64,000 nucleotides of DNA from an uncultured Candidatus Saccharibacteria bacterium (GTDB lineage Bacteria; Patescibacteriota; Saccharimonadia; Saccharimonadales; Saccharimonadaceae). The stretch lies in the NCBI GenBank assembly GCA_963718685.1, contig OY970356.1:497031-561030 (forward strand), written 5' to 3'. Under the pieces are notes generated by a model. That model was not told the origin of the DNA. It made no database searches and saw nothing but the letters and a program-made list of their open reading frames with translations. Below, one piece after another: positions 1 through 64,000 of the stretch (position 1 is its first letter; the number at the start of each line of letters is the position of its first letter). Both the position numbers and the translations under genes were made by a program.

Positions 1-153
1 GTTTACCTGGTACTTTGGTACCGATGGGCTCGCAAAAACTGATTGAGAGCTATGGTTGTATAGGTATTGGAAAAACTGCTCAGACCCCATCAAAAGTCCG
101 GCGATAATTATTAAAAAGCCAATTATAATATAAAAACGAAATTGTTTATTCAT
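1..153 (-). CDS. 5' part of a membrane-anchored protein that continues past the left edge; identity unresolved (sortase is only a guess from context)
   Basis: ATG at 151-153 on minus. My translation MNKQFRFYIIIGFLIIIAGLLMGSEQFFQYLYNHSSQSVFASPSVPKYQVN is a short basic N-terminus plus one TM helix, open to the window edge. Confidence 0.45.
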   Translation of the reverse strand, partial: MNKQFRFYIIIGFLIIIAGLLMGSEQFFQYLYNHSSQSVFASPSVPKYQVN

Positions 154-166
154 AACATAAGTCTCT

Positions 167-201
167 AAACACAAAAGGCGGACGCCTTTATGGCGTTCGC
201 C
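167..201 (-). terminator. intrinsic terminator after the small LPXTG gene
   Basis: Minus strand reads GGCGAACGCC-ATAAA-GGCGTCCGCC (10-bp stem, one mismatch) followed by TTTTGTGTTT. Confidence 0.6.
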
Positions 202-234
202 CTCTGGAATAATATTTATAATGTTTATTTAAAG

Positions 235-423
235 TTAGGCTTTATAAGCCTTTTTAGCCGCATAGCGAGCTAAAGTGGACAGCAAGATAACCGAACCGGT
301 TAAAATGCTAACGATCGAAACAACCATCAAAAGTGGGTTGCCTCCTGTATTTGGTAGTAATGCTACTCCTGCCGCTGTTGACGCCAGTGGAGCTAAACTA
401 CCGCTACCTCGTCCTCCGTACAT
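235..423 (-). CDS. 62-aa protein made almost entirely of an LPXTG cell-wall sorting signal
   Basis: LPNTG, then hydrophobic NPLLMVVSIVSILTGSVILLSTLA, then basic tail RYAAKKAYKA. AGGAGAAGTGT precedes the ATG on minus, and it has its own terminator. Confidence 0.6.
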   Translation of the reverse strand: MYGGRGSGSLAPLASTAAGVALLPNTGGNPLLMVVSIVSILTGSVILLSTLARYAAKKAYKA

Positions 424-597
424 ACACTTCTCCTTCCTCTTACAAGGTTTGCAAAGTCTAAAACTAGCCTGTTTATCGCCAAACAGCTATATCGTTATAA
501 GACCGCGCTCCCTCTTATTTATAAGAATACATTATATATGACAGTTTGTAAAGTATATTATTATAATTATTTACGTTAGGGATTTTTATTGTATTAA

Positions 598-2445
598 TTA
601 GTTTGTTTGATACCAGCGGATATCATCTAGATAAGCCACGATATTAGAGTTCGACACTACAATAACCTGTAGACTTGCCGACTTAACTGAGCTTGAGCTA
701 GGGGTATAGTTGAAGCTAACATCTTGTGCACCTAGTGTGTGATCGCCAAGTTTATACTGCCCTGATATCCAGTTACCATTGGTATCATATTCGTCTACAT
801 AAAACGCGACTTCCCCGCCCCCGCCGCTAGTGATTGACCTTAAGTCGAGATATGAAGTTAAGCTATATTGCTTAGATGCATCAACGCTAATTACCGGAGA
901 GAACAAATGGCCATTGCCACTGGTGCTGGAAGTTAGTTTAATTGAATTTTGCAGGTTATTAGGACTGCCGTTTCCACTATTATCGACTGTTATGTTAGCC
1001 GGTTTGTCGGTTGACCACCCTGCCGATATACCATTATCAAAAGCTCCGTTTGAAATTAAGTTAGTTTGAACCGGTGGTGGCGGCGGAGGTGGAGGCGGCG
1101 TTGGAGTCGGATCTGGATCTGGTGAGGCAGCAGTTAATGGAAACCACTGTGTATTATCAAGATAAGCTGTAACACCGGAACCATAGGCTATAACCTGTAA
1201 GCTGGCTTTGGCTACTTTTTGCGAACTTGGCTTGTAAGTAAAGTTCATATTCTCTACAAACGCGGAAGATTCGTCCACCTTATACTGACCGGAAATCCAG
1301 TCGCCATTGGCATTGTATTCATCTATATAAAATGCTATTCCCCCGCTTGAAACACTTTGAACGTTCAAGAAGTTTTTGAGCATGTAGGTTGCGTTGGGAT
1401 CCACTGATACTTTAGGCGAAAACAAATGGCTTTGCGAAGAACCTGAAGTCAGCCTTATAGAATTTGCCGGGCTTGGATAGCTGCCATTATTTCCAGAGTC
1501 AGCGGTTATAGCGCTTGGATTATCAGTAGTCCAACCGTTAGCTATGCCATTATCAAAAGTACTGTTAGGCAAAAGGTTTTCATCACTTGTCACCAAGCCT
1601 TGATCAACATTAACCGACTTTATAAGCCCGGCTGATTGTTTGCTGCTAACGTAAGCGGCAATTTGATCTAACGCTTGAGTACTATACTGATAATCCTCGG
1701 CCTTTTTACTAGCGTTAGGCAGTATGTCGTGCATAGTCAAAACCAACCAATGATTATTAGCTATTGCATCGTCAATCTTTGCTTCAACTTCCGAAACGCT
1801 AGTTTGCCCTTCAACCTGAAAGTCATTTATCAAGTAATCATTGTAAGGCCAGTCATTGTTGTTTTGGTCTGCAAAGCCGCGATGAGAGGCATAGACTTTA
1901 GCGATCTGAGCTAAAGTTGCGTTTGAATAATCGCCATAAGGCGTAGAAAAATCGGTAGCGTTAAAGCCATGCGCCGCCAAGTCGGCTTTGCTTTGAGTTA
2001 ATTCTTGACTCACCTGATCTGGGGTTAAAGTGTTAGGCTGACCGTCACGAGCGTCGCTGGTAGCTAAATAGGGGTGAGTTACTGTGTGCGAACCGATTTC
2101 CCAGCCGTATGTATTTTGAAGCCCTGAGATTTGGTCCCAAGTCATGTACTGCGCATCTGTATTAGCGTGGCAAGTATTACCCTTCTGGGTCATACCGACG
2201 CAACCGGTAATCACATAATCTGTCCCCGTCAGCCCATATTTTGCCAAAATAGGCGCTGCTTGCGTAAACGCACTGTCTAAGCCATCATCAAAAGTAAACG
2301 AAATTTTTGCACTCGGAGTAGCATTAATAGAAGCTACCTGAGCATGGGCACTCAGCGGATAAAAAACAGATAAAACAAATACGCTAACTACAGCTAAAGC
2401 GCTGAGTTTCTTGGTGTTCTTTAAAAAAGTGGTGAAATAGTTCAT
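598..2445 (-). CDS. secreted polysaccharide deacetylase (NodB domain) with two CBM-like repeats
   Basis: Signal peptide. NodB motifs FTFDDG and HTVTHP. Two ~140-aa repeats (NLLPNSTFDNGIANGW... and NLISNGAFDNGISAGW...) separated by PDPDPTPTPPPPPPPPPV. Confidence 0.8.
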   Translation of the reverse strand: MNYFTTFLKNTKKLSALAVVSVFVLSVFYPLSAHAQVASINATPSAKISFTFDDGLDSAFTQAAPILAKYGLTGTDYVITGCVGMTQKGNTCHANTDAQYMTWDQISGLQNTYGWEIGSHTVTHPYLATSDARDGQPNTLTPDQVSQELTQSKADLAAHGFNATDFSTPYGDYSNATLAQIAKVYASHRGFADQNNNDWPYNDYLINDFQVEGQTSVSEVEAKIDDAIANNHWLVLTMHDILPNASKKAEDYQYSTQALDQIAAYVSSKQSAGLIKSVNVDQGLVTSDENLLPNSTFDNGIANGWTTDNPSAITADSGNNGSYPSPANSIRLTSGSSQSHLFSPKVSVDPNATYMLKNFLNVQSVSSGGIAFYIDEYNANGDWISGQYKVDESSAFVENMNFTYKPSSQKVAKASLQVIAYGSGVTAYLDNTQWFPLTAASPDPDPTPTPPPPPPPPPVQTNLISNGAFDNGISAGWSTDKPANITVDNSGNGSPNNLQNSIKLTSSTSGNGHLFSPVISVDASKQYSLTSYLDLRSITSGGGGEVAFYVDEYDTNGNWISGQYKLGDHTLGAQDVSFNYTPSSSSVKSASLQVIVVSNSNIVAYLDDIRWYQTN

Positions 2446-2620
2446 AAGTCAATTAACTTTCGGGTGTTTGAGCCAGATCTCACCACCAGATACTAACAAC
2501 TACCTACAAGTTAATTAATATTATACACCTAACTTTATTTTTAGCAAAATATATTTAGAAGTTACCATTTCCACCACCGTTACCACCGCCCCCATTACCA
2601 TTGCCATTGCCGTTTTGCTG

Positions 2621-2926
2621 GGCAGAACAACCAACCGTATCAACCGAGGTATTAGGTGGCGTGCCAGGACATTGGTCTAATGAATCCGGAACCCCATCGC
2701 CATCAGTGTCAGTGGCTGGCTGGCTTTGAACTTCACAACCACTACTGTCTACCGTGGTGCCTGAAGGAGTATCCGGACACTTATCTTTATTGTCGTTTAC
2801 GCCGTCGCCGTCGGAATCCTTCGATTTTTGCTTAACTTCACAACCATTACTATCTACTTTGACGCCAGATGGTGTATTCGGACATTTGTCTTGGTTATCG
2901 TTAACGCCGTCGCCGTCGGAATCCTT
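2621..2926 (-). repeat. three tandem ~35-aa thrombospondin-type-3-like repeats in the PBP C-terminus, followed by a Gly/Asn tail (2558-2614)
   Basis: DSDGDGVNDNQDKCPNTPSGVKVDSNGCEV, DSDGDGVNDNKDKCPDTPSGTTVDSSGCEV, DTDGDGVPDSLDQCPGTPPNTSVDTVGCSA, then NGNGNGNGGGGNGGGNGNF. Confidence 0.75.
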
Positions 2927-3555
2927 CGGCTGCTGTTTGTTACAACTACCTTGCGGAGGTGCGGTCGATAAGAAGTACTCTAGGTAAGTACCGGCTGTGC
3001 CATCGCCAATCACCTTGCCGCCATTTGAGCTACAGACTCTGGTTTGGTCAACCGTAGCCGGTCTGTCGAAGTTCTCTTGCGGCAAGTCTTGGAAGGTTCT
3101 CTCCATCATATTGGCCCAAATTGGCCCCGCAGCATTTACACCGCCTGCGCCCATCGGCGTGTGATCATTATTGCCTGCCCAAACCCCAACTACGACATTC
3201 GGCGTATAGCCAATTGTCCAGGCATCAACATCATTTTCCGTACTGCCGGTTTTCACCGCAGCAGCCCGCGACAATGTTAAACTGCTGCCAAAGGTAGATG
3301 AACGGGCTGAATTATCTGACAAAATACTTGAAACCAAGAAGGCCGCGCCTTTATCTACCACGTGCTTAGCTTCCGGCTTATATTTATAAATTTCTTTTTC
3401 ATATTTATCGTGAATATTCAAAACTTCAACCTGAGTGTATTGCTGCCCTTGGTCGGCAAATGCCGAATAAGCATTGACCATGTCAGTTAACTTCACCTCA
3501 CCCGTGCCCAGAGCAAACGGCAAACCGTAATCACTGGCAGGACGATTAAGTGTAT

Positions 3556-3572
3556 CTAGATCCCATCCTTTT
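3556..3572 (-). other. frame-disruption site 2 of the PBP gene
   Basis: Coding strand AAAAGGATGGGATCTAGAT. Frame A gives AAKRMGSRYT-stop and frame B gives DLDTLNRPASDYG. One base fewer in the A4 or G3 runs joins them. Confidence 0.55.
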
Positions 3573-4571
3573 AGCAGCATCCAGAGCATTTTGAACGCCC
3601 AGTTTTTGCATGACCTTCACAGACGGAATATTAAGCGAGTTAGACAAAGCAAACCGTGTCGTCACGCTGCCGTGATAACTGTAGTCAAAGTTGTGCGGCG
3701 AATATCCGCCAATATTAATTGGGGCATCTTCAAAATGAGTTGACGGCGTAATAATTCCGCGAGCCATAGCTTCGGTGTAATAAATCGGCTTAAAACTAGA
3801 GCCCGGCTGGCGCGGCGTGGTTGCCATATTAACTTTGCCAAACTGCGGGTTATTGTAATCTGTGCTACCTACCAGCGCCCGGACTTCACCATTCTTTGGG
3901 TCTTGCGCCACTAAAGAAGCATTATGACCGTTTGCATAAGCGGCATTTATGGCAGTTTGCTGCTTCACATATTGATTAGCAGCTTTTTGCCAATCCAAGT
4001 TTAGAGTAGTTCTCACCACCATTCCGGAACGATTAACTTTTTCCTGTCCATAGCGGTTATAAAGTTGATTTAATACCAATTGGGAAAAGAATGGCGCCGG
4101 AGTTTCCACTTTCTTAGGTGGCACGTAAGAAAGCTTAGTATTAAGCGCTGCGGTTTCTTGCGCGTCAGTAATCTTGCCGTCGTCTTTCATCCTATCTAGC
4201 ACGTATTGTTGTCGCTCTTTAGCTAAGGTCGGACTACCTACAACCGGCGAATACGCATTCGGTGCCGGCAAAAGGCCTATAAGCATTGAACTTTGTGCCA
4301 AAGTCAGCTTGCTTGGCGTGGTATTAAAATAAGTTTTTGCAGCATCTTTAATGCCAAAAGCATTCTCACCAAAATATACCGAGTTTAAATACATGTCTAA
4401 AATCTGATCTTTAGAATAATGCTGGTTGATCGCCACCGCCAAGAAAATTTCCTGATACTTCCTCAAGAAAGATTTGCTATCTGTCAGCAAAGTGTTTTTC
4501 ACTAACTGCTGGGTAATTCCCGAACCCCCATAAGCAGTCGCATTGTGACTAATTAAGTTACCATACAACCG

Positions 4572-4575
4572 CCCC
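4572..4575 (-). other. frame-disruption site 1 of the PBP gene (G4 run on the coding strand)
   Basis: Coding strand is GGTATATTAGGGGCGGTTGTATGGTAA. Removing one G reads GILGRLYGNLISHNATAYGGSGITQQL without a break. Confidence 0.6.
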
Positions 4576-5013
4576 TAATATACCTTTGGCGGAAAAGCCT
4601 GGGTCGGTGTAAAAACTTTTGTCCTCAGCCGAAATCAAAGCTTTTTCGGTAGAATCGGAAATTTGGCTAAGCGGCACTAGCTTCTCATTACCCGCTTTAC
4701 CAAAACTATAAAAGGGTTTTCCGTGCATGTCTTCCAGCACTACTCCCGTATCATTTCGGTTCATCAGGCGCTGCGGATCGCCGATGACATTGGCAAAGTA
4801 AATATAGGTAAGAATCGGTATCAATATCAAAATGCCCGCAATCGGGCCGCCAATCAGTGCAACTTGTTGTTTCTTGCTTAAGCCTTTAAACCATTGCCAA
4901 CGTCTATGAACTCCAGCCTTAAAGCGCTGGATTTTACTGGGACGAACAGTATATATACCCTGTCTCATTACTAACCTATTATACTAAAAACTCGTGCTTT
5001 TAGTCTTATAATT

Positions 5014-5478
5014 TTACAAAACTTTTTCGTTAATAAACTTAACCTGATCAATCGGCACGTTGTCGGGTAATTTATTAAACCACTCGGCTTCACTCGCCTC
5101 TTCGTCAAGTTGAATGTCGCCTTCATATTCAACTTTAAACGCCATTCCCAGCGGGCAGTCAAAGCCTATTTTATGATAGTTAGAATATTCAATATATCCT
5201 ATAAAATCGCTTTTTATTACCTGTATACCCAGCTCTTTTTTCGCTACTCTAGCCACCGCATCGGCAAGTTTTTCACCGATATAGACCGTACCGCCCGGCA
5301 AATGCCACGCGCCTTTATATGGCTCTATTTCTCTTTTAGTAAGCAAAACACCTTTTTCAGATTTAATTATTACTTCCACTGTCAGCCTAGGCACTTTGCT
5401 ATAAATTGCCTTGAACTCTTCCAAAGTCAGCGGGTAGTCTTTTACTTTATTTTCTTCCATCTTTATTTTGATTTCCAT
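5014..5478 (-). CDS. NUDIX hydrolase
   Basis: Nudix-box-like GGTVYIGEKLADAVARVAKKELGIQV. The real start may be the internal MEENKV. Confidence 0.7.
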   Translation of the reverse strand: MEIKIKMEENKVKDYPLTLEEFKAIYSKVPRLTVEVIIKSEKGVLLTKREIEPYKGAWHLPGGTVYIGEKLADAVARVAKKELGIQVIKSDFIGYIEYSNYHKIGFDCPLGMAFKVEYEGDIQLDEEASEAEWFNKLPDNVPIDQVKFINEKVL

Positions 5479-5930
5479 GGCAAGTGATGTTTGCCTTGAG
5501 GCTCTAGCTCGCCTTTTCTATCAAACGCATAAAAATCAGTCACAGTAATTTTATAAAATCTGTGGCCATCTTCTTTTGCTAGCTCGGTTTTGCAAAAGTC
5601 TTCTCTATCGCTAAATCGCTTAATGTATTCTTTGAAAGCTGTGCTGTTTTCATCGGCGTCCGGCAACACTTCTGCTTGCCCTTCAAAATAAATTCCCTGA
5701 GGCGGCTCGTCTAAACCGTGCTGAGTAACAATATTACCCGCTACATTTGGGTTCTTGGCAATTTCTTCACTATGGCGTCGGTTTGGCAAAGATATAAAAT
5801 ACAAATTGAGCTCGTCGTCATATACAAAATGCACTTCGCACACCCACGGCTTATCGCCCGCGCAAGTAGCCAGTGACAAATGAATTATGTTTGGCAAATA
5901 ATTTCTGATTAGTTTTTCTACGTTATTCAT
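5463..5930 (-). CDS. pyridoxamine-5'-phosphate-oxidase-like FMN-binding protein
   Basis: 155 aa. HLSLATCAGDKPWVCEVHFVYDDELNLYFIS resembles the PNPOx-like split barrel. Confidence 0.55.
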   Translation of the reverse strand: MNNVEKLIRNYLPNIIHLSLATCAGDKPWVCEVHFVYDDELNLYFISLPNRRHSEEIAKNPNVAGNIVTQHGLDEPPQGIYFEGQAEVLPDADENSTAFKEYIKRFSDREDFCKTELAKEDGHRFYKITVTDFYAFDRKGELEPQGKHHLPWKSK

Positions 5931-5937
5931 AGGTTAA

Positions 5938-6531
5938 TCATAACATCTTAATTAAAGCAGAGCCGTAAGTTTTATCTTCTAAATTATGTGGAGCGTTTGG
6001 TACTTCAATCAACTCAGAATTCTTTAATTTCTTAGCCGTATCTTTAGCGCGCGCTACCAAATTTGGTGAAGTTTTGTGTTCTTTTTGGCCGTACAAAACA
6101 AAGGTCTCAACATTTGTTTTGTTAATTTTTTCGGCTACTTTACTTGCTGAGTAACTCCATAAATCTTCGGCTCTGCGTTTGCCAAAATGTCTTATAGCAT
6201 ATTTATCTGGGAACTTTCCTTTGTCTTCTTCAAAAAATGGAGATAACGAACAAAGATAAATAGAATCTGGGCTTAGCTCTGAGGCAGATAAAAACGCTAC
6301 AACCGCGCCAAAAGAATTTCCTATAATTATATTTTCCTTTGTTTTGTGGTTTTTATAAAAAGTTTTAAATTCTTTTACATATTGCGAGGGAGTTTTACGC
6401 CGCCACTTTATGTCGACCGAAATAACGTTATAGTTATTTCTTTTAAGCCCCTCTACTAGCCATCTATAATCTTTTCCCGCTGCCGTTTCGTTAGTATCAA
6501 AACCAGAAATCAAAAATATTGTTTTCATCAC
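5938..6531 (-). CDS. alpha/beta hydrolase
   Basis: GNSFG nucleophile elbow (GxSxG), 197 aa. Confidence 0.55.
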   Translation of the reverse strand: MMKTIFLISGFDTNETAAGKDYRWLVEGLKRNNYNVISVDIKWRRKTPSQYVKEFKTFYKNHKTKENIIIGNSFGAVVAFLSASELSPDSIYLCSLSPFFEEDKGKFPDKYAIRHFGKRRAEDLWSYSASKVAEKINKTNVETFVLYGQKEHKTSPNLVARAKDTAKKLKNSELIEVPNAPHNLEDKTYGSALIKML

Positions 6532-7106
6532 TTCTTTACAGCAACCACTCGCTGCCTTGTCTTAATAGTAGTGGCAATACTTCCGGCTAATAATGTCAGG
6601 TAAAGCGGAAAAGCAACATTTATAAAATTAAATCTACTGACCGCCAATAGTGAAATAAATGCGCCAACGCTTACAAAGAAAAAGCCCTGCCATCCTTCTT
6701 CATGAGGTTTTGTCCAGGCATGGAGATACGTAGGAACGGCAGCAAAGAAGTCGGCCAGTATGTTAAAGACAATGGCCCAAGCTGGATTGTTTGTAGTTAG
6801 CCACGCTACAATACCAACTGCTGAAGTTATGTTACAAAGTGCGTCTAGCCTACCGTACTCGTGAATCCCATTTTTCAATGACGCAAAAAAGATGGCGCCG
6901 GTAACCAATGCTTGTAACCCAGTTAATGCGGCGCTGGCGTAGGCATGACCGGCGATCGCCGCAATAGTTGCTATAGACACGATGAGCGTCCATGTACCCC
7001 ACGAAGAAATTCGTGGTTTTATTTTCCCTTGCAAAGTTTGCTTCAAATATGGCAAAAGTCCAAGTGAAGCTACCAGCGGCCCAACGATAATTAAAACTTC
7101 CTTCAT
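6528..7106 (-). CDS. polytopic membrane protein, unknown function
   Basis: About six hydrophobic segments. 4-bp overlap with the downstream gene. Confidence 0.6.
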   Translation of the reverse strand: MKEVLIIVGPLVASLGLLPYLKQTLQGKIKPRISSWGTWTLIVSIATIAAIAGHAYASAALTGLQALVTGAIFFASLKNGIHEYGRLDALCNITSAVGIVAWLTTNNPAWAIVFNILADFFAAVPTYLHAWTKPHEEGWQGFFFVSVGAFISLLAVSRFNFINVAFPLYLTLLAGSIATTIKTRQRVVAVKK

Positions 7107-7112
7107 CTTAGT

Positions 7113-7514
7113 TTAAGCTTCTTTTAATCCAAGTTCTTTAAGAGCCTGCTTTGCTTTATCAAAGTGTTCCAGTGTAACCATAATGTAGTCTTTAGAGTAA
7201 GTAGAAATAACAAGATTATTACAGCCCTTACCCGAAATTGCACCCGTTATAGCCGCCAGAAAACCAACTGCGTAAAATGGAGCCGAAACTCGCACTTCAA
7301 TAAGTTTACGTACGTCTTTATTTTGCTCTATAACCTGAATTTTATCTGCTTTGCTTTTTTCAAACACTGCAGTTACTTCATCTTCATCTTTAGAAACCAT
7401 AAAACAATCATCTAAATTAGGTATTTCTGAGACTTTAGAGTAAATCCATTCACCCTCGTGAGCAATAAAAGTTGACGTGTCGAGTACTTTTTGCGGTTCG
7501 TTGCTAATATTCAT
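7113..7514 (-). CDS. ACT-domain protein
   Basis: AVGFLAAITGAISGKGCNNLVISTYSKDYIMV resembles the ACT_7-type signature. Confidence 0.5.
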   Translation of the reverse strand: MNISNEPQKVLDTSTFIAHEGEWIYSKVSEIPNLDDCFMVSKDEDEVTAVFEKSKADKIQVIEQNKDVRKLIEVRVSAPFYAVGFLAAITGAISGKGCNNLVISTYSKDYIMVTLEHFDKAKQALKELGLKEA

Positions 7515-7524
7515 AATGATTCAA

Positions 7525-7980
7525 TCATAGCATTTTTATATACAAAGCTATCGCTCCTGAAATAATAGCCCCAAAAAAGGCTGCTCCTACAATAAAAACA
7601 CTCCTCCAAAAGAATTCTCGTCTTCTAAGTTCTACTCGTGCTCTTTCTACATTCGCCTGCAATTTTGTAAGCTGTTCCTTCCTTGATTTAGCCATAAAGT
7701 GCATCTCGCCTTTCTTCTCTGGCTCAGCTAGATCCGGGTGAGGATAAGTCATACCAGCAAGAAAATATAAATCCCTCTTCTTCATGTATCTCATAGTTTT
7801 AGGATTTATCTGACCCAGTCTAGCGTGATTGTACAAAAGTACCCACTCAAAATTACTTTCTGTAAAATCTAGCTGCTCCAGCTCTCCTGCTTGGTGGTTT
7901 GAAGCAGCTTCTTTAGCTGCTTCCGTAGCTTCTTCACTTGCACAATCTGATATTTTAATTCTTCGCCAATAAAATTTCAT
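7525..7980 (-). CDS. hypothetical protein with C-terminal TM anchor
   Basis: 151-aa ORF ending in FFWRSVFIVGAAFFGAIISGAIALYI. Confidence 0.5.
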   Translation of the reverse strand: MKFYWRRIKISDCASEEATEAAKEAASNHQAGELEQLDFTESNFEWVLLYNHARLGQINPKTMRYMKKRDLYFLAGMTYPHPDLAEPEKKGEMHFMAKSRKEQLTKLQANVERARVELRRREFFWRSVFIVGAAFFGAIISGAIALYIKML

Positions 7981-8097
7981 ATTACCTACAATTATAGCGC
8001 CTATTAGAAAGTACTTTCAAAGCCCTAGCAACTTATCGTAAGTATATATATTCTTATGCTTGCAAAAACTATAATTAAAATCTAATCTTATAAACAG

Positions 8098-8610
8098 ATG
8101 AGTGAAGGTTTTTGGCTAGTCGTAGGAATTGTAGTGGGCTCTGTAACCACTTTTATAGCAAACTTAGTGGCAGATAGAATTAAAAATACCCAGGACAACA
8201 AACAAGCCAAGAAAAACCTAAGACTTATATTAAGGATAGAATTTGAAGGAACACTAAAGTATCTAGACGAGTTGAAGTCTGATTATAACAATAGTGAAAG
8301 ATTCGCACTAAAACTAATTAATACATTGATTAAAAACATAAACGCTCTTGAAAACTACAAGTCTAATTTGTACTACTTACAAGACGCTGACTTGCAAAGG
8401 AAGGTTGCATACTTAATCACATCGTTAGGTCTGTATTTTAATGAAATTAGTGGCATTGAAAGTCTTGCTGTAGACTTACAATCCAATAAAAAAACAATAA
8501 CGGCCCTTGAAGAAGATAATAAATGGTTTGAAAAGGAAAGAAGAAATAAGCACGTAGAGATTGTTGATTTTCGACGTCAGCTAGAAGACATAATTCAAGA
8601 ACTAAGTTAG
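8098..8610 (+). CDS. hypothetical protein with N-terminal TM anchor and helical body
   Basis: 170 aa. FWLVVGIVVGSVTTFIANLV followed by a charged helical region. Confidence 0.5.
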   Translation: MSEGFWLVVGIVVGSVTTFIANLVADRIKNTQDNKQAKKNLRLILRIEFEGTLKYLDELKSDYNNSERFALKLINTLIKNINALENYKSNLYYLQDADLQRKVAYLITSLGLYFNEISGIESLAVDLQSNKKTITALEEDNKWFEKERRNKHVEIVDFRRQLEDIIQELS

Positions 8611-8627
8611 TTTTCCTACTTACAAGA

Positions 8628-9908
8628 TTATTTCAGCAAGCCTTGAACAATTCTATCTTGCTTAGTCGTATCCCGATCACGAACAGTTACAGTATCATCT
8701 TCCAGAGTTTGGAAGTCTATTACTACGTGATGCAAGACGCCGATTTCGTCGCTGCGGCGGTAGCGTTTACCGATATTACCGTTGTCGTCCCAATTTACTG
8801 CGCCGTGCTTTTTCTTTAGGGCTTTATAAACTTCCTGCGCCTTTTCCACCAGCTCTGGCTTGTTTTTAAGCAAAGGTGAAACGGCATATTTTACCGGTGC
8901 GATGTTTTCTGGCAGCTTTAAGTAAACACGCTTTTCGCCGCCGACTTCGTCTTCTGTGTAAGCAGCATCTAACACAGCCATAACTGCGCGCTCTACACCA
9001 AAGCTTGGCTCTATCACATGTGGAATGAACTTTTCGTTCGTGCCTTTGATGGTGTATTCCATGCTGCGGCCGCTGGCTTTTTGAATATTGCTAAGGTCGA
9101 AATCTGTGCGATACGCCAGACCCAGCAGCTCTTCGCGGCCGATTGGGTAATCGTATTCAATATCAACCGTGCGCTTGCTGTAGTGCGCTCTGTCGTCACT
9201 AGGAACTTCCAGCTCGTGAATTTTATCTTTAGGTAAACCAAGCTTTTCTAAAAAGACGTGCACATCTTTTAGCAGCGCCTCGAAAGCCTTTTCCCATTCT
9301 TTGGGGTTAACGAAATATTCAATTTCCATTTGTTCGAACTCGCGAGAGCGGAAAATAAAATCGCGCGGGCTGATTTCATTGCGAAAGGCTTTGCCCATTT
9401 GGGCTATACCAAATGGTAAATCTGGGTAAAAGCTGTCTAATACGTTTTTGTAATTAGTGAAAATACCTTGTGCGGTTTCTGGCCGCAAGTAACTAACCGA
9501 GCTTTCGTCTTCCAGCGGGCCAACATTGGTTTTAAACATCATATTAAACTGGCGCGGTTCGCTTAATTTGTCTTTAGTGCCGCAAACTGGGCATTTGCCA
9601 CCTTCAACATGATCTTCACGCAAGCGTGAATGACAGTCCAAGCACTCTACCATAGGGTCGCTGAATCCTGTGGCGTGGCCACTGGCTTCCCAAACTTTTT
9701 TGTTCATTAAAATCGCTGCGTCGACACCAAACATATCGTCGCGCTCGCTAACAAAAGTTTGCCACCAAAGATTCATGATGTTTCGTTTTAGCTGCACACC
9801 AAGCGGGCCGTAATCCCACGTGCCGCTTAAGCCGCCATAAACTTCAGAGCCCTGGTAAATAAACCCGCGGCGTTTAGCTAGGCTAACGATGTTTTCTAAA
9901 CTCGCCAT
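8628..9908 (-). CDS. glyQS: glycine--tRNA ligase (dimeric class II type)
   Basis: Canonical N-terminus IVSLAKRRGFIYQGSEVYGGLSGTWDYGPLG, 426 aa. Confidence 0.9.
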   Translation of the reverse strand: MASLENIVSLAKRRGFIYQGSEVYGGLSGTWDYGPLGVQLKRNIMNLWWQTFVSERDDMFGVDAAILMNKKVWEASGHATGFSDPMVECLDCHSRLREDHVEGGKCPVCGTKDKLSEPRQFNMMFKTNVGPLEDESSVSYLRPETAQGIFTNYKNVLDSFYPDLPFGIAQMGKAFRNEISPRDFIFRSREFEQMEIEYFVNPKEWEKAFEALLKDVHVFLEKLGLPKDKIHELEVPSDDRAHYSKRTVDIEYDYPIGREELLGLAYRTDFDLSNIQKASGRSMEYTIKGTNEKFIPHVIEPSFGVERAVMAVLDAAYTEDEVGGEKRVYLKLPENIAPVKYAVSPLLKNKPELVEKAQEVYKALKKKHGAVNWDDNGNIGKRYRRSDEIGVLHHVVIDFQTLEDDTVTVRDRDTTKQDRIVQGLLK

Positions 9909-9918
9909 ATTACAGTTT

Positions 9919-9927
9919 AGTATAGCA
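9919..9927 (-). promoter_or_regulatory. extended -10 (TGCTATACT) 10 nt upstream of the glyQS ATG, no SD
   Basis: Minus strand reads TGCTATACTAAACTGTAATATG. Confidence 0.4.
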
Positions 9928-9929
9928 GA

Positions 9930-10604
9930 TTAATCGCCAACTGCCCTGGCAACCGACAAGCAATCATTTAGTACGCGGTCTATTCCTGATAATTTGGCTA
10001 TGACTTCAGGCTTTTTTAAGTGCAAAATTTTTAGGAGTTTTAGGTGATCGGCCGAAAAGCTGCCCTTTTCGTCTTCCACGAACGACATCTCGGCAATGTC
10101 GAAACGATAATTTTTATCAGCTTTGAGTGGCTTGCCAGCCGAGTCGCTGCCAAGGTTTAAGCCATGCCCCATTGCCTCGGATAGATTAGCGTAAAACCAA
10201 GCTTCGGTAAGGTTAAGCGGGATATTTTTATTGTTCAGGCTTTCTAGCATGGTTTTAGCGATTTCATAAAACTTTGGTTCGGTTAAATAATCGTCTAGCT
10301 TAGAAAGACGCTTCAAGGCTTCATAACTAAACTGCAGGCGATCGTAATCTTCCATAATAAAGGTGAAAAACTTTTTAAGCCGCGCTGAAGTTATGATGCC
10401 CATGTCGCTTTTGCCATAGCGCACAACTAAATCTGTAACTGCTAAAAGTTCAATTCCACCCGCTAGTTTGCTGCCTTCGCGGCGCACACCTTTGGCAATA
10501 CCACTGAGTTTGCCGTTTTGCGGCGTGAGAAGCTGCAAAATCCTATCGGATTCGCCATAGTTAATACGCCTTAAAATGATGGCTTCAGTGCGAATCGGAC
10601 CCAT
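9930..10604 (-). CDS. recO: DNA repair protein RecO
   Basis: TEAIILRRINYGESDRIL N-terminal OB region typical of RecO, 224 aa. Confidence 0.75.
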   Translation of the reverse strand: MGPIRTEAIILRRINYGESDRILQLLTPQNGKLSGIAKGVRREGSKLAGGIELLAVTDLVVRYGKSDMGIITSARLKKFFTFIMEDYDRLQFSYEALKRLSKLDDYLTEPKFYEIAKTMLESLNNKNIPLNLTEAWFYANLSEAMGHGLNLGSDSAGKPLKADKNYRFDIAEMSFVEDEKGSFSADHLKLLKILHLKKPEVIAKLSGIDRVLNDCLSVARAVGD

Positions 10605-10975
10605 CAGACTACCTTCTTTAGCGTGCTAACCAGTTCTTTTGGCGTAAGATGAGATTTGTCTAAAACCGCCGCTACGCCATAGCCTTTTAGCGACTCGGCA
10701 TCTATTTGGTGCTGTTTCAGGCTGGTGCATAAAACGACCGGTATTGATTTTGTATCGGTGTATGATTGCAACTCATGAAGCAAAGCAAAGGCATTAACAC
10801 CTGGCAACAAGATATCTAGCAAGATAACGCTCGGCGGCATTTCGTCGATAGCATCTATCGCCTCTTTGGGGCTTCTTATCGCATCAACCTGCCAGCCCGC
10901 CTCGCTTAAAATAAGCTTAAAGCTGTCGGCCAGCCAAGAATCGTCTTCAACTATTAAAACCGTGTTCTTTTTCAT
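10604..10975 (-). CDS. stand-alone receiver-domain response regulator
   Basis: VLIVEDD ... ILLDILLPG receiver motifs, no output domain, 123 aa. Confidence 0.8.
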   Translation of the reverse strand: MKKNTVLIVEDDSWLADSFKLILSEAGWQVDAIRSPKEAIDAIDEMPPSVILLDILLPGVNAFALLHELQSYTDTKSIPVVLCTSLKQHQIDAESLKGYGVAAVLDKSHLTPKELVSTLKKVV

Positions 10976-11733
10976 GAAGGCAAAAAGCTAAGCTGCTGCA
11001 CAGACTGGGTTTCAATGAAAAACGTAGCCCCCACCTGACGATGCGCAATGGCGCCGATACGGCCGTTCATAGCCTCGGCAAATTGGCCGGCAATATAAAG
11101 CCCAAGACCGCTAGCAGCCGGATGTTCGCTGATAGGCTGAGGCATTTTACCCAAACGCTCGCGCAAGCGGCTGAAAATATCTTTTGAAATATGCGGGCCA
11201 TAATCTCGCACACTTAATCTAACCGCTGAATCAGAAGAGTGTTTCTTAACACTTAAAACAATTGGCCGTTTAGGATCGGTAGTGTGAGTTAGAGCATTAT
11301 CGCACAAGCCCAGAGTCGCGCTACGAAGCAGCTCATGATGTGCTAAAGCTAGCGTGGGCTGTTTTGGTAAATGAAGCTCTATCTTTCTGTCCATTGCTTT
11401 TAAAAGCGGTGTCAGTTCGTGAGCCACGTCTTCGCATAAACGAGAAGTTTGCACCGGTTCAAGCGCAAAATCGCCTTCTGACAGCCTGGTGCTGCGAGTT
11501 AAGGCTTCTACAAGACGCATTGAGCGCTCGCTGGTCAGTTCAATCCTCTGGGCAATTTGCTTTTTATCTGCTGCGCCAGTTAATTTATCGTCTTGTAGCA
11601 AAAGAGCAAGTTGGCGAATTAGCACCAGCGGTGCCTTAAGTTCATGCGCCGCTGCCACCAGTGATTCATTGTCAGCTAGCGCACTAGATAACTGCTGATC
11701 CCTCGCCTCCATATCTAATAAGTAGTGTAGCAC
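10972..11733 (-). CDS. soluble histidine kinase (HisKA plus HATPase, no sensor or TM)
   Basis: H-box AAHELKAPL, G-box SGLGLYIAGQFAEAMNG, 253 aa. Confidence 0.8.
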   Translation of the reverse strand: MLHYLLDMEARDQQLSSALADNESLVAAAHELKAPLVLIRQLALLLQDDKLTGAADKKQIAQRIELTSERSMRLVEALTRSTRLSEGDFALEPVQTSRLCEDVAHELTPLLKAMDRKIELHLPKQPTLALAHHELLRSATLGLCDNALTHTTDPKRPIVLSVKKHSSDSAVRLSVRDYGPHISKDIFSRLRERLGKMPQPISEHPAASGLGLYIAGQFAEAMNGRIGAIAHRQVGATFFIETQSVQQLSFLPS

Positions 11734-11770
11734 ATTTTGTGGCTACGCTAACTTTTGTTAAACGAAGTTT

Positions 11771-12430
11771 TTACGGATTAAAGTTTAGAGATTTAACGAT
11801 ATTATTAAAGTCGTGCACATAGGTTTGCAAGTCGGTTTGCAAAATAAGAGTCTTGTCGCGAACCTTAAAGATAACGGCTGCACCATTTACGTTAGGCGTA
11901 AAATGGCCGTCCAGACGTGTGCCGTTATATCCGGAAGCTTGAGCCACAGAGCTGCGCAATGCCCCACTTTGCAATAAGCCCTGGTATTGCTGCAAGACCT
12001 GAGAATAAGTTTGATTTAAAATAGAGACTCTCAAACCAAACTTATTATTGCCGTTGGTTGATGGAACCTGGTCTTTATTCAAATATGCCGCATAGGTGCC
12101 GCTCGTGCCCGGATTATATATATAAACGCTCCAGGTTTTAGGGTAGTCAAAAGAAACGCGGCCAAGATCATCCGGCCCGACGAATTGTTTATTCGGCTCT
12201 TTTTCGCGCTCGGCAAAAGTTTTATTGTCTTGGTTGAGCTGCTGCTGCTTTGCGTCAGCTACGGCACTGTCAATCTTGCTGTTAACGTTGGTTTTTTGGT
12301 CGTTATAGTTAACAAGTGCCCAAATCATTACCGAGCCCAGAACCAACACCAAAATACTTAGCACTATGTTAACAACCAGCTGGCCGGTTACCAAGCCAAC
12401 TTCTTGTTGTAAAATGCGTTTATTCTTCAT
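11771..12430 (-). CDS. membrane-anchored hypothetical protein
   Basis: One N-terminal TM, then a Q/N-rich extracytoplasmic region. Confidence 0.55.
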   Translation of the reverse strand: MKNKRILQQEVGLVTGQLVVNIVLSILVLVLGSVMIWALVNYNDQKTNVNSKIDSAVADAKQQQLNQDNKTFAEREKEPNKQFVGPDDLGRVSFDYPKTWSVYIYNPGTSGTYAAYLNKDQVPSTNGNNKFGLRVSILNQTYSQVLQQYQGLLQSGALRSSVAQASGYNGTRLDGHFTPNVNGAAVIFKVRDKTLILQTDLQTYVHDFNNIVKSLNFNP

Positions 12431-12472
12431 GACGATAACTATACCCTACCCGGCTTAGGTTTGTAAAGACGC

Positions 12473-12979
12473 TTACGGTTTAAGTTTATAAAGATGCATC
12501 GGCCCTACGTTTTTTTGTAAAGGCACGCTGGAGGGCAATTTAAAACTATAACTAATAATCGTAAGGGGCCGGCGTGTTCTTACCACGTGAGCCTTCAAAT
12601 AACGTTCAAGCCGCTTCATGTCGCGGCCGTTGATAAAAACGTACACCAACGTAGTTTCAGCCGGCAGCCGCACCAACCAAAAATCACTCCAGCGGGTAGT
12701 TTGGTTTTTATAGTTTCGCCCTAAAAACCAAGCCATAAACACTAAAAACGGGTTGAGTTCATAGCCAATGGCTTTGGCGCCTTTTTTGGAAGCATATCTG
12801 AGCAAACTGCCGTCGCCCGAGCCCAGATCAACCACTACGTCACGCGAGCCAACTTTATACAACTCATCAAAAGCCTGCTGGCGTTGGCGCTTCATGGTAG
12901 GCACGTAAGGCGCACCGCGGAAAACTACCAGCCCAAAACTGGCCAGCAGCAAACCTCCTAAAACCAGCCAACCCGGCAC
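12473..12979 (-). CDS. class I SAM-dependent methyltransferase
   Basis: Motif I VVDLGSGDGSLL, N-terminal TM. Confidence 0.6.
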   Translation of the reverse strand: MPGWLVLGGLLLASFGLVVFRGAPYVPTMKRQRQQAFDELYKVGSRDVVVDLGSGDGSLLRYASKKGAKAIGYELNPFLVFMAWFLGRNYKNQTTRWSDFWLVRLPAETTLVYVFINGRDMKRLERYLKAHVVRTRRPLTIISYSFKLPSSVPLQKNVGPMHLYKLKP

Positions 12980-13191
12980 TATTTTTCCTCTTGATCAAAT
13001 CGTTTAGATAAAACTGTAATTTCGTTTTTCAGCTCACTAAGCTGCTTTTCAATTTCTTTGGACAGTTCATCGGCTTCTTTAAACTTTTTCAGCGCATCCT
13101 CAATTGAAAAATCTTCTTGGTCAAACCAAGCCACCAGCTCGTCGAGCTTTTTTAACTTGGCACTTAGATCTGAATTATTTTTTGCTGACAT
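12979..13191 (-). CDS. xseB: exodeoxyribonuclease VII small subunit
   Basis: 70-aa helical protein directly downstream of, and overlapping, xseA. Confidence 0.75.
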   Translation of the reverse strand: MSAKNNSDLSAKLKKLDELVAWFDQEDFSIEDALKKFKEADELSKEIEKQLSELKNEITVLSKRFDQEEK

Positions 13192-14299
13192 TTATTACTC
13201 CTGCCTTAATTATAGCTTTGTTTAACTCGATAGCTAATTCATTGCCCTTTTGCAACTTAGCCACGTTAACGCCGCTTACAACCTTGCCCTGGCTGCGCAC
13301 AATTCCGTAGCCGCGCTTTAAAACCTGTCTAGGGTCGACTTGGTTTAAACTACGACCCAAAGCCTGATAATCAGTCTGGAGCTGTTGCTGGCGGCGTCTT
13401 AAAGCTTCGTAACTACTTTGTAAACCCTCGCTGACTTCCCTCTGCTTAGAATCAAGCTGGTTTTTAGTTCTTTCAAGCATGCGTTTCAAAGTGTAATGAG
13501 CGCCTTCGATAATCTGGTTCTTGTCAGGAACTAAAATCTGAGCCGCGTTGCTAGGAGTACTGGCTCGGCTATCCGCTACCATATCAGCTAACGTAATGTC
13601 GGTTTCATGGCCGACTCCGACTAGCGTAGGTACCCGGCTGGCTGCGATTGCCCGAACCAAAGGTTCGTCGTTAAAAGCCGCCAAGTCATCGGCACTGCCG
13701 CCGCCGCGAACAACCACAATTACCTCAGGCGGTTCCGATGCTTCATTAAAATATTGCAAAGCCCTAATTATCTGAGGCGGCGCGCTATTACCCTGTACTA
13801 GCACATGCGCAACTTCAACTTTTAAACCGCCAAAACGTTGGTTTAAAATCTTGATAAAATCTGCAAAACCTGCCGCTTCGGTAGAGCTAATCACGCCTAC
13901 TTTAGAAGGCAAACTCGGAAGCGGCCTTTTACGCTCAAGGTCAAACAAGCCTTCTTTAGCTAGTTTAGCTTTTAACAGCTCAAAAGCCCGCCTTAAGCTG
14001 CCCTCGCCCATCAAGTCGATACGCTTTACAGTCAAGCTGAATTTGCCCCAAGCGGTAATTTTAGGCTGGGCAAAAACTTCGACTTTCATGCCATCTTCCA
14101 AAGGTGTGCGTAGCTGGTATTTCATCATGAAACAGCTAAGACTAGACTTATCATCTTTGATATCAAAAAATACATACTTATTTTGGCTGATTTTAAAATT
14201 ACTAACCTCGCCCACAACACTTAAGTCGGGATAGGCATAATCTAGGGTTTGATTAATTACTGCTACGCACTGGCTAACGCTTAATTGGACCGTTGTCAT
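13175..14299 (-). CDS. xseA: exodeoxyribonuclease VII large subunit
   Basis: N-terminal OB fold (VVGEVSNFKISQNKYVFFDIKD), catalytic region VVVRGGGSADDLAAFNDE. Confidence 0.85.
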   Translation of the reverse strand: MTTVQLSVSQCVAVINQTLDYAYPDLSVVGEVSNFKISQNKYVFFDIKDDKSSLSCFMMKYQLRTPLEDGMKVEVFAQPKITAWGKFSLTVKRIDLMGEGSLRRAFELLKAKLAKEGLFDLERKRPLPSLPSKVGVISSTEAAGFADFIKILNQRFGGLKVEVAHVLVQGNSAPPQIIRALQYFNEASEPPEVIVVVRGGGSADDLAAFNDEPLVRAIAASRVPTLVGVGHETDITLADMVADSRASTPSNAAQILVPDKNQIIEGAHYTLKRMLERTKNQLDSKQREVSEGLQSSYEALRRRQQQLQTDYQALGRSLNQVDPRQVLKRGYGIVRSQGKVVSGVNVAKLQKGNELAIELNKAIIKAGVINVSKK

Positions 14300-15329
14300 G
14301 ATCGTACTTCCAAATGGTTAGTTGATAAAATATGTAGCCGGTTCCGATAGTAAGAAGTAGCAATATGACTCTTGCAAGCAACACGCCCGCAATTGCCAAG
14401 CCCTGCCCTATGCCAGCCGCCGCTAAAAATGCAATCATCAAAGCTTCAAAAGCTCCAGCTCCACCTGGAGTAATAACTATAAAGCCGGCAAACGAAGCTA
14501 GGCCGTAAGCAATAATGATTGGTGCCGGGTTAACTAGACCGCCCAGCGACCAAAACACCAAGGAATACGGCAAAATATCCAGCACCATAAAGAGCAAACC
14601 CCACAGGTAAGGCTTAATGAGTAATTTTTTATCTGCCTTAAGAGCAACGTAATCTACGTGTATTTCATCAAAGAATTTTTCTACAACCTTTAGGTTGAAA
14701 ACATCTTTCTTACGCCCCGCAGTTACCCAACCGACAAAGCCGTTTATAGCATTAGTCGACCAGCGCGCAAATGAATTAAGGCGTGTTTTGCTATTAGCAA
14801 GATAAATGCCGAAAACCAGAGTAAAAATTGCAAAAGTAGTCAGCAAGGTGCTGAACATTAAAATCGGCCGGCTTACGCCGCTGTCCCAAGTTACCGCTAT
14901 TACAGAAATAATAAGCAAGGTGGTAAATGCTAAAAATCCCACTGCATAACGCACAATCAAAGCTAACGTGGAGCGGCTGGCCGGAACTCCCATTTTGCCC
15001 AAGCGCCATCCTATATACGAGAAGCCGGATACTCCCCCGCTTGGTAAAATATGATTTACAAAGTTACCTTCAATAGCTATGCGAGCCAAAGACCAACGAG
15101 ATGCATTATGAAGTTCATTTTTGTCGCGCAAATAGGTAAATATCATCTCACCCACCGCGTAATAAGATAGAAGCTGAGTTGGAATAATCAGCAACAAAAT
15201 CCATATGTTGACTTGACCCAACAGATTCCATGCCTGCAATATTTCATGCCTAGATAGAAATATTATGAGAGCTATCAGCAAAAAAGTCGCAATGCTTAGC
15301 CAGCCTTTGAAGGATAATTTTCGCTTCAT
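14274..15329 (-). CDS. UPF0104/LPG-synthase-TM-like (flippase-like) membrane protein
   Basis: Polytopic, contains ITPGGAGAFEA typical of this family. Confidence 0.55.
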   Translation of the reverse strand: MKRKLSFKGWLSIATFLLIALIIFLSRHEILQAWNLLGQVNIWILLLIIPTQLLSYYAVGEMIFTYLRDKNELHNASRWSLARIAIEGNFVNHILPSGGVSGFSYIGWRLGKMGVPASRSTLALIVRYAVGFLAFTTLLIISVIAVTWDSGVSRPILMFSTLLTTFAIFTLVFGIYLANSKTRLNSFARWSTNAINGFVGWVTAGRKKDVFNLKVVEKFFDEIHVDYVALKADKKLLIKPYLWGLLFMVLDILPYSLVFWSLGGLVNPAPIIIAYGLASFAGFIVITPGGAGAFEALMIAFLAAAGIGQGLAIAGVLLARVILLLLTIGTGYIFYQLTIWKYDHDNGPIKR

Positions 15330-15367
15330 ACTTTGGCCATTATACCCGATATCGCTGGCAAGGTATA

Positions 15368-16603
15368 ATGAAGTTTAGCATTATGAAAACAATATATATT
15401 TTAGGGAGACAGCCTAGTATCGGCCTGGCAGAATTAGAGGCTATATACGAGGCGAAAGACATCTCAGAAGTCTCTACCCAAGTTGCACTTGTAGCAAAAC
15501 CACCGATAAATCACCCTATTGGCAGCGCAGTCAAAACTGCTCAACTACTTACTACTCTGCCGACTAAGCCGTGGCCTGAGCTGAGTAATAAAATTATTCA
15601 CTACCTTTTAAAGACATTGCCAAGTGAGGGTAAAGTGACGCTAGGGATTAGCGTATACGGCTCTGACGTTAATTCTAAAAAACTGCAGGCAATCGGCTTG
15701 AACCTAAAACGCCAAAGGAAAAAAGCTAACTTACCGAGTCTCAGGTTAATCCCCAACAAAAGCCCTACTCTCAATAGCGCCCAAGTGCTCCACAATAAAC
15801 TCACCAGTGACAATAAATGGGAGCTACTGATAATATTCACTAATAAAAATGAGGTCGTGTTGGCTAAAACTACTGATGTGCAAGATATAGTAGCCTACAC
15901 CAAGCGCGACCGTGGACGGCCGCGAAGAGATGCTCGTGTCGGAATGCTACCGCCAAAGTTGGCCCAAACCATGATTAACCTAGCTAACAGTAGCAGTTCT
16001 GATATCTCGGCAAGCGATGGTAAGCTAGCGCTTCCCGAGTCGAAGACTTTCGACTCGGCGAAAGAGCGCCTGCTCGATCCTTTCTGCGGCACTGGAGTTG
16101 TTCTGCAAGAAGCTGCTTTAATGGGATACTCGGTTTATGGCACAGATTTAAACGAAAGGATGATCCACTACAGTCGCGATAACCTTAATTGGTTACAAGA
16201 CATGCTTGGTATCCGTTTTGAGTGGTATCTTCACCAAGCCGACGCTACAAATGCTACCTGGCAACAGCCCATTGATTTAGTAGTTAGCGAAGCTTACCTA
16301 GGACGCCCCTTTACTTCTGCCCCTAATGAAGCAATTTTACAAACCACCATTAATGACTGCGGTAGCATTACTAAAAAATTCCTAGAAAACATCGCCGCTC
16401 AGATTAAGCCCGGTACCAAATTATGTATAGCCGTACCGGCGTGGTTTATAAAAAATAAAACTTATCGCTTACCTTTGCTTGACGACCTCAGAAATATTGG
16501 CTATAATCGATTAGATTTTAAGCACGCCTCGCATGAAGATCTTATATATCATCGTGAAGGCCAAATCGTTGGCCGTGAGTTACTAGTGTTAACAAGGAGA
16601 TAA
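15368..16603 (+). CDS. putative RNA/DNA methyltransferase (UPF0020-like)
   Basis: SAM motif LDPFCGTGVVLQEA. The start may be the internal MKTIYILG. Confidence 0.5.
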   Translation: MKFSIMKTIYILGRQPSIGLAELEAIYEAKDISEVSTQVALVAKPPINHPIGSAVKTAQLLTTLPTKPWPELSNKIIHYLLKTLPSEGKVTLGISVYGSDVNSKKLQAIGLNLKRQRKKANLPSLRLIPNKSPTLNSAQVLHNKLTSDNKWELLIIFTNKNEVVLAKTTDVQDIVAYTKRDRGRPRRDARVGMLPPKLAQTMINLANSSSSDISASDGKLALPESKTFDSAKERLLDPFCGTGVVLQEAALMGYSVYGTDLNERMIHYSRDNLNWLQDMLGIRFEWYLHQADATNATWQQPIDLVVSEAYLGRPFTSAPNEAILQTTINDCGSITKKFLENIAAQIKPGTKLCIAVPAWFIKNKTYRLPLLDDLRNIGYNRLDFKHASHEDLIYHREGQIVGRELLVLTRR

Positions 16604-16604
16604 T

Positions 16605-16877
16605 ATGTCACATGTTAAAGCCGGCGGATCCGCCAAAAATGTCCACGATAGTCCAGGTCAGCGCCTGGGAGTTAAGCGTGCCAGCGGTCAAAAAGTTCGT
16701 GCAGGCGAAGTGCTTGTTCGCCAAGTTGGACAAACTAAATTAGCCGGCGTGGGTACTTACCTTAGCCGCAATTTCACTATTCACGCCGCTAAAGATGGCG
16801 TGGTTGGTTTTCGCCAGATTAAAAAACGCCGCTTTAGCGGCACAACTTCTCGCCGTACTCAAGTAGTTGTTGAGTAA
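16605..16877 (+). CDS. rpmA: 50S ribosomal protein L27
   Basis: KAGGSAKNVHDSPGQRLGVKR ... VLVRQVG matches the L27 core. Confidence 0.9.
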   Translation: MSHVKAGGSAKNVHDSPGQRLGVKRASGQKVRAGEVLVRQVGQTKLAGVGTYLSRNFTIHAAKDGVVGFRQIKKRRFSGTTSRRTQVVVE

Positions 16878-16885
16878 AAGCTTAA

Positions 16886-17314
16886 TTATTTTTCTTTTTT
16901 GTCGTCTTCTTTGGAAGACTCGTCTTTTTTAGAATTTTGGGTCATTCCAAGGTGATATTTAATTTTATCGACTACATCGCCAATTACCACTTGGGATTTA
17001 ATTAGGTAATCATCTACCCCTAAGCTTTCAGCTCGATCCTTATCTTTTGGCTGGCTAAGCGCGGTTAACATAATAACCCGGACATTAGCTGTTTCAGGAG
17101 TATTTCTTAAGATGTCTAACACATCAAAACCGCTAATCTTTGGCATCATAGCATCCAGAACAATAAGATCCGGTTTAAAATCCGTAGTAACCGCCAAAGC
17201 GTTTTCGCCGTCGTTTACCTCATTAACTTCAAAGCCTTCTAGCTCTAGTCGCGAGCGATAAACGCTTGCTAGATTGACATCATCTTCAACCAGTAAAATT
17301 TTTTTCTTCTGCAT
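16886..17314 (-). CDS. receiver-domain response regulator with charged tail
   Basis: ILLVEDD ... DLIVLDAMMPKISG ... K, C-terminal KKDESSKEDDKKEK. Confidence 0.8.
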   Translation of the reverse strand: MQKKKILLVEDDVNLASVYRSRLELEGFEVNEVNDGENALAVTTDFKPDLIVLDAMMPKISGFDVLDILRNTPETANVRVIMLTALSQPKDKDRAESLGVDDYLIKSQVVIGDVVDKIKYHLGMTQNSKKDESSKEDDKKEK

Positions 17315-17359
17315 AGTATGCCTTGATTATAGTCAACTCCACTATTTAGTACAAGGCTT

Positions 17360-18577
17360 TTAGTGGCGCAAAATACTCAGCGCTTTAGCTTGCTGAACAT
17401 CTTGCCCCGCTTTTGCCTCTTTATCGGTTAGCTTTACGATAACATCGGGTTTAATGCCCGATTTAGAAATATTCTTGCCGTCAGGCGTGTACCACTTCGA
17501 TACAGTAACCTTGAGTTGCGCGCCATTACTTAGTTTTATAATTTCTTGCACACTACCCTTTCCGAAGGTCTGTTCACCCACCAATGTAGCTACGCCGTTG
17601 TCTTTAAGTGCACCAGCCAGAATCTCGCTTGCACTGGCACTTCCGCCGTCAACCAAAACCACCGTCGGTACGCCAGCAAGAATTGCGTCGCCTTCGCTAG
17701 ATCGCAGTCTATCGGTTATTTTACCTTTGGTACGCTCTGTAACAACCGGCTTGTTATTCAGCCATAAGCTTGCTACATCTCGTGCAGCTACCAAATATCC
17801 GCCACCATCACCGCGTAAATCAACTATCACGCCTTTTACGCCATGGTCCCGGAAGTTTTGCGCCGCTTCGCGGGCTGATCTCACCGTATCGTTATCGCCA
17901 AAGCGAGAAATCCGCATAATACCGATGTTATCTTTGGTAATATGAGCTTTTACGCTAGGGTCGGTAACTTTAGCTCTGGTAATATCCAACTCTCGGGTAT
18001 CGTTTTTGCCACGCATAATCGTCAGTTTTATAGTCGTCCCCGCTTCACCACGAATTTTACTAACTGATTCATCAAGCGACCAGCCTTTTGTGTCGTGATT
18101 GTTTACCTTTGCGATAACATCTTGCTGCTTAAGCCCAGCTTTTTTAGCAGGGCTGCCGTCCACTACACTTATAACCGTTAATTTGTCATTACGTAGCGTA
18201 AGCTCAGCGCCAATGCCGGTAATAGTGCCATTCAAGTCGCTGGAAAAGTCCGCGGCCTGCTTTTTATCAAAATATACCGTATAAGGATCGTCTATCGCCT
18301 TCACCAAGCCTTGATTAGCCCCGGCAATCAGTTTGCTTGTATCAAGCCGTCCGTCGTAATGCTTGGATAGCTCATTATAAGTTTGCTGAACAGAACTCAA
18401 ATCCAAAGATTTGTTGACTATACTGCCGTCAGACAGCCAATTGTGCGTGCGGGTACCAAGCACAAACATCACCACCGCTACAACTGCTAAGCTGATAGCA
18501 AAAGTAGCTTTGGATATGCCTTTTGGCTGACTCTCCCCACCATAACTATTTGTTTTATTTTTAGGCATCAAAATCAA
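17360..18577 (-). CDS. S41 carboxy-terminal processing peptidase
   Basis: PDZ region, then VDLRGDGGGYL and GGSASASEILAG. Confidence 0.8.
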   Translation of the reverse strand: MILMPKNKTNSYGGESQPKGISKATFAISLAVVAVVMFVLGTRTHNWLSDGSIVNKSLDLSSVQQTYNELSKHYDGRLDTSKLIAGANQGLVKAIDDPYTVYFDKKQAADFSSDLNGTITGIGAELTLRNDKLTVISVVDGSPAKKAGLKQQDVIAKVNNHDTKGWSLDESVSKIRGEAGTTIKLTIMRGKNDTRELDITRAKVTDPSVKAHITKDNIGIMRISRFGDNDTVRSAREAAQNFRDHGVKGVIVDLRGDGGGYLVAARDVASLWLNNKPVVTERTKGKITDRLRSSEGDAILAGVPTVVLVDGGSASASEILAGALKDNGVATLVGEQTFGKGSVQEIIKLSNGAQLKVTVSKWYTPDGKNISKSGIKPDVIVKLTDKEAKAGQDVQQAKALSILRH

Positions 18578-18629
18578 TTATAACCCTTCTTATTAAAGAT
18601 TACACGCTAAAGCTAATTTATACGAATTA

Positions 18630-19769
18630 CTAGAAGTAAATATAAGTGTCGAAGAACGATGCCGGTACGGTCATCTCGCTATAGTGGCCCGCAAAATCCC
18701 AGTTGTATTGGCTTACTGTTACGTATCCGCCGCTCACGCCTTCTACCCATGCTACGTGGCCGTAATAGCCGCTAGACATTACCGCTACCGAGTGAGCTCG
18801 GGGCGCTGAGCCCATTCTAAAACCTGAGGCTGCCGCACTGCCGGGCCATTGGTTGGCATTGCCCCAGCCATATACATGATAGCCTCGAACACTTTGAACT
18901 TTCCATGCTGCGTAGCTTACGCACTCACGGTTATACATGCCCCATGGGTCTACTAAAGAGTCTTGGGAAGCGTTGTCTAGATAGCTCGGGTAACCGCCGT
19001 GCCCCGGGTCACCGGCGTGAACCGTAGCGCCGCCGCCGTATGATTGCAGCCTTGCTGCATTAGCTGCCGCTTGCTCAGCCCGCAAGCTGGAAATTTGACT
19101 GTTCTTATTGCTAATCAATCCCTGATAAGCCGACTCTTTACCTTTGGTTTGTTGCAGAAGTTGATTGCGTTCGTTTTCTTTGGCAAGTATAGCCTTTTGC
19201 TGGTTCTTTTGGTTAGCAATTACCAGTTCGACTTCATGCTTTTGCTTATTAAGTTTTTGCTTTAAAGTTTGAATTTCATTAATACTTTGATTAACTTTGT
19301 CGCGTACCGAAGCTAAATATTCTTGTTTGTCTAGGTAGTCACCAATACTGCCGCTACTGGCCAGCATTTCAACCGGTGTAACTTGGTCTTCAATTGAGAG
19401 GTCGACTATAGATTGGCCAAAGGCTTTTTGGTTTTCCTTCAACTTCTTTTCGTTGGCGGCAATATCTTTTACCAGCTTATCGTGCTTAGCCTGGCTCAAG
19501 CTAAGCTGGCTTTCAATCTGGGATTTCTGGGCCCCGATCTTTGCCAGAGCATTATTTAAAGTGTCTGCTTTCTTACTTAACTTAGACGATTCTTGCTGGT
19601 ATGCATCAATTTCACGCTGAGCCTGGGCAATCTTTTGGTCATATTGATCGGCAGCTACCGATTGGCTCATGCCTGCCGGAACTGCTAAAACCATTAAAAC
19701 AGTGGCAGCGACTAAAGTCGACGAAGTCACTAACTGCTTAAATTGTGGTGTGGTGGACCGTAGTTTCAT
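18630..19769 (-). CDS. PcsB-like coiled-coil peptidoglycan hydrolase with CHAP domain
   Basis: Long coiled coil, then CHAP (NRECVSYAAWKV ... GHVAWVE). AGGGGGA SD before the ATG at 19769 (ORF track extends to 19796). Confidence 0.75.
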   Translation of the reverse strand: MKLRSTTPQFKQLVTSSTLVAATVLMVLAVPAGMSQSVAADQYDQKIAQAQREIDAYQQESSKLSKKADTLNNALAKIGAQKSQIESQLSLSQAKHDKLVKDIAANEKKLKENQKAFGQSIVDLSIEDQVTPVEMLASSGSIGDYLDKQEYLASVRDKVNQSINEIQTLKQKLNKQKHEVELVIANQKNQQKAILAKENERNQLLQQTKGKESAYQGLISNKNSQISSLRAEQAAANAARLQSYGGGATVHAGDPGHGGYPSYLDNASQDSLVDPWGMYNRECVSYAAWKVQSVRGYHVYGWGNANQWPGSAAASGFRMGSAPRAHSVAVMSSGYYGHVAWVEGVSGGYVTVSQYNWDFAGHYSEMTVPASFFDTYIYF

Positions 19770-19841
19770 GATGTTATTTCCCCCTAATGCTAGCACTATA
19801 AAGCATAAGCGTCAATACACTTATGCAAAAACTAGCTAATT

Positions 19842-20849
19842 TTATACTTTTAGATAACGGTGAACGGCAAAGACTGACGATATAACGCCAATAATCGCGC
19901 CGATTAGAACTAATCCAAGAAACACAAAAGCAATATTAATGGTGACGAAATCAATCGTCGGCTGTATGGCAACCCCAGACTTAACTAAAGGCTCTCGTAG
20001 TAAGCCCAAACCTGTCCAACCCAGTCCGGTAGCAAAAATTGCCGCAAAAAAACCATACATCATAGCCTCTACAGTAAATGGCCCGCGAATAAAGTTTCTA
20101 TCAGCACCAATAAGCTTCATCATCTCGATCTCGTCTTTACGGTTAAAGATAGCCATGCGAATAGTGTTAAAGATAATAAGCACAGAAATTGCTATAAATA
20201 CTACGCTAGCGATTGTCCCTACTCGGCTTATAAATTGTACTGTGTTGCCTATGGTATCTATAGTCTTACGTCTTGACGTTGCAAACGTAGGTGCATGATC
20301 CGGACTAATAGAATCTTGGAAAAGTTTATCGTTTTTAACAAGAGATTCTATGCTGCCTAACTTATCTAAATCAGTCGGCACTACGCGCAAAGTTGCAGGA
20401 TATGGAGTCTGAGGTAATTCTGAAAGAGTTTTTAGCTGATTTTTAGGTAGGTCACCGTTAGCAATACTATCTTTTTGATACTGACTGGAGCTAATATAGC
20501 GCGTACTATCAACGCTAGGAAGTTTTTTAAGTTTGCTTTCTAGCTGTTTGGCGGTAGATTCGTCAATATCATTTTTTAAATAAATAGATATGTCTACTTT
20601 AGATCTGAAATAATCAACGGTTGACAACAGGGTATACCTAGCAGCTAACGTGCTGAATACGATTAAAAGTGTAATTGTCATAACTGCGGTAGCAGCGATA
20701 GTTAGCCAGGCGTTACGCGAAAAGTTATTAATGCCATAGCGGCACATGCGCACAAAAGTAATCCACTTGCGACGCACACGCTGGTTTTGCCTTAAGGCAA
20801 CTTTAGCGTCAGTAGTTTGCTTCTGCTGCTTTTTCTTCTTATCCGTCAT
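19842..20849 (-). CDS. ftsX: cell-division permease FtsX
   Basis: Four-TM FtsX layout, 4-bp overlap with ftsE. Confidence 0.8.
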   Translation of the reverse strand: MTDKKKKQQKQTTDAKVALRQNQRVRRKWITFVRMCRYGINNFSRNAWLTIAATAVMTITLLIVFSTLAARYTLLSTVDYFRSKVDISIYLKNDIDESTAKQLESKLKKLPSVDSTRYISSSQYQKDSIANGDLPKNQLKTLSELPQTPYPATLRVVPTDLDKLGSIESLVKNDKLFQDSISPDHAPTFATSRRKTIDTIGNTVQFISRVGTIASVVFIAISVLIIFNTIRMAIFNRKDEIEMMKLIGADRNFIRGPFTVEAMMYGFFAAIFATGLGWTGLGLLREPLVKSGVAIQPTIDFVTINIAFVFLGLVLIGAIIGVISSVFAVHRYLKV

Positions 20850-21529
20850 TGTTTGTAACTACCTCTTACTTGGTCGGAAGTAACTTTACCGTGATCAATA
20901 GTAATAACCCGCCGTTTCAACCGGTTTACAATTTCTGCATTGTGAGTGGTTAGAAGAACCGTCGTGCCATAGCGGTTAATTTTCTCTAGCAAGCGCACAA
21001 TATCCCAGCTGTGTTTAGGGTCTAGATTACCAGTTGGCTCGTCGGCGATTAAAATTTTCGGTTGGCGCACTACTGCGCGAGCAATTGAAACACGCTGCTG
21101 TTCGCCGCCGGAAAGCTGCCTAGGAAATTGCTTTTCTTTGCCATTTAAGCCCACTAAATCAATAACTTTTGGCACAGTAGATTTAATCTCGCGGTTGGTC
21201 ATACCGGCAATTTCCAGCGCAAAAGCTACGTTTTCGAACACGGTACGTTGCGGTAAAAGTTTAAAATCTTGGAAAACTACGCCAATTTTACGGCGCAGCA
21301 TAGGAATCTGCTGATCTTTTAAGGAATCGTAATCGATGCCGCCAACTACAATTTTGCCACTGGTCGGTTTTTCTTCGCGCGTTAAGAGTCTTAGCAAAGT
21401 AGTTTTGCCCGCGCCGCTGGTGCCTACTAAAATCACGAATTCTTTTGGCTCAACATGAATACTAACCCGATTCAGCGACGGTTTAGAGGTTTTGCCATAA
21501 CGTTTTGTTACCCTATCTAACAGAATCAT
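20846..21529 (-). CDS. ftsE: cell-division ATPase FtsE
   Basis: Walker A GTSGAGKTT, signature LSGGEQQR, Walker B ILIADEP. The start MILLDRVTKRYG at 21529 is preferred over the track start 21577. Confidence 0.85.
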   Translation of the reverse strand: MILLDRVTKRYGKTSKPSLNRVSIHVEPKEFVILVGTSGAGKTTLLRLLTREEKPTSGKIVVGGIDYDSLKDQQIPMLRRKIGVVFQDFKLLPQRTVFENVAFALEIAGMTNREIKSTVPKVIDLVGLNGKEKQFPRQLSGGEQQRVSIARAVVRQPKILIADEPTGNLDPKHSWDIVRLLEKINRYGTTVLLTTHNAEIVNRLKRRVITIDHGKVTSDQVRGSYKQ

Positions 21530-21538
21530 ACAAGCTAA

Positions 21539-21547
21539 ATTATAGCA
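21539..21547 (-). promoter_or_regulatory. extended -10 (TGCTATAAT) 9 nt upstream of the ftsE ATG
   Basis: Minus strand reads TGCTATAATTTAGCTTGTATG, no SD. Confidence 0.4.
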
Positions 21548-21561
21548 TAGAAAGAGGTCCT

Positions 21562-21687
21562 CTAAGTAAAGCTTCAAAACTCTTGAAACAGACTAGAAGC
21601 GAAGTACAACCCCTGAGAATCCTGACTGAAACAGGCATTTTTGGGGCGTAGAACGGTCTGTTGAGAGAATTTTGAAGCTTACTTAGG
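21562..21687. repeat. ~125-bp imperfect palindrome between prfB and ftsE
   Basis: Arms 21562-21593 and 21656-21687 are about 80% complementary. They flank a 62-nt core with an inner CCCC/GGGG and CCTG/CAGG stem. Confidence 0.6.
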
Positions 21688-21688
21688 A

Positions 21689-22774
21689 CTAGCCAGCAAG
21701 GTTAGCTTCTAGGTAGGAATCAATAAAGCCGTCTATCTTGCCATCCAGCACCTTTTGGGCATCGCGTTCTTCATGTTTTGTGCGAGTATCTTTGACCATA
21801 GTGTACGGATGCAAAACATAGTTGCGGATCTGTGCGCCCCACTCGGCAGACTTGCTGGGGCCTTTTAGTTTTGCCAGGTTTTCTTCGTGTTGCTCAAGCT
21901 GCAGTTGGGCTAATTTTGAGCGCAAAACTTTCAGGGCGGTTTCTTTATTTTGCAGCTGCGAGCGTTCGTTTTGAATACTAGCCGTAATGCCGGTTGGTAA
22001 ATGCGTTACGCGCACTGCACTGTCGGTAGTATTCACGCTCTGACCGCCGTGGCCACCGGCTCGAAAAACATCAATTTTCAAGTCTTTATCATCTAATTTC
22101 ACTTCTTCAGGCGTGTCGATCTGCGGCAAAACTTCAACCAACGCAAAACTGGTTTGGCGCAAGTTATCAGAGTTAAACGGACTCAAACGCACCAGGCGAT
22201 GCACGCCATGCTCGCTTTTTAATTTTCCATATGCATACGGCCCGCTTATTTCTATCGCGCTGCTTTTGATGCCGGCTTCCTCGCCCGCCGACTGTTCTAT
22301 AACTTTGGCCTGAATATCGCTGTTTTCAGCCCAGCGCAGATACATTCTCTCTAACATCTGCGTAAAATCGGCAGCATCGGTGCCACCTACTCCAGCGCTT
22401 AAACGAATAATCGCATCGTGATCGTCGTAACGACCATTAAATTGCAGTTGTTTTTTTAAGCTCTCAAATTCCGATTCCAGAGTTTGTAGCTGAGGCTCAA
22501 CTTCAGTCTTCAAACTCTCGTCGCCCAGTTCAATCAGCTCGATTAAATCTTTTAGCTGGGTGCGTAGCTTTTGCCATGGTTCCACAGCACTCTTTAGGCT
22601 GGCTAGCTTTTTGCTCTTAGTTTGCGCGGCGCCTGAATCACTCCAAGCATCAGGCTTGGCCAGTTCAGTCTCTAGCTTGTTTTGTTGAGCTAGCTTTTCA
22701 TCAATATCAAGCTGCTTAGCCGCAGCCTCCACTTCATCAGCCAGCTTTTTAATTTGTTTTAATAACGATTGCAT
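21689..22774 (-). CDS. prfB: peptide chain release factor 2, uninterrupted (no programmed frameshift)
   Basis: SPF motif (LSPFNSDNLRQT), GGQ ([16 protein letters not shown]). The start MQSLLKQ at 22774 is preferred. Confidence 0.9.
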   Translation of the reverse strand: MQSLLKQIKKLADEVEAAAKQLDIDEKLAQQNKLETELAKPDAWSDSGAAQTKSKKLASLKSAVEPWQKLRTQLKDLIELIELGDESLKTEVEPQLQTLESEFESLKKQLQFNGRYDDHDAIIRLSAGVGGTDAADFTQMLERMYLRWAENSDIQAKVIEQSAGEEAGIKSSAIEISGPYAYGKLKSEHGVHRLVRLSPFNSDNLRQTSFALVEVLPQIDTPEEVKLDDKDLKIDVFRAGGHGGQSVNTTDSAVRVTHLPTGITASIQNERSQLQNKETALKVLRSKLAQLQLEQHEENLAKLKGPSKSAEWGAQIRNYVLHPYTMVKDTRTKHEERDAQKVLDGKIDGFIDSYLEANLAG

Positions 22775-22781
22775 GTAGTTT

Positions 22782-22787
22782 ATTGTA
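22782..22787 (-). promoter_or_regulatory. -10 box (TACAAT) 7 nt upstream of the prfB ATG
   Basis: Minus strand reads TACAATAAACTACATG, no SD. Confidence 0.35.
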
Positions 22788-22834
22788 GCGCGAAATAAAG
22801 TAAACAAACAGATATGAAACTCAATCTAGGAAAG

Positions 22835-22856
22835 CTGGAGGCCTTTCGGCCTCCAG
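22835..22856 (-). terminator. hairpin terminator after Clp_N paralogue 1
   Basis: CTGGAGGCC-TTTC-GGCCTCCAG, perfect 9-bp stem. Confidence 0.6.
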
Positions 22857-22868
22857 TATCCCTATTTA

Positions 22869-23534
22869 CTACTGCGCGTCCCTGGAATCGTCGAGACGTG
22901 CCTTGAGTTTCTTGAGTCTCGCGAGACGTTTCTCGATTTTTTCGAGTTCTTTCTCGATACGCTCCGGTTCTGGCGACAAAACTAGGTCTTCACCAAACTG
23001 CTCCTTCATCAAAGGAACTTGCTCTTTGGCCCGCTTAAGGTACCACTCCATTTCTTGTATCGGGTCGGTACGGGGACTAACGCCGTGTTGGAAATTTTCC
23101 ATGATACGCTGTCGCACCACTAGCAATTCTACATCAAGCAGCCCTTCAAGAACCCGTGGGCCAACACCCTCGTTTTCTCGTATGAAGGCGAGCAAAATGT
23201 GCTCGACTCCAATATGGTTGTGCCCGAGACTCATCGCCTCGCGCAACGAGAGCTCAAGAATCCTCTTCGCTCGGGGCGTAAAAGGCAACTGGCCGGTAGG
23301 TTTCGAATCCTGAACCTCTTCTCTCGACCCAGTCATAGCTACCAGTGCCTCGCGAAACTTTTGCTTATCTACTCCCAACCCAGTCAGCAACCACGGAGTA
23401 AGGCCATCTTCCTCTGCGATTATCATCGCCAAAGCAAGATGCTCACTGCCGACGTAATTATCGCCTAGCTCTTTGGCTTGCTCTTGGGCAATGGAAATAA
23501 CCCCGTTTGCAGCATCAGTGAGTCGCTCAAACAT
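22869..23534 (-). CDS. stand-alone double Clp_N (Clp R) domain protein, paralogue 1
   Basis: MFERLTDAANGVISIAQEQAKELGDNYVGSEHLALAMI and a second repeat RILELSLREAMSLGHNHIGVEHILLAFI. No AAA+ module. Helical tail. Confidence 0.75.
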   Translation of the reverse strand: MFERLTDAANGVISIAQEQAKELGDNYVGSEHLALAMIIAEEDGLTPWLLTGLGVDKQKFREALVAMTGSREEVQDSKPTGQLPFTPRAKRILELSLREAMSLGHNHIGVEHILLAFIRENEGVGPRVLEGLLDVELLVVRQRIMENFQHGVSPRTDPIQEMEWYLKRAKEQVPLMKEQFGEDLVLSPEPERIEKELEKIEKRLARLKKLKARLDDSRDAQ

Positions 23535-23650
23535 CTCGCCGCCTCATTTCTTTCAGTAGTGAATAGGGTAAATTTTGAGATCCAGAAATTTGAATCTCAT
23601 ATCTACTTACTTAAAAATACGTTAAATCACCACCAATTTAATTAAACATT

Positions 23651-23679
23651 ACTATAGATTATTTTATTAGCTTTGTAAA
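23651..23679 (-). promoter_or_regulatory. sigma-70-like promoter of paralogue 1 (TTTACA-17-TATAGT)
   Basis: -35 at 23674-23679 and -10 at 23651-23656 on minus. Implies a ~110-nt leader. Confidence 0.5.
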
Positions 23680-23713
23680 ATTATAAACAGATATGAAATT
23701 CAAAGTAGGAAAG

Positions 23714-23736
23714 CTGGGAGCCTTTGCGGCTCCCAG
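23714..23736 (-). terminator. hairpin terminator after Clp_N paralogue 2
   Basis: CTGGGAGCC-TTTGC-GGCTCCCAG. Stem changes relative to 22835-22856 are compensatory. Confidence 0.6.
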
Positions 23737-23747
23737 ATCCCTACTCA

Positions 23748-24374
23748 CTACGTGTCGAGATGCTTAACATCCTCAAGACGCTCTTGAGCTATTACGAGAT
23801 TTTCTTCAATCCTTTCGAACTCCCCCCTTTTCAGAGTGTCGTCTTTCGGAAGTTGCTCTTTGAGAAAAGGAATTTGAACTTTGGCTGCTTTTAGGTGAGA
23901 CTCAAGAGCTTTCATTGAATCGTAAGGAGTTGAAAAACTCTCAATTATCTCTTCACGAACCGCCTTTGGGTCTACCTTGAGCTCCTTGAGAACTTCGGCA
24001 GCAACGCCTTTATTCTCACGAACAATTGCGAGCACAATGTGCCCCACCGCAACGAAATTGTGCCCAAGACCGAGGGCCTCGCGAATCGAAGTCTCAAAAA
24101 TCCGTTCTACCTCCTTGCTAAAAGGAAGGGAGCCGCCAGGTCGCTTTTGGGAGTGATTCTCCCTCTTTTGAACTTTTCCTCCCAAGGCATCGTGTATTGC
24201 CTGTTGAGTAACTCCCATGGAAGCCAATACTGGAGGAGCTGCTCCGTGGCTTTCCATATAAACCACACTCAGCAGCAGGTGCTCAGTAGTCACGTAACTA
24301 CTACTAAGCTGCCTCGCTTCGTCGTGAGCCTTAACAACCGTCTGCCTAGCAGACTCAGTAAATCGCTCAAACAT
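23748..24374 (-). CDS. stand-alone double Clp_N domain protein, paralogue 2
   Basis: MFERFTESARQTVVKAHDEARQLSSSYVTTEHLLLSVV and RIFETSIREALGLGHNFVAVGHIVLAIV. The ATG at 24374 aligns with paralogue 1. Confidence 0.75.
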   Translation of the reverse strand: MFERFTESARQTVVKAHDEARQLSSSYVTTEHLLLSVVYMESHGAAPPVLASMGVTQQAIHDALGGKVQKRENHSQKRPGGSLPFSKEVERIFETSIREALGLGHNFVAVGHIVLAIVRENKGVAAEVLKELKVDPKAVREEIIESFSTPYDSMKALESHLKAAKVQIPFLKEQLPKDDTLKRGEFERIEENLVIAQERLEDVKHLDT

Positions 24375-24491
24375 CTCGCCGCCTCTTTTCTGTAAGTAGT
24401 AAGTAGGGTAAATTTTGAGATCCAAGGATTTGAACCTCATATCCGTTTACTTAAAATGCGTTAAACTGCCCACCGGGTTTAATTAGAAGTT

Positions 24492-24520
24492 ATTATAGAT
24501 TATTTTCTTGATTTTGTAAA
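24492..24520 (-). promoter_or_regulatory. sigma-70-like promoter of paralogue 2 (TTTACA-17-TATAAT)
   Basis: -35 at 24515-24520 and -10 at 24492-24497 on minus, same position as in paralogue 1. Confidence 0.5.
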
Positions 24521-24551
24521 CACAAGCTCAGCCACCAAAGCCTCTATGCGC

Positions 24552-24557
24552 TATACT
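24552..24557 (+). promoter_or_regulatory. -10 box (TATACT) 7 nt upstream of the murI ATG
   Basis: TATACTGAAGAGTATG on plus. Confidence 0.35.
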
Positions 24558-24564
24558 GAAGAGT

Positions 24565-25209
24565 ATGATAATCGGTGTTTTTGATTCCGGCATCGGCGGC
24601 AAAGCTCTGGCTAGTGAACTGCAAAAAACATTTCCTAAGGCCAAGCTGATCGTAGTGAACGACAAGGCCCATGTTCCCTATGGAGACAGAGCTCCTTCGA
24701 AAGTCATTCGCCTTACCGATGCTGCTATTCAACCTTTGCTAGATGAAAGCTGTGACGTTATCGTAATAGCCTGCAACAGTGCAAGCGCCATAGCTATCGG
24801 CACTTTAAGAAAGACTTACCCCGAGCAGCTATTCATCGGCATCGAGCCAATGGTAAAAACTGCGGCAGCTCACACCAAAAGTCAGGTTATTGCCGTTTGC
24901 GCCACGCCCGTTACTCTTAGTAGCGAGCGTTACCAAAAATTGGTTCAAAAACACGCCGCACATTTAACAATCATTGAGCCAGACTGTAGCCAGTGGGCTT
25001 ACATGATTGAAAATAACGTTTTAAACAAAGAAAAAATCAAAGAAGTTGTTGAAGATGTTTGTATGCAGGGAGCTGACGTTATAGTGCTAGGTTGTACTCA
25101 TTATCACTGGATAAAAGATTTAGTCACTCAAATTGCCGATGGCCGTGCAGAAGTTTTGGAACCGTCCGAGGCAATCGGCAGACGTGTTAAACATTTGCTA
25201 GGAGTCTAG
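24565..25209 (+). CDS. murI: glutamate racemase
   Basis: DSGIGG, ACNSAS and GCTHY catalytic-Cys motifs, 214 aa. Confidence 0.85.
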   Translation: MIIGVFDSGIGGKALASELQKTFPKAKLIVVNDKAHVPYGDRAPSKVIRLTDAAIQPLLDESCDVIVIACNSASAIAIGTLRKTYPEQLFIGIEPMVKTAAAHTKSQVIAVCATPVTLSSERYQKLVQKHAAHLTIIEPDCSQWAYMIENNVLNKEKIKEVVEDVCMQGADVIVLGCTHYHWIKDLVTQIADGRAEVLEPSEAIGRRVKHLLGV

Positions 25210-26490
25210 CTTTTCAACTTCATTTATAAATTCTTCGCCGCGAGCTTCGTAGTTTTTAAACATGTCAAAACTGGCACAAGCCGGGCTTAAGATTACTACA
25301 TCGCCCGAGCTTGCCAGTTCGCTGGCTTTCGCTACTATATCGTTCATAGTTACGCTCGACAAAACTTCATAGTTTTCAAATCCGACGTCGTCTAAGTTGC
25401 ATTTAATGTTTTCGGCTTCTTCGCCAATAATCAGAGCTTTCTTTATAGATAAACTCTTTATTTTAGTAGCAAGCCCGGCAAAATCAGAACCCTTGCTAGA
25501 GCCGCCTAAAATAACAACCTTTGGTTGCTCAAAGGCCTTTAGCGCCGCAATGGTAGAACCTGGCGTTGTCGCTATACTGTCGTCGTAATATTCAACTCCT
25601 TTTTTATTGGCAACAAATTTAAGCCTATGAGGCAGCCCATGGAATTGAGATAACCCTTCTTGAATAGCGGACCCGTCTTGCGTCCACTGCCAAGCTACGG
25701 TAATTGCCGCACAAGCATTTTCAATGTTATGTTTACCGGGCAACTTAAGAGCTTCAATAGAACAGATTTTTTGTTGCTGATAGTAAAAGTAGCCGTCTTT
25801 TTCATACACATATCTTTCATCAGGGTATGGAATTTGTTTGCCCTTAGAGGCTTCGGCAATAGACCTAGAAACATCATTTTTTGCGTAATATACCACCGAA
25901 TCTTCCTTAGATTGAAACAACGCTATATTGCTCTTTGCACGCACATAATCTTCGTTATCGTCATGAACATCCAGATGCTCTGGCTCTACCATCAATACCA
26001 CCGCTATGTGCGGAGACATTTTTAAATCCCACAACTGAAAGCTGCTTAGTTCGTAAACTACAATATCGCCAGGTTGAATATCTTCTAAAACATCAAGCGC
26101 CGGTTCGCCAATGTTGCCAACTAGCCAAACTTTCTTGCCGGCAGCTTTTAAAATTTCGTTAATCAAACTAGCAGTCGTGCCTTTGCCTTTTGTGCCAGTT
26201 ACGCCAATAATCGGCGCCGGGCAGTTTTCAAAAAACAGCTTTGTTACAGATGTAACTTTTCCGCTGACGCTGGCTTTTTTAGGATTTATAGCTGGCGTAC
26301 GAATTGCTATATCAGCTTTAATGTTATCGAAGCTTTTCACTCCCCCATGAAACTCCACGTTCTCGGGTAAGGGCTTTTTTGGCTCAGGTTTATTTTCATA
26401 AACCACAAACTCGGCGGCAGGATACTTTTTTAAAAAGTATTTATAGGCACTTTCCGCTTCAATGCCATATCCCAATAATGCTATTTTCAC
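25198..26490 (-). CDS. murD: UDP-N-acetylmuramoyl-L-alanine--D-glutamate ligase
   Basis: Mur ligase P-loop GVTGTKGKGTT, 430 aa, adjacent to murI. Confidence 0.8.
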   Translation of the reverse strand: MKIALLGYGIEAESAYKYFLKKYPAAEFVVYENKPEPKKPLPENVEFHGGVKSFDNIKADIAIRTPAINPKKASVSGKVTSVTKLFFENCPAPIIGVTGTKGKGTTASLINEILKAAGKKVWLVGNIGEPALDVLEDIQPGDIVVYELSSFQLWDLKMSPHIAVVLMVEPEHLDVHDDNEDYVRAKSNIALFQSKEDSVVYYAKNDVSRSIAEASKGKQIPYPDERYVYEKDGYFYYQQQKICSIEALKLPGKHNIENACAAITVAWQWTQDGSAIQEGLSQFHGLPHRLKFVANKKGVEYYDDSIATTPGSTIAALKAFEQPKVVILGGSSKGSDFAGLATKIKSLSIKKALIIGEEAENIKCNLDDVGFENYEVLSSVTMNDIVAKASELASSGDVVILSPACASFDMFKNYEARGEEFINEVEKLDS

Positions 26491-26495
26491 GAGCT

Positions 26496-27782
26496 CTACT
26501 CCTCCTTAAACAAGGTAGCAACTTTTTCGCCCAGTCTGTCGACCTGTTCTTTTTCAGCGCTGCCCACACCGGCTAAAGCCCAGGTGTTTGATTGCAAGAA
26601 TTCACAAGCCGTTTTGGAAATAGCCTCTCTGGTAATTCCACCAATCAGTTCCGGCATGCGTTCGTAATTTTTCACAAAACCGTCAAAGAAATAGCGCCCC
26701 GAATAAAAGCCGCTGATTTGTGAAACGGTCTGCGCGCCCATTTGATGACGGCCCAGCGCATATTGTTTAGCAGTTTCGATTTCTTGTTCATTTAATTGGC
26801 CGCCCAAAACCGCTTTCATTTCACGCACGATGATATCAAAAAGCGCATCTGCAGTTTCAAGGTTGACCTGCCCACCAAAATCCCACGCGCTGTCATGATC
26901 ATATGCCGCAGTTTCAGAAAACAAGCTGTAAGCTAAGCCTTTTTTGCGGGCTGCGCCATAAATGCGCGAGTACATCGTTCCTGTTAAGATGTGGTTCAAA
27001 CAGCCCATCGCATCATGTTCTTTGTCGTTGAGGCGTCGCGGTAAAACTAGCGATAAACCAAAGGTCAGATTTGGCGACTCTTTGCGGCGGATTAAAGTCG
27101 GATTGGCGCTGGAAAGCTTCTCCTGGCCAACTTCGAATCTTTTACCGTGCGGTAGTTTCCAATCTTCCAACTGGCGCAAAAGTTTTGCTTTTCGTCCATG
27201 TAAGCGGCCGGCAATTACAAACCGCAGATTTTCGGCCGTGTGAGTTCGCTTGTGATGCTTTTTAATGTCTTCCAGCGACACATTAGGAATAGTTTTAAGA
27301 CGTTGATAATACGTTAAAATATCTTCGCCTAAAAGCTGCTGGATGCGCGGCCACAAAAGCCGCCCGTGGCTGTTTAAATATCCGGTTAGCTCGCTTTTTA
27401 CATTGCCTTTTTCAGATTCTAACTCTTCTTCGTTGAAACGCGGCTGAGAAATCGCCAGTTGCTGTAAATCTAAGATTCGCTCCCACTCAAAATCTGCGCA
27501 ATCCGACAAGTAAACTAGGCTTAAGTCGCTGGTATAGGCGTTATGGTAAGCACCGTTTTTGGTAAATTCCGCTTCGTAAGCATGCTCGTCTTTAAACCTG
27601 GCATTAGCGCCAAAAGCCATGTGCTCCATAATGTGCGCGGTTTCATAAACATCTTGTTTTTTGACAAATCGGTTACCAGCTCGAAAATGGAACTGAAAAC
27701 TCATCACGGTTGCGCCCGGAACGTCAATCAAAAGACCTTTTGCTCCGCTACGCAACCTTACTTCCTGAACTTTATGCTTCAA
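26496..27782 (-). CDS. M16 (pitrilysin-family) zinc peptidase
   Basis: Inverted zinc motif HIMEH (HxxEH), 428 aa. Confidence 0.75.
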   Translation of the reverse strand: MKHKVQEVRLRSGAKGLLIDVPGATVMSFQFHFRAGNRFVKKQDVYETAHIMEHMAFGANARFKDEHAYEAEFTKNGAYHNAYTSDLSLVYLSDCADFEWERILDLQQLAISQPRFNEEELESEKGNVKSELTGYLNSHGRLLWPRIQQLLGEDILTYYQRLKTIPNVSLEDIKKHHKRTHTAENLRFVIAGRLHGRKAKLLRQLEDWKLPHGKRFEVGQEKLSSANPTLIRRKESPNLTFGLSLVLPRRLNDKEHDAMGCLNHILTGTMYSRIYGAARKKGLAYSLFSETAAYDHDSAWDFGGQVNLETADALFDIIVREMKAVLGGQLNEQEIETAKQYALGRHQMGAQTVSQISGFYSGRYFFDGFVKNYERMPELIGGITREAISKTACEFLQSNTWALAGVGSAEKEQVDRLGEKVATLFKEE

Positions 27783-27833
27783 ACGAAATTTCTCCTGCCT
27801 GCCCGCCGCTTTACTTTTAGTTTAACAAATTAC

Positions 27834-30431
27834 TCAACGATTTTTCTTACGATTTTGTCTTTGCGTCTTGCGCTTCTTGCGCTTCACTTTCTTAGACTTG
27901 CTCACACTGCCGGTTTTCTTAACATTAAAGTTAGCTTCTTTGCCGCCGCTGGTTATTTCATTAACACCCGCTTCTACGGCGCCTTCTGCGGCTTTGGTAA
28001 GCTCGGTTTCGTAAGTTTCTTCTTGTTGCACAATGTCTGCTCTGGAAACATGCATAATCGCCTTCAAAACTTCATTAGATAAAGTGTCTTGTAAAGAGTC
28101 GTAGAGTTTTTGTGATTCATGGCGATACTCTACCAACGGATCGCGCTGCCCCACGCTGCGCCAATGAATACCCTCACGTAAATGCTGCATATTTTCCAAA
28201 TGCTGCATCCACAAAGTATCTAAAATCTGCAGGTAAATCTCACGTTCGGCTGCGCGCATAATTTCGCTAGTAAGGGATTTTTCTTTCTTTTCATAAAGCT
28301 TTTTAACTGCCTTTAGGGCTGCGTCAAAACGTTCTTTGTCTTTTTTGATTGCACCGATTTTCTTGATTTCTTTATTTTCCAGCGGAAAAACGGTTTCAAA
28401 TTCCTGGGCGAATTGCGGATTATTTTTTGCCGGCACAATCGTTAAAGTGCGCAGTTTATTTGCAATCAGTTTTTCAATTTCCGGCTTGATGTCTTCGCCT
28501 TCCAAAATGCCGCGGCGAATCTTGTAAACCGCGGTGCGGTGGCGGTTGATGACGTTATCGTATTGCACCACGTTTTTTCGGGTGTCAAAGTTATAGCCTT
28601 CGACTCGTTTCTGGGCAGCTTCCAGGGTTTTAGAAACGGCTTTGTTTTGAATCGGCATGTCTTCTTCTACTCCCAGGCGCTCCATGAGTTTAGCAATGCG
28701 TTCGCCCTGGAAAATCCTCATCAAATCATCTTCGGTAGAAACATAAAATTGAGTAACACCCGGGTCGCCCTGACGGCCGCCACGACCACGTAGCTGGTTG
28801 TCAATACGTCGTGCTTCGTGGCGTTCGGAACCAATCACCACCAAACCGCCCAGTTCCCGTACGCCTTTGCCAAGTACAATGTCAGTACCGCGGCCGGCAA
28901 TGTTAGTAGCCAGCGTAACCGCGCCTTTTTCGCCGGCTTTGGCGACAGTCGCAGCTTCTCGTTCGTTATTTTTAGCATTTAAAAGCGCGTGTGAAATCTT
29001 TGCCCGGTTCAAAGCCTGGCTAATAAGTTCGTTCTTAGCAATCGATGCGCTACCGATTAACACTGGCCGGCCGGCTTTTTGGTGCTCGGCAACTTCTCTT
29101 ACCAAAGCTTTGACTTTGCCAGCTTCGGTTTTGAAAATAAGATCATTGCGGTCTTCACGAACAATCGGTTTGTTAGACGGAATTTGCACCACTTCCAGGC
29201 CATAAATCTGTTGGAATTCTTCCGCTTCAGTATAAGCCGTGCCTGTCATACCGGAAAGTTTCTTATAAATTCTAAAGTAATTCTGGAAGCTGATAGTAGC
29301 CAGTGTCATACTTTCTTGGAGCACCGGAACATTTTCTTTAGCCTCAATTGCCTGGTGCAAGCCTTCGTTATAGCGCCGTCCTTGCATCAAACGACCGGTA
29401 AATTCATCAACGATTACTACTTCATTATCAGTAGTAACTACGTAATCTTTGTCTCGTTTAAACAGGGCTTGGGCACGCAAAGCTTGGTCCATGTGGTAAA
29501 CCACGCGGACATTGTCCGGGCTGTATAAATTTTTTATTCCAAGCATTTTTTGAACTTTTTCAACGCCCTTGTCACTTAGCGCCACACTGCGGCGCTTCTC
29601 GTCTAAAACGTAATCTTCGGGCACTAATTTTTTAGCGGTAGCCGCAAATTGCATATAGCTTTCAGGGCTTTCCGCAGCCGGGGCGGAAATAATCAGCGGC
29701 GTCCTAGCTTCGTCAATTAAAATTGAGTCTACTTCGTCGACAATCGCAAAGTTAAGCTCTCGTTGTCGCAGCAGCTCAACTTCATTTACCATGTTGTCGC
29801 GCAGATAATCAAAACCGAACTCGTTATTCGTACCGTATGTAACATCAGCGTTATAAGCTTCCTTGCGCGTAGCCGGACGAAGCTTGCGTATGCGCGGATC
29901 GTCGTGGTCTTTGTTGTCGTACTTAGCATCGTAAATAAACGAAGCTTCATTAATAATTACTCCTGTTGAAAGGCCAAGAAAATCATAAAGCTCGCCCATC
30001 CAGCCGGTATCGCGCTGTGCCAAGTAATCGTTTACCGTCACTACGTGCACACCCTTGCCCGTCAGTGCGTTCAAGTAAACCGGCAGCGTCGCTACCAGCG
30101 TCTTACCTTCACCGGTTTTCATTTCAGCTACATCACCATCGTGCAAAGCCATGCCGCCAATTAGCTGCACGTCAAAGTGACGCATGCCAAGCGTTCGGGT
30201 TGAAGCCTCTCGCACCAGAGCAAAAGCATCCGGCAAAAGGTCGTCTAGGTTAGTCTTTTTGTCTTCCAGTTGTTTTTTAAAAACCGCAGTTTGCTTTTTA
30301 AGCTGGGCATCGCTCATCTTGCGATATTTTTCTGTAAGATCATTAATAGCCGCGACACGCTTTTTAAGACGCTTTAAAATACGCGCTTGCGGATCCCCAA
30401 ATACTTTGGTTAAAACTTTTTTCATACTCAC
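27834..30431 (-). CDS. secA: preprotein translocase ATPase SecA
   Basis: MKTGEGKTLVATLP Walker A, DEVDSILIDEARTPLIIS, 865 aa, basic C-terminal tail. Confidence 0.95.
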   Translation of the reverse strand: MSMKKVLTKVFGDPQARILKRLKKRVAAINDLTEKYRKMSDAQLKKQTAVFKKQLEDKKTNLDDLLPDAFALVREASTRTLGMRHFDVQLIGGMALHDGDVAEMKTGEGKTLVATLPVYLNALTGKGVHVVTVNDYLAQRDTGWMGELYDFLGLSTGVIINEASFIYDAKYDNKDHDDPRIRKLRPATRKEAYNADVTYGTNNEFGFDYLRDNMVNEVELLRQRELNFAIVDEVDSILIDEARTPLIISAPAAESPESYMQFAATAKKLVPEDYVLDEKRRSVALSDKGVEKVQKMLGIKNLYSPDNVRVVYHMDQALRAQALFKRDKDYVVTTDNEVVIVDEFTGRLMQGRRYNEGLHQAIEAKENVPVLQESMTLATISFQNYFRIYKKLSGMTGTAYTEAEEFQQIYGLEVVQIPSNKPIVREDRNDLIFKTEAGKVKALVREVAEHQKAGRPVLIGSASIAKNELISQALNRAKISHALLNAKNNEREAATVAKAGEKGAVTLATNIAGRGTDIVLGKGVRELGGLVVIGSERHEARRIDNQLRGRGGRQGDPGVTQFYVSTEDDLMRIFQGERIAKLMERLGVEEDMPIQNKAVSKTLEAAQKRVEGYNFDTRKNVVQYDNVINRHRTAVYKIRRGILEGEDIKPEIEKLIANKLRTLTIVPAKNNPQFAQEFETVFPLENKEIKKIGAIKKDKERFDAALKAVKKLYEKKEKSLTSEIMRAAEREIYLQILDTLWMQHLENMQHLREGIHWRSVGQRDPLVEYRHESQKLYDSLQDTLSNEVLKAIMHVSRADIVQQEETYETELTKAAEGAVEAGVNEITSGGKEANFNVKKTGSVSKSKKVKRKKRKTQRQNRKKNR

Positions 30432-30530
30432 AGAGTCCCTCTAATTAATGCATTAGCAATCTGATGCCATTATACGCGGTTTACCCTCAGGTTAAAAGGC
30501 TAACGAGATAGTTTATTGTTCAGTTTTATG

Positions 30531-30887
30531 CTAGCTGCCAAAACGTCTAAACAAACTGCGCTTGCCACGTTGCTGTAGGCGCTCGGCTTTATATTTTTTA
30601 AGTTGATTTTTTATTTTTTCTTCAACAATATCAATTGCTGCAAACATATTAACCGTTGATTCCTTGGCAGTTAAGATATGGTGAGGAGCGTGAAAAACTA
30701 CATCGCATTCATATTTATTACCATGGCTACGATTAACTTGCTTTAGCTTCACGTCAACATGTAAGCTTTTGCGCGCATGACGCGGTAAATATTTATCTAG
30801 CCGGCCAATCTTCTTATTAACATAACGTTTGGTAGCTGCATCCAGCTCATAGCCACGAAGACCACTAAGGGTGATATTTTTAATCAT
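30531..30887 (-). CDS. hpf: ribosome hibernation-promoting factor (HPF/RaiA family)
   Basis: 118 aa, ...YVNKKIGRLDKYL... layout, AAGGAGGAG SD. Confidence 0.75.
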   Translation of the reverse strand: MIKNITLSGLRGYELDAATKRYVNKKIGRLDKYLPRHARKSLHVDVKLKQVNRSHGNKYECDVVFHAPHHILTAKESTVNMFAAIDIVEEKIKNQLKKYKAERLQQRGKRSLFRRFGS

Positions 30888-30943
30888 AGCTCCTCCTTTA
30901 CTGCACTACTTTTCATCGTAGCACCTACTATAATTATACCTCT

Positions 30944-32242
30944 TTATAGCAAGGTAGAGCTACCCATATAAGAGCGTAGAGCTTCTGGAATTTCTACGTC
31001 GCCGTTTTCTTTTTGATAGTTTTCCAAAATGGCAATCGGCGTTCGGCTCAGAGCCAGTGCAGTAGCATCGTTGGTGTGAACAAGCTGAATGCTACCATCG
31101 CTCTTACGTACTCTGGTTTTAAGCCGGCGGGCTTGGTAGTCGGTCATATAGTCAGCTGTGTGAGTTTCGCGGTATTTATTCTGACCAGGCAGCCAGGCTT
31201 CAATATCCACGCCACGTGCGTTCGGTTTGCCAATATCTGCCATACACTTCATAACAACTTGATATGGTAGCCCAAGCATCTGCATAAGTTTTTCTTGGAT
31301 AGCTATCATAAACAAATGCTCTTGCTTGCCTTCCTCGGCTAAACCTAAGGTTTCCATTTCCAATTTATCAAATTGGTGCATGCGGAACATACCTTCCATA
31401 TCTTTACCGTAACTCCCCGCCTCACGTCTAAAACTTGTAGCGTAGCCTAAATAGCGAATCGGTAGTTCATTTTCAGGTAAAATTTCATTCACATGCATAC
31501 TACCTAGCACGTGCTCAGCACTGCCTTGCAGCCATAAATCTTCACCTTCAATCTTATATCTATCTTCACGCGGCTCTAACCTATCCATCGCGTCATAAAT
31601 ATCAGTACGAATCATATATGGCGGCAATACCGGACTAAAAGGTTTGTTGCTAACTTTAAGATTGTTTTCCTTTATGACTTCATCAATAAAAGCTTGGTCG
31701 GTTAGCTTGTCTAGTACGAATTGGATGATGGCAAAATGCAGCCTGACCAAATCACCTTTCAAATAATTAAATCTTGCACCGGCAACTTTAGCTGCCCGCT
31801 CCTTATCAAGCCAACCTTTTTGCTGAGCAATTTCAGCATGATTTTTTGGTTTAAAATTAAATTCAGGTTTTTGGCCAACCGTTTTAACAACTACATTTTC
31901 TTCTTCATTAGTGCCGACTGGTACATCTTCTTCAGCCAAGTTTGGTATTTCTTTAAGAAGCTTTAAAAATTCTTCTTCGGTTAAAGTAAGGTCGGCTTCC
32001 AAAGTGGCTAGTTTTTCTTTGATTTTCTTGCCTTCTTCTACCAGCTCAGGTGTTGGTTTGCCGCCCTTCATCTTGCCGGCGACTTCATTACGTTTAGCAC
32101 GCAATTCGTCGGCTTGCTGTTGCAACTTACGGCGCCTATCATCAACTTCCAAAATAAGGTCTACGTCTATGTCGTAGCCTTTTTGTTTGCTGTTTTCTTT
32201 GACTCGCGCCGCATTATCGCGTACATAGCGAATATCTAACAT
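30944..32242 (-). CDS. serS: serine--tRNA ligase
   Basis: The MLDIRYVRDN start at 32242 matches the canonical SerRS N-terminus. Coiled-coil arm plus class II core. The track ORF runs upstream to 32368. Confidence 0.9.
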   Translation of the reverse strand: MLDIRYVRDNAARVKENSKQKGYDIDVDLILEVDDRRRKLQQQADELRAKRNEVAGKMKGGKPTPELVEEGKKIKEKLATLEADLTLTEEEFLKLLKEIPNLAEEDVPVGTNEEENVVVKTVGQKPEFNFKPKNHAEIAQQKGWLDKERAAKVAGARFNYLKGDLVRLHFAIIQFVLDKLTDQAFIDEVIKENNLKVSNKPFSPVLPPYMIRTDIYDAMDRLEPREDRYKIEGEDLWLQGSAEHVLGSMHVNEILPENELPIRYLGYATSFRREAGSYGKDMEGMFRMHQFDKLEMETLGLAEEGKQEHLFMIAIQEKLMQMLGLPYQVVMKCMADIGKPNARGVDIEAWLPGQNKYRETHTADYMTDYQARRLKTRVRKSDGSIQLVHTNDATALALSRTPIAILENYQKENGDVEIPEALRSYMGSSTLL

Positions 32243-32248
32243 GGCTCT

Positions 32249-32257
32249 AGTATACCA
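32249..32257 (-). promoter_or_regulatory. extended -10 (TGGTATACT) 6 nt upstream of the serS ATG
   Basis: Minus strand reads TGGTATACTAGAGCCATG, no SD. Confidence 0.4.
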
Positions 32258-32258
32258 G

Positions 32259-33038
32259 CTAATTAGACTCTGATCGGCTTTTCTCGGCTTCTCTTTCCTG
32301 ACGGCGTGCAATCGCTCCTTCAACGCCATAAATTCTTTGGGATAAATCACTGTCAGTCCCGAAGCCACCTAAAGTCGCATCTAATAGTCCGCTGGTCACT
32401 TTGTCGTGCTGCGGTGTCATTCCCACCACTTCTACTAACTTTGCGCCATTCCCATAATTACCGCCAATAATCACTTCTTCGCTAAGGTGCGGATCAGCCA
32501 TGGCGGTTTGCCGACTAGTGTGGCAAGTAAAGCGAGTTGGGTCTTTATAGCTCATATTAGAACGTTCATAGACTATTGATAGCTTCAAGCTGTCACCTGT
32601 CGAATTTTCAACTTCGAGTGGATTCGGGTCGCGGCTGAAAATAACGTAACGCCTGGTCAATTCACTTTCTACTTCATAGACCATCATCACAGAGTCAAAA
32701 CCTTCGTTCAGGCGCTCTAAAGGAATCACTTGTTCGCCTTTTTTAGAATGGATTCTAGCCCTATAATTAGGCTGAACTTCTCTGTTACCAGAGTAATTGT
32801 AAATTGGCGGCAGAACAGCTTCGCGGCCCTTTCCTTCTTTGGACGTATCGATGTTACTGGAGCTTTCTCGCACCGAAACGTGAAAGCCGGGTACTGCCAC
32901 ATGATTTGGAGCGGTACCTAAAAATTGAATGGCTTCATAAGCTTTCTTGCCTAAAAAACGCATTGTTTTCTTTAACCGTGAAGGATGGTTAGGGCTATCA
33001 TCAGCATAGCCACCTTCAAATTCGTGAGCTCCTAGCAT
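32259..33038 (-). CDS. hypothetical soluble protein
   Basis: 259-aa ORF, no motif recognised. Confidence 0.5.
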   Translation of the reverse strand: MLGAHEFEGGYADDSPNHPSRLKKTMRFLGKKAYEAIQFLGTAPNHVAVPGFHVSVRESSSNIDTSKEGKGREAVLPPIYNYSGNREVQPNYRARIHSKKGEQVIPLERLNEGFDSVMMVYEVESELTRRYVIFSRDPNPLEVENSTGDSLKLSIVYERSNMSYKDPTRFTCHTSRQTAMADPHLSEEVIIGGNYGNGAKLVEVVGMTPQHDKVTSGLLDATLGGFGTDSDLSQRIYGVEGAIARRQEREAEKSRSESN

Positions 33039-33062
33039 AGGGCTATTTTACAATAAAACAGT

Positions 33063-33857
33063 TTATGAGGCAATGTCGCGGTTTCGGTAAAAGAACGCGG
33101 CTATCAGCAAACTTACGATTGCTACGCCACTCATTACTGCCGCATGTTTCCAGTCGATCGCGCTGATGAAAATAGCCGGTTGTTCATAGTAATGATAAAG
33201 CGTAAATTTAGCCGCAAATTCCAAGTCTTTAATATTCGCCGCCAAAGTTGGGATCAAAATATTCGCCGCTACATACAAAGACGCTATCAGGGTGGTTAGG
33301 CCTTTTTTGCCGGTGGCAAGGCCTAGCATCAAAGTTAAGCTAGCCGTACTGGCCGTCAGCAGCCAAATCAAAAAGCTCGACTCCAAAACATGGTTCATGC
33401 CTACTGTTTCGTGAATCGAAACCACGCCGACCAAAACGCCAACGCCGCAAGCCGCAGCTATAACCATCGACATTATTAAAATAGCCAGCCATTTGGCAGT
33501 TACTGTTTTAATTCGCCCGATTGGCAAAGTCTGCAGAGTCTTTAAAGTTCCTTTGTCTTCTTCGCTCACGCTCAAGTTAAGCCCTACGATAACCGCAAAA
33601 ATCAAAGTTACCAAAGGTAGGCGAAAGTTCAACACTTGCTGGCTGATGTAATGGTCTATCTGCGTCCAGCTGAGCGTATCGCCAAGCAGACCTTTTAGCT
33701 GATCTGGAGCATGTTGGGTAAGCTGCTCAAAACTGCCGCTGCCTTTAATGGTCGGGAAGAAAACTATGGTCAGCCAAGCCATAAAAATCGCACCAAGCGA
33801 CCAGCCAAGCAACGCCCAGCGCTTGTCTTTCAAGCTTTGCCACAGCAGCCACATCAT
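33063..33857 (-). CDS. ABC-2-type transporter permease
   Basis: Six hydrophobic segments, 4-bp overlap with the upstream ATPase gene. Confidence 0.6.
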   Translation of the reverse strand: MMWLLWQSLKDKRWALLGWSLGAIFMAWLTIVFFPTIKGSGSFEQLTQHAPDQLKGLLGDTLSWTQIDHYISQQVLNFRLPLVTLIFAVIVGLNLSVSEEDKGTLKTLQTLPIGRIKTVTAKWLAILIMSMVIAAACGVGVLVGVVSIHETVGMNHVLESSFLIWLLTASTASLTLMLGLATGKKGLTTLIASLYVAANILIPTLAANIKDLEFAAKFTLYHYYEQPAIFISAIDWKHAAVMSGVAIVSLLIAAFFYRNRDIAS

Positions 33858-34816
33858 GACTTTTGCTCCTCTTCTTCAGACTCGTAATAACGCATAAACA
33901 GTTCGTCCAGCTCCGGCGGCGCAATAGTAATATCCTCAATTTTCGGCAACGGCAGTGAAATCAAAACTTCGTTAGGTTTACCGCTCATTTCAAAGTGTGC
34001 CAAGCCATCGCTAATAGTAAAGTTCTCAACTCCGCCCAGGCGGCTAACTTGTTTTAGCACGCTATGAGCCGCGCGAATCGTCACTCGTTTTCTTACTTTG
34101 CCCATCAACTTATTCAGCGGTCCCACGGCAATCACTTTGCCTTCTTTAATAAACGCCACGCGGTCGCACAAAATCTGCACTTCGCTTAACACGTGCGAAG
34201 AAACAAAAGCTGTGCCGCCCGCCTCCCGATATTCGGCCATAAGGCGGTTAAACTCTTGCTGAATCAGCGGATCCAGCCCGCTGGTTGGTTCATCAAAAAT
34301 CAGCAGTTTGGTATCGCGTGCCATCGCAGCAATCAAACCGATTTTTTGGCGGTTCCCGCGTGAAAGCGCTTTAATTTTCTTTTTCAAATCTGCCCTTAGG
34401 CGCTTGGCTAAAACTTGAACCCGCTGCTTAGAAATATTGCCGCTAATCCTGCCCACCAGCTGTATATATTGCTCACCCGTCAAGTGGTCGTAAAATTCCA
34501 TATCGCCCGCTAAATAGCCGACATCACGCCGCAAGCTGGCGTTATTTTTAACCGGCTGGCCTAAGATAGAAATCTCGCCTTGATTCGGGCGAATTACATC
34601 CAGCAGCAAATTAATCGTAGTACTTTTGCCTGCTCCGTTCGGGCCCAAAAAGCCCAGCACTTCGCCTTCTTTAACCTCTAAATCAACACCTTCAATCCCG
34701 CGACTATGATGACTATAATGCTTTGTAACATTTTTTAGTTCAATCACAGTCTGTTTGTGGGCTGCTTGTGTTGTCATCTTACCTACAAATATACGCTGAC
34801 TTTGCAGCTCAGGCAA
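33854..34816 (-). CDS. ABC transporter ATP-binding protein
   Basis: Walker A GPNGAGKST, signature LSRGNRQK, Walker B LLIFDEPT. The internal Met14 (MTTQAAHK) is a likely true start. Confidence 0.85.
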   Translation of the reverse strand: MPELQSQRIFVGKMTTQAAHKQTVIELKNVTKHYSHHSRGIEGVDLEVKEGEVLGFLGPNGAGKSTTINLLLDVIRPNQGEISILGQPVKNNASLRRDVGYLAGDMEFYDHLTGEQYIQLVGRISGNISKQRVQVLAKRLRADLKKKIKALSRGNRQKIGLIAAMARDTKLLIFDEPTSGLDPLIQQEFNRLMAEYREAGGTAFVSSHVLSEVQILCDRVAFIKEGKVIAVGPLNKLMGKVRKRVTIRAAHSVLKQVSRLGGVENFTISDGLAHFEMSGKPNEVLISLPLPKIEDITIAPPELDELFMRYYESEEEEQKS

Positions 34817-34819
34817 GCT

Positions 34820-36022
34820 TTAACTGTGGTAATAGCGCTTTAGCCAAGTCTCTTTAAAATCTTCAAAGTTCTGCTCTTCAATGCTTTTTCGAATGTCGTC
34901 CACCAGCTTCACAATAAACCTTTCATTGTGAATCGTCGCCAAAGTTGCGGCCAAGATTTCTTTGGCTCTGAAAAGATGCTGCAAATATGCTTTGGTGTAA
35001 TGCCCACAGGTGTAACAATCGCAGTTTTCATCTAGTGGCGTAAAGTCTGTTTTATAACGTGCTCCGCGAATGTTAATTCGCCCAGTCGGCGTATATAAGC
35101 TGGCGTTTCGCGCCACGCGGGCAGGTGAAACGCAATCAAACGTATCAATCCCCTGCTCAATGGCGATAAAAATATCATCCGGCTCGCTAATGCCCAGCAA
35201 ATGGCGTGGTTTGTTTTCAGGCAGCTCTCCGTTCACCCAGCGTAAAATCTCGCCTAGTCTAGATTTTTCAATCGCGCCGCCAATCCCAAAACCATCAAAG
35301 TCTAGCTTACTCAAATCTTTGGCGGCCTTTCGGCGCAAATCTTCATAATTCGCCCCTTGCACTACGCCTAGCAAAGCTTGGTAAGGTTTACTCGGCTGCT
35401 GTTTGCTTAGTTTTTTATGCTCGGCAATGCAACGTCTCGCCCAATTCAGCGTACGCTCCAACGCTTCCACCTGATATTCATAACTATCGTGCAAAGTCGT
35501 CAGCTCATCAAAAGCAAAGATGATATCCGCGCCTATCTTGTGCTGCACTTGCATGGAAATTTCCGGTGTAAACCAGTGCATACTGCCATCTAGGTGCGAC
35601 TTAAAAGTTACGCCCTCATCGTCCACCCAAGCCAGCCGCTCTTTTTTGCTCGGCGGTTTTTCAAGCTCCTGGCCTTCCATATCAACCACTTTTTTAAAAC
35701 CAACGCCCAGCGACATCACCTGAAAGCCACCCGAATCGGTAAATGTCGGCTTGCTCCAATTCATAAATTCGCCCAAACCGCCCGCCGCTTCCACTACATC
35801 CGCGCCTGGCTGCAGATATAAATGATAGGCATTTGCTAACACGGCCTGCGCGCCCAGAGTTTCAAGTTGCTCTGGCACTAGCGCCTTTAAAGTAGCCTTC
35901 GTGCCAACGGCAATGAAAGCCGGCGTTTTAATTTCGCCATGAGGCGTAGAAATGACACCCGTTCTCGCTAGCGTGCCATCAAGTTTTTTGCCAACTTTAA
36001 AACCAAATTTATTCTGAGTCAC
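34820..36022 (-). CDS. tgt: tRNA-guanine transglycosylase
   Basis: TDSGGFQV, LLGVVQG, zinc site CDCYTC...H, 400 aa, GTG start. Confidence 0.9.
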   Translation of the reverse strand: MTQNKFGFKVGKKLDGTLARTGVISTPHGEIKTPAFIAVGTKATLKALVPEQLETLGAQAVLANAYHLYLQPGADVVEAAGGLGEFMNWSKPTFTDSGGFQVMSLGVGFKKVVDMEGQELEKPPSKKERLAWVDDEGVTFKSHLDGSMHWFTPEISMQVQHKIGADIIFAFDELTTLHDSYEYQVEALERTLNWARRCIAEHKKLSKQQPSKPYQALLGVVQGANYEDLRRKAAKDLSKLDFDGFGIGGAIEKSRLGEILRWVNGELPENKPRHLLGISEPDDIFIAIEQGIDTFDCVSPARVARNASLYTPTGRINIRGARYKTDFTPLDENCDCYTCGHYTKAYLQHLFRAKEILAATLATIHNERFIVKLVDDIRKSIEEQNFEDFKETWLKRYYHS

Positions 36023-36056
36023 TTTATTCTAGATTACCTTATTTGCCCAAGAGCTA

Positions 36057-37010
36057 CTATTCAAGCTCAAGATCATCAAAACCCGCACGAACTCTTTCCA
36101 TGTTTGACTCAAGCTTAAAGTAAGAGTCAGATATAGGCACTATCATCATGTCTTCTTCATCACCCTCAACATAAGGATCCGCGCCGGTAAAAAGCAAAGC
36201 TGCCACAGACTCGGTGTCATTTTCGCCCGATGTATCACCTTTTAATGCCGGAACGGACACAAGCAAAATGCCAGAAGGCCTAGCAACTCTTCGCTGCCAG
36301 TCTGCAGCCTTTTTTCGCCTGAATACACCGCTACCCTCTTCGTCAGCTTGAGCCGAGAAATAAATTCCTTTGAACGCTACGCTATAGGGCACGGAGTCGT
36401 TAAAATTAAGCAGCTTGTTTAAGTAAGCTTCAACCATAGCCCTGAATTCGTTCGGATCCACCTTGTCGGGGTCATGATCAAACAAAAAGCCCTTCAATGC
36501 CTTAGTAGCCTCAACTACGCTATCACTGTTCAAAAGAGCTATATCCAAATCTGCCTTAAGGTCAGGGTAGTGATATGCCATAGCTTGCGCCGCTTCATCA
36601 TCTTTTTGTATAGCTGGCTTTATATCAACAGATTTTTCCTCGTCAGGATCAAGCAAAAGAGTATCGACGATTACTCCTTCGCTCATCACACCTAAATAAT
36701 GGCAGAGCTTGCGTTTGCCATCTTTTTCCATTACGCCGGCGCCTAAAGAAACTAGCCGTTGTTCGTTTAATAGAAGTTCCTTGCCTTCCGACGTATAAAC
36801 TTTTCCCGTTACCACACACATAGTGTCAAGATAATGCCAGTCTTCATCTAAACCATCGACCAGTTCGCCTACCGCTTCTGAGTCCATACCTTCTTGGTGA
36901 GCCACAATATCAGCATCTCGAATATCAGCGTGAAACCTTTGAAAGGCTGCATCTGGTTCAACTATTCTCTCTAGGTCTAAGCCACCTACTTGAAAACGTT
37001 CATCTGCCAC
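36057..37010 (-). CDS. acidic hypothetical protein
   Basis: 317-aa D/E-rich ORF, no motif recognised. Confidence 0.5.
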   Translation of the reverse strand: MADERFQVGGLDLERIVEPDAAFQRFHADIRDADIVAHQEGMDSEAVGELVDGLDEDWHYLDTMCVVTGKVYTSEGKELLLNEQRLVSLGAGVMEKDGKRKLCHYLGVMSEGVIVDTLLLDPDEEKSVDIKPAIQKDDEAAQAMAYHYPDLKADLDIALLNSDSVVEATKALKGFLFDHDPDKVDPNEFRAMVEAYLNKLLNFNDSVPYSVAFKGIYFSAQADEEGSGVFRRKKAADWQRRVARPSGILLVSVPALKGDTSGENDTESVAALLFTGADPYVEGDEEDMMIVPISDSYFKLESNMERVRAGFDDLELE

Positions 37011-37061
37011 AAAGCCACGCCTTTCTGCCCACTATTTAATACTTTATTTATTTTAACACAT

Positions 37062-37439
37062 TTACTCTGTTCCGTCGAGTTTATGTATGTGGTGATGATC
37101 CAAGCCAAAGTGGTGGGCAATTTCGTGCCACAAGGTGTGGCGCACCCGGGCTTTTAAATCGCCAATATCGCGGCTAGCCCAAATCAACGGCTTTTTAAAA
37201 AGCGTAATTTTATCCGGCAGCACCAGGTTATAGCCTGCGCCGCGCTTTGGCAGCGGCACGCCTTCGTAAAGGCCAAGCAGAGTTTGGTTATTTTTTAACT
37301 TAGCCTTCTGGCGCTGGGCTTGGCTTGGCTCGTCGTCATAAACGATAGCCACGTTATTCATCTGGGTAGTATATTTTTTAGGCAAACTTTCCAGCGCTTC
37401 TTCAGCAATAGCGGCAAATGTTTCATCCGAGACTTGCAT
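37062..37439 (-). CDS. small zincin-like metallopeptidase-family protein
   Basis: HEIAHHFG (HExxH) near the C-terminus, 125 aa. Confidence 0.65.
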   Translation of the reverse strand: MQVSDETFAAIAEEALESLPKKYTTQMNNVAIVYDDEPSQAQRQKAKLKNNQTLLGLYEGVPLPKRGAGYNLVLPDKITLFKKPLIWASRDIGDLKARVRHTLWHEIAHHFGLDHHHIHKLDGTE

Positions 37440-37451
37440 CTTAGCTGGTTT

Positions 37452-38621
37452 CTAAGCTTTTTTCTTTCTAACAGCGCCGGTTTTCTTCTGGTAATGGCCG
37501 GTATAGATAGTGCTTAGCTGTGCGCCCACGCCGAACCAAACCACGGCCAACATCGCAAAGAAGCCGATTATCGGAATAAAGTAAACTACAAGCACCACAA
37601 AGCTGCCAAGCAGCATAATCGGCACCGGTTGTTTAGATTGTTTTAGTAGCAATCGGCCAACCGAGTAGCCGGCAATAGGCCCGCTTAGGAAAAGTAGCAA
37701 GAACCATATCAACAGCATTAGAAGTGCCAATGGAATGCCAACTATCGTAATCATCAATGCCAAGATAATCAGCGGTACAATTAGCGAAGCTACCAAACCG
37801 ACTAAAATCGTGCGGCCGGGCTGAGTCAAAATATTCTCGGCCACATAGTGCACTTTTCTAGGAAATGCCAGCACGACTGCTAGTGACACAATCAACATAG
37901 AGACCAAAAAGTACAGCCATGCTCCACTGGCTAGTGGTGCCACAACATGAACACCTTTATTCTCGTGATCGTTCATTGGCTCCGAGCGTTGCACGCTTCC
38001 ACCAACCTTTGAACCTTTTGCTTGTTCAACTTCATTCTTGCTGGTGTAAGCGATATCACCGCCCACAGAAGAACTCTTGCCAAGCTCAAGCTGGCGCACA
38101 TCGCCGTTTACATCACGGCCAACACTGCCGTTAACATTGATATTATCGCCGTTAGCCAGCAAATCGCGGCCAACCTTGCCATTAAGCGTGGCATGCTGGC
38201 TCATAACCGTAGCGTCACGGCCAACAGAGCTTTTAGAATCGGTTGTAAATGTTTGGCCTGCCACCGTAGCATTGCCAACCACATCGCCGCCAAGCGTTAC
38301 GCTCTGGCCTGCCAGGCGAACATCACCTGTCACGCTAGCGTCAACCCGCACGCTTTGCCCGGCGCAAATCACATCGCCGTGCACTATGCCGGTAATATCC
38401 ACGTTCTGTCCGGCACAAAAAATGTCGCCATCCACTTCACCGGCGACCGTTACGTTACTGCCCGCGATATAAAGCGAGCTGTTTATCTTCTCGCCTTTGG
38501 CCAGGTTCGGGCTGTCACCTGTTTTAAATGTGCCGGCCGCACTGGCCGCTCCGCCAACTAAAAACACTCCTAGCACAACGGCTAAAAGCGCGCCTAAAAT
38601 CCTTTTATATTTCATAACCAT
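37452..38621 (-). CDS. membrane protein with bactofilin-like beta-helical repeats
   Basis: Signal/TM, repeated GDV..AGQSV..G units, four C-terminal TM helices. Confidence 0.6.
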   Translation of the reverse strand: MVMKYKRILGALLAVVLGVFLVGGAASAAGTFKTGDSPNLAKGEKINSSLYIAGSNVTVAGEVDGDIFCAGQNVDITGIVHGDVICAGQSVRVDASVTGDVRLAGQSVTLGGDVVGNATVAGQTFTTDSKSSVGRDATVMSQHATLNGKVGRDLLANGDNINVNGSVGRDVNGDVRQLELGKSSSVGGDIAYTSKNEVEQAKGSKVGGSVQRSEPMNDHENKGVHVVAPLASGAWLYFLVSMLIVSLAVVLAFPRKVHYVAENILTQPGRTILVGLVASLIVPLIILALMITIVGIPLALLMLLIWFLLLFLSGPIAGYSVGRLLLKQSKQPVPIMLLGSFVVLVVYFIPIIGFFAMLAVVWFGVGAQLSTIYTGHYQKKTGAVRKKKA

Positions 38622-38685
38622 TCCCCCTTATCCTACTTTTAATTATACACCCGTTTACCAAATAAATGCCCCAAGCAAAATCTAG

Positions 38686-38714
38686 TTGAGAAATATTTCT
38701 ATTTATTATATAAT
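38686..38714 (+). promoter_or_regulatory. promoter of the Gam-like gene (TTGAGA-17-TATAAT)
   Basis: -35 at 38686-38691, -10 at 38709-38714, GAGGTGG SD at 38750-38756. Confidence 0.55.
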
Positions 38715-38759
38715 CTTACTACTAGTCTTCTAGAGTACCTACATATAGCGAGGTGGAAA

Positions 38760-39296
38760 ATGGCTAACGACCTAGCCAAAGAGGCCGATGAGCTCCTGGA
38801 GTCTATCGGCGACGTTATAAACAAGCTGGAGATCCAAGAAAACCAGCTTAACGAACGCATCAAAAAAGTCAAAGGCGAGTTCGGCGACAAAATCGACGAG
38901 CTCACCAAGCGGCGCGACGACTTGGCCGGCCAGCTCGCCGGTCTGGCAAAACAGCACCGCAAAGAGCTGGTCGAGCCCGGCACTAAGATGATTTCGCTGC
39001 GTCACGGCCAAATCAGGTGGCGGCGGTCGCCACGGGCGCTTGAGGTGGAGGACCACGAGGCCATCATTATTGAGCGAATTCGTCGGCTTCGCGGTCTACG
39101 CACGTTCACTCGCGTAGGCAAACGCACGCTCGACAAAACCAAGCTCAAGGCAGCGCCCGGCTTCGTCACCAGGGTGAAAGGTCTCAAAATCACCCAAACC
39201 GAAGACCTGGTCATCGACCCGGCCAAAGTTCAAAGCGAGATCGTCCGCACGGGCGACCCGCTCAAATTCCCTGCCAGCCAAGAAGGAGAGGACTAG
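38760..39296 (+). CDS. Mu Gam-like host-nuclease-inhibitor (DNA-end-binding) family protein
   Basis: 178 aa. N-terminal coiled coil, then ISLRHGQIRWRRSP...LDKTKLKA, which resembles the Mu Gam family. GC-rich. Confidence 0.6.
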   Translation: MANDLAKEADELLESIGDVINKLEIQENQLNERIKKVKGEFGDKIDELTKRRDDLAGQLAGLAKQHRKELVEPGTKMISLRHGQIRWRRSPRALEVEDHEAIIIERIRRLRGLRTFTRVGKRTLDKTKLKAAPGFVTRVKGLKITQTEDLVIDPAKVQSEIVRTGDPLKFPASQEGED

Positions 39297-39300
39297 AAAC

Positions 39301-39328
39301 CGCCCCAGTGTTTAAAAGCACTGGGGCG
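39301..39328. terminator. bidirectional hairpin between the convergent gam-like gene and hsdR
   Basis: CGCCCCAGTG-TTTAAAAG-CACTGGGGCG, perfect 10-bp stem. Confidence 0.7.
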
Positions 39329-39335
39329 AATCTAA

Positions 39336-42300
39336 TTATGCTTGCTTTTTACTCCACTCTTCACCAAACAAACTAGCTTGTTCAAGCACTAAATCTGTAG
39401 CTACTTTCTCTTCATCTGGTGGATATCCATATTCGCGCAAAGCTCGCTTAACTTCTCGTCGTAACAATGCCTGCGCACTTGAGCGAAGCGTCCAATCAAC
39501 ACTAAGGTTTTTTCTAATTCTTTCAACTAAAATTCTAGCTAGATTTCTCAATTTTTCATCACCCATAACTTTACGTGCACTGCCATTCTGGACTAAGGCA
39601 TCGTAAAAAGCTATCTCATCCGATGACAGCCCTAGACTTTCAGCTTCCTTGTCCGAGTCTCGCATGTTTTTAGCAATTTTTATCAACTCTTCAATAACCT
39701 GCGCCGCTTCAATTGTATTGTTCTTATACTTCAACAAGGCTTTCTCGAGCATATCAGCAAAAGAGCGGGCCTTTACAGCATTTGTGTTAAATTTAGCCTT
39801 AATTTCATCGTTAAGAAGTTTTTGCAAGGCTTCTACGGCAAGATTCTTGTGTTCCATATTACGAACTTCAGCTAAAAACTCATCCGACAATATTGAAATG
39901 TTGGGCTTTTCAATCCCAGCAGCTTCAAAAATATCAACCACACCGGCAGGTGCTATTGCCTTATCTACAATTTGCCTAATCGCCAAGCCATAATCTTCAT
40001 CGGTTTTTCCTTTTTCTACCAGCTTAGCTAAACGTGCTTTTACGGCCTGAAAGAAAGCTAATTCTTCGCGTATTGCCAATGCGTCAGGATGAGGCACAGA
40101 CAAAGCAAAAGCCTTAGAAAGTTCCAGCACATGCTGCTTTAAACGCTCTTCGCCTTCTTCTTGTTTCAAGATAAGTTCTTGAGCATTTAAGATTATCTGT
40201 AGCTGCTCCGATGTCCCAGCTTTAAAGTATTTTTTATAGTCAAACCCGTGAAACAGGTCGCATACAATTTCATATTTTTGTTTCATCATAGCAACTGCTT
40301 CTTCTTGATCAAGAGCTGGCTTGCCCTTACCACCACTAAGTGTGTAATCGCTCAGCGCATTGCGTAACGCGCCAGCAATTCCTAAATAATCAACAACTAA
40401 GCTGCCTGGCTTATCTTTATAAACGCGGTTAATTCTAGCTATTGCCTGCATTAAGTTATGGCCTTTTATAGGTTTATCTAGGTACATCGTGTGTAAGCTA
40501 GGTACATCAAAACCTGTTAGCCACATATCACAAACAATCACTAATTTAAGAGGCGAGTCAGCTTTTTTCATATGTTCAGCCAGCTCTTTTCGTCTCTGCT
40601 TGTTACGAATATGTTCTTGCCAAGCCAGCTCGTCTGTAGCCGAACCAGACATGACTACTTTTAAAAATCCCTGTTTATCGTCTTTGCTATACCATTCCGG
40701 GCGGATTTCTACCAATGCATCGTGTAGCTCTACTGCAATTCGTCGGCTCATAGTTACAATCATGCCTTTTCCGTCCATCACACTCAGGCGGTTTTCAAAA
40801 TGCTCAACGATATCTTGGGCAATGCGTTTTATACGTTTTTCATTTCCGACTATAGCTTCCGCTTGCGCCCACTTGCCTTTTAGCTCTTCTTTTCGGGTCA
40901 ACTCTTCACCTTTAGTCAGCTCGTCAAAATCTTTATCAATCGTCTTTCGCATCTCTTCGTTAATATCAAGATCAATCAAACGCGACTCATAAAAAATCGG
41001 CACCGTAGATTTATCTTCTACTGCCTGCTCAATATCGTAAATATCTATATAATCACCAAAAACTGCTGGAGTGTTTTTATCTTCCGCTTCAATTGGCGTT
41101 CCGGTAAAGCCAATGAAGTTTGCATTAGGCAGCGCATCGCGAATGTGTTTAGCAAAGCCATCCATAAAGTTATATTGGCTACGGTGCGCTTCATCGGCCA
41201 TAACTATGACGTTGTTGCGATCACTTAGTAAAGGAAAGCTTTTGCCATCTTCTGGAAAGAATTTAGCGTTAGTCGTAAATATCACTCCACCAGATTTTAC
41301 TTTTAATAGCTCTTTTAAGTTTTCGCGACTCTCGGCTTGCTTTGGAGCCTGTCTTAGTAATTCTTTACAGCCGCTGAAAGTTCCAAACAGTTGGTCGTCT
41401 AAGTCATTCCTGTCTGTTATCACCACAATCGTTGGGTTATTAAACTGCTTCTTTTCGTCAAGCACTAATTTTCCAGCTAAGAATGCCATGCTAAGTGACT
41501 TGCCCGACCCTTGCGTATGCCAAACCACACCGATTTTATGGTCACCGTTCATAGCGTTAGTGGTAGCCGCCAAAGCCTTATTAACTGCCCAATATTGATG
41601 ATAACCAGCCAGTTTCTTTACTAATGCCTCGTCACTTTCGCCTTCTCGCTCAAAGACCACATAATTGCGCACAATATCTAACAATCTGGCCCTATCGCAC
41701 ATTCCCCGCAGCAGCACCTCCATCATTGGCACGCCAGAATGTTCTTTATCTCCATTTACAGTTTTCCAGGCATTAAACCTCTCATAATCCGCAGTTATTG
41801 TGCCGGCTTCGGCTTCTATTCCATCAGTTATTACCAGCAATTCATTAAAACGAAATAGCGTTGGCACTTCATCCATATATGTTTGCAGTTGGTTATAGGC
41901 TTTTTTAATTGTGGCCTTTTCGTCGCTTGGGTCTTTTATCTCAATCACACCTAGCGGCAAGCCATTTACAAAAAGTACAATATCCGGCCGGCGGTTATTT
42001 TCGCCCTGTATTACAGTTAGCTGATTAACGGCTATAAATTTATTGTTATACAGATTATCTTCATCAAATAGCTTAACTTTTTTGGTGCGTATTTCACCGT
42101 CTTTTGCACGATATTCTATATCTACACCGTTAACTAAAAGTTTGTGAAATTCGTGGTTATCAAGCAGCAAGTTTGGGGCGCTACTTTGCTTTATCTTTTT
42201 TACTGCTTCTTCTAGCTCTTCCGAGGAAAGTTCGTTGATTTTTGTAAGCGCAGAACGTAGCTTACTTTCTAAAATTACATCGCTATATTGCCGTCTAGTA

Positions 42301-42398
42301 TCCTCGCCATCAGGTCCAATATCTGGGCCATGCAAAACTTCCCACCTTAAATCAGCTAATATTTTTAGTGCTTCTTGCTCTACTTTATCCTCGGTCAT
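39336..42398 (-). CDS. hsdR: Type I restriction enzyme R subunit
   Basis: Nuclease core [20 protein letters not shown], helicase motifs [16 protein letters not shown] and TGTPI, 1020 aa. Confidence 0.95.
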
Positions 42399-43438
42399 TG
42401 CGCTAGCCTCATTCTAGCAGCAGTTCTTCTAATTTTTGCAATTCTAGGATCTTTGGTATCAGTATTAAATTCTCCCGCATTTTTCTTATCTAATAAAAAA
42501 TCCAGGGCCTTCTGATTATATTTTCTAAGTTCACTGTTTTTATAGGGTTTAAAAATATGCATATATTCATCTTTCTGCAATCCATAATAAATTGCTAAGG
42601 ACCTACCATTATTTGCCTTAGACGAGGAGTTTCCTTTAAATCCAAGCTTCTCCGCTAGTAGGGCGGCATTGTATTTAAATTCAATTTCCGGATCGATTTT
42701 CCTTTCTATAATTGTACCAGCGCCTGTTATATCTCCGATGATCCTTAAAGTTGGCGATCCGTCTTTTTCTTCAAATTGTCCTTCTTTTATGAATTTTATT
42801 TTTTTCAATAGTTCTTCATCTATCACAACGCGCCCACTATTTCCCGATAACTCTCCAGTATTAACATTTAAAACCGCTGCATTTTCAACTCCAACCTTTG
42901 CCATTCTTTCAAGTTGGGCCAGCCAAAGCTGTTTCTCTTTTTCACGTTTATCATCAATCATTTTTAATAACTGAGAAGAATTAATGCGTTCTGACCTTGC
43001 ATTATTCCTGAAATAAATATCACCATCTTTAAGGCTTTGTCCGCTTTTTGTACAAACTATAGGTTTTTGGTCATGCTCATAAATGTAAATCCATCCGATC
43101 TTTGTTCTCTTATTTAATTCTAAGATTTCCATTTCAAACAAGGGAATGCTGGAAAAGTAAGATTTTAATGATTCTGATATTATTTCTGGTGTAATCTTAG
43201 AGAAATTATTGGAACTTAATCCTATTATTTTATGAGGGCTATCTTGAACACCAAAAATTAATAAACCACCTTGGTTATTGGCAAACGCAACCATGGCTTT
43301 CATATAAGTTTCTTTATAATCGCCCCAGATGAAGCTCTGTTTAAAATCAAGCTTACTTGATTCTCTAGCTATAACGTGTCCTCTTTTATTAGTTTTGAGC
43401 CTAGTTTTAACGAAGTCTCTAATTGCTTCTAAATTCAT
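42395..43438 (-). CDS. Schlafen/AlbA_2-like domain protein embedded in the R-M operon
   Basis: [10 protein letters not shown] ... [18 protein letters not shown] ... [12 protein letters not shown] matches the AlbA_2 signature by eye. ~180-aa C-terminal region unassigned. ATGA overlap with hsdR. Confidence 0.65.
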
Positions 43439-44274
43439 TACTCATTCCTCAGTAACTGAAAAAGCATTATTGTGTAATGCAAGACAAACCCGGCTTCTTC
43501 ATGAGTGGGTGCTCGACCTGTACCAGTCTGGTGGTTTCCTCGTATTTTTGAAAAGTCTTTCATGATTTCAAGAAATTTGTCATTGTCATATAAAGTATCA
43601 GCCGGTAATGGATAGTCCTCAGGATTTGTTCGCATCTTTTGCAACAAAGTTCCGAGTTGGGTTCTGGTTTCATTTGGAAAATATTTATCCCTCAATAGAC
43701 CAGCCAGAGCATCCGTGCAGCGAGTCACTGTTTTCTCATCGTCAGGTTCCATACCGTAGTGAGACTCCCAAGCTTCCGCCACCAAGTCGTTTGCATTCAT
43801 TATTTCTTCTACCTGTTTTTTAACAATTGGAACAACTCTGTATATTAACTTCATTTTGGTTTGTTTCCATTTTACTGCTCTATCCTCTGTTACCACATTC
43901 ACCTTTTTAATTTCAACTTTATAAGCAGAGCTGGCTTCGCTTAGTATTTGTTCGAGCCTCTTACCTTCTTCTTCATCAGCGATTTTTTGTAATATATAAG
44001 ATAAAACATTACGAGACACTTTATTGCTAGAAAATATAGTGTCAAAAAAATCGGTCTCATTAGGAGGCAAAGAGCTTCTCAATTGCCTACTTAGCGGCAA
44101 AAGAAAAGTGTCAAAAAAATATCCTCTTCCTATCACACCTTGGGCCATGTCATGTTTCTTCAGGACATTGAAAATCCAGTTCTTAACACTTGGCAGGAGA
44201 TAGTTAGTAAAATCCTCAGTCAGTACAGACTTGTCAAACTCATATTCTTTGTCAAAAGGCTCGAAGTTGGTCAT
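43438..44274 (-). CDS. hypothetical helical protein, Abi_C/AbiJ-like layout (tentative)
   Basis: 278 aa. C-terminal TRCTDALAGLL...LGTLLQKM...FSKIRGNHQTGTGRAP...AGFVLHYTIMLFQLL resembles the Abi_C layout but lacks a clean Rx4-6H. Coupled at both ends. Confidence 0.4.
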   Translation of the reverse strand: MTNFEPFDKEYEFDKSVLTEDFTNYLLPSVKNWIFNVLKKHDMAQGVIGRGYFFDTFLLPLSRQLRSSLPPNETDFFDTIFSSNKVSRNVLSYILQKIADEEEGKRLEQILSEASSAYKVEIKKVNVVTEDRAVKWKQTKMKLIYRVVPIVKKQVEEIMNANDLVAEAWESHYGMEPDDEKTVTRCTDALAGLLRDKYFPNETRTQLGTLLQKMRTNPEDYPLPADTLYDNDKFLEIMKDFSKIRGNHQTGTGRAPTHEEAGFVLHYTIMLFQLLRNE

Positions 44275-45413
44275 ACTTTTATCTTTCCAGAGATTAGGCG
44301 TGGCAGTAGTGAATCTCGCAATTTAATCAAAGTTTGAATTTCCTGGTCATTATTGTGCATATGTACTCTTAGGGGCTTTACTTCATCGCCAAAATTATTA
44401 ATTTTGCTAGTCGGTGGTAACTTAACGCCAAGTTCTTCAACAGCAGTTCTGCTTAACTCCGTTTGCCCCGTTGTGCCGCTTCCCATGTCTTCAAATACCG
44501 GTTCTAGGTAGCGCATCATTTCGCCAAAGAAATATTTGTTAATGGTTGGTCTTACAACCGTAACATGTGAATCGAAAGTAGTATTTTCTGGCACTTCATC
44601 AACCTGGGCCACACGCCCTAACGTTCCTACGCCTGTAGAATTAATCAAAACGTCGCCATCGATCAACAATTTTTCACTACCGAATGTTTTACTCTGTCTC
44701 CGTGCGTTAATTAGGCTTAGCCTCTTAGCCCGTATACAACGCTGGTTTACCACCAAAGTTTCGCCTCGTTCGTCGTACTTTGGAGATATGCCGCGGCTAA
44801 TATAATCTGAGATTTTCTTGAGTGTTACAGTTTCCCAGCTTTTGGCTTCGGGATTGTCTATAAAATAATACTTAAAAAGGGCTTGGCCGATTTTTTCTAA
44901 AGTCTCGTTCATTTGTCGATTCAATTCAATCTTTTCGTCAATTGACTCTAGTATTTTTACTGCATTGATCTGGTTAGATTCACCTGGCAGATCTACCTTT
45001 AGTTCCTTAATACTCTTCAAGCTGATTGTTTTTTGCGTAGAACCCGTAGTCTTAAACTTTATTTGTCTTTTTCCCTCTGGCGATACCAACCAGTAGTAAA
45101 TATATCGACTGTTAACTTTCGGTAGAATAAAAACAGTATTTTGACCTAGGCAGAAATCTTCATCAAATCGTACATAAGAGGGTATACCTTCTGTACCAAC
45201 ACGAGAAAATACAATATCACCCTGTTTGGGTTTGTGCTTTTTGGAGAATTGTTTATACACTTCATGATCCACACGGAAACAATTTGAGGTATCTAAATAT
45301 CCTGACTTGATATCCGTTACCCGAACCATTGGAAACCCAGTCTCAGCATATTTTGGAGTCTGGTGCAGACTATCGACAATTTCCGCAACATCACCAAGCA
45401 AAACCGTCTTCAT
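44271..45413 (-). CDS. hsdS: Type I R-M specificity subunit
   Basis: Two target-recognition halves separated by helical spacers, 380 aa, between hsdM and hsdR. Confidence 0.85.
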   Translation of the reverse strand: MKTVLLGDVAEIVDSLHQTPKYAETGFPMVRVTDIKSGYLDTSNCFRVDHEVYKQFSKKHKPKQGDIVFSRVGTEGIPSYVRFDEDFCLGQNTVFILPKVNSRYIYYWLVSPEGKRQIKFKTTGSTQKTISLKSIKELKVDLPGESNQINAVKILESIDEKIELNRQMNETLEKIGQALFKYYFIDNPEAKSWETVTLKKISDYISRGISPKYDERGETLVVNQRCIRAKRLSLINARRQSKTFGSEKLLIDGDVLINSTGVGTLGRVAQVDEVPENTTFDSHVTVVRPTINKYFFGEMMRYLEPVFEDMGSGTTGQTELSRTAVEELGVKLPPTSKINNFGDEVKPLRVHMHNNDQEIQTLIKLRDSLLPRLISGKIKV

Positions 45414-45955
45414 TTTTTCTTATCCTTGCTTTGAGCACTATTGGGTTGACGTGATGATTTTGCACCCATAAGAAGTCCGAATTCTTTTGGTTTTATCGTT
45501 GTATCGTAATCATTAATTAAAGGTCGCATAAGTCTTATTGCTCCACTTCCTAGCCTACGATTTGATAGGCCAATATCTTTCCTCATTGCCCTGAACACAT
45601 TAGTCATAAGAACCATCGTGTGAAAACCGTCGCTGTTGCCCTTGTATGAGTTCTGTAGCATATCGGCATATGCGTTTATTACCTTCGGGGACGAATACAG
45701 AACTGCTTTCCGATGAAAATCTTTCATTTTTTTAACTATTTCTTTTTGCTGATTGGGCGTAACCTCGGTTTCTTGCTCTTGCAGATCGCTGAGGAACTTC
45801 AAAATAAAGTTTACATACTCTTGGTACATTTCGCGCTTAATTTGTGCGTTTTCTGAACTAAACTGAGCTTTTTTATCCAGAAAATACTTAATAAGATAAC
45901 CGATTGCGCCGCTAGATATAATCCCTATTAGGGTCAGCCAATTTTCTGTAGTCAT
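45410..45955 (-). CDS. single-pass membrane protein of unknown function embedded in the R-M operon
   Basis: WLTLIGIISSGAIGYLIKYF TM, then a helical domain and a basic tail. ATGA overlaps at both ends. Confidence 0.6.
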   Translation of the reverse strand: MTTENWLTLIGIISSGAIGYLIKYFLDKKAQFSSENAQIKREMYQEYVNFILKFLSDLQEQETEVTPNQQKEIVKKMKDFHRKAVLYSSPKVINAYADMLQNSYKGNSDGFHTMVLMTNVFRAMRKDIGLSNRRLGSGAIRLMRPLINDYDTTIKPKEFGLLMGAKSSRQPNSAQSKDKKK

Positions 45956-46437
45956 TTTTTTTGTTCCTTTGTTGGGAATTGGTTGAAATATGGTCCCCGT
46001 AAATCTGCGGCTCGTTCTAGCTCTGCATTTATTTTTATTTGCAATTCAGCATGTTTTTTAGCTTGCTCTTCAACGTCAAAAAAATCACCGGAGTATAAGA
46101 TACCCTTATCCGCTATATGTGTGCCGTGTGCAAAAATGTTGCGGATTTTAAGCCAATTACTGAACAGTGTTCTATTGAGCTTACCGCTATTCCCATGCAT
46201 TCGTTCGTATATTTTTGCTAAAATATTGATTTTTGTATCCAACGAGATTCCCCTATCATTCATTACGTCAAACATGAACGCCAAATATGTGGCTTGATAA
46301 TTTGCCTTTGGACATCGAGTATAGAACTCGGTTATGTAAGCGTTTATCATGCTCTCTATAGATGTCGCCTGAGCGATCACTCTTCCTATTAGTCCTAGCT
46401 CTAGAGTAAGCTTGTCTGTACAATTATCAGAACTCAT
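45952..46437 (-). CDS. small HEPN-domain protein (predicted RNase) embedded in the R-M operon
   Basis: 161 aa, all-helical. CGC AAC ATT TTT GCA CAC = RNIFAH (Rx4H) at 46126-46143, followed by G. Confidence 0.6.
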
Positions 46438-47920
46438 AACCGATCTTCTTTAAATTATCTTTAATTTGCTTTTCTAATTTGTCAGATTCTGCGAATTGTC
46501 CTTTTAACTCAGTTGTTAACTTTTGCATCTTTTCTTCAAACGCTTCGTCGTCTTCTTCTATTTCTTCAGCACCAACATAACGTCCAGGAATCAAGACATA
46601 ATCATGTTCTTTGATCTCGTCCAGGGTTGTTTCTTTGCAGAAACCGGCAACGTCTTCGTACTTATTATTCTGCTGCTTCCATTCGTGATAAATGCCGGCT
46701 ATTTTGGCAATGTCACCGTCGTTAAACTCACGATTACGCCGATTAACCATATGCCCTGTATTGCGCGCGTCTATAAATAAGGTTTTGCCACTGCGGTTTT
46801 TACGGTCGCGCGAAATAAACCACAGACACGCTGGGATTCCAGTGTTAAAGAATAGCTGGCTTGGCATGGTAACAATACAATCAACTAAATCTGCCTCTAT
46901 AATACTTTTACGAATCTCGCCCTCGCCGGAACTTTGCGAACTCATAGAGCCATTTGCCAAGACAAAGCCAGCCGTACCTGTTGGGCTAAGATGATGTATA
47001 AAATGCTGAACCCAAGCAAAGTTAGCATTGCCTTTTGGCGGAGTGCCAAACTTCCATCGCACATCATTTGCCAAAAGCTCACCGCTCCAGTCGCTGTCGT
47101 TAAATGGCGGATTGGCTAATACGAAGTCGGCTTTGAGGTCTTTTAGCTGGTCGTTATGGAGCGTGTCGCCATATTTGATATCTGCGTCTATGCCACGAAG
47201 GGCCATGTTCATGACAGCTAGCTTCCAGGTGGTTTGGTTACTTTCCTGACCGTAAATTGCAATATCCCCTAGTCGGCCGGAATGCTCTTCTATAAATTTT
47301 TCACTTTGAACGAACATTCCCCCACTGCCACAGCATGGGTCATAAATCCGGCCTTTATATGGCTCTAGCATCTCGACAAGCAAGCGAACGATGCTGCGTG
47401 GAGTATAGAACTGCCCGCCACGCTTGCCTTCTGCATCGGCAAACATGCCGATGAAGTATTCATAAATCCGGCCTAGTAAATCTTTTTCTTTATGGCCGCT
47501 GCCATTTAGCTGTATATTACTGAAAATATCAATTAGCTCACCTAAGCGGCGTTTATCTAGAGCTTCCCGCCCATAGTTTTTTGGCAAGACTCCTTTAAGC
47601 TTCGGGTTTTCTCGCTCAATGGCGTCCATGGCATCATCAATAATTGTGCCGATTTCTGGCTGCTTGGCGTTATCGCGCAAGTACCACCAGCGAGCTTCTT
47701 TAGGAACCCAAAATATATTTTCTGAAGCATATTCGTCTTTGTCTTCAGGGTCAACATATTCTTGGCTTTTAAGTTCTGCATATTTTTCTTCAAAGGCGTC
47801 AGATATGTATTTGAGGAAAATTAATCCAAGTACTACATGCTTATACTCTGCAGCGTCCATATTATTTCGCAGCTTATCAGCAGATTGCCAGAGTTTTTGC
47901 TGTATTTCTTGAATATCCAA
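46427..47920 (-). CDS. hsdM: Type I R-M N6-adenine DNA methyltransferase subunit
   Basis: Motif [12 protein letters not shown], motif IV LANPPFN, HsdM N-terminus [36 protein letters not shown] start with AAGAGG SD 6 nt upstream. Confidence 0.95.
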
Positions 47921-47967
47921 AACTTACCTCTTAATCTCTTAGAGCTTCGTGCTCTAAATTTGTGCTC

Positions 47968-47976
47968 ATTATAGCA
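47968..47976 (-). promoter_or_regulatory. extended -10 (TGCTATAAT) of the R-M operon, inside a small palindrome
   Basis: Minus strand TGCTATAAT. Plus-strand GTGCT-CATTAT-AGCAC at 47962-47977. Leader hairpin TTAGAGC-TTCGT-GCTCTAA at 47939-47957. Confidence 0.4.
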
Positions 47977-48018
47977 CTTTTATCTCTGTTTTTAAACTAA
48001 ATTCAAAGGATATTACTT

Positions 48019-48092
48019 CGAGAAAGTATTAAAAATATTAAAACTAGCGCGCCAAGCAATCGGCGGAAATAGTTGGTGCCCCGCTAAAGAGC
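48019..48092. repeat. direct repeat copy A: degraded copy of the 3' end of the 49109-49408 gene
   Basis: About 85-90% identical by eye to 49125-49195, with two extra bases (agcggggcacc versus agcggcacc) that break the frame. Confidence 0.7.
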
Positions 48093-48226
48093 AGATTGAC
48101 ATAAGCGTTAACGGTATGATATGCTTAAAGTACAAATGAAACTGGTTCCGAACTGTCACCGTATGGTGTGCGTGCCTAGGACAACTAGGATAGGAGCCAG
48201 TTTCGACTTTACATAGAATAATCATT

Positions 48227-48862
48227 TTACTTAAACTCCCAGACATCTTCTATTCTTTTCTTGATAATCTTTATATAGCGTTTTGAATCTGTCTTATCCT
48301 TCTGGTAGGAACGATGTATGGATCCTGCTACTAAGTCTGCGAGTTGAATCAGGTTGTTTGTGTGTGAGTCAACAAATCTGACTTTGGCAATTTTTTTCGA
48401 CCTAGAATTGATCATGCGCCTGAAGTAAGTGACGGCGCTTTTTTTATACTCTCTACCTGAATGCCCGTCTAGCCGAACATCGGCTTTGTTTAGACTATCT
48501 GTTTTTGCCAAAACTTCTTTAATTGCATAGTTGTAAAAAGAATCTTGCTTGTTTCTTAACTCTTGGCTGCGAATTACAGATTTATTTATGCAAATAGCGC
48601 GCACCCTGAAGTTCTTTGAGCCGAGTCTTTTGAGAAGTTCTGCAGTGATATCTTTTTTAGTTTTATTAAACTTAAATTCTCTATTGTCCGACCACTTTAA
48701 CTCCCTGCGATATTTTTTCATTACCAAAGCCGTTTCTTCGGCGTCGAGATTGTCGTCAAAAATTACGCAAGCTATTACAAAGTGACTGCTAGAACCCTTA
48801 CCTAGCTTAAAACCTGGATCGCCAGAGTCATCTATAAAAACTAGTTGTTTTGTTTTCGCCAT
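48227..48862 (-). CDS. DUF3800-family protein
   Basis: N-terminal LVFIDDSGDPGF plus HFVIACVIF typical of DUF3800, 211 aa. Confidence 0.65.
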   Translation of the reverse strand: MAKTKQLVFIDDSGDPGFKLGKGSSSHFVIACVIFDDNLDAEETALVMKKYRRELKWSDNREFKFNKTKKDITAELLKRLGSKNFRVRAICINKSVIRSQELRNKQDSFYNYAIKEVLAKTDSLNKADVRLDGHSGREYKKSAVTYFRRMINSRSKKIAKVRFVDSHTNNLIQLADLVAGSIHRSYQKDKTDSKRYIKIIKKRIEDVWEFK

Positions 48863-49108
48863 AACTAAAACAGCAGGTCTATGCCGAGCTCCTTTTGTTA
48901 GATTTTGTGCTGCTAGTTGTGTCGACTTTTGAGGTCTTTTTTGTTAATCTAGACTTATCACCATTGTCGGATAGGCCTAAGGTTTCGACCGAACGCCGAT
49001 GCCGACTTTTTTGATATTTCAGAGAAGTTTCTAGCCTCTCTTTCTTCCGATCTTCTGACACACTAACTCCCAATATTACTGCTACTATTCTACCCTTGAA
49101 TCAAGTTT

Positions 49109-49408
49109 TTATAAAATACCGCTCCGAGAAAGTATTATGAATATTAAAACTAACGCGCCAAGCGCTCGGCGAAAATAGTTGGTGCCGCTGAAAAGCTCTA
49201 GCCAAGCCCAAGTGGCAAGTGCGACAAAAGCAATGAGGTCAAACAGCAAGTGCGCTATGGGGATATGGAGTGGAACTTTTATAAGCACCGTGGCCACAAA
49301 CCAAACAATAATCGGCAAGTTGGGCCGCTGGAAAATGGCAAAATTGCCAGAGCTGTCTTTAAAGCATCTATCGAAAAAAGTGGGCTGGGGTTTACTGCTC
49401 TTGCGCAT
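49109..49408 (-). CDS. small three-TM membrane protein
   Basis: 99-aa ORF whose 3' end is direct repeat copy B. Confidence 0.55.
   Translation of the reverse strand: MRKSSKPQPTFFDRCFKDSSGNFAIFQRPNLPIIVWFVATVLIKVPLHIPIAHLLFDLIAFVALATWAWLELFSGTNYFRRALGALVLIFIILSRSGIL
49125..49195. repeat. direct repeat copy B (intact 3' end of the 99-aa gene)
   Basis: Encodes ...ELFSGTNYFRRALGALVLIFIILSRS. Matches 48019-48092. Confidence 0.7.
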
Positions 49409-49435
49409 GCTCTACTTTCTTGTTTTTCTTCATAA

Positions 49436-50584
49436 TTAACTTTCTTCCTCACTAAATAGTTCAACGTAATCACGATAAATGTATTTTTGACCGTATGTAT
49501 CAGTGTCTTTAGTAGGAAAAAGTATTCCCATACCTTTGAGTCTTTCGATAACCCTATAAGCACCTGGGCGAGTATAGCCTGTCCATTTCACAATATCAGC
49601 AATACCTACCGTTGGTAAGCGATAAAGATTGCGAAGAACCTCAAGTGTTGTGGGGGCTGAAGCTCGACCGAGTTTTTGGACTTTACGCATATCGCGTTCG
49701 CGAACTTCGGTTATTTTCTGACATGTGACAATAGCTGACTGTGCTGTTTCTATAATCCCATCCATAAAGAAATCGAGCCATTCGCTGATACGCCCTTCTT
49801 CTGAATGATAGCCATTAAGTCTATCGTAGTAGGTGTCTTGATGTTTTTTAAAATATGACGACAAATAAAGCACCGGCATTTCTAATAGTTTTTCATGCCA
49901 CAGAAACATAGTAACCAATATGCGTCCAGTGCGGCCATTGCCGTCAGCAAATGGATGGATTGTTTCAAATTGAGCATGTAAAAGACCAGCCTTTATAAGT
50001 GGCAGGTAGTCATCATCGGCATGAATAAACTTTTCAAGATTACTAAGAGCGTCTTTCATATCGTGAACCGGAGGCGGCACAAACCTAGCATTGTCGGGAC
50101 GTGTACCACCAATCCAATTTTGGCTAGTACGAAACTCGCCTGGAAATGGGTTGTGTGTAGTACGAGCGCCTGTCATTAGTTTTTGATGTAGTTCTCGTAT
50201 AAAACGAAGTGAAAATGGAAATTCTTTTGCTCGCTTAAGTCCATAATTCAATGCATCAATGTAATGTAAAATGTCATCAACATCAGCTGGAAGATCTGTG
50301 CTACGTTCAACATTTACCGCCTCAATAGCATCCATCATCGTTGCCTTTGTCCCTTCAATCTGGCTTGACGACGATGCATCTTTGCGGACAAACATTTCAA
50401 GAAAATAATCCTTATCTGGCAAAAGTTCAGTTATACCGTCTAGTTTTCCGATAAGCCGCACTGCTTCAGTATGTTTTTGCGACAAGGAACGATTAGTCAC
50501 AATTCCCTCAACTGGTGGAAACACACTAGGAACAAAGGCCTTAAAGCCTGTAGGTTGTTGAATATATTTTCCTATAATACTCAT
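49436..50584 (-). CDS. Fic-family protein (class II, N-terminal inhibitory helix) with C-terminal wHTH
   Basis: Fic motif HPFADGNGRTGR, inhibitory motif SSQIEG ((S/T)xxxE(G/N)). The ATG at 50584 (MSIIGKY) is preferred over the track start. Confidence 0.85.
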   Translation of the reverse strand: MSIIGKYIQQPTGFKAFVPSVFPPVEGIVTNRSLSQKHTEAVRLIGKLDGITELLPDKDYFLEMFVRKDASSSSQIEGTKATMMDAIEAVNVERSTDLPADVDDILHYIDALNYGLKRAKEFPFSLRFIRELHQKLMTGARTTHNPFPGEFRTSQNWIGGTRPDNARFVPPPVHDMKDALSNLEKFIHADDDYLPLIKAGLLHAQFETIHPFADGNGRTGRILVTMFLWHEKLLEMPVLYLSSYFKKHQDTYYDRLNGYHSEEGRISEWLDFFMDGIIETAQSAIVTCQKITEVRERDMRKVQKLGRASAPTTLEVLRNLYRLPTVGIADIVKWTGYTRPGAYRVIERLKGMGILFPTKDTDTYGQKYIYRDYVELFSEEES

Positions 50585-50591
50585 AGCAATT

Positions 50592-50620
50592 TGTTTACAT
50601 CTTTGGTTCCAATGTAAACA
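50592..50620. repeat. perfect 9-bp inverted repeat in the Fic leader
   Basis: TGTTTACAT (50592-50600) and ATGTAAACA (50612-50620). A third half-site ATGTAAAC lies at 50654-50661. Confidence 0.7.
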
Positions 50621-50644
50621 GAATAGCACATTTAGTTTATATCT

Positions 50645-50672
50645 ACAATAGTAATGTAAACTCGACTGTCAA
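50645..50672 (-). promoter_or_regulatory. Fic promoter (TTGACA-16-TATTGT)
   Basis: -35 at 50667-50672, -10 at 50645-50650 on minus. The spacer contains a GTTTACAT half-site. Confidence 0.5.
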
Positions 50673-50745
50673 GTATTGTTAAATGATAGTTGTATAGCAA
50701 GCTACTTTGCATACTTTTGCAACTTGTCTTGAGTGTCCCCTTTGG

Positions 50746-51153
50746 CTACTCTTCGCCATGTTCGGCTGCTTCATCAGCTTCAGCTTCGGCGTGAGTTTGC
50801 TGGACTCTGTCGGCCGGGTGGTTTGGCGGGCCATAGATTGAATAAAGTTTTAGATCACTCTCGCCCGTGTTTATCAGATTGTGCCAAACGCCAGCGGGCA
50901 CAATAACTGCCCAATCGTCTTCAGCATCGTATTCCTTCGTAACTTCGTCTTTGCTGGGCCCGAAGGTTACGTGGGCTTTGCCGCTTTCTATGCGCAAGAA
51001 TTGATCGACATTTGGGTGAGCTTCAAGCCCTACGTCGTCGCCCGGCTTGATGCACATTACGGTTACCTGAATGTGTTTGCCCGTCCACACAACAGTGCGG
51101 TATGTTTCGTTACTTTTTGTTAATTCCTCGATATTTTTTGCCCATGGTTCCAT
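50746..51153 (-). CDS. cupin-domain protein
   Basis: GDDVGLEAHPNVDQFLRIESGKAHVTFG cupin core, acidic tail. Confidence 0.65.
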   Translation of the reverse strand: MEPWAKNIEELTKSNETYRTVVWTGKHIQVTVMCIKPGDDVGLEAHPNVDQFLRIESGKAHVTFGPSKDEVTKEYDAEDDWAVIVPAGVWHNLINTGESDLKLYSIYGPPNHPADRVQQTHAEAEADEAAEHGEE

Positions 51154-51191
51154 AAAACACTCCTTTTGCTTACCTTTCTATTCTAACAGTT

Positions 51192-52709
51192 TTAGAAAAG
51201 GTCTGGGTAAACGCTTTTGGTGGTTTCGTCTACTTCAGCGCGGAGCTGCGGGAATGGCACGCCTTCGCGCGCGGAAACGCCTTCAAGCACCCAAAATAGC
51301 CTTTCGCTAAAGCCAAAGCCGCAAGCTGGCGGCATGGCGTATTCCAGGGCTTCTACGTAGTCGATATCTAGCATCTGGGCTTCTTTGTCGCCGGCATCGC
51401 GCAAGGCTTGCTGTTCTTTAAAGCGCTGCAGCTGGTCTATCGGATCGTTTAGCTCGGAATACGCTTTGCAAAGCTCGCTGCCGCCTAGCAGCAAGTTGAA
51501 TTGCTCGCTAAGCTCGGGATTGTCGGGCTGGGTTTTTGCCAGCGGCTGCAAAAAGGTTGGGATGTCTACCAAAAAGGCCGGACCGTTCAGGCTGCTGCGG
51601 ATTTTCTTCCAGAGTTTGTCGATGCCGCGGGCGCGGTTGTGGTGTTTTTCAACCTCGAGGCCATGTTTTTTAAGCTGCTCTTGCACATCTTTAAGCGTGC
51701 ATTTGAAAACATCCAAGCCGTAGTGCTCTTTCATTTGCTCGACAAAGCTGATGCGCGGCCAATCTTGGCCGTCCGGGCCGAGATCTACCTCTTGGCCGTT
51801 GGCTAAGCTAAACTTGCGCGTACCCCACGTTTTGTCGGCAATAGAGCGCACTAGATCTTCGGTCAGTTTCATGCCCTTTTCCCAATCGGCATAGGCCCAG
51901 TACCATTCCATGGCGACGTGTTCGGGCAAATGCTCGTCGGAATAGTTTTCGTTGCGAAAACGCGGGCCGATGTCAAAGACTTTCTCGTAACCGGCAACCA
52001 GCAGGCGCTTCAAAGGCAACTCGTGGCTGATGCGCAGATAAAAATCTTGGCCCAGGGCGTCCATGTGGGTTACAAACGGCGTAGCATCGGCTCCGCCCGG
52101 CGTGTTTTCAAGCACAGGAACGTTGATTTCTAAGAAGTCTTCTTTAAGCAAAAAGTCGCGCGTGGCTTGCCAGAATTTGCTGCGGCGGATAAAGCGTTCG
52201 CGCACGTCTTGGTTGACGTTTATGTCGATATAACGGCGGCGCAGGCGCTCTTCTTTGTTTTTAAAGCCGTCGTGTGCGGTGGGCATAGGGCGCAAACTTT
52301 TGGTAAGCAAACGCAAATTGCTAACTTCCACCGAGATTTCGCCGGTTTGGGTTTTTGCCACCGTGCCGTGGGCTTCAATGAAATCTCCGCTGTCTAGCAG
52401 TGGCAACTGCTCAAAGCCAAGCTGGCTTTTTTTAGCATCAAGCGGCTGCATTTTATCTGCTGCCAGGAAAAGTTGCAAAGTGCCGCTGGCATCTTTAATA
52501 ACCACAAAAGCAATCTTGCCAAATTTGCGGATGTTAATAATACGCCCAGCTACGCTAGCCTTTTGACCGCTAAGCTTAGAAAAATGCGTGGTGATGTCTT
52601 GTAACGTGTTGGTACGCTCGGTTTTGGCGGGGTATGGATTGACTCCAAGCTCTTCGAGCTGTTCGAGTTTCCGCAGCCGTTCGTCGCGCAATTCCTTCAG
52701 TGTAGCCAT
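51192..52709 (-). CDS. lysS: lysine--tRNA ligase (class II)
   Basis: OB anticodon-binding N-domain, class II core (FRNE...DEHLPE, GGSELCKAYSELNDP), 505 aa. Confidence 0.9.
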   Translation of the reverse strand: MATLKELRDERLRKLEQLEELGVNPYPAKTERTNTLQDITTHFSKLSGQKASVAGRIINIRKFGKIAFVVIKDASGTLQLFLAADKMQPLDAKKSQLGFEQLPLLDSGDFIEAHGTVAKTQTGEISVEVSNLRLLTKSLRPMPTAHDGFKNKEERLRRRYIDINVNQDVRERFIRRSKFWQATRDFLLKEDFLEINVPVLENTPGGADATPFVTHMDALGQDFYLRISHELPLKRLLVAGYEKVFDIGPRFRNENYSDEHLPEHVAMEWYWAYADWEKGMKLTEDLVRSIADKTWGTRKFSLANGQEVDLGPDGQDWPRISFVEQMKEHYGLDVFKCTLKDVQEQLKKHGLEVEKHHNRARGIDKLWKKIRSSLNGPAFLVDIPTFLQPLAKTQPDNPELSEQFNLLLGGSELCKAYSELNDPIDQLQRFKEQQALRDAGDKEAQMLDIDYVEALEYAMPPACGFGFSERLFWVLEGVSAREGVPFPQLRAEVDETTKSVYPDLF

Positions 52710-52719
52710 ATTAGTAACT

Positions 52720-52728
52720 ACTATATCA
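52720..52728 (-). promoter_or_regulatory. extended -10 (TGATATAGT) 10 nt upstream of the lysS ATG
   Basis: Minus strand TGATATAGTAGTTACTAATATG, no SD. Confidence 0.4.
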
Positions 52729-52748
52729 GATTAGTAAGAACCGTAATG

Positions 52749-53204
52749 CTATTTTAGGCCGACAACTTTGTAGTTGATTTCGGTCTTGGGAGTTTTGATG
52801 GTAACTTTGTCGCCCACCTTCTTGCCCAGTAAGGCTTTGCCGATAGGAGAAACGTCGGATACTTTGCCGTTGATTGGGTCGGCTTCAACCGGGCCAACAA
52901 TTGTGTAAGTGGCCTTGTCGCCGTTGCTGGAAAGGTCAACAGTGCTGCCGACTTGTATACTAGACGATTTTCTAGCTTTAATAATGTCGGCGTTTAATAA
53001 AATCTCTTCAATTTCGCCGATGCGGGTTTCTACTTGGCCTTGCTCTTCGCGAGCGGCGTCATATTCGGCGTTTTCACTCAAATCACCATAATCACGAGCA
53101 TTAGCAATCTTCTCGGCAATAGTGCCGCGACGACTTTTCAGTTCTTCTAGCTCTTTGACAAGTTCTTGCTTGCCCGCTGGAGTTAACTGATATTGCTTTT
53201 TCAT
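52749..53204 (-). CDS. greA: transcription elongation factor GreA
   Basis: Coiled-coil N-domain with DLSENAEYDAAREEQ, FKBP-like C-domain, 151 aa. Confidence 0.9.
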   Translation of the reverse strand: MKKQYQLTPAGKQELVKELEELKSRRGTIAEKIANARDYGDLSENAEYDAAREEQGQVETRIGEIEEILLNADIIKARKSSSIQVGSTVDLSSNGDKATYTIVGPVEADPINGKVSDVSPIGKALLGKKVGDKVTIKTPKTEINYKVVGLK

Positions 53205-53314
53205 AAAATGCCCCTTTTTTTATTAGTGCCTAGCGCTTCCACACGCTGGCATTATTGGGTGATAATTGTTTGTAATTTTTGTTATAAGTGTAGCCGCAAA
53301 TTGTTTATAATCGC

Positions 53315-54583
53315 TTAGCTTAAAAATCTACGGGTTTCTAGCTTACCAAACAACTCGGATTCCGTCAACAGCTTTTTTGTGCCGTTTTTGCGAGCGGTAT
53401 ATTCGTACTGTTTTTTATCTGTTAGCCGCTCGCTGACCACTACCCGATGCGGAATACCCATCAGCTCGCTATCGGCCAGTTTTTCACCGGGACGCTCGCT
53501 GCGATCGTCATAAAGAACGCTGATATTTTGTTTGTTTAGCTTTTCGTAAAGTTGGTCGGCTTGTTTGACGACCTCAGGCTTGTCGCCGATTCGCACCAAG
53601 TAAACTTGGGCTGGTGCGACTGTTTCAGGCCAGACTAGACCTTTGTCATCAGAAAAATGCTCGGCAATCACACCCATCAAGCGGCTGACGCCAAGACCGT
53701 AACAACCGCCGATAATAGACTTTTGTTTGCCGGATTCATCTGTGAAATAAACATCCAGCGCATCGGTGTATTTGCTTTCTAGATGGAAGGTGTTACCTAC
53801 TTCGACGGCCTTTTTCTCAACCAGTTTGGATTTGTCGAGGCCAAGTTTTTTTAGATTTTCATCGGTGTAGATTTCTTCATTGATGGCGATCTTCTTTTCT
53901 TCATCAAGATAAATCGTGTCCTCGCCCACTTCGCTGAGAGTTTGGAATTCATCGCTAAAGCGCGGCGTAAAAATGCCGCCATCGGCGTATGTGCGATATG
54001 TAATGTCGCCCAGGCCCATTCTTTTGTAAACTTTGTGGTAAGACTTAACGAAACTGTCATAAATTTTTTCATGTTCTTCTTGGGTGCTGGCAAAGCTGTA
54101 AAGATCTTTCATTAAGAATTCACGGCCGCGCAGTAAGCCGCTTTTTGCCCGTAGCTCGTTGCGGAATTTGTTTTGAATCTGGTAAACCGAAAGTGGCAAG
54201 TCGCGGTATGAGCTGATGTAGTCTTTCAAAACATCAACTATCGGCTCTTCATGCGTTAAACCAACTCCCAATTCCGTGCCGTTAGTCAGCTTGGTTTTAA
54301 ACCAGTTATCAACCTTTTTGTCGTCCCAACGATCGGTCTTTTCCCAAATGTCTTTCGGTTGCAGAGTTGTCATAGCCAGTTCTTGACCACCGGCGGCATT
54401 CATTTCTTCTCGAACAATTTGTTCGATATTTTTAAGCACCTTGAAGCCAAGTGGCAAATAAGCATAAACTCCGGCCATTTCTTTGTGAATAAAGCCGGCA
54501 CGAATAAGAAGCTGGGCGTTTTTAGCTTCTTCCCCAGCTGGCGCTTGCTTGCGCGTTTTGGTAAATAAGTTTGTCATCCTCAT
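53315..54583 (-). CDS. proS: proline--tRNA ligase, bacterial-type but without the INS editing domain
   Basis: LLIRAGFIHKEMAGVYAYLPLG, REFLMKDLYSF. Only ~50 aa where the INS domain normally sits. 422 aa. Confidence 0.85.
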   Translation of the reverse strand: MRMTNLFTKTRKQAPAGEEAKNAQLLIRAGFIHKEMAGVYAYLPLGFKVLKNIEQIVREEMNAAGGQELAMTTLQPKDIWEKTDRWDDKKVDNWFKTKLTNGTELGVGLTHEEPIVDVLKDYISSYRDLPLSVYQIQNKFRNELRAKSGLLRGREFLMKDLYSFASTQEEHEKIYDSFVKSYHKVYKRMGLGDITYRTYADGGIFTPRFSDEFQTLSEVGEDTIYLDEEKKIAINEEIYTDENLKKLGLDKSKLVEKKAVEVGNTFHLESKYTDALDVYFTDESGKQKSIIGGCYGLGVSRLMGVIAEHFSDDKGLVWPETVAPAQVYLVRIGDKPEVVKQADQLYEKLNKQNISVLYDDRSERPGEKLADSELMGIPHRVVVSERLTDKKQYEYTARKNGTKKLLTESELFGKLETRRFLS

Positions 54584-54594
54584 AACTTAGACCT

Positions 54595-54600
54595 ATTGTA
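54595..54600 (-). promoter_or_regulatory. -10 box (TACAAT) 11 nt upstream of the proS ATG
   Basis: Minus strand TACAATAGGTCTAAGTTATG. Confidence 0.35.
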
Positions 54601-54602
54601 CG

Positions 54603-55355
54603 CTAGGTTAGGTGAAAGATGAACAGCGAGGCGAAGGCTAGTAGGTTTTTGCCCATATGCACCATGATAGACGGCCATAAACGTCCGCTATGTTCGCGTA
54701 AGTAACAAAGCACTAGACTCAGCACAAAAACATCAATGCTGACATTCCACTGAAAATGCACCAGGCCAAAAAGCGCGCTGGTGATGATGGCTGCTATTTC
54801 AAAAGAGAAAATCCGCCGCAAATTGCCAAATAAATAACCGCGGAATAGCAACTCTTCCGCTATCGGCGCCAGGCCGACGAAAGTGACTAAAGCCAGCACA
54901 AACTCGAAGTCATTGTTAAGCGATTTTATGCCCACATCTTGCGCTTGGCTAAGGTTTATTGAAGGAAAAAGCAGGGTTACCAGCTGCATTGCCCAAAAAG
55001 CAAGCCCTAAATAAACCACGAAACCTAAGATCGCTATGCCAACGTCACGGACGCGTAGTGGCAAGTTTATACCAAGCAGTTTTTTCAGCTCTATTTTACT
55101 AGACCAAAGCTTCAGCCTGGCCGGCATGGCGATAGTTATTAATAAAACTAAGGCGTAGATTATGACGCTAATGCTGAATACAAAAGCAACCTTGTCGGTT
55201 CCGCCAAAGTCCCAGCCTAATTTTTCTGAAATATTGACACCAAGGGCTACTAAAATTTGCACGAATAAAAAGACTGAAAATACCCACAAAACCAGGCCGA
55301 AAGCTTGAAAGCTGCGAACCGGCAGATTCGGCTTAATGGAAAAATTTACTGACAT
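54603..55355 (-). CDS. CPBP (CAAX/Abi-type) intramembrane metalloprotease
   Basis: EELLFRGYLF and FGLVH motifs, polytopic. Confidence 0.8.
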   Translation of the reverse strand: MSVNFSIKPNLPVRSFQAFGLVLWVFSVFLFVQILVALGVNISEKLGWDFGGTDKVAFVFSISVIIYALVLLITIAMPARLKLWSSKIELKKLLGINLPLRVRDVGIAILGFVVYLGLAFWAMQLVTLLFPSINLSQAQDVGIKSLNNDFEFVLALVTFVGLAPIAEELLFRGYLFGNLRRIFSFEIAAIITSALFGLVHFQWNVSIDVFVLSLVLCYLREHSGRLWPSIMVHMGKNLLAFASLFIFHLT

Positions 55356-56499
55356 CGGCTGCCGTTACTACCACAACCAGCAGCATCAAAAAAGCAAAGC
55401 CGGTGCCATGGATTTTCTCTTCTTTTTCTTTAGTTAAAGGCTTTTTCAGGCCTTTGAAAACAAGTGTTACGAATAACCTGCCGCCGTCTAGCGCCGGTAT
55501 CGGCAGCACGTTAATAAGTGCCAGAGTCAGTGAGATGATGGCTGTTAGCAGCAAGAGCGAGGTTAAGCCTGACGCCACTGCTGCCGGGAAAATCACACCC
55601 AAAATCCCTATCGGCCCCGCCACGCTGGCGCCAGCTGCGCCAAGTTCTTTACTGCCTTCTGAGCGCGTAGTTTGGTCAGAGCTAAGTTTTGCCGTTAAAC
55701 CTTTGGCTATATTAACTACCAGATTGCCAAGTCCTTTGAAAGTTACGCCGGTAAACTGAGCTGTTGTGCCGATTCCAACAATTGGCGCAGACCATGTAGA
55801 TTTTTGGATTACCTGCTGGGTTGGGCTGACTCCCAGATAGCCTTCGTTGTTTTTATCACTACTATTTAACCGAATATTCGTATTAGCGCGTTGATTATCG
55901 TGTTTATAGACTACGCTCACCTTTTGGCCGCGATATTTTTGAGTTAGATTAACTAGTTTATCAGGGCTGGAAATGTGCTGATTATTAAGGCGAATAAGCT
56001 GGTCTTTCACCTTTAAGCCCGCTTTCTGAGCTGGTGAGTTGTCGCTTATAAAGCCGACAGTCACAGGTTTGGTGATAGTCGTGGTATCGCTTGGCACTTG
56101 AAATTGGTTATCTACCACTTTTGGAAGACCTGTAATAGCAAGTATTGTAAGAATAACAGCAGCAGCTAGCCAATTGATGGTTACTCCGGCCAGTAGAATC
56201 TTAGTTTTTGCCCACATGCTAGCTGCACCGTAATCACCCTTTTTATGAGCTGCGTCGTTTTCGCCCTGCAACTTAACAAAGCCGCCAAGCGGCAGCCAAT
56301 TGATACTAAAAAGCACACCGTTTTTTAATTTTTTAGACCAAGCTTTGGGTGGAAAGCCGATTCCGAACTCTTCTACTATTACGCCGTTACGACGGGCTGC
56401 TATGGCGTGGCCTAGTTCGTGGATGACCACTAAAACGACCAATATCAGCAAGCCGACACAAATTCCTCCTACCAAACCCAGCACTCCGATAAAACTCAT
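55333..56499 (-). CDS. rseP: site-2 (RIP) metalloprotease RseP family
   Basis: HELGHAIAARRNG, PDZ, NVLPIPALDGG. Confidence 0.85.
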   Translation of the reverse strand: MSFIGVLGLVGGICVGLLILVVLVVIHELGHAIAARRNGVIVEEFGIGFPPKAWSKKLKNGVLFSINWLPLGGFVKLQGENDAAHKKGDYGAASMWAKTKILLAGVTINWLAAAVILTILAITGLPKVVDNQFQVPSDTTTITKPVTVGFISDNSPAQKAGLKVKDQLIRLNNQHISSPDKLVNLTQKYRGQKVSVVYKHDNQRANTNIRLNSSDKNNEGYLGVSPTQQVIQKSTWSAPIVGIGTTAQFTGVTFKGLGNLVVNIAKGLTAKLSSDQTTRSEGSKELGAAGASVAGPIGILGVIFPAAVASGLTSLLLLTAIISLTLALINVLPIPALDGGRLFVTLVFKGLKKPLTKEKEEKIHGTGFAFLMLLVVVVTAADVSKFFH

Positions 56500-56522
56500 T
56501 TACCCTCCTTGAGCAGTCTTAA

Positions 56523-57077
56523 TTATATTGTGAGAATTTCCTTCTCTTTTGCCGCGGCGACAGCTTCGGCTTTGCCCTGAAAGTCGCTTACCAGATCGTC
56601 AAGCGCTTTTGAAACCCGATGAAAATCGTCGTCAGAAAGCTCTTTTTTGTCTTTTTGATTTTTAGCATCTTTGATAGCGTCGTGGCGAACATTGCGGATT
56701 GCAATCCGGCAATCTTCTACTTTGTCGCTTAGTTGTTTGGCAATTTGGCGCCGGCGTTCTTCGGTCAGTTGCGGAACCGGCACGCGCACGATGCGGCCAT
56801 CGTCGCTTGGGTTAAAGCCTAGACCTTGATCTTGGCGGATCGCTTCAACTACCGCTTCCACATTGTTTTGGTCAAACGGATGAACCTGCAAAAGCTGCGG
56901 TTCGGGAGCAGTTACGTTGGCAACCTGATTAAGCGGCATTTTGGTACCGTAAGCTTCCACGGTAATACCATCTAGCATATTAGGATGGGCCCGGCCGGTG
57001 CGGATTTTCTTTATTTCGTCTTGAAAGTGGCTAAGAGCCTGCCCCATCCGGCTTTCATAAGTCGTGGTGTCAAACAT
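56523..57077 (-). CDS. frr: ribosome recycling factor
   Basis: 184 aa. IRTGRAHPNMLDGITVEAYG typical of RRF. Confidence 0.9.
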   Translation of the reverse strand: MFDTTTYESRMGQALSHFQDEIKKIRTGRAHPNMLDGITVEAYGTKMPLNQVANVTAPEPQLLQVHPFDQNNVEAVVEAIRQDQGLGFNPSDDGRIVRVPVPQLTEERRRQIAKQLSDKVEDCRIAIRNVRHDAIKDAKNQKDKKELSDDDFHRVSKALDDLVSDFQGKAEAVAAAKEKEILTI

Positions 57078-57084
57078 ATCTATA

Positions 57085-57090
57085 ATTATA
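57085..57090 (-). promoter_or_regulatory. -10 box (TATAAT) 7 nt upstream of the frr ATG
   Basis: Minus strand CGCTATAATTATAGATATG, no SD. Lies directly after the 57106-57134 terminator. Confidence 0.35.
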
Positions 57091-57105
57091 GCGTAGTTTA
57101 GGCAT

Positions 57106-57134
57106 AAAAAAAGGACTGCCTGAGTGGCGAGTCC
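57106..57134 (-). terminator. intrinsic terminator between the 175-aa gene and frr
   Basis: Minus strand GGACTCGCC-ACTCA-GGCAGTCC followed by T7. Confidence 0.65.
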
Positions 57135-57217
57135 GAAATTATTACAAAAGAGATACCTTGGAAGTTGTGGGCTGGTCCGCGGGTTTTGCCCCGCGAACCA
57201 GCCTTTGCTCTCCCTGA

Positions 57218-57745
57218 CTAAGCTGTGCTCTCGAGGGGCTTGTGAGTCTTTGCGCCCTTCATTTGCATGGTGCGAGCCCTATCAGCTGCTTGGCGTTCGG
57301 CCTTCTTGGCCTGGCGCCTGCGCCGATGTGATGAAGTGCTGCGGCGATTCCGTTCGAGTTTGTTCTCGGCCTGGATCTCGCTGCAATGAACTTGCCGAAG
57401 CAAGTCTTCCATTTTTCGCTGTTCTTTGACCGGCACCTTGGCAGTCAGTTTAGTCCTCAGCAAGTCCTGTTCTCGACGGTAGAGACGGCGAAAACTTTCC
57501 GTCTCAAGTGCCAGAACGCGAACCTCGTTGAACTCATGACGGTAAACCGTCACGAGAGCGCTGATTCGCCCCTTGTGGCTTCCGTTAGCCAGCTTTTGCG
57601 GCAACCAGCCTCCAATTTTGGAGAGCTGGTGCTCACTCAGGCGTTGGAGCAGCTTGTTGCACTCCTTGACAGTTTTCTGCCAGGACCGCTCCAGCGTCCC
57701 CCGTTTTATAGGCTTCGGGAGAGTAGCCTCGGTAAAAGCAGACAT
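57218..57745 (-). CDS. basic hypothetical protein on a GC-rich insert
   Basis: ATG at 57745 preceded by GGAAGAGG. 175 aa with an Arg/Lys-rich tail (RRSTSSHRRRRQAKKAERQ). A 14-bp-stem hairpin at 57170-57203 follows the stop. Confidence 0.55.
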   Translation of the reverse strand: MSAFTEATLPKPIKRGTLERSWQKTVKECNKLLQRLSEHQLSKIGGWLPQKLANGSHKGRISALVTVYRHEFNEVRVLALETESFRRLYRREQDLLRTKLTAKVPVKEQRKMEDLLRQVHCSEIQAENKLERNRRSTSSHRRRRQAKKAERQAADRARTMQMKGAKTHKPLESTA

Positions 57746-57900
57746 TTTGCTCAACCTCTTCCTTAGTTGACAATCTAAAACCCGATCACTGCACAAATAA
57801 GCTTATACAGTTATAGGGTCCTAGATTTACCAAAGAGGTGGTATCTCTTTTGTAAATGTACTTATACGAAGAACTCCACGCTCAATTCGTATTGCGTAAC

Positions 57901-57929
57901 ATATTAACATATATTATATATATTGTCAA
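57901..57929 (-). promoter_or_regulatory. possible promoter (TTGACA-17-TAATAT) downstream of tsf
   Basis: Read on minus. The region is very AT-rich, so a chance match is possible. Confidence 0.3.
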
Positions 57930-57952
57930 TATATTCTATAAGAATGGTCAGT

Positions 57953-58552
57953 TTATTCGCTACTACCGCCAAGCTCGATGCGTTTCATCTGGCGCACTAC
58001 GATATTCTCACCTAGCCGGGCAATGTGGTCTTTTACTAAATCGCCAACTGTAACGTCCGGGTTTTTAACAAAAGCTTGAGTATAGAGAGTTTTTTCTGCA
58101 AAATGTTTTTTTACCTGACCATCGACGATTTTATCAATCATATCGCTTGGTTTGCCTTCGTTTTTAGCTTTTTCGGCAAATTCGGCTTTAACCCGTTTGG
58201 TTTCCGCAGCTGGAACGTCTTTTTCCTCGATGTATTCAGGTGCCATTGCGGAAATATGCAGTGCGATGTCATGAACCAGGGTTTTAAAGTCATCAGTTCG
58301 AGCCACGAAGTCAGTTTCGCAGTTTACTTCCACTACAACACCGATTCTACCGCTATGCACGTAAGAATCAACTAGACCTTCGCGTGCCTCGCGATCGCCC
58401 TTTTTCTCAGCTTTGGTCAGACCTTTTTTGCGCATGGCTTGTAGGGCTTTGTCGAAGTCGCCTTTGGCTTCTTCAAGCGCAGCTTTAGCATCGCTTAAGC
58501 CTACGCCGGTTAAGTCTTTGAGTTTTTTAACGTCTTCTAGTGATATTGCCAT
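57953..58552 (-). CDS. tsf: elongation factor Ts (short form)
   Basis: UBA-like N-terminus VKKLKDLTGVGLSDAKAALEEAKGDFDKAL, 199 aa, directly downstream of rpsB. Confidence 0.9.
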   Translation of the reverse strand: MAISLEDVKKLKDLTGVGLSDAKAALEEAKGDFDKALQAMRKKGLTKAEKKGDREAREGLVDSYVHSGRIGVVVEVNCETDFVARTDDFKTLVHDIALHISAMAPEYIEEKDVPAAETKRVKAEFAEKAKNEGKPSDMIDKIVDGQVKKHFAEKTLYTQAFVKNPDVTVGDLVKDHIARLGENIVVRQMKRIELGGSSE

Positions 58553-58566
58553 TGTTTCCTCTTTTA

Positions 58567-59286
58567 TTACTTAGATTGTTTCGGTGCGGCAGATTTGCGC
58601 TTTGTCAAACCTTCGTTAACCGCCTGTTTTATGTAGTCTAAAATCAGTTGGATTCCCTTGATGGCGTCGTCGTTGCCTGGAATAACGTAGTCTATCATCC
58701 CAGGATCGGCGTTGGTATCAACCAGAGCAACTACGGGAATGCCAAGTTTATTGGCTTCGCGAACCGCATTATTGTCAGCGTTTACGTCAACCACAAACAC
58801 TGCTCCCGGCTGGCCGTCCAAATCTTTAACGCCACCGTATTTCAGATTTAACATGTCGATTTCTTCCTGAAAACGCTGCACTTCCAACTTGGAATAGCGA
58901 TTAGCAAGCTCGCCGCTTTCCATGCGTCGTTCAAGCAGCTTAAGGTGTTTGATTTGTTTGCCGATTGTTGCTGCGTTGGTTAGCGTACCGCCAAGCCAAC
59001 GTTCATTTACGTAAGACTGGCCCACTTCTTTGGCCGTAGCTTTTACAATATCTTGAGCCTGGCGCTTAGTGCCAACCAACAGAATTTGCTTGCCATTTGC
59101 TACTACCTCTGTAATGAAAGGTAGAGCTTTATCAAGACCCTCCACAGTTTTAGTCAGGTCAATGATATGACTATCTTGGCGCTTGCTATGAATATACTGC
59201 GCCATTTTAGGGTGCCAGCGGCTGGTTTTGTGACCGAAGTGCACGCCCGATTCTAAAAGTTTTTTAATATCGACAGTAACTGCCAT
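58567..59286 (-). CDS. rpsB: 30S ribosomal protein S2
   Basis: LLESGVHFGHKTSRWHPKM. AAGGAG SD 7 nt before the ATG at 59286. Confidence 0.9.
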   Translation of the reverse strand: MAVTVDIKKLLESGVHFGHKTSRWHPKMAQYIHSKRQDSHIIDLTKTVEGLDKALPFITEVVANGKQILLVGTKRQAQDIVKATAKEVGQSYVNERWLGGTLTNAATIGKQIKHLKLLERRMESGELANRYSKLEVQRFQEEIDMLNLKYGGVKDLDGQPGAVFVVDVNADNNAVREANKLGIPVVALVDTNADPGMIDYVIPGNDDAIKGIQLILDYIKQAVNEGLTKRKSAAPKQSK

Positions 59287-59497
59287 TGAGTACTCCTTTT
59301 TCCTCACTCACACTTTTATTCAGAAGTTTAAACTGTGAGTTGTGTCGTTAAGTATTTTTACATATGTCATTATAACAGATACACTCACATATACAAACCT
59401 ATATTGCTTTTTATAGCCTTTAGTTATATAATCAACTAATAGGAAAGAATCTTTTTGTACATTGCGGCGGCAAAACCCGACCCTGAAAGGTCAGCCT

Positions 59498-59782
59498 ATG
59501 ATAACGGAAGAAAAATTGGGTGCGGCTTTGGGCTTCGTGCTATTCCTGCTGGTCGCAGTGGGAGTACACATCGACAGCCAAAGCGCACAAGCTCATTACG
59601 CAGGTAACTCTGCCTTCGATGCAGTTATTTTCCACCTCCTTTACGGCTGTGCTTTTGCATTCCTAGCCATAGTGGCAGTGGTGATAGCAGCAATAGCGGT
59701 TATCGCCATAATGGCTCTGGTAATCATCGGCATTGTGTTAGCCATCGATCGGGCTATCAAGCCTATAGAATCGATGGGTTAA
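59498..59782 (+). CDS. small hydrophobic membrane protein, GC-rich
   Basis: ATG at 59498 (track TTG at 59462). Two or three TM segments, Ala/Ile/Val-rich. Confidence 0.5.
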   Translation: MITEEKLGAALGFVLFLLVAVGVHIDSQSAQAHYAGNSAFDAVIFHLLYGCAFAFLAIVAVVIAAIAVIAIMALVIIGIVLAIDRAIKPIESMG

Positions 59783-59848
59783 CTCACCGCCCCTGCGCTC
59801 CCTTGGCACCGATGATCAAGGGAATTTGTGCAAATGATTCTTTTATAA

Positions 59849-59885
59849 AGCTGGAAGCGATTTTATTCGCTCCAGCTATTTTTTT
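59849..59885 (+). terminator. intrinsic terminator
   Basis: AGCTGGAAGCG-ATTTTATT-CGCTCCAGCT followed by a T-run. Confidence 0.65.
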
Positions 59886-59912
59886 GACTTTAGGTATAAA
59901 AACAGATACAAT
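59884..59912 (+). promoter_or_regulatory. rpmE promoter (TTGACT-17-TACAAT), 11 nt before the ATG
   Basis: -35 at 59884-59889, -10 at 59907-59912, no SD before the ATG at 59924. Confidence 0.5.
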
Positions 59913-59923
59913 ACTTCAAGTTT

Positions 59924-60259
59924 ATGAAACAAGGATTACACCCAACCGACTATCGACCAGTCGTCTTCCAGGACGAAACTGCCGGCTTTGCGTTTTTAAC
60001 GCAATCGACAGTTCAAACTAAAGAAACTATCAAGTGGGAAGACGGCAAAGAATACCCGCTTGTTAAAGTGCCTATTTCAAGTGCTTCGCACCCTTACTAC
60101 ACTGGTGACGAAAAGATTATCGATACCGAAGGACGAGTCGACCGCTTTAAAGCTCGTTCCGCTGCCGCGGCCAAGCGCAAAGCTGCTCTAGCTAACAAAG
60201 CCAAGAAGTCCGCCAAGCAAGCTGCTAAAAAAGCAGCTGAAGCTGAAGAAGATAAATAA
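59924..60259 (+). CDS. rpmE: 50S ribosomal protein L31, type B (no zinc Cys motif), Lys/Ala-rich tail
   Basis: [17 protein letters not shown] ... SASHPYYTG. Confidence 0.9.
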
Positions 60260-60294
60260 CTACGGGCGGCCTCGCCCACTCCGGAGGCGTGAAC

Positions 60295-61350
60295 ATGGCG
60301 TCACCACAATTTAATGCTGACGAGCTAAAAGCTGAGAAAAAAGAACTGGAAAAGTTTTTGGCTGAACCAGACGCTTATTCTAAAGATGATTTTCAATCAA
60401 AAAGTAGGCGCTTAAGTGAAGTTTCTGAATTATTGTCTGAAATCAGCCAAAAAGAAAGCCTGGAAAAGCAGTTGGCTGAAGCCAACCAACTAGCCCAAAG
60501 CGATGATGAACTGGCGGAGCTGGCTAAACAAGAAATTCCTGATTTAGAAAAAAAGTTAACTTCTCTTGATGATAACTTAAATGAAATGCTCATTCCCAAA
60601 GATCCTAACGACGAAAAAAACGTTATTGTGGAAATCCGGGCCGGTGCAGGTGGCGACGAAGCCAGTTTATTCGCCGGCGAACTGCTGCGTATGTATCTAC
60701 GCTATTGTGAAAATAAGGGCTTAAAAACCGAGCTGCTGAGCGAGAGCCCTTCAGAAGTCGGTGGATATAAAGAAGTTATTTTTGGCGCAAAGGGCGAGTC
60801 GCCTTATGCCAGCCTAAAGTTTGAAAGCGGCGTACACCGCGTGCAGCGCGTACCGGCAACAGAAAGCCAGGGACGTATTCATACCAGCACTGTAACGGTG
60901 GCGGTTTTACCAGAAGCTGAAGAAAAAGATATAGAAATCAATCCGGCAGACCTTAGAGTTGACGTTTATCGCGCCAGCGGACATGGCGGGCAGAGTGTGA
61001 ACACTACAGACTCGGCAGTGCGCATTACTCACTTACCTACCGGTTTGGTAGTTGCCAACCAAGATGAAAAATCGCAGATTAAAAACAAAGCCAAAGCCAT
61101 GAGCGTGCTGCGCTCCAGGTTGCTGCAAATGAAGATCGAAGAAGAAAATGCCAAAGAATCGGCTCATCGCAAAAGCTTGATAGGAACCGGTGATAGAAGC
61201 GAGAAAATCCGCACTTATAACTTCCCTCAAGACAGAATTACCGACCATCGGATAAGCTACTCTCGCAGCAATATTCCCGCCGCAATGGACGGGAATATAG
61301 ATGATTTGGTAGAAAGACTGCAGGCTGCCGAGCGCGAGCTGGCGAGTTAA
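60295..61350 (+). CDS. prfA: peptide chain release factor 1
   Basis: PAT tripeptide ([13 protein letters not shown]), GGQ ([16 protein letters not shown]). GGAGG SD 7 nt before the ATG at 60295. Confidence 0.9.
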
Positions 61351-61372
61351 AGTTTTTTAATAAAATCCTAGA

Positions 61373-61834
61373 TTATATACCTGCGCCGTACCTAGTATTT
61401 CTTTCTCTTATTTTTTCTCGTTCTTCTGTATACTTAGCTACTTGTTCCGCATCTGTTAAAGGCTTAGAATCTGGAGTTTTCTCTTCCACTACCTTTACTC
61501 TCCCTGCAATATCAGGATTTTCGCTAATTACATGGCCGGCAGATTCAGCTTCTTTTTTAGCAGCATCTACATAAGCTTGTTTGTTAGCTTCAAGGTGCGC
61601 TCGACTTTCATCCAGTTGTTTACCAGTTGCTGCAATTGCTTCTTCACGAGCTTTAAGAGCAGGTTCTCTTTTTTCTGGCCACATTCTTTCTTCTAGCCCT
61701 TCTTCTCCAAGTTTTGGTAGGGCAGCTTCTTGAGCTGTTGCCTCTTCTTTAGATAATTCTTCATGCTTTGCATACATTTCTGCTGCTTGATCACTGACTG
61801 ATCTTTCTCTTTCTGGTGTTAGTGTTTCGCCCAT
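61373..61834 (-). CDS. acidic helical hypothetical protein
   Basis: 153-aa E/K/A-rich ORF. Shares the leader motif AAAACAAAAAGGAAAA with the next two genes. Confidence 0.5.
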   Translation of the reverse strand: MGETLTPERERSVSDQAAEMYAKHEELSKEEATAQEAALPKLGEEGLEERMWPEKREPALKAREEAIAATGKQLDESRAHLEANKQAYVDAAKKEAESAGHVISENPDIAGRVKVVEEKTPDSKPLTDAEQVAKYTEEREKIRERNTRYGAGI

Positions 61835-61853
61835 TTTTATTTTCCTTTTTGTT

Positions 61854-62624
61854 TTAATGCTTTTTTGGCTGTTTTATATCTACGCCAGCTGCTTTCAAAG
61901 CTCGTTTTGCGGCTTCATCGGCTAACCTGGCAGATTCCATATTAGTCTTATCGGCCTCAGACCAAACAGACGCTTCGCTGCGATCAATATCAGCTACAGT
62001 AAGGTGCGAATGTCCAGATCGTTTGCGTTCCTCGTATATATCATCCATATGTGGCTTTTCGGCAAGTGCCGCATCATGCGCCAAATCCGAATCAACTTCT
62101 CGTACAGGAAATGCGCGCTCACGAGCCTCGTTAATCTTTTGTGCTATCTTTGCTTTAACAGCCTCAGCTGCTTCGTGGTCTTCCCGGCTCTTTCCTTCAC
62201 CACCATTTACCGCATCGCCGAAAACTGACACATCTTCACCCGCAGAAGGTCCTCTTACTCCAGCGAATATGCCATCGCCTCTTCGAGTAAGAGCAGATGC
62301 ATCAATCATTACCCAGGCAGACTCTTCGGTGCCGTCTGGATTAATTATTCTTACCTCCACAACATCTTTTAGTACTCCATCTTTTTCAGGATCAATGGAC
62401 TCATCGCTACCCTCACGATCTTTAGATCTAAATAATTTTATCTTGGTTCCATCTTCTTCCTCAAGTCTAGTTCGATTTGAAGTAGGGTGGTCTTCAGAAG
62501 GAATCGCATCTACGGCATCTACAATCGCCCGATCGCCTTCGGAAAGCGGGCCTAACCACTGCTCAATTTTTTCTGCGCGTGAGTCCACGGGCTTTGGTGC
62601 TTCTAGAACTTCAGCTTTTGACAT
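61854..62624 (-). CDS. acidic hypothetical protein, paralogue family
   Basis: 256 aa. Segment AWVMIDASALTRRGDGIFAGV resembles AIAINASAFSAEGDGTTVVT in the 62687 gene. Confidence 0.5.
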   Translation of the reverse strand: MSKAEVLEAPKPVDSRAEKIEQWLGPLSEGDRAIVDAVDAIPSEDHPTSNRTRLEEEDGTKIKLFRSKDREGSDESIDPEKDGVLKDVVEVRIINPDGTEESAWVMIDASALTRRGDGIFAGVRGPSAGEDVSVFGDAVNGGEGKSREDHEAAEAVKAKIAQKINEARERAFPVREVDSDLAHDAALAEKPHMDDIYEERKRSGHSHLTVADIDRSEASVWSEADKTNMESARLADEAAKRALKAAGVDIKQPKKH

Positions 62625-62686
62625 ATCTTTTTCCTAACTTTTTGTTTTAACGTTTTATCAATTTAAACTTTAGCTAATAGATTGTT

Positions 62687-63268
62687 TTAATCATCCCATC
62701 CATGGCTAGAATCGATATCTGGAGTAGTCAATCCAACCCTATCTACATCCTGATTTATAGCGTTCAGGACTGGCATTAACATCATTCTTTCTACTGGAGA
62801 TAACTTCGATAGAGGCACTACTTCCCCGCTATTGTTAACGTCTACGCCTAGTTCACCTTCTTCGTTACGGGTAACCACTGTAGTTCCGTCGCCTTCAGCA
62901 GAAAAGGCAGAGGCGTTGATAGCAATAGCTTCACCGCCACCTTCTAGTTTTCGATACTGGACCGCTAGCGTAGTGTCTGGCGATCCTTCTTCTCCATCAC
63001 TAGACCAAGGAATTAAACATTCTGCATCTGTATTCTTCTTTCCGTTTTTTTCATTGCCTTGATCGATGGCAACTTGCATTTTTGACGCGATACCATCAAA
63101 ATCTGCCGATACTGAACTTTCTATGCGCTCATCCAATTCTTTACTTAGTCCTAGCCTATTGGTAATTCTAAGCATAATACGCTCTCTTCGCGAGAGACCT
63201 TCAAGCAGTTTTTCTCCCGCAATAGCTTCTGGGGCACTTTTTGGTTTTTGTACTTTTTCTCTTAGCAT
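62687..63268 (-). CDS. acidic hypothetical protein, paralogue family
   Basis: 193 aa. Its leader ATCTTTTTTCCTAACTTTTTGTTTT nearly matches the one at 62625-62650. Confidence 0.5.
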   Translation of the reverse strand: MLREKVQKPKSAPEAIAGEKLLEGLSRRERIMLRITNRLGLSKELDERIESSVSADFDGIASKMQVAIDQGNEKNGKKNTDAECLIPWSSDGEEGSPDTTLAVQYRKLEGGGEAIAINASAFSAEGDGTTVVTRNEEGELGVDVNNSGEVVPLSKLSPVERMMLMPVLNAINQDVDRVGLTTPDIDSSHGWDD

Positions 63269-63374
63269 ATCTTTTTTCCTAACTTTTTGTTTTTTATGAA
63301 CTTAAGCACTACCATAGCAAACTTAAGCGTTTTTGTCAATGCTAGCGATTTGAAAGTAGGGTAGAATGTTAGTT

Positions 63375-64000
63375 ATGACGATTGAAAATTGGATAAACGA
63401 TTCTCTGCAAAAGCTCAAAAAAACTAGCGTAGACTCTCCGCGCAGCGATGTGTTTGCAATACTTGAAAATATAACCGGCAAAGACCGTACGTGGATAGTA
63501 GCCCACTCAGAGCATTCGCTTTCAGAATCTGATTTAAAAAAACTAAATAATTTAATAGAGCGCCGAGTGAGACGCGAACCTTTAGCTTACATATTAGGCA
63601 AAGTGTGGTTTTACGGACGAGTTTTTAAGGTAACGCCCGATGTGCTAATCCCCCGCCCTGAGTCGGAAGATTTTATAGACATTTTAAAAGATATTAAACC
63701 AAGCTCACTAGCAGATATCGGAACGGGTAGCGGCTGCTTAGCTATAAGTGCGAAATTAGAGCTTCCGGAGTGCCAAGTAACGGCTGTCGACATTAGTCAG
63801 GCCGCCTTAAAAATAGCCTGGCAAAATGCCAAAGACCATAAGACGGATATTTCCTTCTTGAACGGTTCTTTGTTTGAGCCGATTAAAACTGAGTCTGAAG
63901 CAATCGTAGCCAATCTTCCTTATGTGCCGGAAGACTTTATAGCCAGCCCGGAAATTGAAACCGAGCCTAGGCAGGCTTGGTCTGCCGGTGAAGACGGGCT
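63375..64000 (+). CDS. prmC: release-factor glutamine methyltransferase (partial, runs off the right edge)
   Basis: My translation: MTIENWINDSLQKL...REPLAYILGKVWFYGRVFKVTPDVLIPRPESE...LADIGTGSGCLAIS...IVANLPYV. Absent from the ORF track because it has no stop in the window. Confidence 0.75.
   Translation, partial: MTIENWINDSLQKLKKTSVDSPRSDVFAILENITGKDRTWIVAHSEHSLSESDLKKLNNLIERRVRREPLAYILGKVWFYGRVFKVTPDVLIPRPESEDFIDILKDIKPSSLADIGTGSGCLAISAKLELPECQVTAVDISQAALKIAWQNAKDHKTDISFLNGSLFEPIKTESEAIVANLPYVPEDFIASPEIETEPRQAWSAGEDG

Follow-up and report, generated by a model that had tools for sequence, protein, structure and literature searches.

A Saccharibacteria Type I restriction-modification operon with four predicted anti-phage genes between its subunit genes

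Results

An intact Type I operon with both inter-subunit slots occupied

Positions 39336-47920 (minus strand) of the window, by which we mean the whole stretch of 64,000 nucleotides that was analyzed, are an intact Type I restriction-modification (R-M) operon with four predicted anti-phage genes between the subunit genes. Both inter-subunit slots are occupied, with two genes apiece. The explanation we favor, with moderate confidence, is that hsdM, hsdS, and hsdR carry four independent passengers in gaps that act as swap sites, and that these passengers would be co-expressed as extra layers of defense. The features, all on the minus strand, are as follows:

39300-39329, minus strand: intrinsic-terminator-like hairpin, 11-pair stem with 8 G-C pairs, 8-nt loop, then TTTCT
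39336-42398, minus strand: hsdR, Type I restriction endonuclease/translocase, 1020 aa (Pfam, PADLOC)
42395-43438, minus strand: p347, predicted prokaryotic Schlafen (pSlfn) nuclease, 347 aa (Pfam, PADLOC, catalytic motif)
43438-44274, minus strand: p278, orphan protein, 278 aa (no family match)
44271-45413, minus strand: hsdS, Type I specificity subunit, 380 aa, two target-recognition domains (Pfam, PADLOC)
45410-45955, minus strand: p181, apparently N-terminally membrane-anchored, distantly AbiN-like, 181 aa (hydrophobic helix, PADLOC AbiN)
45952-46437, minus strand: p161, small probable HEPN-like protein, 161 aa (motif, sub-threshold Pfam)
46427-47920, minus strand: hsdM, Type I N6-adenine DNA methyltransferase, 497 aa (Pfam, PADLOC)
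47968-47996, minus strand: promoter-like site 5′ of hsdM, TTTAAA-17-TATAAT with an upstream TG (extended −10), 10/12 matches

The ORF list places the seven ORFs exactly where the initial annotation had put them, and its reading of the locus as a complete Type I R-M operon whose embedded genes are tightly coupled agrees with the ORF list, the Pfam matches, and the junctions. The identities of the three subunits are solid. HsdM matches Pfam N6_Mtase (3.2e-114) and HsdM_N (5.2e-28) as well as PADLOC MTase_I (1.9e-221), and it is 63-79% identical to the hsdM of 80+ fetched loci; the gene has a TTG start with AGAGG 7 nt upstream, and the Saccharibacteria hsdM alignments begin at residue 1. HsdS matches Pfam Methylase_S in two stretches (3.3e-22), and PADLOC Specificity_I models span its full length (1-380). 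For HsdR, the Pfam matches are HSDR_N (1.1e-48), SWI2_SNF2 (2.1e-79), T1R_D3-like (9.5e-20), and T1RH-like_C (3.8e-124), PADLOC REase_I scores 1116 bits, and the translation shows PD...EIK, GSGKS, and DEAH motifs.

An overlap had been claimed for every one of the six junctions, and their coordinates bear this out: four are 4-nt ATGA overlaps (42395-98, 44271-74, 45410-13, and 45952-55), p278 and p347 share a 1-nt TAATG overlap (43436-43440), and hsdM and p161 overlap by 11 nt (46427-46437). By a crude ORF-based gene calling of the whole window, all six junctions within the operon overlap, which exceeds chance, against 10 of 51 same-strand neighbor pairs elsewhere. The hairpin described after hsdR is real and starts 6 nt past the stop codon. 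The promoter-like site 5′ of hsdM is real as well, and among the best-scoring matches within 38.5-51 kb, but the claim that it is the only one was too strong: the operon itself contains several minus-strand matches (44045-44018, with 10/12, is one of them), and internal promoters may exist. Regionally, promoter-like matches are at chance level (31 observed vs. 26.5 expected). GC is 0.34-0.40 over the cargo vs. 0.45-0.52 in the flanks, and this low-GC island looks mobile.

Genes embedded between hsdS and hsdR

Our searches confirm p347, earlier called Schlafen/AlbA_2-like, as a predicted Schlafen-fold nuclease with an intact catalytic motif. Residues 26-152 match Pfam SLFN_AlbA_2 (1.3e-19), and PADLOC reports PDC-S50 (2.1e-12). 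The motif consists of E26-x4-D31-x-K33 plus D66, of which E26, D31, and D66 align to chain positions 218, 223, and 261 (E, E, D) of PDB 5yd0; these we take to be rat Slfn13 E205/E210/D248, assuming a construct offset of 13. Among 36 homologs, E26, an E or D at position 31, and K33 are present in all 36, and D66 in 31. The arrangement agrees with Ex4(E/D)xK, the motif published for prokaryotic Schlafens, 69.6% of which are located near defense genes. The C-terminal ~190 residues are without an annotated domain. Relatives of p347 are found alone in an hsdS-hsdR slot (L011) and in a GmrSD/RelA_SpoT/BsuBI island (L012). Bacterial Schlafens were shown in 2026 to be phage-triggered tRNases; a T5 protein directly activates RorSlfn5, a Mn2+-dependent tRNase, via the C-terminal domain of the nuclease, and the dead mutant of RorSlfn5 is E15A/D20A (Nat Microbiol 2026, PMC13056530).

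Its neighbor p278 is an orphan. The protein matched nothing in Pfam, PADLOC, NCBIfam, or PHROGs; it has 35 close homologs and 237 distant representative clusters, and no Pfam family recurs among the 35 close and 96 distant relatives scanned. Foldseek found no match for its AF2 model (pLDDT 76) in PDB or BFVD. The earlier label, Abi_C-like, found no backing: there was no signal for Abi_C or HEPN in Pfam (p278 and the same close and distant relatives), by PDB profile search, by Foldseek (PDB, BFVD), or by hhalign against the p161 family. Homologs also occupy a second hsdS-hsdR slot (L001), lie in further defense islands (L002-L006), and are carried by linear plasmids of Streptomyces; they adjoin Dcm, SAM synthetase, and KAP NTPase in L002-4, and DUF4145 and SduA_C in L005/6. 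No other fetched locus has p278 and p347 together.

Genes embedded between hsdM and hsdS

The first embedded gene encodes p161, probably a small HEPN protein, from a tiny family that makes up just 17 clusters in a set of 5.8 billion proteins. The motif R99-N100-x2-A103-H104-G105 (RNxxAHG) is invariant across the family and makes the earlier HEPN label probable, but Pfam support stays below threshold: the window protein matched nothing in Pfam or PADLOC, 11 of the 17 members match HEPN_RiboL-PSP sub-threshold (best 3.6e-4), and scores among ten members scanned singly are 15-18 bits against a cut-off of 28.4; in the eight of these that match, the match spans residues ~60-110, motif included. The AF2 model (pLDDT 84) is a helical bundle, with no significant Foldseek match in PDB. 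In five of seven distinct contexts p161 is placed in the hsdM-hsdS slot (window, L007, L008, L099, and L100), and relatives in L009/10 and L103 lie away from any hsd operon. AbiU2-type HEPN genes occupy neighboring slots of the related operons L099 and L100. p161 occurs without p181 in L008, L099, L100, L103, and L009/10, and together with it only once elsewhere (L007), with the gene order reversed.

For p181, the transmembrane label is backed by a hydrophobic helix at residues ~8-26 and by the stronger N-terminal hydrophobic segments, apparently two, of its distant relatives, which support a predicted membrane anchor; these relatives also have the motif FRAMRKDIGLSN in common. PADLOC AbiN matches p181 (4e-5) and three relatives (6.5e-8, 1e-5, and 8e-4), that is, four of the seven family proteins scanned (window plus six relatives), and the four matches are colinear, at ~profile positions 50-148 of 165. 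A search of phage records found no p181 homolog. All three close relatives with readable context lie in the hsdM-hsdS slot (window, L007, and L093), in L093 without p161.

Slots and cargo in related operons

Filled slots are the norm among the operon's relatives. We surveyed 55 related operons, a biased sample fetched via hsdM alone from the top 80 hsdM relatives, using crude ORF calling on one strand. More than 300 nt lie between hsdS and hsdR in 50 of the 55 and between hsdM and hsdS in 33; 30 exceed this length in both slots and 2 in neither. The cargo includes SLFN_AlbA_2 (4+4), Fic (3+3), RhuM (2+4), DUF3800 (4), DUF3644 (4), and AAA_21/AAA_15 (8/7 members), with Abi_2, KAP NTPase, TIR, SduA_C, PIN_12, NYN, SIR2, and GmrSD_N besides. 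In L001, L007, L008, and L011, hsdM is 72-79% and hsdR 61-70% identical despite differing cargo, and the relatives' slots hold a shuffled defense repertoire.

No other fetched locus combines the window's inserts from both slots, and the p161, p278, and p347 families also occur away from hsd operons, the p181 family being the exception. Judged by these neighborhoods, the four inserts are not a conserved or recurring system. This speaks against the idea of a four-gene system and also of a conserved order, with p161 and p181 paired once elsewhere in the opposite order and p278 and p347 never. Beyond Type I R-M, PADLOC does detect p347 (PDC-S50) and, weakly, p181 (AbiN), but p161 and p278 matched no model.

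Discussion

Independent passengers or parts of the restriction complex

On the observed gene structure, domain and motif identities, and slot variability of the relatives we build the following explanation, which adds by inference what the proteins do biochemically, what triggers them, and that the genes share one transcript. The operon would lie in a low-GC defense island, with a Type I R-M that looks functional, and both inter-subunit gaps would serve this R-M clade as swap sites for accessory defense genes. All seven genes are probably read as one transcript from the hsdM promoter, with coupled translation, so the passengers would be co-expressed with the restriction enzyme. While the R-M complex would cleave unmethylated incoming DNA, p347, most likely a metal-dependent tRNA nuclease, would lie dormant until its own C-terminal domain detects a phage product, and would then halt translation. 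p161, probably a small HEPN RNase, would be a second suicide or dormancy effector, p181 a membrane-anchored AbiN-like abortive-infection protein, and p278 a putative defense-island protein. A weak point is the tentative HEPN assignment of p161, made from one motif and sub-threshold profile matches.

Two observations count against the independence of the passengers: the placement of p161 (5/7) and p181 (3/3) in the hsdM-hsdS slot, which could reflect either a functional tie to R-M or co-inheritance, and the coupling at every junction, which exceeds what mere co-regulation needs. Both would suit a PrrC-style guard, where HsdMSR binds p161, p347, or both and holds them inactive until a phage anti-restriction protein disables the R-M enzyme and so frees them, leading to RNA cleavage and abortion; the coupling would favor co-assembly, PrrC/EcoprrI is a precedent, and Anantharaman et al. 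(2013, PMC3710099) put the same idea forward for no fewer than 16 HEPN clades linked to R-M. Nevertheless, we consider this mechanism unlikely and do not favor it. By Pfam, none of the four inserts carries the regulatory ABC-ATPase domain by which PrrC and RloC are defined, relatives of p161, p278, and p347 occur without nearby hsd genes, and cargo is freely exchanged among closely related hsd scaffolds. Moreover, the sole characterized single-gene bacterial Schlafen is triggered by a phage protein directly and not via R-M (PMC13056530), and PrrC itself has been singled out as unusual, being almost exclusively Type I R-M-embedded (Payne et al. 2024, bioRxiv 10.1101/2024.01.29.577857).

It is more improbable still that p161 with p181, and perhaps p278 with p347 as well, form TA-like addiction cassettes that stabilize or regulate a mobile R-M island and do not sense phage. 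HEPN proteins are frequent as TA toxins (PMC3710099), the two small genes are adjacent, overlapping, and paired again in L007, and the low-GC island looks mobile; yet each of them occurs without the other in the contexts named above, their order is inverted in L007, the p278-p347 pairing is absent from every other fetched locus, and Pfam detected no MNT-type or HTH-type antitoxin domain. We give as little credence to some inserts, especially p278 and p181, being non-defense genes that hitch-hike or decay in recombination-prone gaps: p278 has no recognizable domain or fold and more than half of embedded genes are without clear function (Payne et al. 2024), but the four ORFs are intact, with precise overlaps and full-length homologs at 45-77% identity in many metagenomes, which argues for purifying selection, and p278 relatives repeatedly adjoin defense genes.

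Comparison with known systems

The layout of the locus is already documented, and the guard idea is not new. In PrrC an ABC-ATPase is fused to a HEPN domain, and EcoprrI physically silences the protein; the Campylobacter rlo genes are another case of Type I R-M embedding. The window likewise has a predicted RNase gene within a Type I R-M operon, and a two-layer defense is plausible, but in contrast to PrrC no insert has an ATPase domain, and for three of the four, family members are also found away from hsd. Defense genes embedded in Type I R-M operons have been catalogued as "guilt-by-embedding," the embedded genes being co-oriented with the host operon in 96.7% (Payne et al. 2024); TgvAB is embedded in the Type I R-M of V. 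cholerae VPI-2 (PMC11411939) and DarTG2 in that of EPEC (PMC12255303). The hsdS-hsdR gap was previously noted as a likely recombination hotspot. As in these operons and the rlo case, same-strand defense genes lie between hsd subunits in the window, and PDC-S50, matched by p347, is a PADLOC phage-defense-candidate model drawn from that catalogue. The window operon differs in having two genes in each of both slots, in its passengers (p161 and p278 without a PADLOC model, p181 weakly AbiN), and in its host, a CPR bacterium (ultra-small lineage) of a kind scarce in RefSeq-based surveys.

Individually, p347 resembles RorSlfn5 and other pSlfn in its N-terminal Slfn/AlbA_2 domain, an E-x4-D spacing identical to that of E15/D20, its single-gene format with a C-terminal non-catalytic domain, its size (~40 kDa), and its defense-island location; it differs in that its gene lies inside an R-M operon with which it is translationally coupled, its C-terminal ~190 residues carry no domain annotation, and its activity is predicted only. 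p181 is similar in length to AbiN of Lactococcus lactis (181 aa vs. a 165-position profile), with weak similarity (17-30 bits), and the resemblance predicts little because the AbiN mechanism itself is not known. Like the R-M-linked small HEPN families RiboL-PSP-HEPN, Apea-like HEPN, and AbiU2 (Anantharaman et al. 2013, PMC3710099), p161 has an Rx4-6H-type motif (R-N-x2-A-H-G), a helical bundle, and an R-M-embedded gene; it differs in falling under every Pfam HEPN gathering threshold, in having no significant structural match, and in a family of 17 clusters. Apart from three rare passenger proteins, the locus is a tidy but otherwise ordinary case of embedding.

Organization of the operon and its R-M core

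The operon comprises seven minus-strand genes, and a mechanical ORF list returned the same set at the coordinates of the initial annotation. Four inserts, named by their length in amino acids, occupy the hsdM-hsdS and hsdS-hsdR slots.

Genes of the operon, from the ORF list (the hsd genes are also identified by Pfam and PADLOC)
46427-47920, minus strand, hsdM
45952-46437, minus strand, p161, in the hsdM-hsdS slot
45410-45955, minus strand, p181, in the hsdM-hsdS slot
44271-45413, minus strand, hsdS
43438-44274, minus strand, p278, in the hsdS-hsdR slot
42395-43438, minus strand, p347, in the hsdS-hsdR slot
39336-42398, minus strand, hsdR

Every junction overlaps, as had been described: a script finds four ATGA overlaps, a 1-nt TAATG overlap and one of 11 nt. 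Because overlapping junctions are found at 6/6 positions in the operon, compared with 10 of 51 same-strand neighbor pairs elsewhere in a crude gene call of the whole window, coupling is denser in the operon than in the genome baseline. Two sites lie at its ends.

Candidate expression signals
47996-47968, minus strand, promoter-like site with an extended -10, upstream of hsdM (motif scan)
39329-39300, minus strand, strong hairpin after hsdR (hairpin search)

The operon had been credited with one promoter-like site and one hairpin, and both are present, but further promoter-like matches fall within it. Since such matches occur at chance frequency in the region, some of them inside the operon, we consider the expression of all seven genes from a single predicted transcript only likely. 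One internal match (TTGACA-16-TAAAGT, 10/12, at 44018-44045, minus strand) lies within the 5′ part of p278 and, if functional, would allow p347 and hsdR to be transcribed independently of hsdM.

HsdM matches the Pfam families N6_Mtase (3.2e-114) and HsdM_N (5.2e-28), and HsdS has two target-recognition domains, with Pfam Methylase_S in two stretches and PADLOC Specificity_I spanning residues 1-380. For HsdR, the Pfam matches above threshold are HSDR_N (nuclease), SWI2_SNF2 (motor), ResIII, T1R_D3-like and T1RH-like_C (C-terminal), and its translation contains the nuclease and motor motifs PD..EIK, GSGKS, and DEAH. Judged from their sequences, the three subunits are full-length and the Type I R-M assignment is unambiguous.

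p347 is a predicted Schlafen nuclease

The Schlafen/AlbA_2 label given to p347 is borne out by a PF04326 match of 71.3 bits against a cut-off of 25.3 (E = 1.3e-19); the protein also matches PADLOC PDC-S50 (2.1e-12) and, by sequence search of the PDB, Slfn13 (deposited as 'Schlafen 8') and SLFN14. It carries the motif E26-x4-D31-x-K33 plus D66 as a third acidic residue, and E26/D31/D66 align with E/E/D at chain positions 218/223/261 of PDB entry 5yd0, which we take to be the catalytic E205/E210/D248 of rat Slfn13, assuming a construct offset of 13. Among 36 homologs, E26 and K33 are invariant (36/36 each), position 31 is always E or D (36/36), and D66 is retained in 31. This motif agrees with the Ex4(E/D)xK carried by prokaryotic Schlafens, which have recently been shown to defend against phage; RorSlfn5 is an Mn2+-dependent tRNase that a T5 protein triggers directly via the RorSlfn5 C-terminal domain (PMC13056530). 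In p347, residues ~190-347 contain no domain detectable in a Pfam scan, residues 221-320 weakly match PADLOC PDC-S19 (4e-4), and the likeness of distant homologs is limited to the N-terminal 60-70% of the protein. This is consistent with the C-terminal part being a variable module, and p347 would act as a Schlafen tRNase-type effector carrying its own sensor at the C terminus. Among its relatives, that of L011 is the sole occupant of an hsdS-hsdR slot, that of L012 belongs to a GmrSD/RelA_SpoT/BsuBI island, and one more has a non-hsd context.

p161 is a probable HEPN protein that favors the hsdM-hsdS slot

For p161, which has no database match of its own, the HEPN label holds in part. Its family consists of 17 clusters among 5.8 billion proteins, and an Rx4-6H-type motif, R99-N-x2-A-H104-G (RNIFAHG; R99-x4-H104), is invariant in all 17, in favor of the label. 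The profile matches, however, are sub-threshold: HEPN_RiboL-PSP is matched by 11/17 members and HEPN_Apea by 4/17, all below the Pfam gathering score, and in the ten members scanned singly the matches reach 15-18 bits against a cut-off of 28.4 (best E, 3.6e-4), with the motif-bearing segment inside the HEPN match in all eight that matched. Structure searches gave no confirmation. AF2 models p161 confidently as a bundle of helices bearing a small hairpin (pLDDT 84, pTM 0.77); for this model Foldseek returned nothing significant in the PDB (best E, 0.77; the sacsin HEPN domain 3o10_D stands at rank 24, TM 0.36/0.42), and the PDB profile search was empty. We regard p161 as a probable HEPN protein, which would make it the small HEPN-like RNase among the passengers.

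The family is embedded in Type I R-M in 5/7 contexts. Relatives occupy the hsdM-hsdS slot in four other loci (L007, L008, L099, and L100), where the neighbors differ from one locus to the next (a KAP NTPase, SoFic, unknowns), while L009/10 and L103 place them outside any hsd operon.

p181 is a putative AbiN-like membrane protein and p278 an orphan

The description of p181 as a transmembrane protein agrees with its hydrophobic N-terminal helix and with the stronger hydrophobic N-terminal segments, apparently two, of its distant relatives, which share the signature FRAMRKDIGLSN. PADLOC AbiN matches p181 (4e-5) and three relatives (6.5e-8, 1e-5, and 8e-4), all colinearly; three more distant relatives gave no AbiN match, so that 4/7 proteins of the family are matched overall. 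Among the passengers, p181 would thus be an AbiN-like membrane protein. The reading of p181 as a phage gene was rejected, as tblastn found no match in 50,697 phage records. Two relatives lie in hsdM-hsdS slots, one adjoining p161 in reversed order (L007) and one without it (L093). We also rejected an obligate p161-p181 pair, since L007 is the only other fetched locus where the two occur together, and their order there is opposite to that of the window.

p278 had been called Abi_C-like, a label that the searches do not support: PF14355 is matched neither by p278 nor by 35 close or 96 distant relatives. The protein has no family match in Pfam, PADLOC, NCBIfam, or PHROGs, and no Pfam family recurs among its relatives (the 35 close ones and the 96 scanned of 237 distant ones); a single PF05168 (HEPN) match (1/96 distant relatives, 0.0015) was treated as noise. 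Sequence and profile searches of the PDB found nothing, and Foldseek searches of its AF2 model against the PDB and BFVD gave no fold match. In an hhalign comparison with the p161 family the probability was 0.2%, that is, no similarity. The Rx4-6H motif is absent; close relatives show R245-x2-H248 and R254-x3-H258, and of these residues H248 alone is kept across the wider family, in a D-R-H-G context. Pfam, PDB, Foldseek, hhalign, and motif spacing together led us to reject both an Abi_C and a HEPN identity. A second hsdS-hsdR slot, in L001, holds a p278 relative among other partners; elsewhere relatives adjoin Dcm, SAM synthetase, and a KAP NTPase (L002-4) or DUF4145 and Shedu SduA_C (L005/6). 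The tblastn hits were confined to hypothetical proteins encoded on linear plasmids of Streptomyces.

Relatives keep the R-M scaffold and exchange its cargo

The initial annotation had asked whether the four inserts recur together in other neighborhoods. We rejected a conserved four-gene system, as tblastn of the four inserts against the other fetched loci shows none that joins inserts of both slots. Beyond Type I R-M, PADLOC matches PDC-S50 for p347 and, weakly, AbiN for p181; p161 and p278 match none of its models. NCBIfam and PHROGs contributed no useful match.

An HsdM scan of the genome collection yielded 80 species-representative loci, the best matches, at 63-77% identity. Metagenome-assembled genomes of Saccharibacteria head the identity ranking; next come other CPR bacteria, DPANN archaea, and a range of phyla. 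This hsdM/hsdR type (L013-L092) is also present in methanogenic archaea, Myxococcota, Acidobacteriota, Nitrospirota, and others, and such identity across these lineages argues for wide horizontal transfer of the scaffold.

The genes hsdM, hsdS, and hsdR were found in order in 59 loci, 55 of them fetched through hsdM alone. Among these 55 operons, called with a crude one-strand ORF procedure and sampled from the best 80 of at least 584 HsdM matches, the hsdS-hsdR gap exceeds 300 nt in 50, the hsdM-hsdS gap in 33, both gaps in 30, and neither in two. By Pfam, the slot ORFs include SLFN_AlbA_2, Fic, RhuM, AAA_15/AAA_21, DUF3800, DUF3644, nucleotidyltransferases, and DUF1016/YhcG, as well as Abi_2, KAP NTPase, TIR, SduA_C, PIN_12, NYN, SIR2, OLD-TOPRIM, and GmrSD_N, a mixed repertoire of predicted defense and toxin genes. 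Given the gap counts and this content, having both slots filled is typical of the R-M clade, and the cargo, as far as gene content tells, is reshuffled while the scaffold is conserved. The unannotated cargo of L007, L093, L099, and L100 gave no cross-hits in an all-against-all blastp, and Pfam named RelA_SpoT alone. In L100, hsdR appears split into a 110-aa HSDR_N fragment (13323-13655) and a remainder from 13706 onward; its restriction subunit may be frameshifted or inactivated in an operon that still bears cargo.

The surrounding island

The operon lies within a low-GC stretch, and the window holds no tRNA gene that could mark an integration site. Two more defense-type genes stand just upstream.

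Features flanking the operon
49436-50629, minus strand, SoFic-like Fic gene (PADLOC SoFic, 2.5e-109)
48227-48862, minus strand, DUF3800 gene (Pfam, 1.2e-17; PADLOC PDC-M04A, 7.2e-14)
48139-48207, plus strand, DUF3800-IX RNA (RF02968; full-length Rfam match, 65.8 bits against a gathering score of 36.8, E = 3.7e-12)
48096-48125, plus strand, promoter-like TTGACA-18-TATGCT with TG, right upstream of the RNA
48016-48089 and 49122-49195, 74-nt direct repeat, 85% identical, bracketing the DUF3800 gene and the RNA
38760-39296, plus strand, Mu Gam-like gene (Pfam Phage_Mu_Gam, 8e-20), convergent with hsdR

Fic and DUF3800 genes also turn up at related loci, some within hsd slots (e.g., L014 and L100) and some immediately upstream of hsdM (L011). 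The DUF3800-IX RNA lies on the opposite strand, just beyond where the DUF3800 gene ends (3′). Eleven unrelated RNA motifs of unknown function have been linked to DUF3800 genes, whichever way the two are oriented (Weinberg et al., 2017; PMC5737381). One copy of the repeat is the 3′ end of a 99-aa membrane-protein ORF (49109-49408) and the other is just upstream of the hsdM promoter. The repeat resembles a scar left when a cassette inserted and duplicated the 3′ end of its neighbor together with the small hairpin there. The Mu Gam-like gene, which encodes a phage-type inhibitor of host nucleases, has its stop codon within a few bases of the terminator hairpin of hsdR; it may mark an island boundary or be left over from a prophage.

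Interpretation and comparison with known systems

Read from sequence, the locus is probably an active Type I R-M operon with which four autonomous defense candidates are co-expressed as passengers, namely a Schlafen, a HEPN-like, an AbiN-like, and an orphan protein. The initial annotation suggested a possible guard, in which the R-M complex would keep one or two RNases and a membrane component latent, much as PrrC is silenced by R-M and released by an anti-restriction factor. Owing to its slot fidelity, which favors this model, the guard would apply chiefly to p161, and we think it unlikely. PrrC and RloC combine an N-terminal ABC-type ATPase with a C-terminal HEPN domain, whereas all four inserts lack an ATPase domain in Pfam and PADLOC; PrrC is found nearly exclusively in Type I R-M, while relatives of p278 and p347 are often outside hsd operons. 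It is a long shot, too, that p161 is a minimal, ATPase-less HEPN RNase dependent on R-M, and/or that p278 founds an anti-phage family with a new fold; p161 may then be an hsdM-hsdS-slot specialist in CPR, a stripped-down analog of PrrC, possibly with the membrane-anchored p181. Toxin-antitoxin or addiction roles of the inserts, or their hitch-hiking as non-defense genes, are lesser alternatives.

The locus offers three rare candidates (p161, p181, and p278) for "guilt-by-embedding" testing, from Saccharibacteria and other CPR/DPANN lineages that RefSeq-based surveys cover poorly. It also points to a cargo-rich R-M clade in ultra-small organisms, spanning bacteria and archaea, which could be mined for new defense genes, as 53/55 sampled relatives carry cargo, often unannotated. 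A catalog of genes carried inside BREX, DISARM, and Type I R-M systems is available, and the PADLOC phage-defense-candidate models derive from these genes; in that work PrrC is an unusual, almost exclusively embedded case (Payne et al., 2024; 10.1101/2024.01.29.577857). Two systems that lie within Type I R-M operons, TgvAB (PMC11411939) and DarTG2 (PMC12255303), have been validated by experiment, and the same literature points to the hsdS-hsdR gap as a likely recombination hotspot. At least 16 HEPN clades have been tied to R-M, and a PrrC-like multi-layer logic, including Fic/DOC, HEPN, and R-M, was proposed in the same study (Anantharaman et al., 2013; PMC3710099), so the guard is an already published hypothesis. 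The layout is conceptually nothing new: embedded defense genes, HEPN-R-M linkage, and bacterial Schlafen defense have all been published.

Follow-up and report, generated by a model that had tools for sequence, protein, structure and literature searches.

We identified a prokaryotic Schlafen (pSlfn) gene inside a type I restriction-modification (RM) operon in the 64,000-nucleotide stretch of DNA analyzed (the window), lying sixth among 7 genes and encoding a 347-aa predicted ribonuclease, Slfn347. The explanation as a whole, that of an embedded ribonuclease backing up restriction, stands in our judgment at about an even chance. Slfn347 is a fresh example of the RM-embedded Schlafens already catalogued (PDC-S50; "Cluster 4") and not a new kind of protein, and one piece is new: it has its C-terminal module in common with a family of unrelated HEPN RNases that is likewise listed among defence-embedded genes. 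The features of the locus are listed in Table 1.

Table 1. Features of the Slfn347 gene and the surrounding operon, with positions in the window
Feature	Position	Strand	Basis
Terminator-like hairpin after hsdR	39300..39329	-	11-bp stem, 8 GC pairs, then T-rich tail
hsdR, type I restriction subunit, 1020 aa	39336..42398	-	Pfam HSDR_N, SWI2_SNF2, T1R_D3-like, T1RH-like_C; PADLOC REase_I E=0
Slfn stop/hsdR start, ATGA overlap	42395..42398	-	TGA 42397..42395, ATG 42398..42396; sequence read directly
Slfn347 gene, prokaryotic Schlafen protein (predicted), 347 aa	42395..43438	-	ORF and PF04326 match
C-terminal module (PDC-S19/EC042_2821-like CTD), residues 246-347 (from ~221 at widest)	42398..42703	-	Profile comparison and model
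Middle motif ID..L..KFIKEG.F.E..G.PTL..G, residues 205-235	42734..42826	-	Alignment A1
Long helix after nuclease domain, residues 154-182	42893..42979	-	DSSP H154-182, AF2 model
Schlafen/AlbA_2 nuclease domain (predicted), residues 26-152	42983..43363	-	Pfam, AF2, Foldseek
Residues 57-66, D66 as third acidic residue	43241..43270	-	Alignment to 5yd0
Putative catalytic motif E26-SSKL-D31-F-K33 (Ex4DxK)	43340..43363	-	Aligns with E..E.K of rat SLFN13
ORF278 stop/Slfn start, TAATG overlap	43436..43440	-	Sequence read directly
ORF278, unrelated embedded cassette between hsdS and Slfn	43438..44274	-	
hsdS, specificity subunit	44271..45413	-	Pfam Methylase_S; PADLOC Specificity_I 2.5e-82
ORF181 and ORF161, embedded between hsdM and hsdS	45410..46437	-	ORFs with ATGA overlaps
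hsdM, methyltransferase subunit	46427..47920	-	Pfam HsdM_N and N6_Mtase at 3e-114
Promoter-like site upstream of hsdM	47968..47996	-	TTTAAA-17-TATAAT with TG extension, 10/12; consensus match only

Nuclease domain and active site

The PF04326 (SLFN_AlbA_2) profile of Pfam matched Slfn347 at E=1.3e-19, with 71.3 bits against a gathering cut-off of 25.3, and the alignment spanned profile positions 1-117 of 118, that is, its full length; this was the sole domain identified by Pfam and PADLOC, and the homolog search returned 217 homologs. Among PDB chains, a sequence search picked out SLFN14 as well as rat SLFN13 (5yd0; E=1.5e-4). The AF2 model of the nuclease domain had a pLDDT of ~90 or higher over residues 1-150, and Foldseek searches with this model matched 5yd0 at 4.8e-6, followed by SLFN11, SLFN14, SLFN5, SLFN12, and the SAMD9 tRNase, with 3lmm, 7zel, 9jr9, 7cux, 7lre, and 9o0d each at a probability of 1.00 (similarity to 3lmm being confined to the N-domain). 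The AlbA_2 or Schlafen-core pattern that the initial annotation had read in this gene is thus borne out by profile, by sequence match to SLFN13, and by predicted structure. All of the protein strings quoted there were found, the 10-residue one beginning at residue 26 (43363), its 22-residue continuation running to residue 66, and the 20-residue one corresponding to residues 138-157; only the range given, residues 26-64, ends 2 residues before the end of the quoted text.

The Ex4(E/D)xK motif and a downstream acidic residue are both present in Slfn347 (E26, D31, K33, and D66), and R25, E26, and K33 were invariant in alignment A1, as were G57, G58, F62, and G63, with D66 at least 90% conserved. 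In the wider family, position 66 was D in ~77% and N in ~16% of sequences. In the alignment with 5yd0, D66 falls opposite the final D of GVDD, and E26/D31/D66 presumably correspond to E205/E210/D248 of rSlfn13, a numbering that we take from the 5- and 38-residue spacing. The acidic catalytic residues named earlier as a point to check are therefore present, conserved in the family, and aligned with the catalytic positions of SLFN13, and the catalytic motif of Slfn347 is intact. Ex4(E/D)xK is the motif by which tRNA-cleaving, phage-defending bacterial Schlafens were defined (PMC13056530), and the E-D-K triad of the bacterial Schlafen tRNase CbCash has been mutated and seen bound to tRNA (PMC13462974).

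Homologs of Slfn347 are labelled "putative DNA-binding domain" or "predicted HTH transcriptional regulator," and nucleoid association has been ascribed to AlbA_2 proteins (PMC10561277), so a non-catalytic nucleic-acid binder, either regulating transcription of the RM operon or associating with the nucleoid, has to be weighed. We consider it very improbable. Binding alone would not require the motif, yet Ex4[ED]xK was kept in 120/120 homologs, and two bacterial Schlafen families that carry it are proven tRNases.

Middle motif and C-terminal module

Beyond the long helix, residues 183-248 were modeled with a pLDDT <50, and this region contains an acidic middle motif (pI 4.7) with equally low values in both models, in which D207, F216, I217, E219, G220, F222, E224, G227, P229, and G235 were invariant or nearly so in alignment A1. 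The KFIKEG part of this motif was specific to the Schlafen family, setting it apart from the PDC-S19/DUF3644 proteins. The C-terminal module that follows was modeled with a pLDDT >90 in the order strand-helix-helix-strand-strand-helix-helix and is basic (pI 9.9).

By profile comparison, the last ~100 residues of Slfn347 are homologous to the C-terminal domain (CTD) of the DUF3644/HEPN (PDC-S19, EC042_2821) proteins. At the family level, hhalign matched the module family to the C-terminus of the DUF3644/HEPN family with a probability of 98.8% and E=7.5e-17. With the PADLOC PDC-S19 models, the window sequence gave a match at 4.2e-4 (a sister model, positions 244-336 of 355), while matches in homologs covered model positions ~245-352 of 357 and reached 3.8e-8. 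Sub-threshold matches to PF18740 were found in 9 of 16 homologs and none in the window sequence itself. The DUF3644/HEPN proteins with this CTD had an invariant Rx4H (R100, H105) and PDC-S19 matches in PADLOC with E down to 1e-112. Since the C-terminus is common to Schlafen and HEPN proteins, two unrelated RNase warheads share one module.

The remaining residues of the protein had been proposed to contain a possible winged helix-turn-helix (wHTH), which did not hold, as the region resembles a winged helix in topology only, had no significant structural match, and is of the DUF3644/HEPN type by profile comparison. The best Foldseek match of the CTD was at E=0.76 in the PDB and at 7.9e-3 to an unnamed phage protein in BFVD, the weak structural matches were to phage antirepressors and to MarR, eS19, and forkhead proteins, and a sequence-profile search of PDB chains with the CTD returned nothing. 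A basic domain with winged-helix-like topology and weak matches to HTH and antirepressor folds is what a non-catalytic binder might offer, but neither Pfam nor the PDB gave a significant HTH match, and the same module is joined to a HEPN RNase with intact Rx4H. An active restriction-endonuclease domain, as the name of PF18740 would imply, was also rejected: none of the columns of the CTD alignment was invariant and a PD-(D/E)xK motif was not conserved, so the CTD is probably non-catalytic. The AlbA_2-HATPase_c_4-HTH architecture of COG2865-type "RecG-like regulator" proteins was rejected as well, since the C-terminal 168 residues matched neither a HATPase nor an HTH family at E<=1.

Operon organization

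The gene order is hsdM-ORF161-ORF181-hsdS-ORF278-Slfn-hsdR, all 6 junctions overlap, and HsdR, HsdS, and HsdM were all found intact by Pfam and PADLOC. The ATGA overlap of the Schlafen gene with hsdR, as first described, was confirmed on direct reading, with a GAGG (42410..42407) 8 nt before the hsdR ATG, and another GAGG (43450..43447) lies ahead of the Slfn start. Judging from these junctions, the Schlafen gene in the window is translationally coupled on both sides. The only promoter-like site in the operon was the one before hsdM, and Rfam and tRNA scans found nothing within it. The genome carrying the operon, probably a Saccharibacteria one, is ~0.78 Mb.

ORF278 had no match in Pfam, NCBIfam, PHROGs, or PADLOC, and its 35 homologs likewise lie between hsdS and hsdR, without a Schlafen gene. 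A role for ORF278 as a conserved partner of Slfn347, or as its antitoxin, was rejected, because ORF278 stands alone in other hsd operons and is missing beside Slfn orthologs (at 80/80 homolog loci and in the closest relatives). ORF181 had a weak AbiN match (4e-5, PADLOC), and no match was found for ORF161.

The slot resembles that of PrrC, whose gene lies within the type I locus EcoprrI, with the order that we take to be hsdS-prrC-hsdR. This parallel, drawn at the outset from the position next to hsdR, was upheld: in the closest relatives (56-58% identical), hsdS-Slfn-hsdR are contiguous with nothing between, and the window has hsdS-ORF278-Slfn-hsdR. The slot, the coupling to hsdR, and the presence of a predicted RNase in a type I operon would all suit a strict guardian of the PrrC type, bound to HsdMSR and silenced, then freed as an anticodon nuclease once a phage anti-restriction protein inhibits the enzyme. 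Such a guardian is nevertheless unlikely, as neither Pfam nor PADLOC matched an ABC ATPase, a HEPN domain, or a PrrC model, further genes part Slfn from hsdR in the Saccharibacteria orthologs, and the subfamily is also found in type III operons, whose different subunits argue against recognition of one specific Hsd subunit. PrrC itself consists of an N-terminal ABC ATPase and a C-terminal HEPN nuclease domain, and to our knowledge, only PrrC has been shown to be silenced by the RM complex and activated by Stp. Membership of Slfn347 in the PrrC/RloC group was rejected on the same domain evidence.

Genomic context in relatives

We analyzed the loci of Slfn347 homologs and found that the RM linkage of the module-bearing Schlafen subfamily is recurrent and not obligatory. 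In 4 of 5 Saccharibacteria genomes, the Slfn gene lies directly 3' of hsdS, with a 4-nt hsdS/Slfn overlap in both loci whose ORFs were read, and a Psychrobacter plasmid has the order hsdMSR-Slfn. A second lineage, with 11 loci, carries the gene in a type III operon, SNF2-DUF4391-Slfn-Mod-Res, with median identities of 58% for Slfn, 56% for Mod, and 52% for DUF4391; the Slfn has diverged as far as these two neighbors, and its slot in this operon is fixed across 50-58% divergence. Embedding in type I or type III RM operons was identified at 19 of 29 loci with the C-terminal module and at 8 of 51 with other C-termini, 4 times more commonly with the module (Fisher p=1.4e-5, a test that overstates independence, as the 11 type III loci may stem from 1 transferred insertion). 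No RM genes were found nearby at 10 of the 29 module-bearing loci, several of these being ended by contig edges.

This distribution bears on a further explanation, that of an autonomous abortive-infection cassette, in which the latent Schlafen RNase would itself sense a phage protein or nucleic acid via its C-terminal part, much as RorSlfn5 senses a tail assembly chaperone, and the RM operon would be an insertion-tolerant interval giving co-expression and co-transfer. In related genomes, the hsdS-hsdR interval holds ORF278, YfbU, KAP NTPase, AAA_21+RloB, and Panacea TA cassettes, and the hsdM-hsdS interval also takes unrelated cassettes; with so many unrelated guests, embedding alone is no proof of functional coupling. 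The base composition points the same way, the Slfn gene having a GC content of 33.8% (GC3 of 27.6%) against 41% in hsdR, 38-43% in the neighbors, and 43.9% in the window. Further, one locus, L002, keeps a Slfn ortholog without hsd genes, and the sampled genes with a DUF3644-type CTD were not beside RM genes, with none at 4 loci on 3 short contigs and no Hsd, Mod, or Res found by BLAST at a Paracoccus locus on a 19-kb plasmid. The characterized pSlfn5 consists of one gene whose product carries a sensor domain of its own, and the selfish benefit of embedding has been discussed by Payne et al. (bioRxiv 10.1101/2024.01.29.577857). Against an autonomous cassette stand the more frequent RM embedding of the module-bearing subfamily, the fixed type III slot, and the coupled junctions on both sides of the gene in the window. 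We regard the autonomous cassette as possible, if short of probable.

Proposed function

The explanation that we prefer, at no better than an even call, is that Slfn347 is a latent RNase of the tRNA-cleaving type that backs up restriction. It would be made together with the restriction enzyme and kept inactive until phage infection switched it on via the C-terminal part, comprising the conserved middle motif and the small basic domain. The metal site formed by E26, D31, and K33 (with D66) would then cut RNA, most probably tRNA loops, and the resulting translation arrest would provide backup defence against a phage that DNA restriction fails to stop. The trigger may depend on the condition of the RM system, either the failure or inhibition of restriction or the DNA products or complexes made by it; we propose this because the C-terminal module tends to accompany RM operons and also occurs in a second, unrelated RNase family. 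The RNase activity, the tRNA target, the latency, the trigger, and contact with Hsd proteins are all points that we infer. Against the explanation, only 2 of 7 pSlfn systems assayed in Escherichia coli gave defence (PMC13056530).

More speculatively, and in our view doubtful, the C-terminal module could be a portable restriction-status sensor that couples interchangeable RNase warheads (Schlafen, HEPN, and possibly Bro-N-like) to restriction systems of type I and type III, both ATP-dependent. Such proteins would be fold-independent analogues of PrrC, firing on the inhibition of restriction or on the appearance of its DNA products.

The locus is a compact example, a fully overlapping 7-gene operon with a Schlafen in the slot of E. 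coli PrrC. The shared module marks the C-terminal part as a candidate sensor and suggests a common control logic of RM-embedded RNases, whatever the catalytic fold. Such a common logic, if it holds, would account for the layering of restriction and abortive infection.

Comparison with known systems

Bacterial Schlafens were shown to be phage-triggered tRNases only in 2025-2026. Slfn347 resembles pSlfn5 (RorSlfn5) and pSlfn7 (EcoSlfn7) of Perez Taboada et al. 2026 (PMC13056530) in having an N-terminal Ex4(E/D)xK nuclease and a C-terminal accessory domain, and all lie among defence genes, Slfn347 inside a type I RM operon. The sequence relationship is restricted to the nuclease domain, and the accessory domain of Slfn347 is neither Ig-like nor DUF262. 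Within the pSlfn classes of that study, Slfn347 falls in the 17% with no annotated domain. The E26-D31-K33 spacing equals that of E17-D22-K24 in CbCash, a CRISPR-associated Schlafen, but Slfn347 lacks the Csx15/cA4 sensor; RM-associated Schlafens form "Cluster 4" in the same work (PMC13462974).

Embedded defence genes of this kind were catalogued in 2024-2026. Among these, the phage defence candidates of PADLOC (PDCs) were drawn from genes lying within BREX, DISARM, or type I RM systems (guilt-by-embedding; Payne et al. 2024, bioRxiv 10.1101/2024.01.29.577857), and PDC-S50 was the best PADLOC match of Slfn347 (E=2.1e-12), aligning residues 25-179, including the long helix, with model positions 17-177 of 387, while the C-terminal half differs. 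The EC042_2821 HEPN family has been reported within R-M operons (Anantharaman et al. 2013, PMC3710099). The PDC-S19/EC042_2821-like DUF3644 HEPN proteins share with Slfn347 the homologous C-terminal module, a length of ~340-360 aa, a predicted N-terminal RNase, and a catalogued place in defence or RM systems; their N-terminal warhead is HEPN Rx4H, whereas that of Slfn347 is Schlafen, with no DUF3644 match.

With PrrC, Slfn347 shares an RNase gene (predicted here) within a type I operon and a predicted role in backup by translation arrest; the proteins are unrelated, and the likeness is one of position and predicted role only. The fold and acidic active site of Slfn347 are those of SLFN11, SLFN13, SLFN14, and the SAMD9 tRNase domain, which are tRNA/rRNA endonucleases used against viruses. 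The N-domain of the mammalian Schlafens has two lobes, against one AlbA_2 lobe in Slfn347, which also lacks a helicase domain and is 16-19% identical to them in sequence. Human SLFN11 tRNase is turned on by DNA damage signals, and a control logic common to RM-embedded RNases would, if it holds, extend the parallel with it.

Operon organization and gene junctions

The Schlafen gene is embedded in a run of 7 minus-strand ORFs (47920 to 39336) in the order hsdM, ORF161, ORF181, hsdS, ORF278, Slfn347, and hsdR, with overlaps of 1–11 nt at every junction. HsdM, HsdS, and HsdR were full-length according to Pfam and PADLOC. By consensus match only, the sole good promoter-like site on the operon strand lies just upstream of hsdM, and hsdR is followed by a strong hairpin-plus-T terminator. 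The protein strings quoted in the initial annotation were present in the ORF encoding the 347-residue Slfn347, and the ATGA overlap it had described is real, being shared by the Slfn347 stop and the hsdR start (42398..42395). The Slfn347 start and the stop of the upstream ORF share TAATG (43440..43436), and GAGG was found 8 nt ahead of both start codons (hsdR and Slfn347). With a GC content of 33.8% and a GC3 of 27.6% versus 38–43% in neighbor genes, Slfn347 is much more AT-rich than its surroundings, which suggests that it arrived as a cassette.

ORF278 had no match in Pfam, NCBIfam, PHROGs, or PADLOC. A role as Schlafen partner was considered and rejected, as its family fills the same hsdS-hsdR interval without a Schlafen gene at loci L084 and L087/L088 and occurs in a methylase-rich island at L085, marking it as an independent cassette. 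ORF181 is hydrophobic at its N-terminus and matches AbiN weakly (4e-5), ORF161 had no database match, and no homologs of either were identified across 80 related loci.

A phage Mu Gam-like gene (38760..39296, plus strand) converges on the hsdR 3' end, and a Fic-family gene (49436..50629, minus strand) lies upstream of a DUF3800 gene; the RM operon is thus flanked by other mobile or defense-type genes. The DUF3800 protein (48227..48862, minus strand) matches the PADLOC model PDC-M04A. The sole Rfam match in the window, the DUF3800-IX RNA motif (RF02968, 65.8 bits, 48139..48207, plus strand), lies on the opposite strand 20 nt past the 3' end of this gene, with a sigma-70-like site (TTGACA-18-TATGCT with TG, 48096..48125, plus strand) just upstream of the motif.

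Features of the Schlafen-containing operon and of related loci (L, genome loci of homologs)
Feature	Coordinates	Strand	Description
Slfn347 ORF	42395..43438	-	347 residues
Slfn347 middle stretch, residues 183-248	42695..42892	-	Most conserved noncatalytic motif of the family
ORF278	43438..44274	-	Uncharacterized RM-embedded cassette; narrow family, 35 homologs
ORF161 and ORF181	45410..46437	-	hsdM-hsdS interval, ATGA-type overlaps
Other embedded modules, Saccharibacteria relatives	L001 6798..7928, 11982..13074; L005 11862..13672		
Five-gene type III operon	L079 6101..15953; also L031, L049, L052, L054, L055, L065, L066, L073, L074		

Nuclease domain and active site

The Schlafen/AlbA_2 call was confirmed well past chance, with Slfn347 matching SLFN_AlbA_2 (PF04326) at E=1.3e-19, scoring 71.3 bits where the cut-off is 25.3 and spanning positions 1–117 of the 118-position profile. 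A sequence search of PDB chains identified rat SLFN13 (5yd0, E=1.5e-4), SLFN14, SLFN11, and SLFN5. The AlphaFold2 model, based on 33 homologs, was confident across residues 1–182, and the structures that matched it best, each with a probability of 1.00, were the SLFN13 N-domain, DIP2311, SLFN11/14/5/12, and the tRNase domain of SAMD9. When Slfn347 is aligned to 5yd0, E26 and D31 line up with both glutamates of ESASIEFK and D66 with the second aspartate of GVDD; by their spacing of 5 and 38 residues, and with a numbering offset that we infer, these probably correspond to the published E205/E210/D248. The expected conservation of catalytic residues held across the 33 aligned full-length homologs, with R25, E26, and K33 invariant and D66 present in at least 90%. 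Ex4[E/D]xK was present in every one of the 120 top-scoring database homologs, and GG-x-h-x-h-G stood at the correct distance in 119 of them.

Ex4(E/D)xK defines prokaryotic Schlafens (Perez Taboada et al., PMC13056530), 2 of which guard Escherichia coli against phage; one of these cuts tRNA once triggered (PMC13056530). The E17-D22-K24 center of CbCash, a CRISPR-associated Schlafen seen binding a tRNA loop together with a Mg ion (PMC13462974), is the same center as that of Slfn347. So strictly kept an active site favors an enzyme over a mere DNA-binding protein, and its invariance makes a noncatalytic regulator very improbable.

A C-terminal domain shared with other protein families

The acidic middle stretch carries the motif ID..L..KFIKEG.F.E..G.PTL..G, with D207, E219, G220, F222, E224, G227, P229, and G235 invariant, and had pLDDT below 50 in 2 independent predictions. 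Residues 250–347 were modeled confidently as a small strand-helix-helix-strand-strand-helix-helix domain, which is basic (pI 9.9 in Slfn347, family median 9.1). The winged helix-turn-helix suggested for the C-terminus is plausible in topology, but the assignment was not established, as PDB structural neighbors included none that was significant (best E 0.76). Comparison with predicted phage proteins gave borderline matches only, to an unnamed protein (7.9e-3) and then to antirepressor, Bro-N, and HTH proteins.

Sub-threshold matches to PF18740 ("EC042_2821-like REase-like domain") were found in 9 of 16 homolog C-termini, and a profile of this domain alone recovered fragments already annotated as PF18740. 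When 1.84 billion representatives were searched exhaustively with the domain profile, 191 proteins were retrieved, including proteins of ~340–360 aa with a DUF3644/HEPN N-terminus in place of the Schlafen domain. The latter are full-length PADLOC PDC-S19 proteins (E down to 7.8e-112) with an invariant Rx4H in the HEPN partner, whereas Schlafen proteins match the PDC-S19 model over its last ~100 positions only. Profile-profile comparison of the 2 sets of C-termini gave 98.8% probability (E=7.5e-17, 73 columns), with the common signature YPY..K.LA.KLG....N.....L.LK....Y.......KYS..AL.FL. A third N-terminal partner is a Bro-N-like domain, found in a 248-aa protein from the representative search (P0183; PDC-S13, 5e-52) whose C-terminus is the same module (E=7e-22 to the domain profile). 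A nuclease role for the module was considered and set aside: its alignment holds no invariant acidic residue, and thus we think it is not a nuclease.

Linkage to type I and type III operons

The nearest HsdM, HsdR, and Schlafen relatives came from Candidatus Saccharibacteria/Nanosynbacter genomes, pointing to a probable saccharibacterial host. The PrrC-like position claimed for the gene was borne out by the 2 closest informative relatives (56–58% identity), which read hsdS-Slfn-hsdR with no gene between, one of them on a contig that shares synteny with the window and carries TGT and CorA downstream. Gene position would also fit strict silencing by HsdMSR, as for PrrC, the anticodon nuclease of the EcoprrI type I locus, a reading we consider unlikely. 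The order was hsdM-[variable]-hsdS-Slfn-[variable]-hsdR in 4 of 5 Saccharibacteria genomes at 45–47% identity, with Slfn directly after hsdS, overlapping it by 4 nt at the 2 loci whose ORFs were read (L001 and L005). The variable genes encode HTH and M78 peptidase, an HTH-Panacea (SocA) antitoxin with a 136-aa ORF, and an AAA_21 ATPase with RloB; the type I operon is a scaffold where defense cassettes swap. The fifth genome has a Schlafen ortholog without hsd genes, and a Psychrobacter plasmid has the order hsdM-hsdS-hsdR-Slfn.

Homologs aligning over the whole length at 31–37% identity hold a fixed slot in five-gene operons (SNF2 helicase, DUF4391, Slfn, type III Mod, and type III Res), identified in 11 loci from several phyla. 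Median identity within this set was 58% for Slfn, 56% for Mod, and 52% for DUF4391, a similar divergence that points to long travel with the operon and no recent insertion. At L049, extra cassettes (DUF1883-TIR, RhuM) occupy other junctions of the operon.

Counting all 80 genome loci, with several "no RM" cases interrupted by contig ends, a same-strand RM operon was present in 19 of 29 loci whose homolog alignment reaches the C-terminal domain versus 8 of 51 whose homologs share residues ~20–240 only (Fisher's exact test, p=1.4e-5, an upper bound on significance as the loci are phylogenetically nonindependent).

Proposed function and relation to known systems

We propose, as the best-supported reading, that Slfn347 may be a latent RNA endonuclease that needs metal, most probably targets tRNA, and is translated together with the type I enzyme. 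Infection would activate it via its C-terminal part, and the resulting translation arrest would act as a second line of defense, with a trigger tied to the state of restriction. We lean toward this statement as a whole with evenly balanced confidence. The restriction-linked trigger is favored because the C-terminal module tracks 2 types of RM operon and also occurs in another embedded RNase family. Sensing of a single Hsd subunit would fit less well than a signal shared by ATP-dependent restriction systems (inhibition, DNA ends, or stalled complexes). The main alternative, an autonomous Abi cassette merely profiting from embedding, is a tentative possibility, supported by the hsdS-hsdR interval being a cassette hotspot, the odd base composition of Slfn347, the ortholog in a genome lacking hsd genes, and the fact that an RM context was not confirmed for the DUF3644 proteins sampled.

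The best PADLOC match of Slfn347 is PDC-S50, over its N-terminal half only. Going by their labels, PDC-S50 and PDC-S19 are taken to belong to the phage defense candidates drawn from genes embedded in BREX, DISARM, or type I RM (bioRxiv 10.1101/2024.01.29.577857). The EC042_2821 HEPN family is fused to a REase-like C-terminal domain and found in R-M operons (Anantharaman et al., PMC3710099), and of the defense-associated Schlafens, more than half reportedly show linkage to RM and other nucleases (PMC13462974). As far as we are aware, the link between the Slfn347 C-terminal domain and the PDC-S19/EC042_2821 C-terminus is not stated in the PDC, EC042_2821, or Schlafen papers cited here. Embedded RNase families and RM-linked Schlafens have already been catalogued, and thus Slfn347 adds to a described class a clean example that would help to work out how Schlafens associated with RM are switched on.
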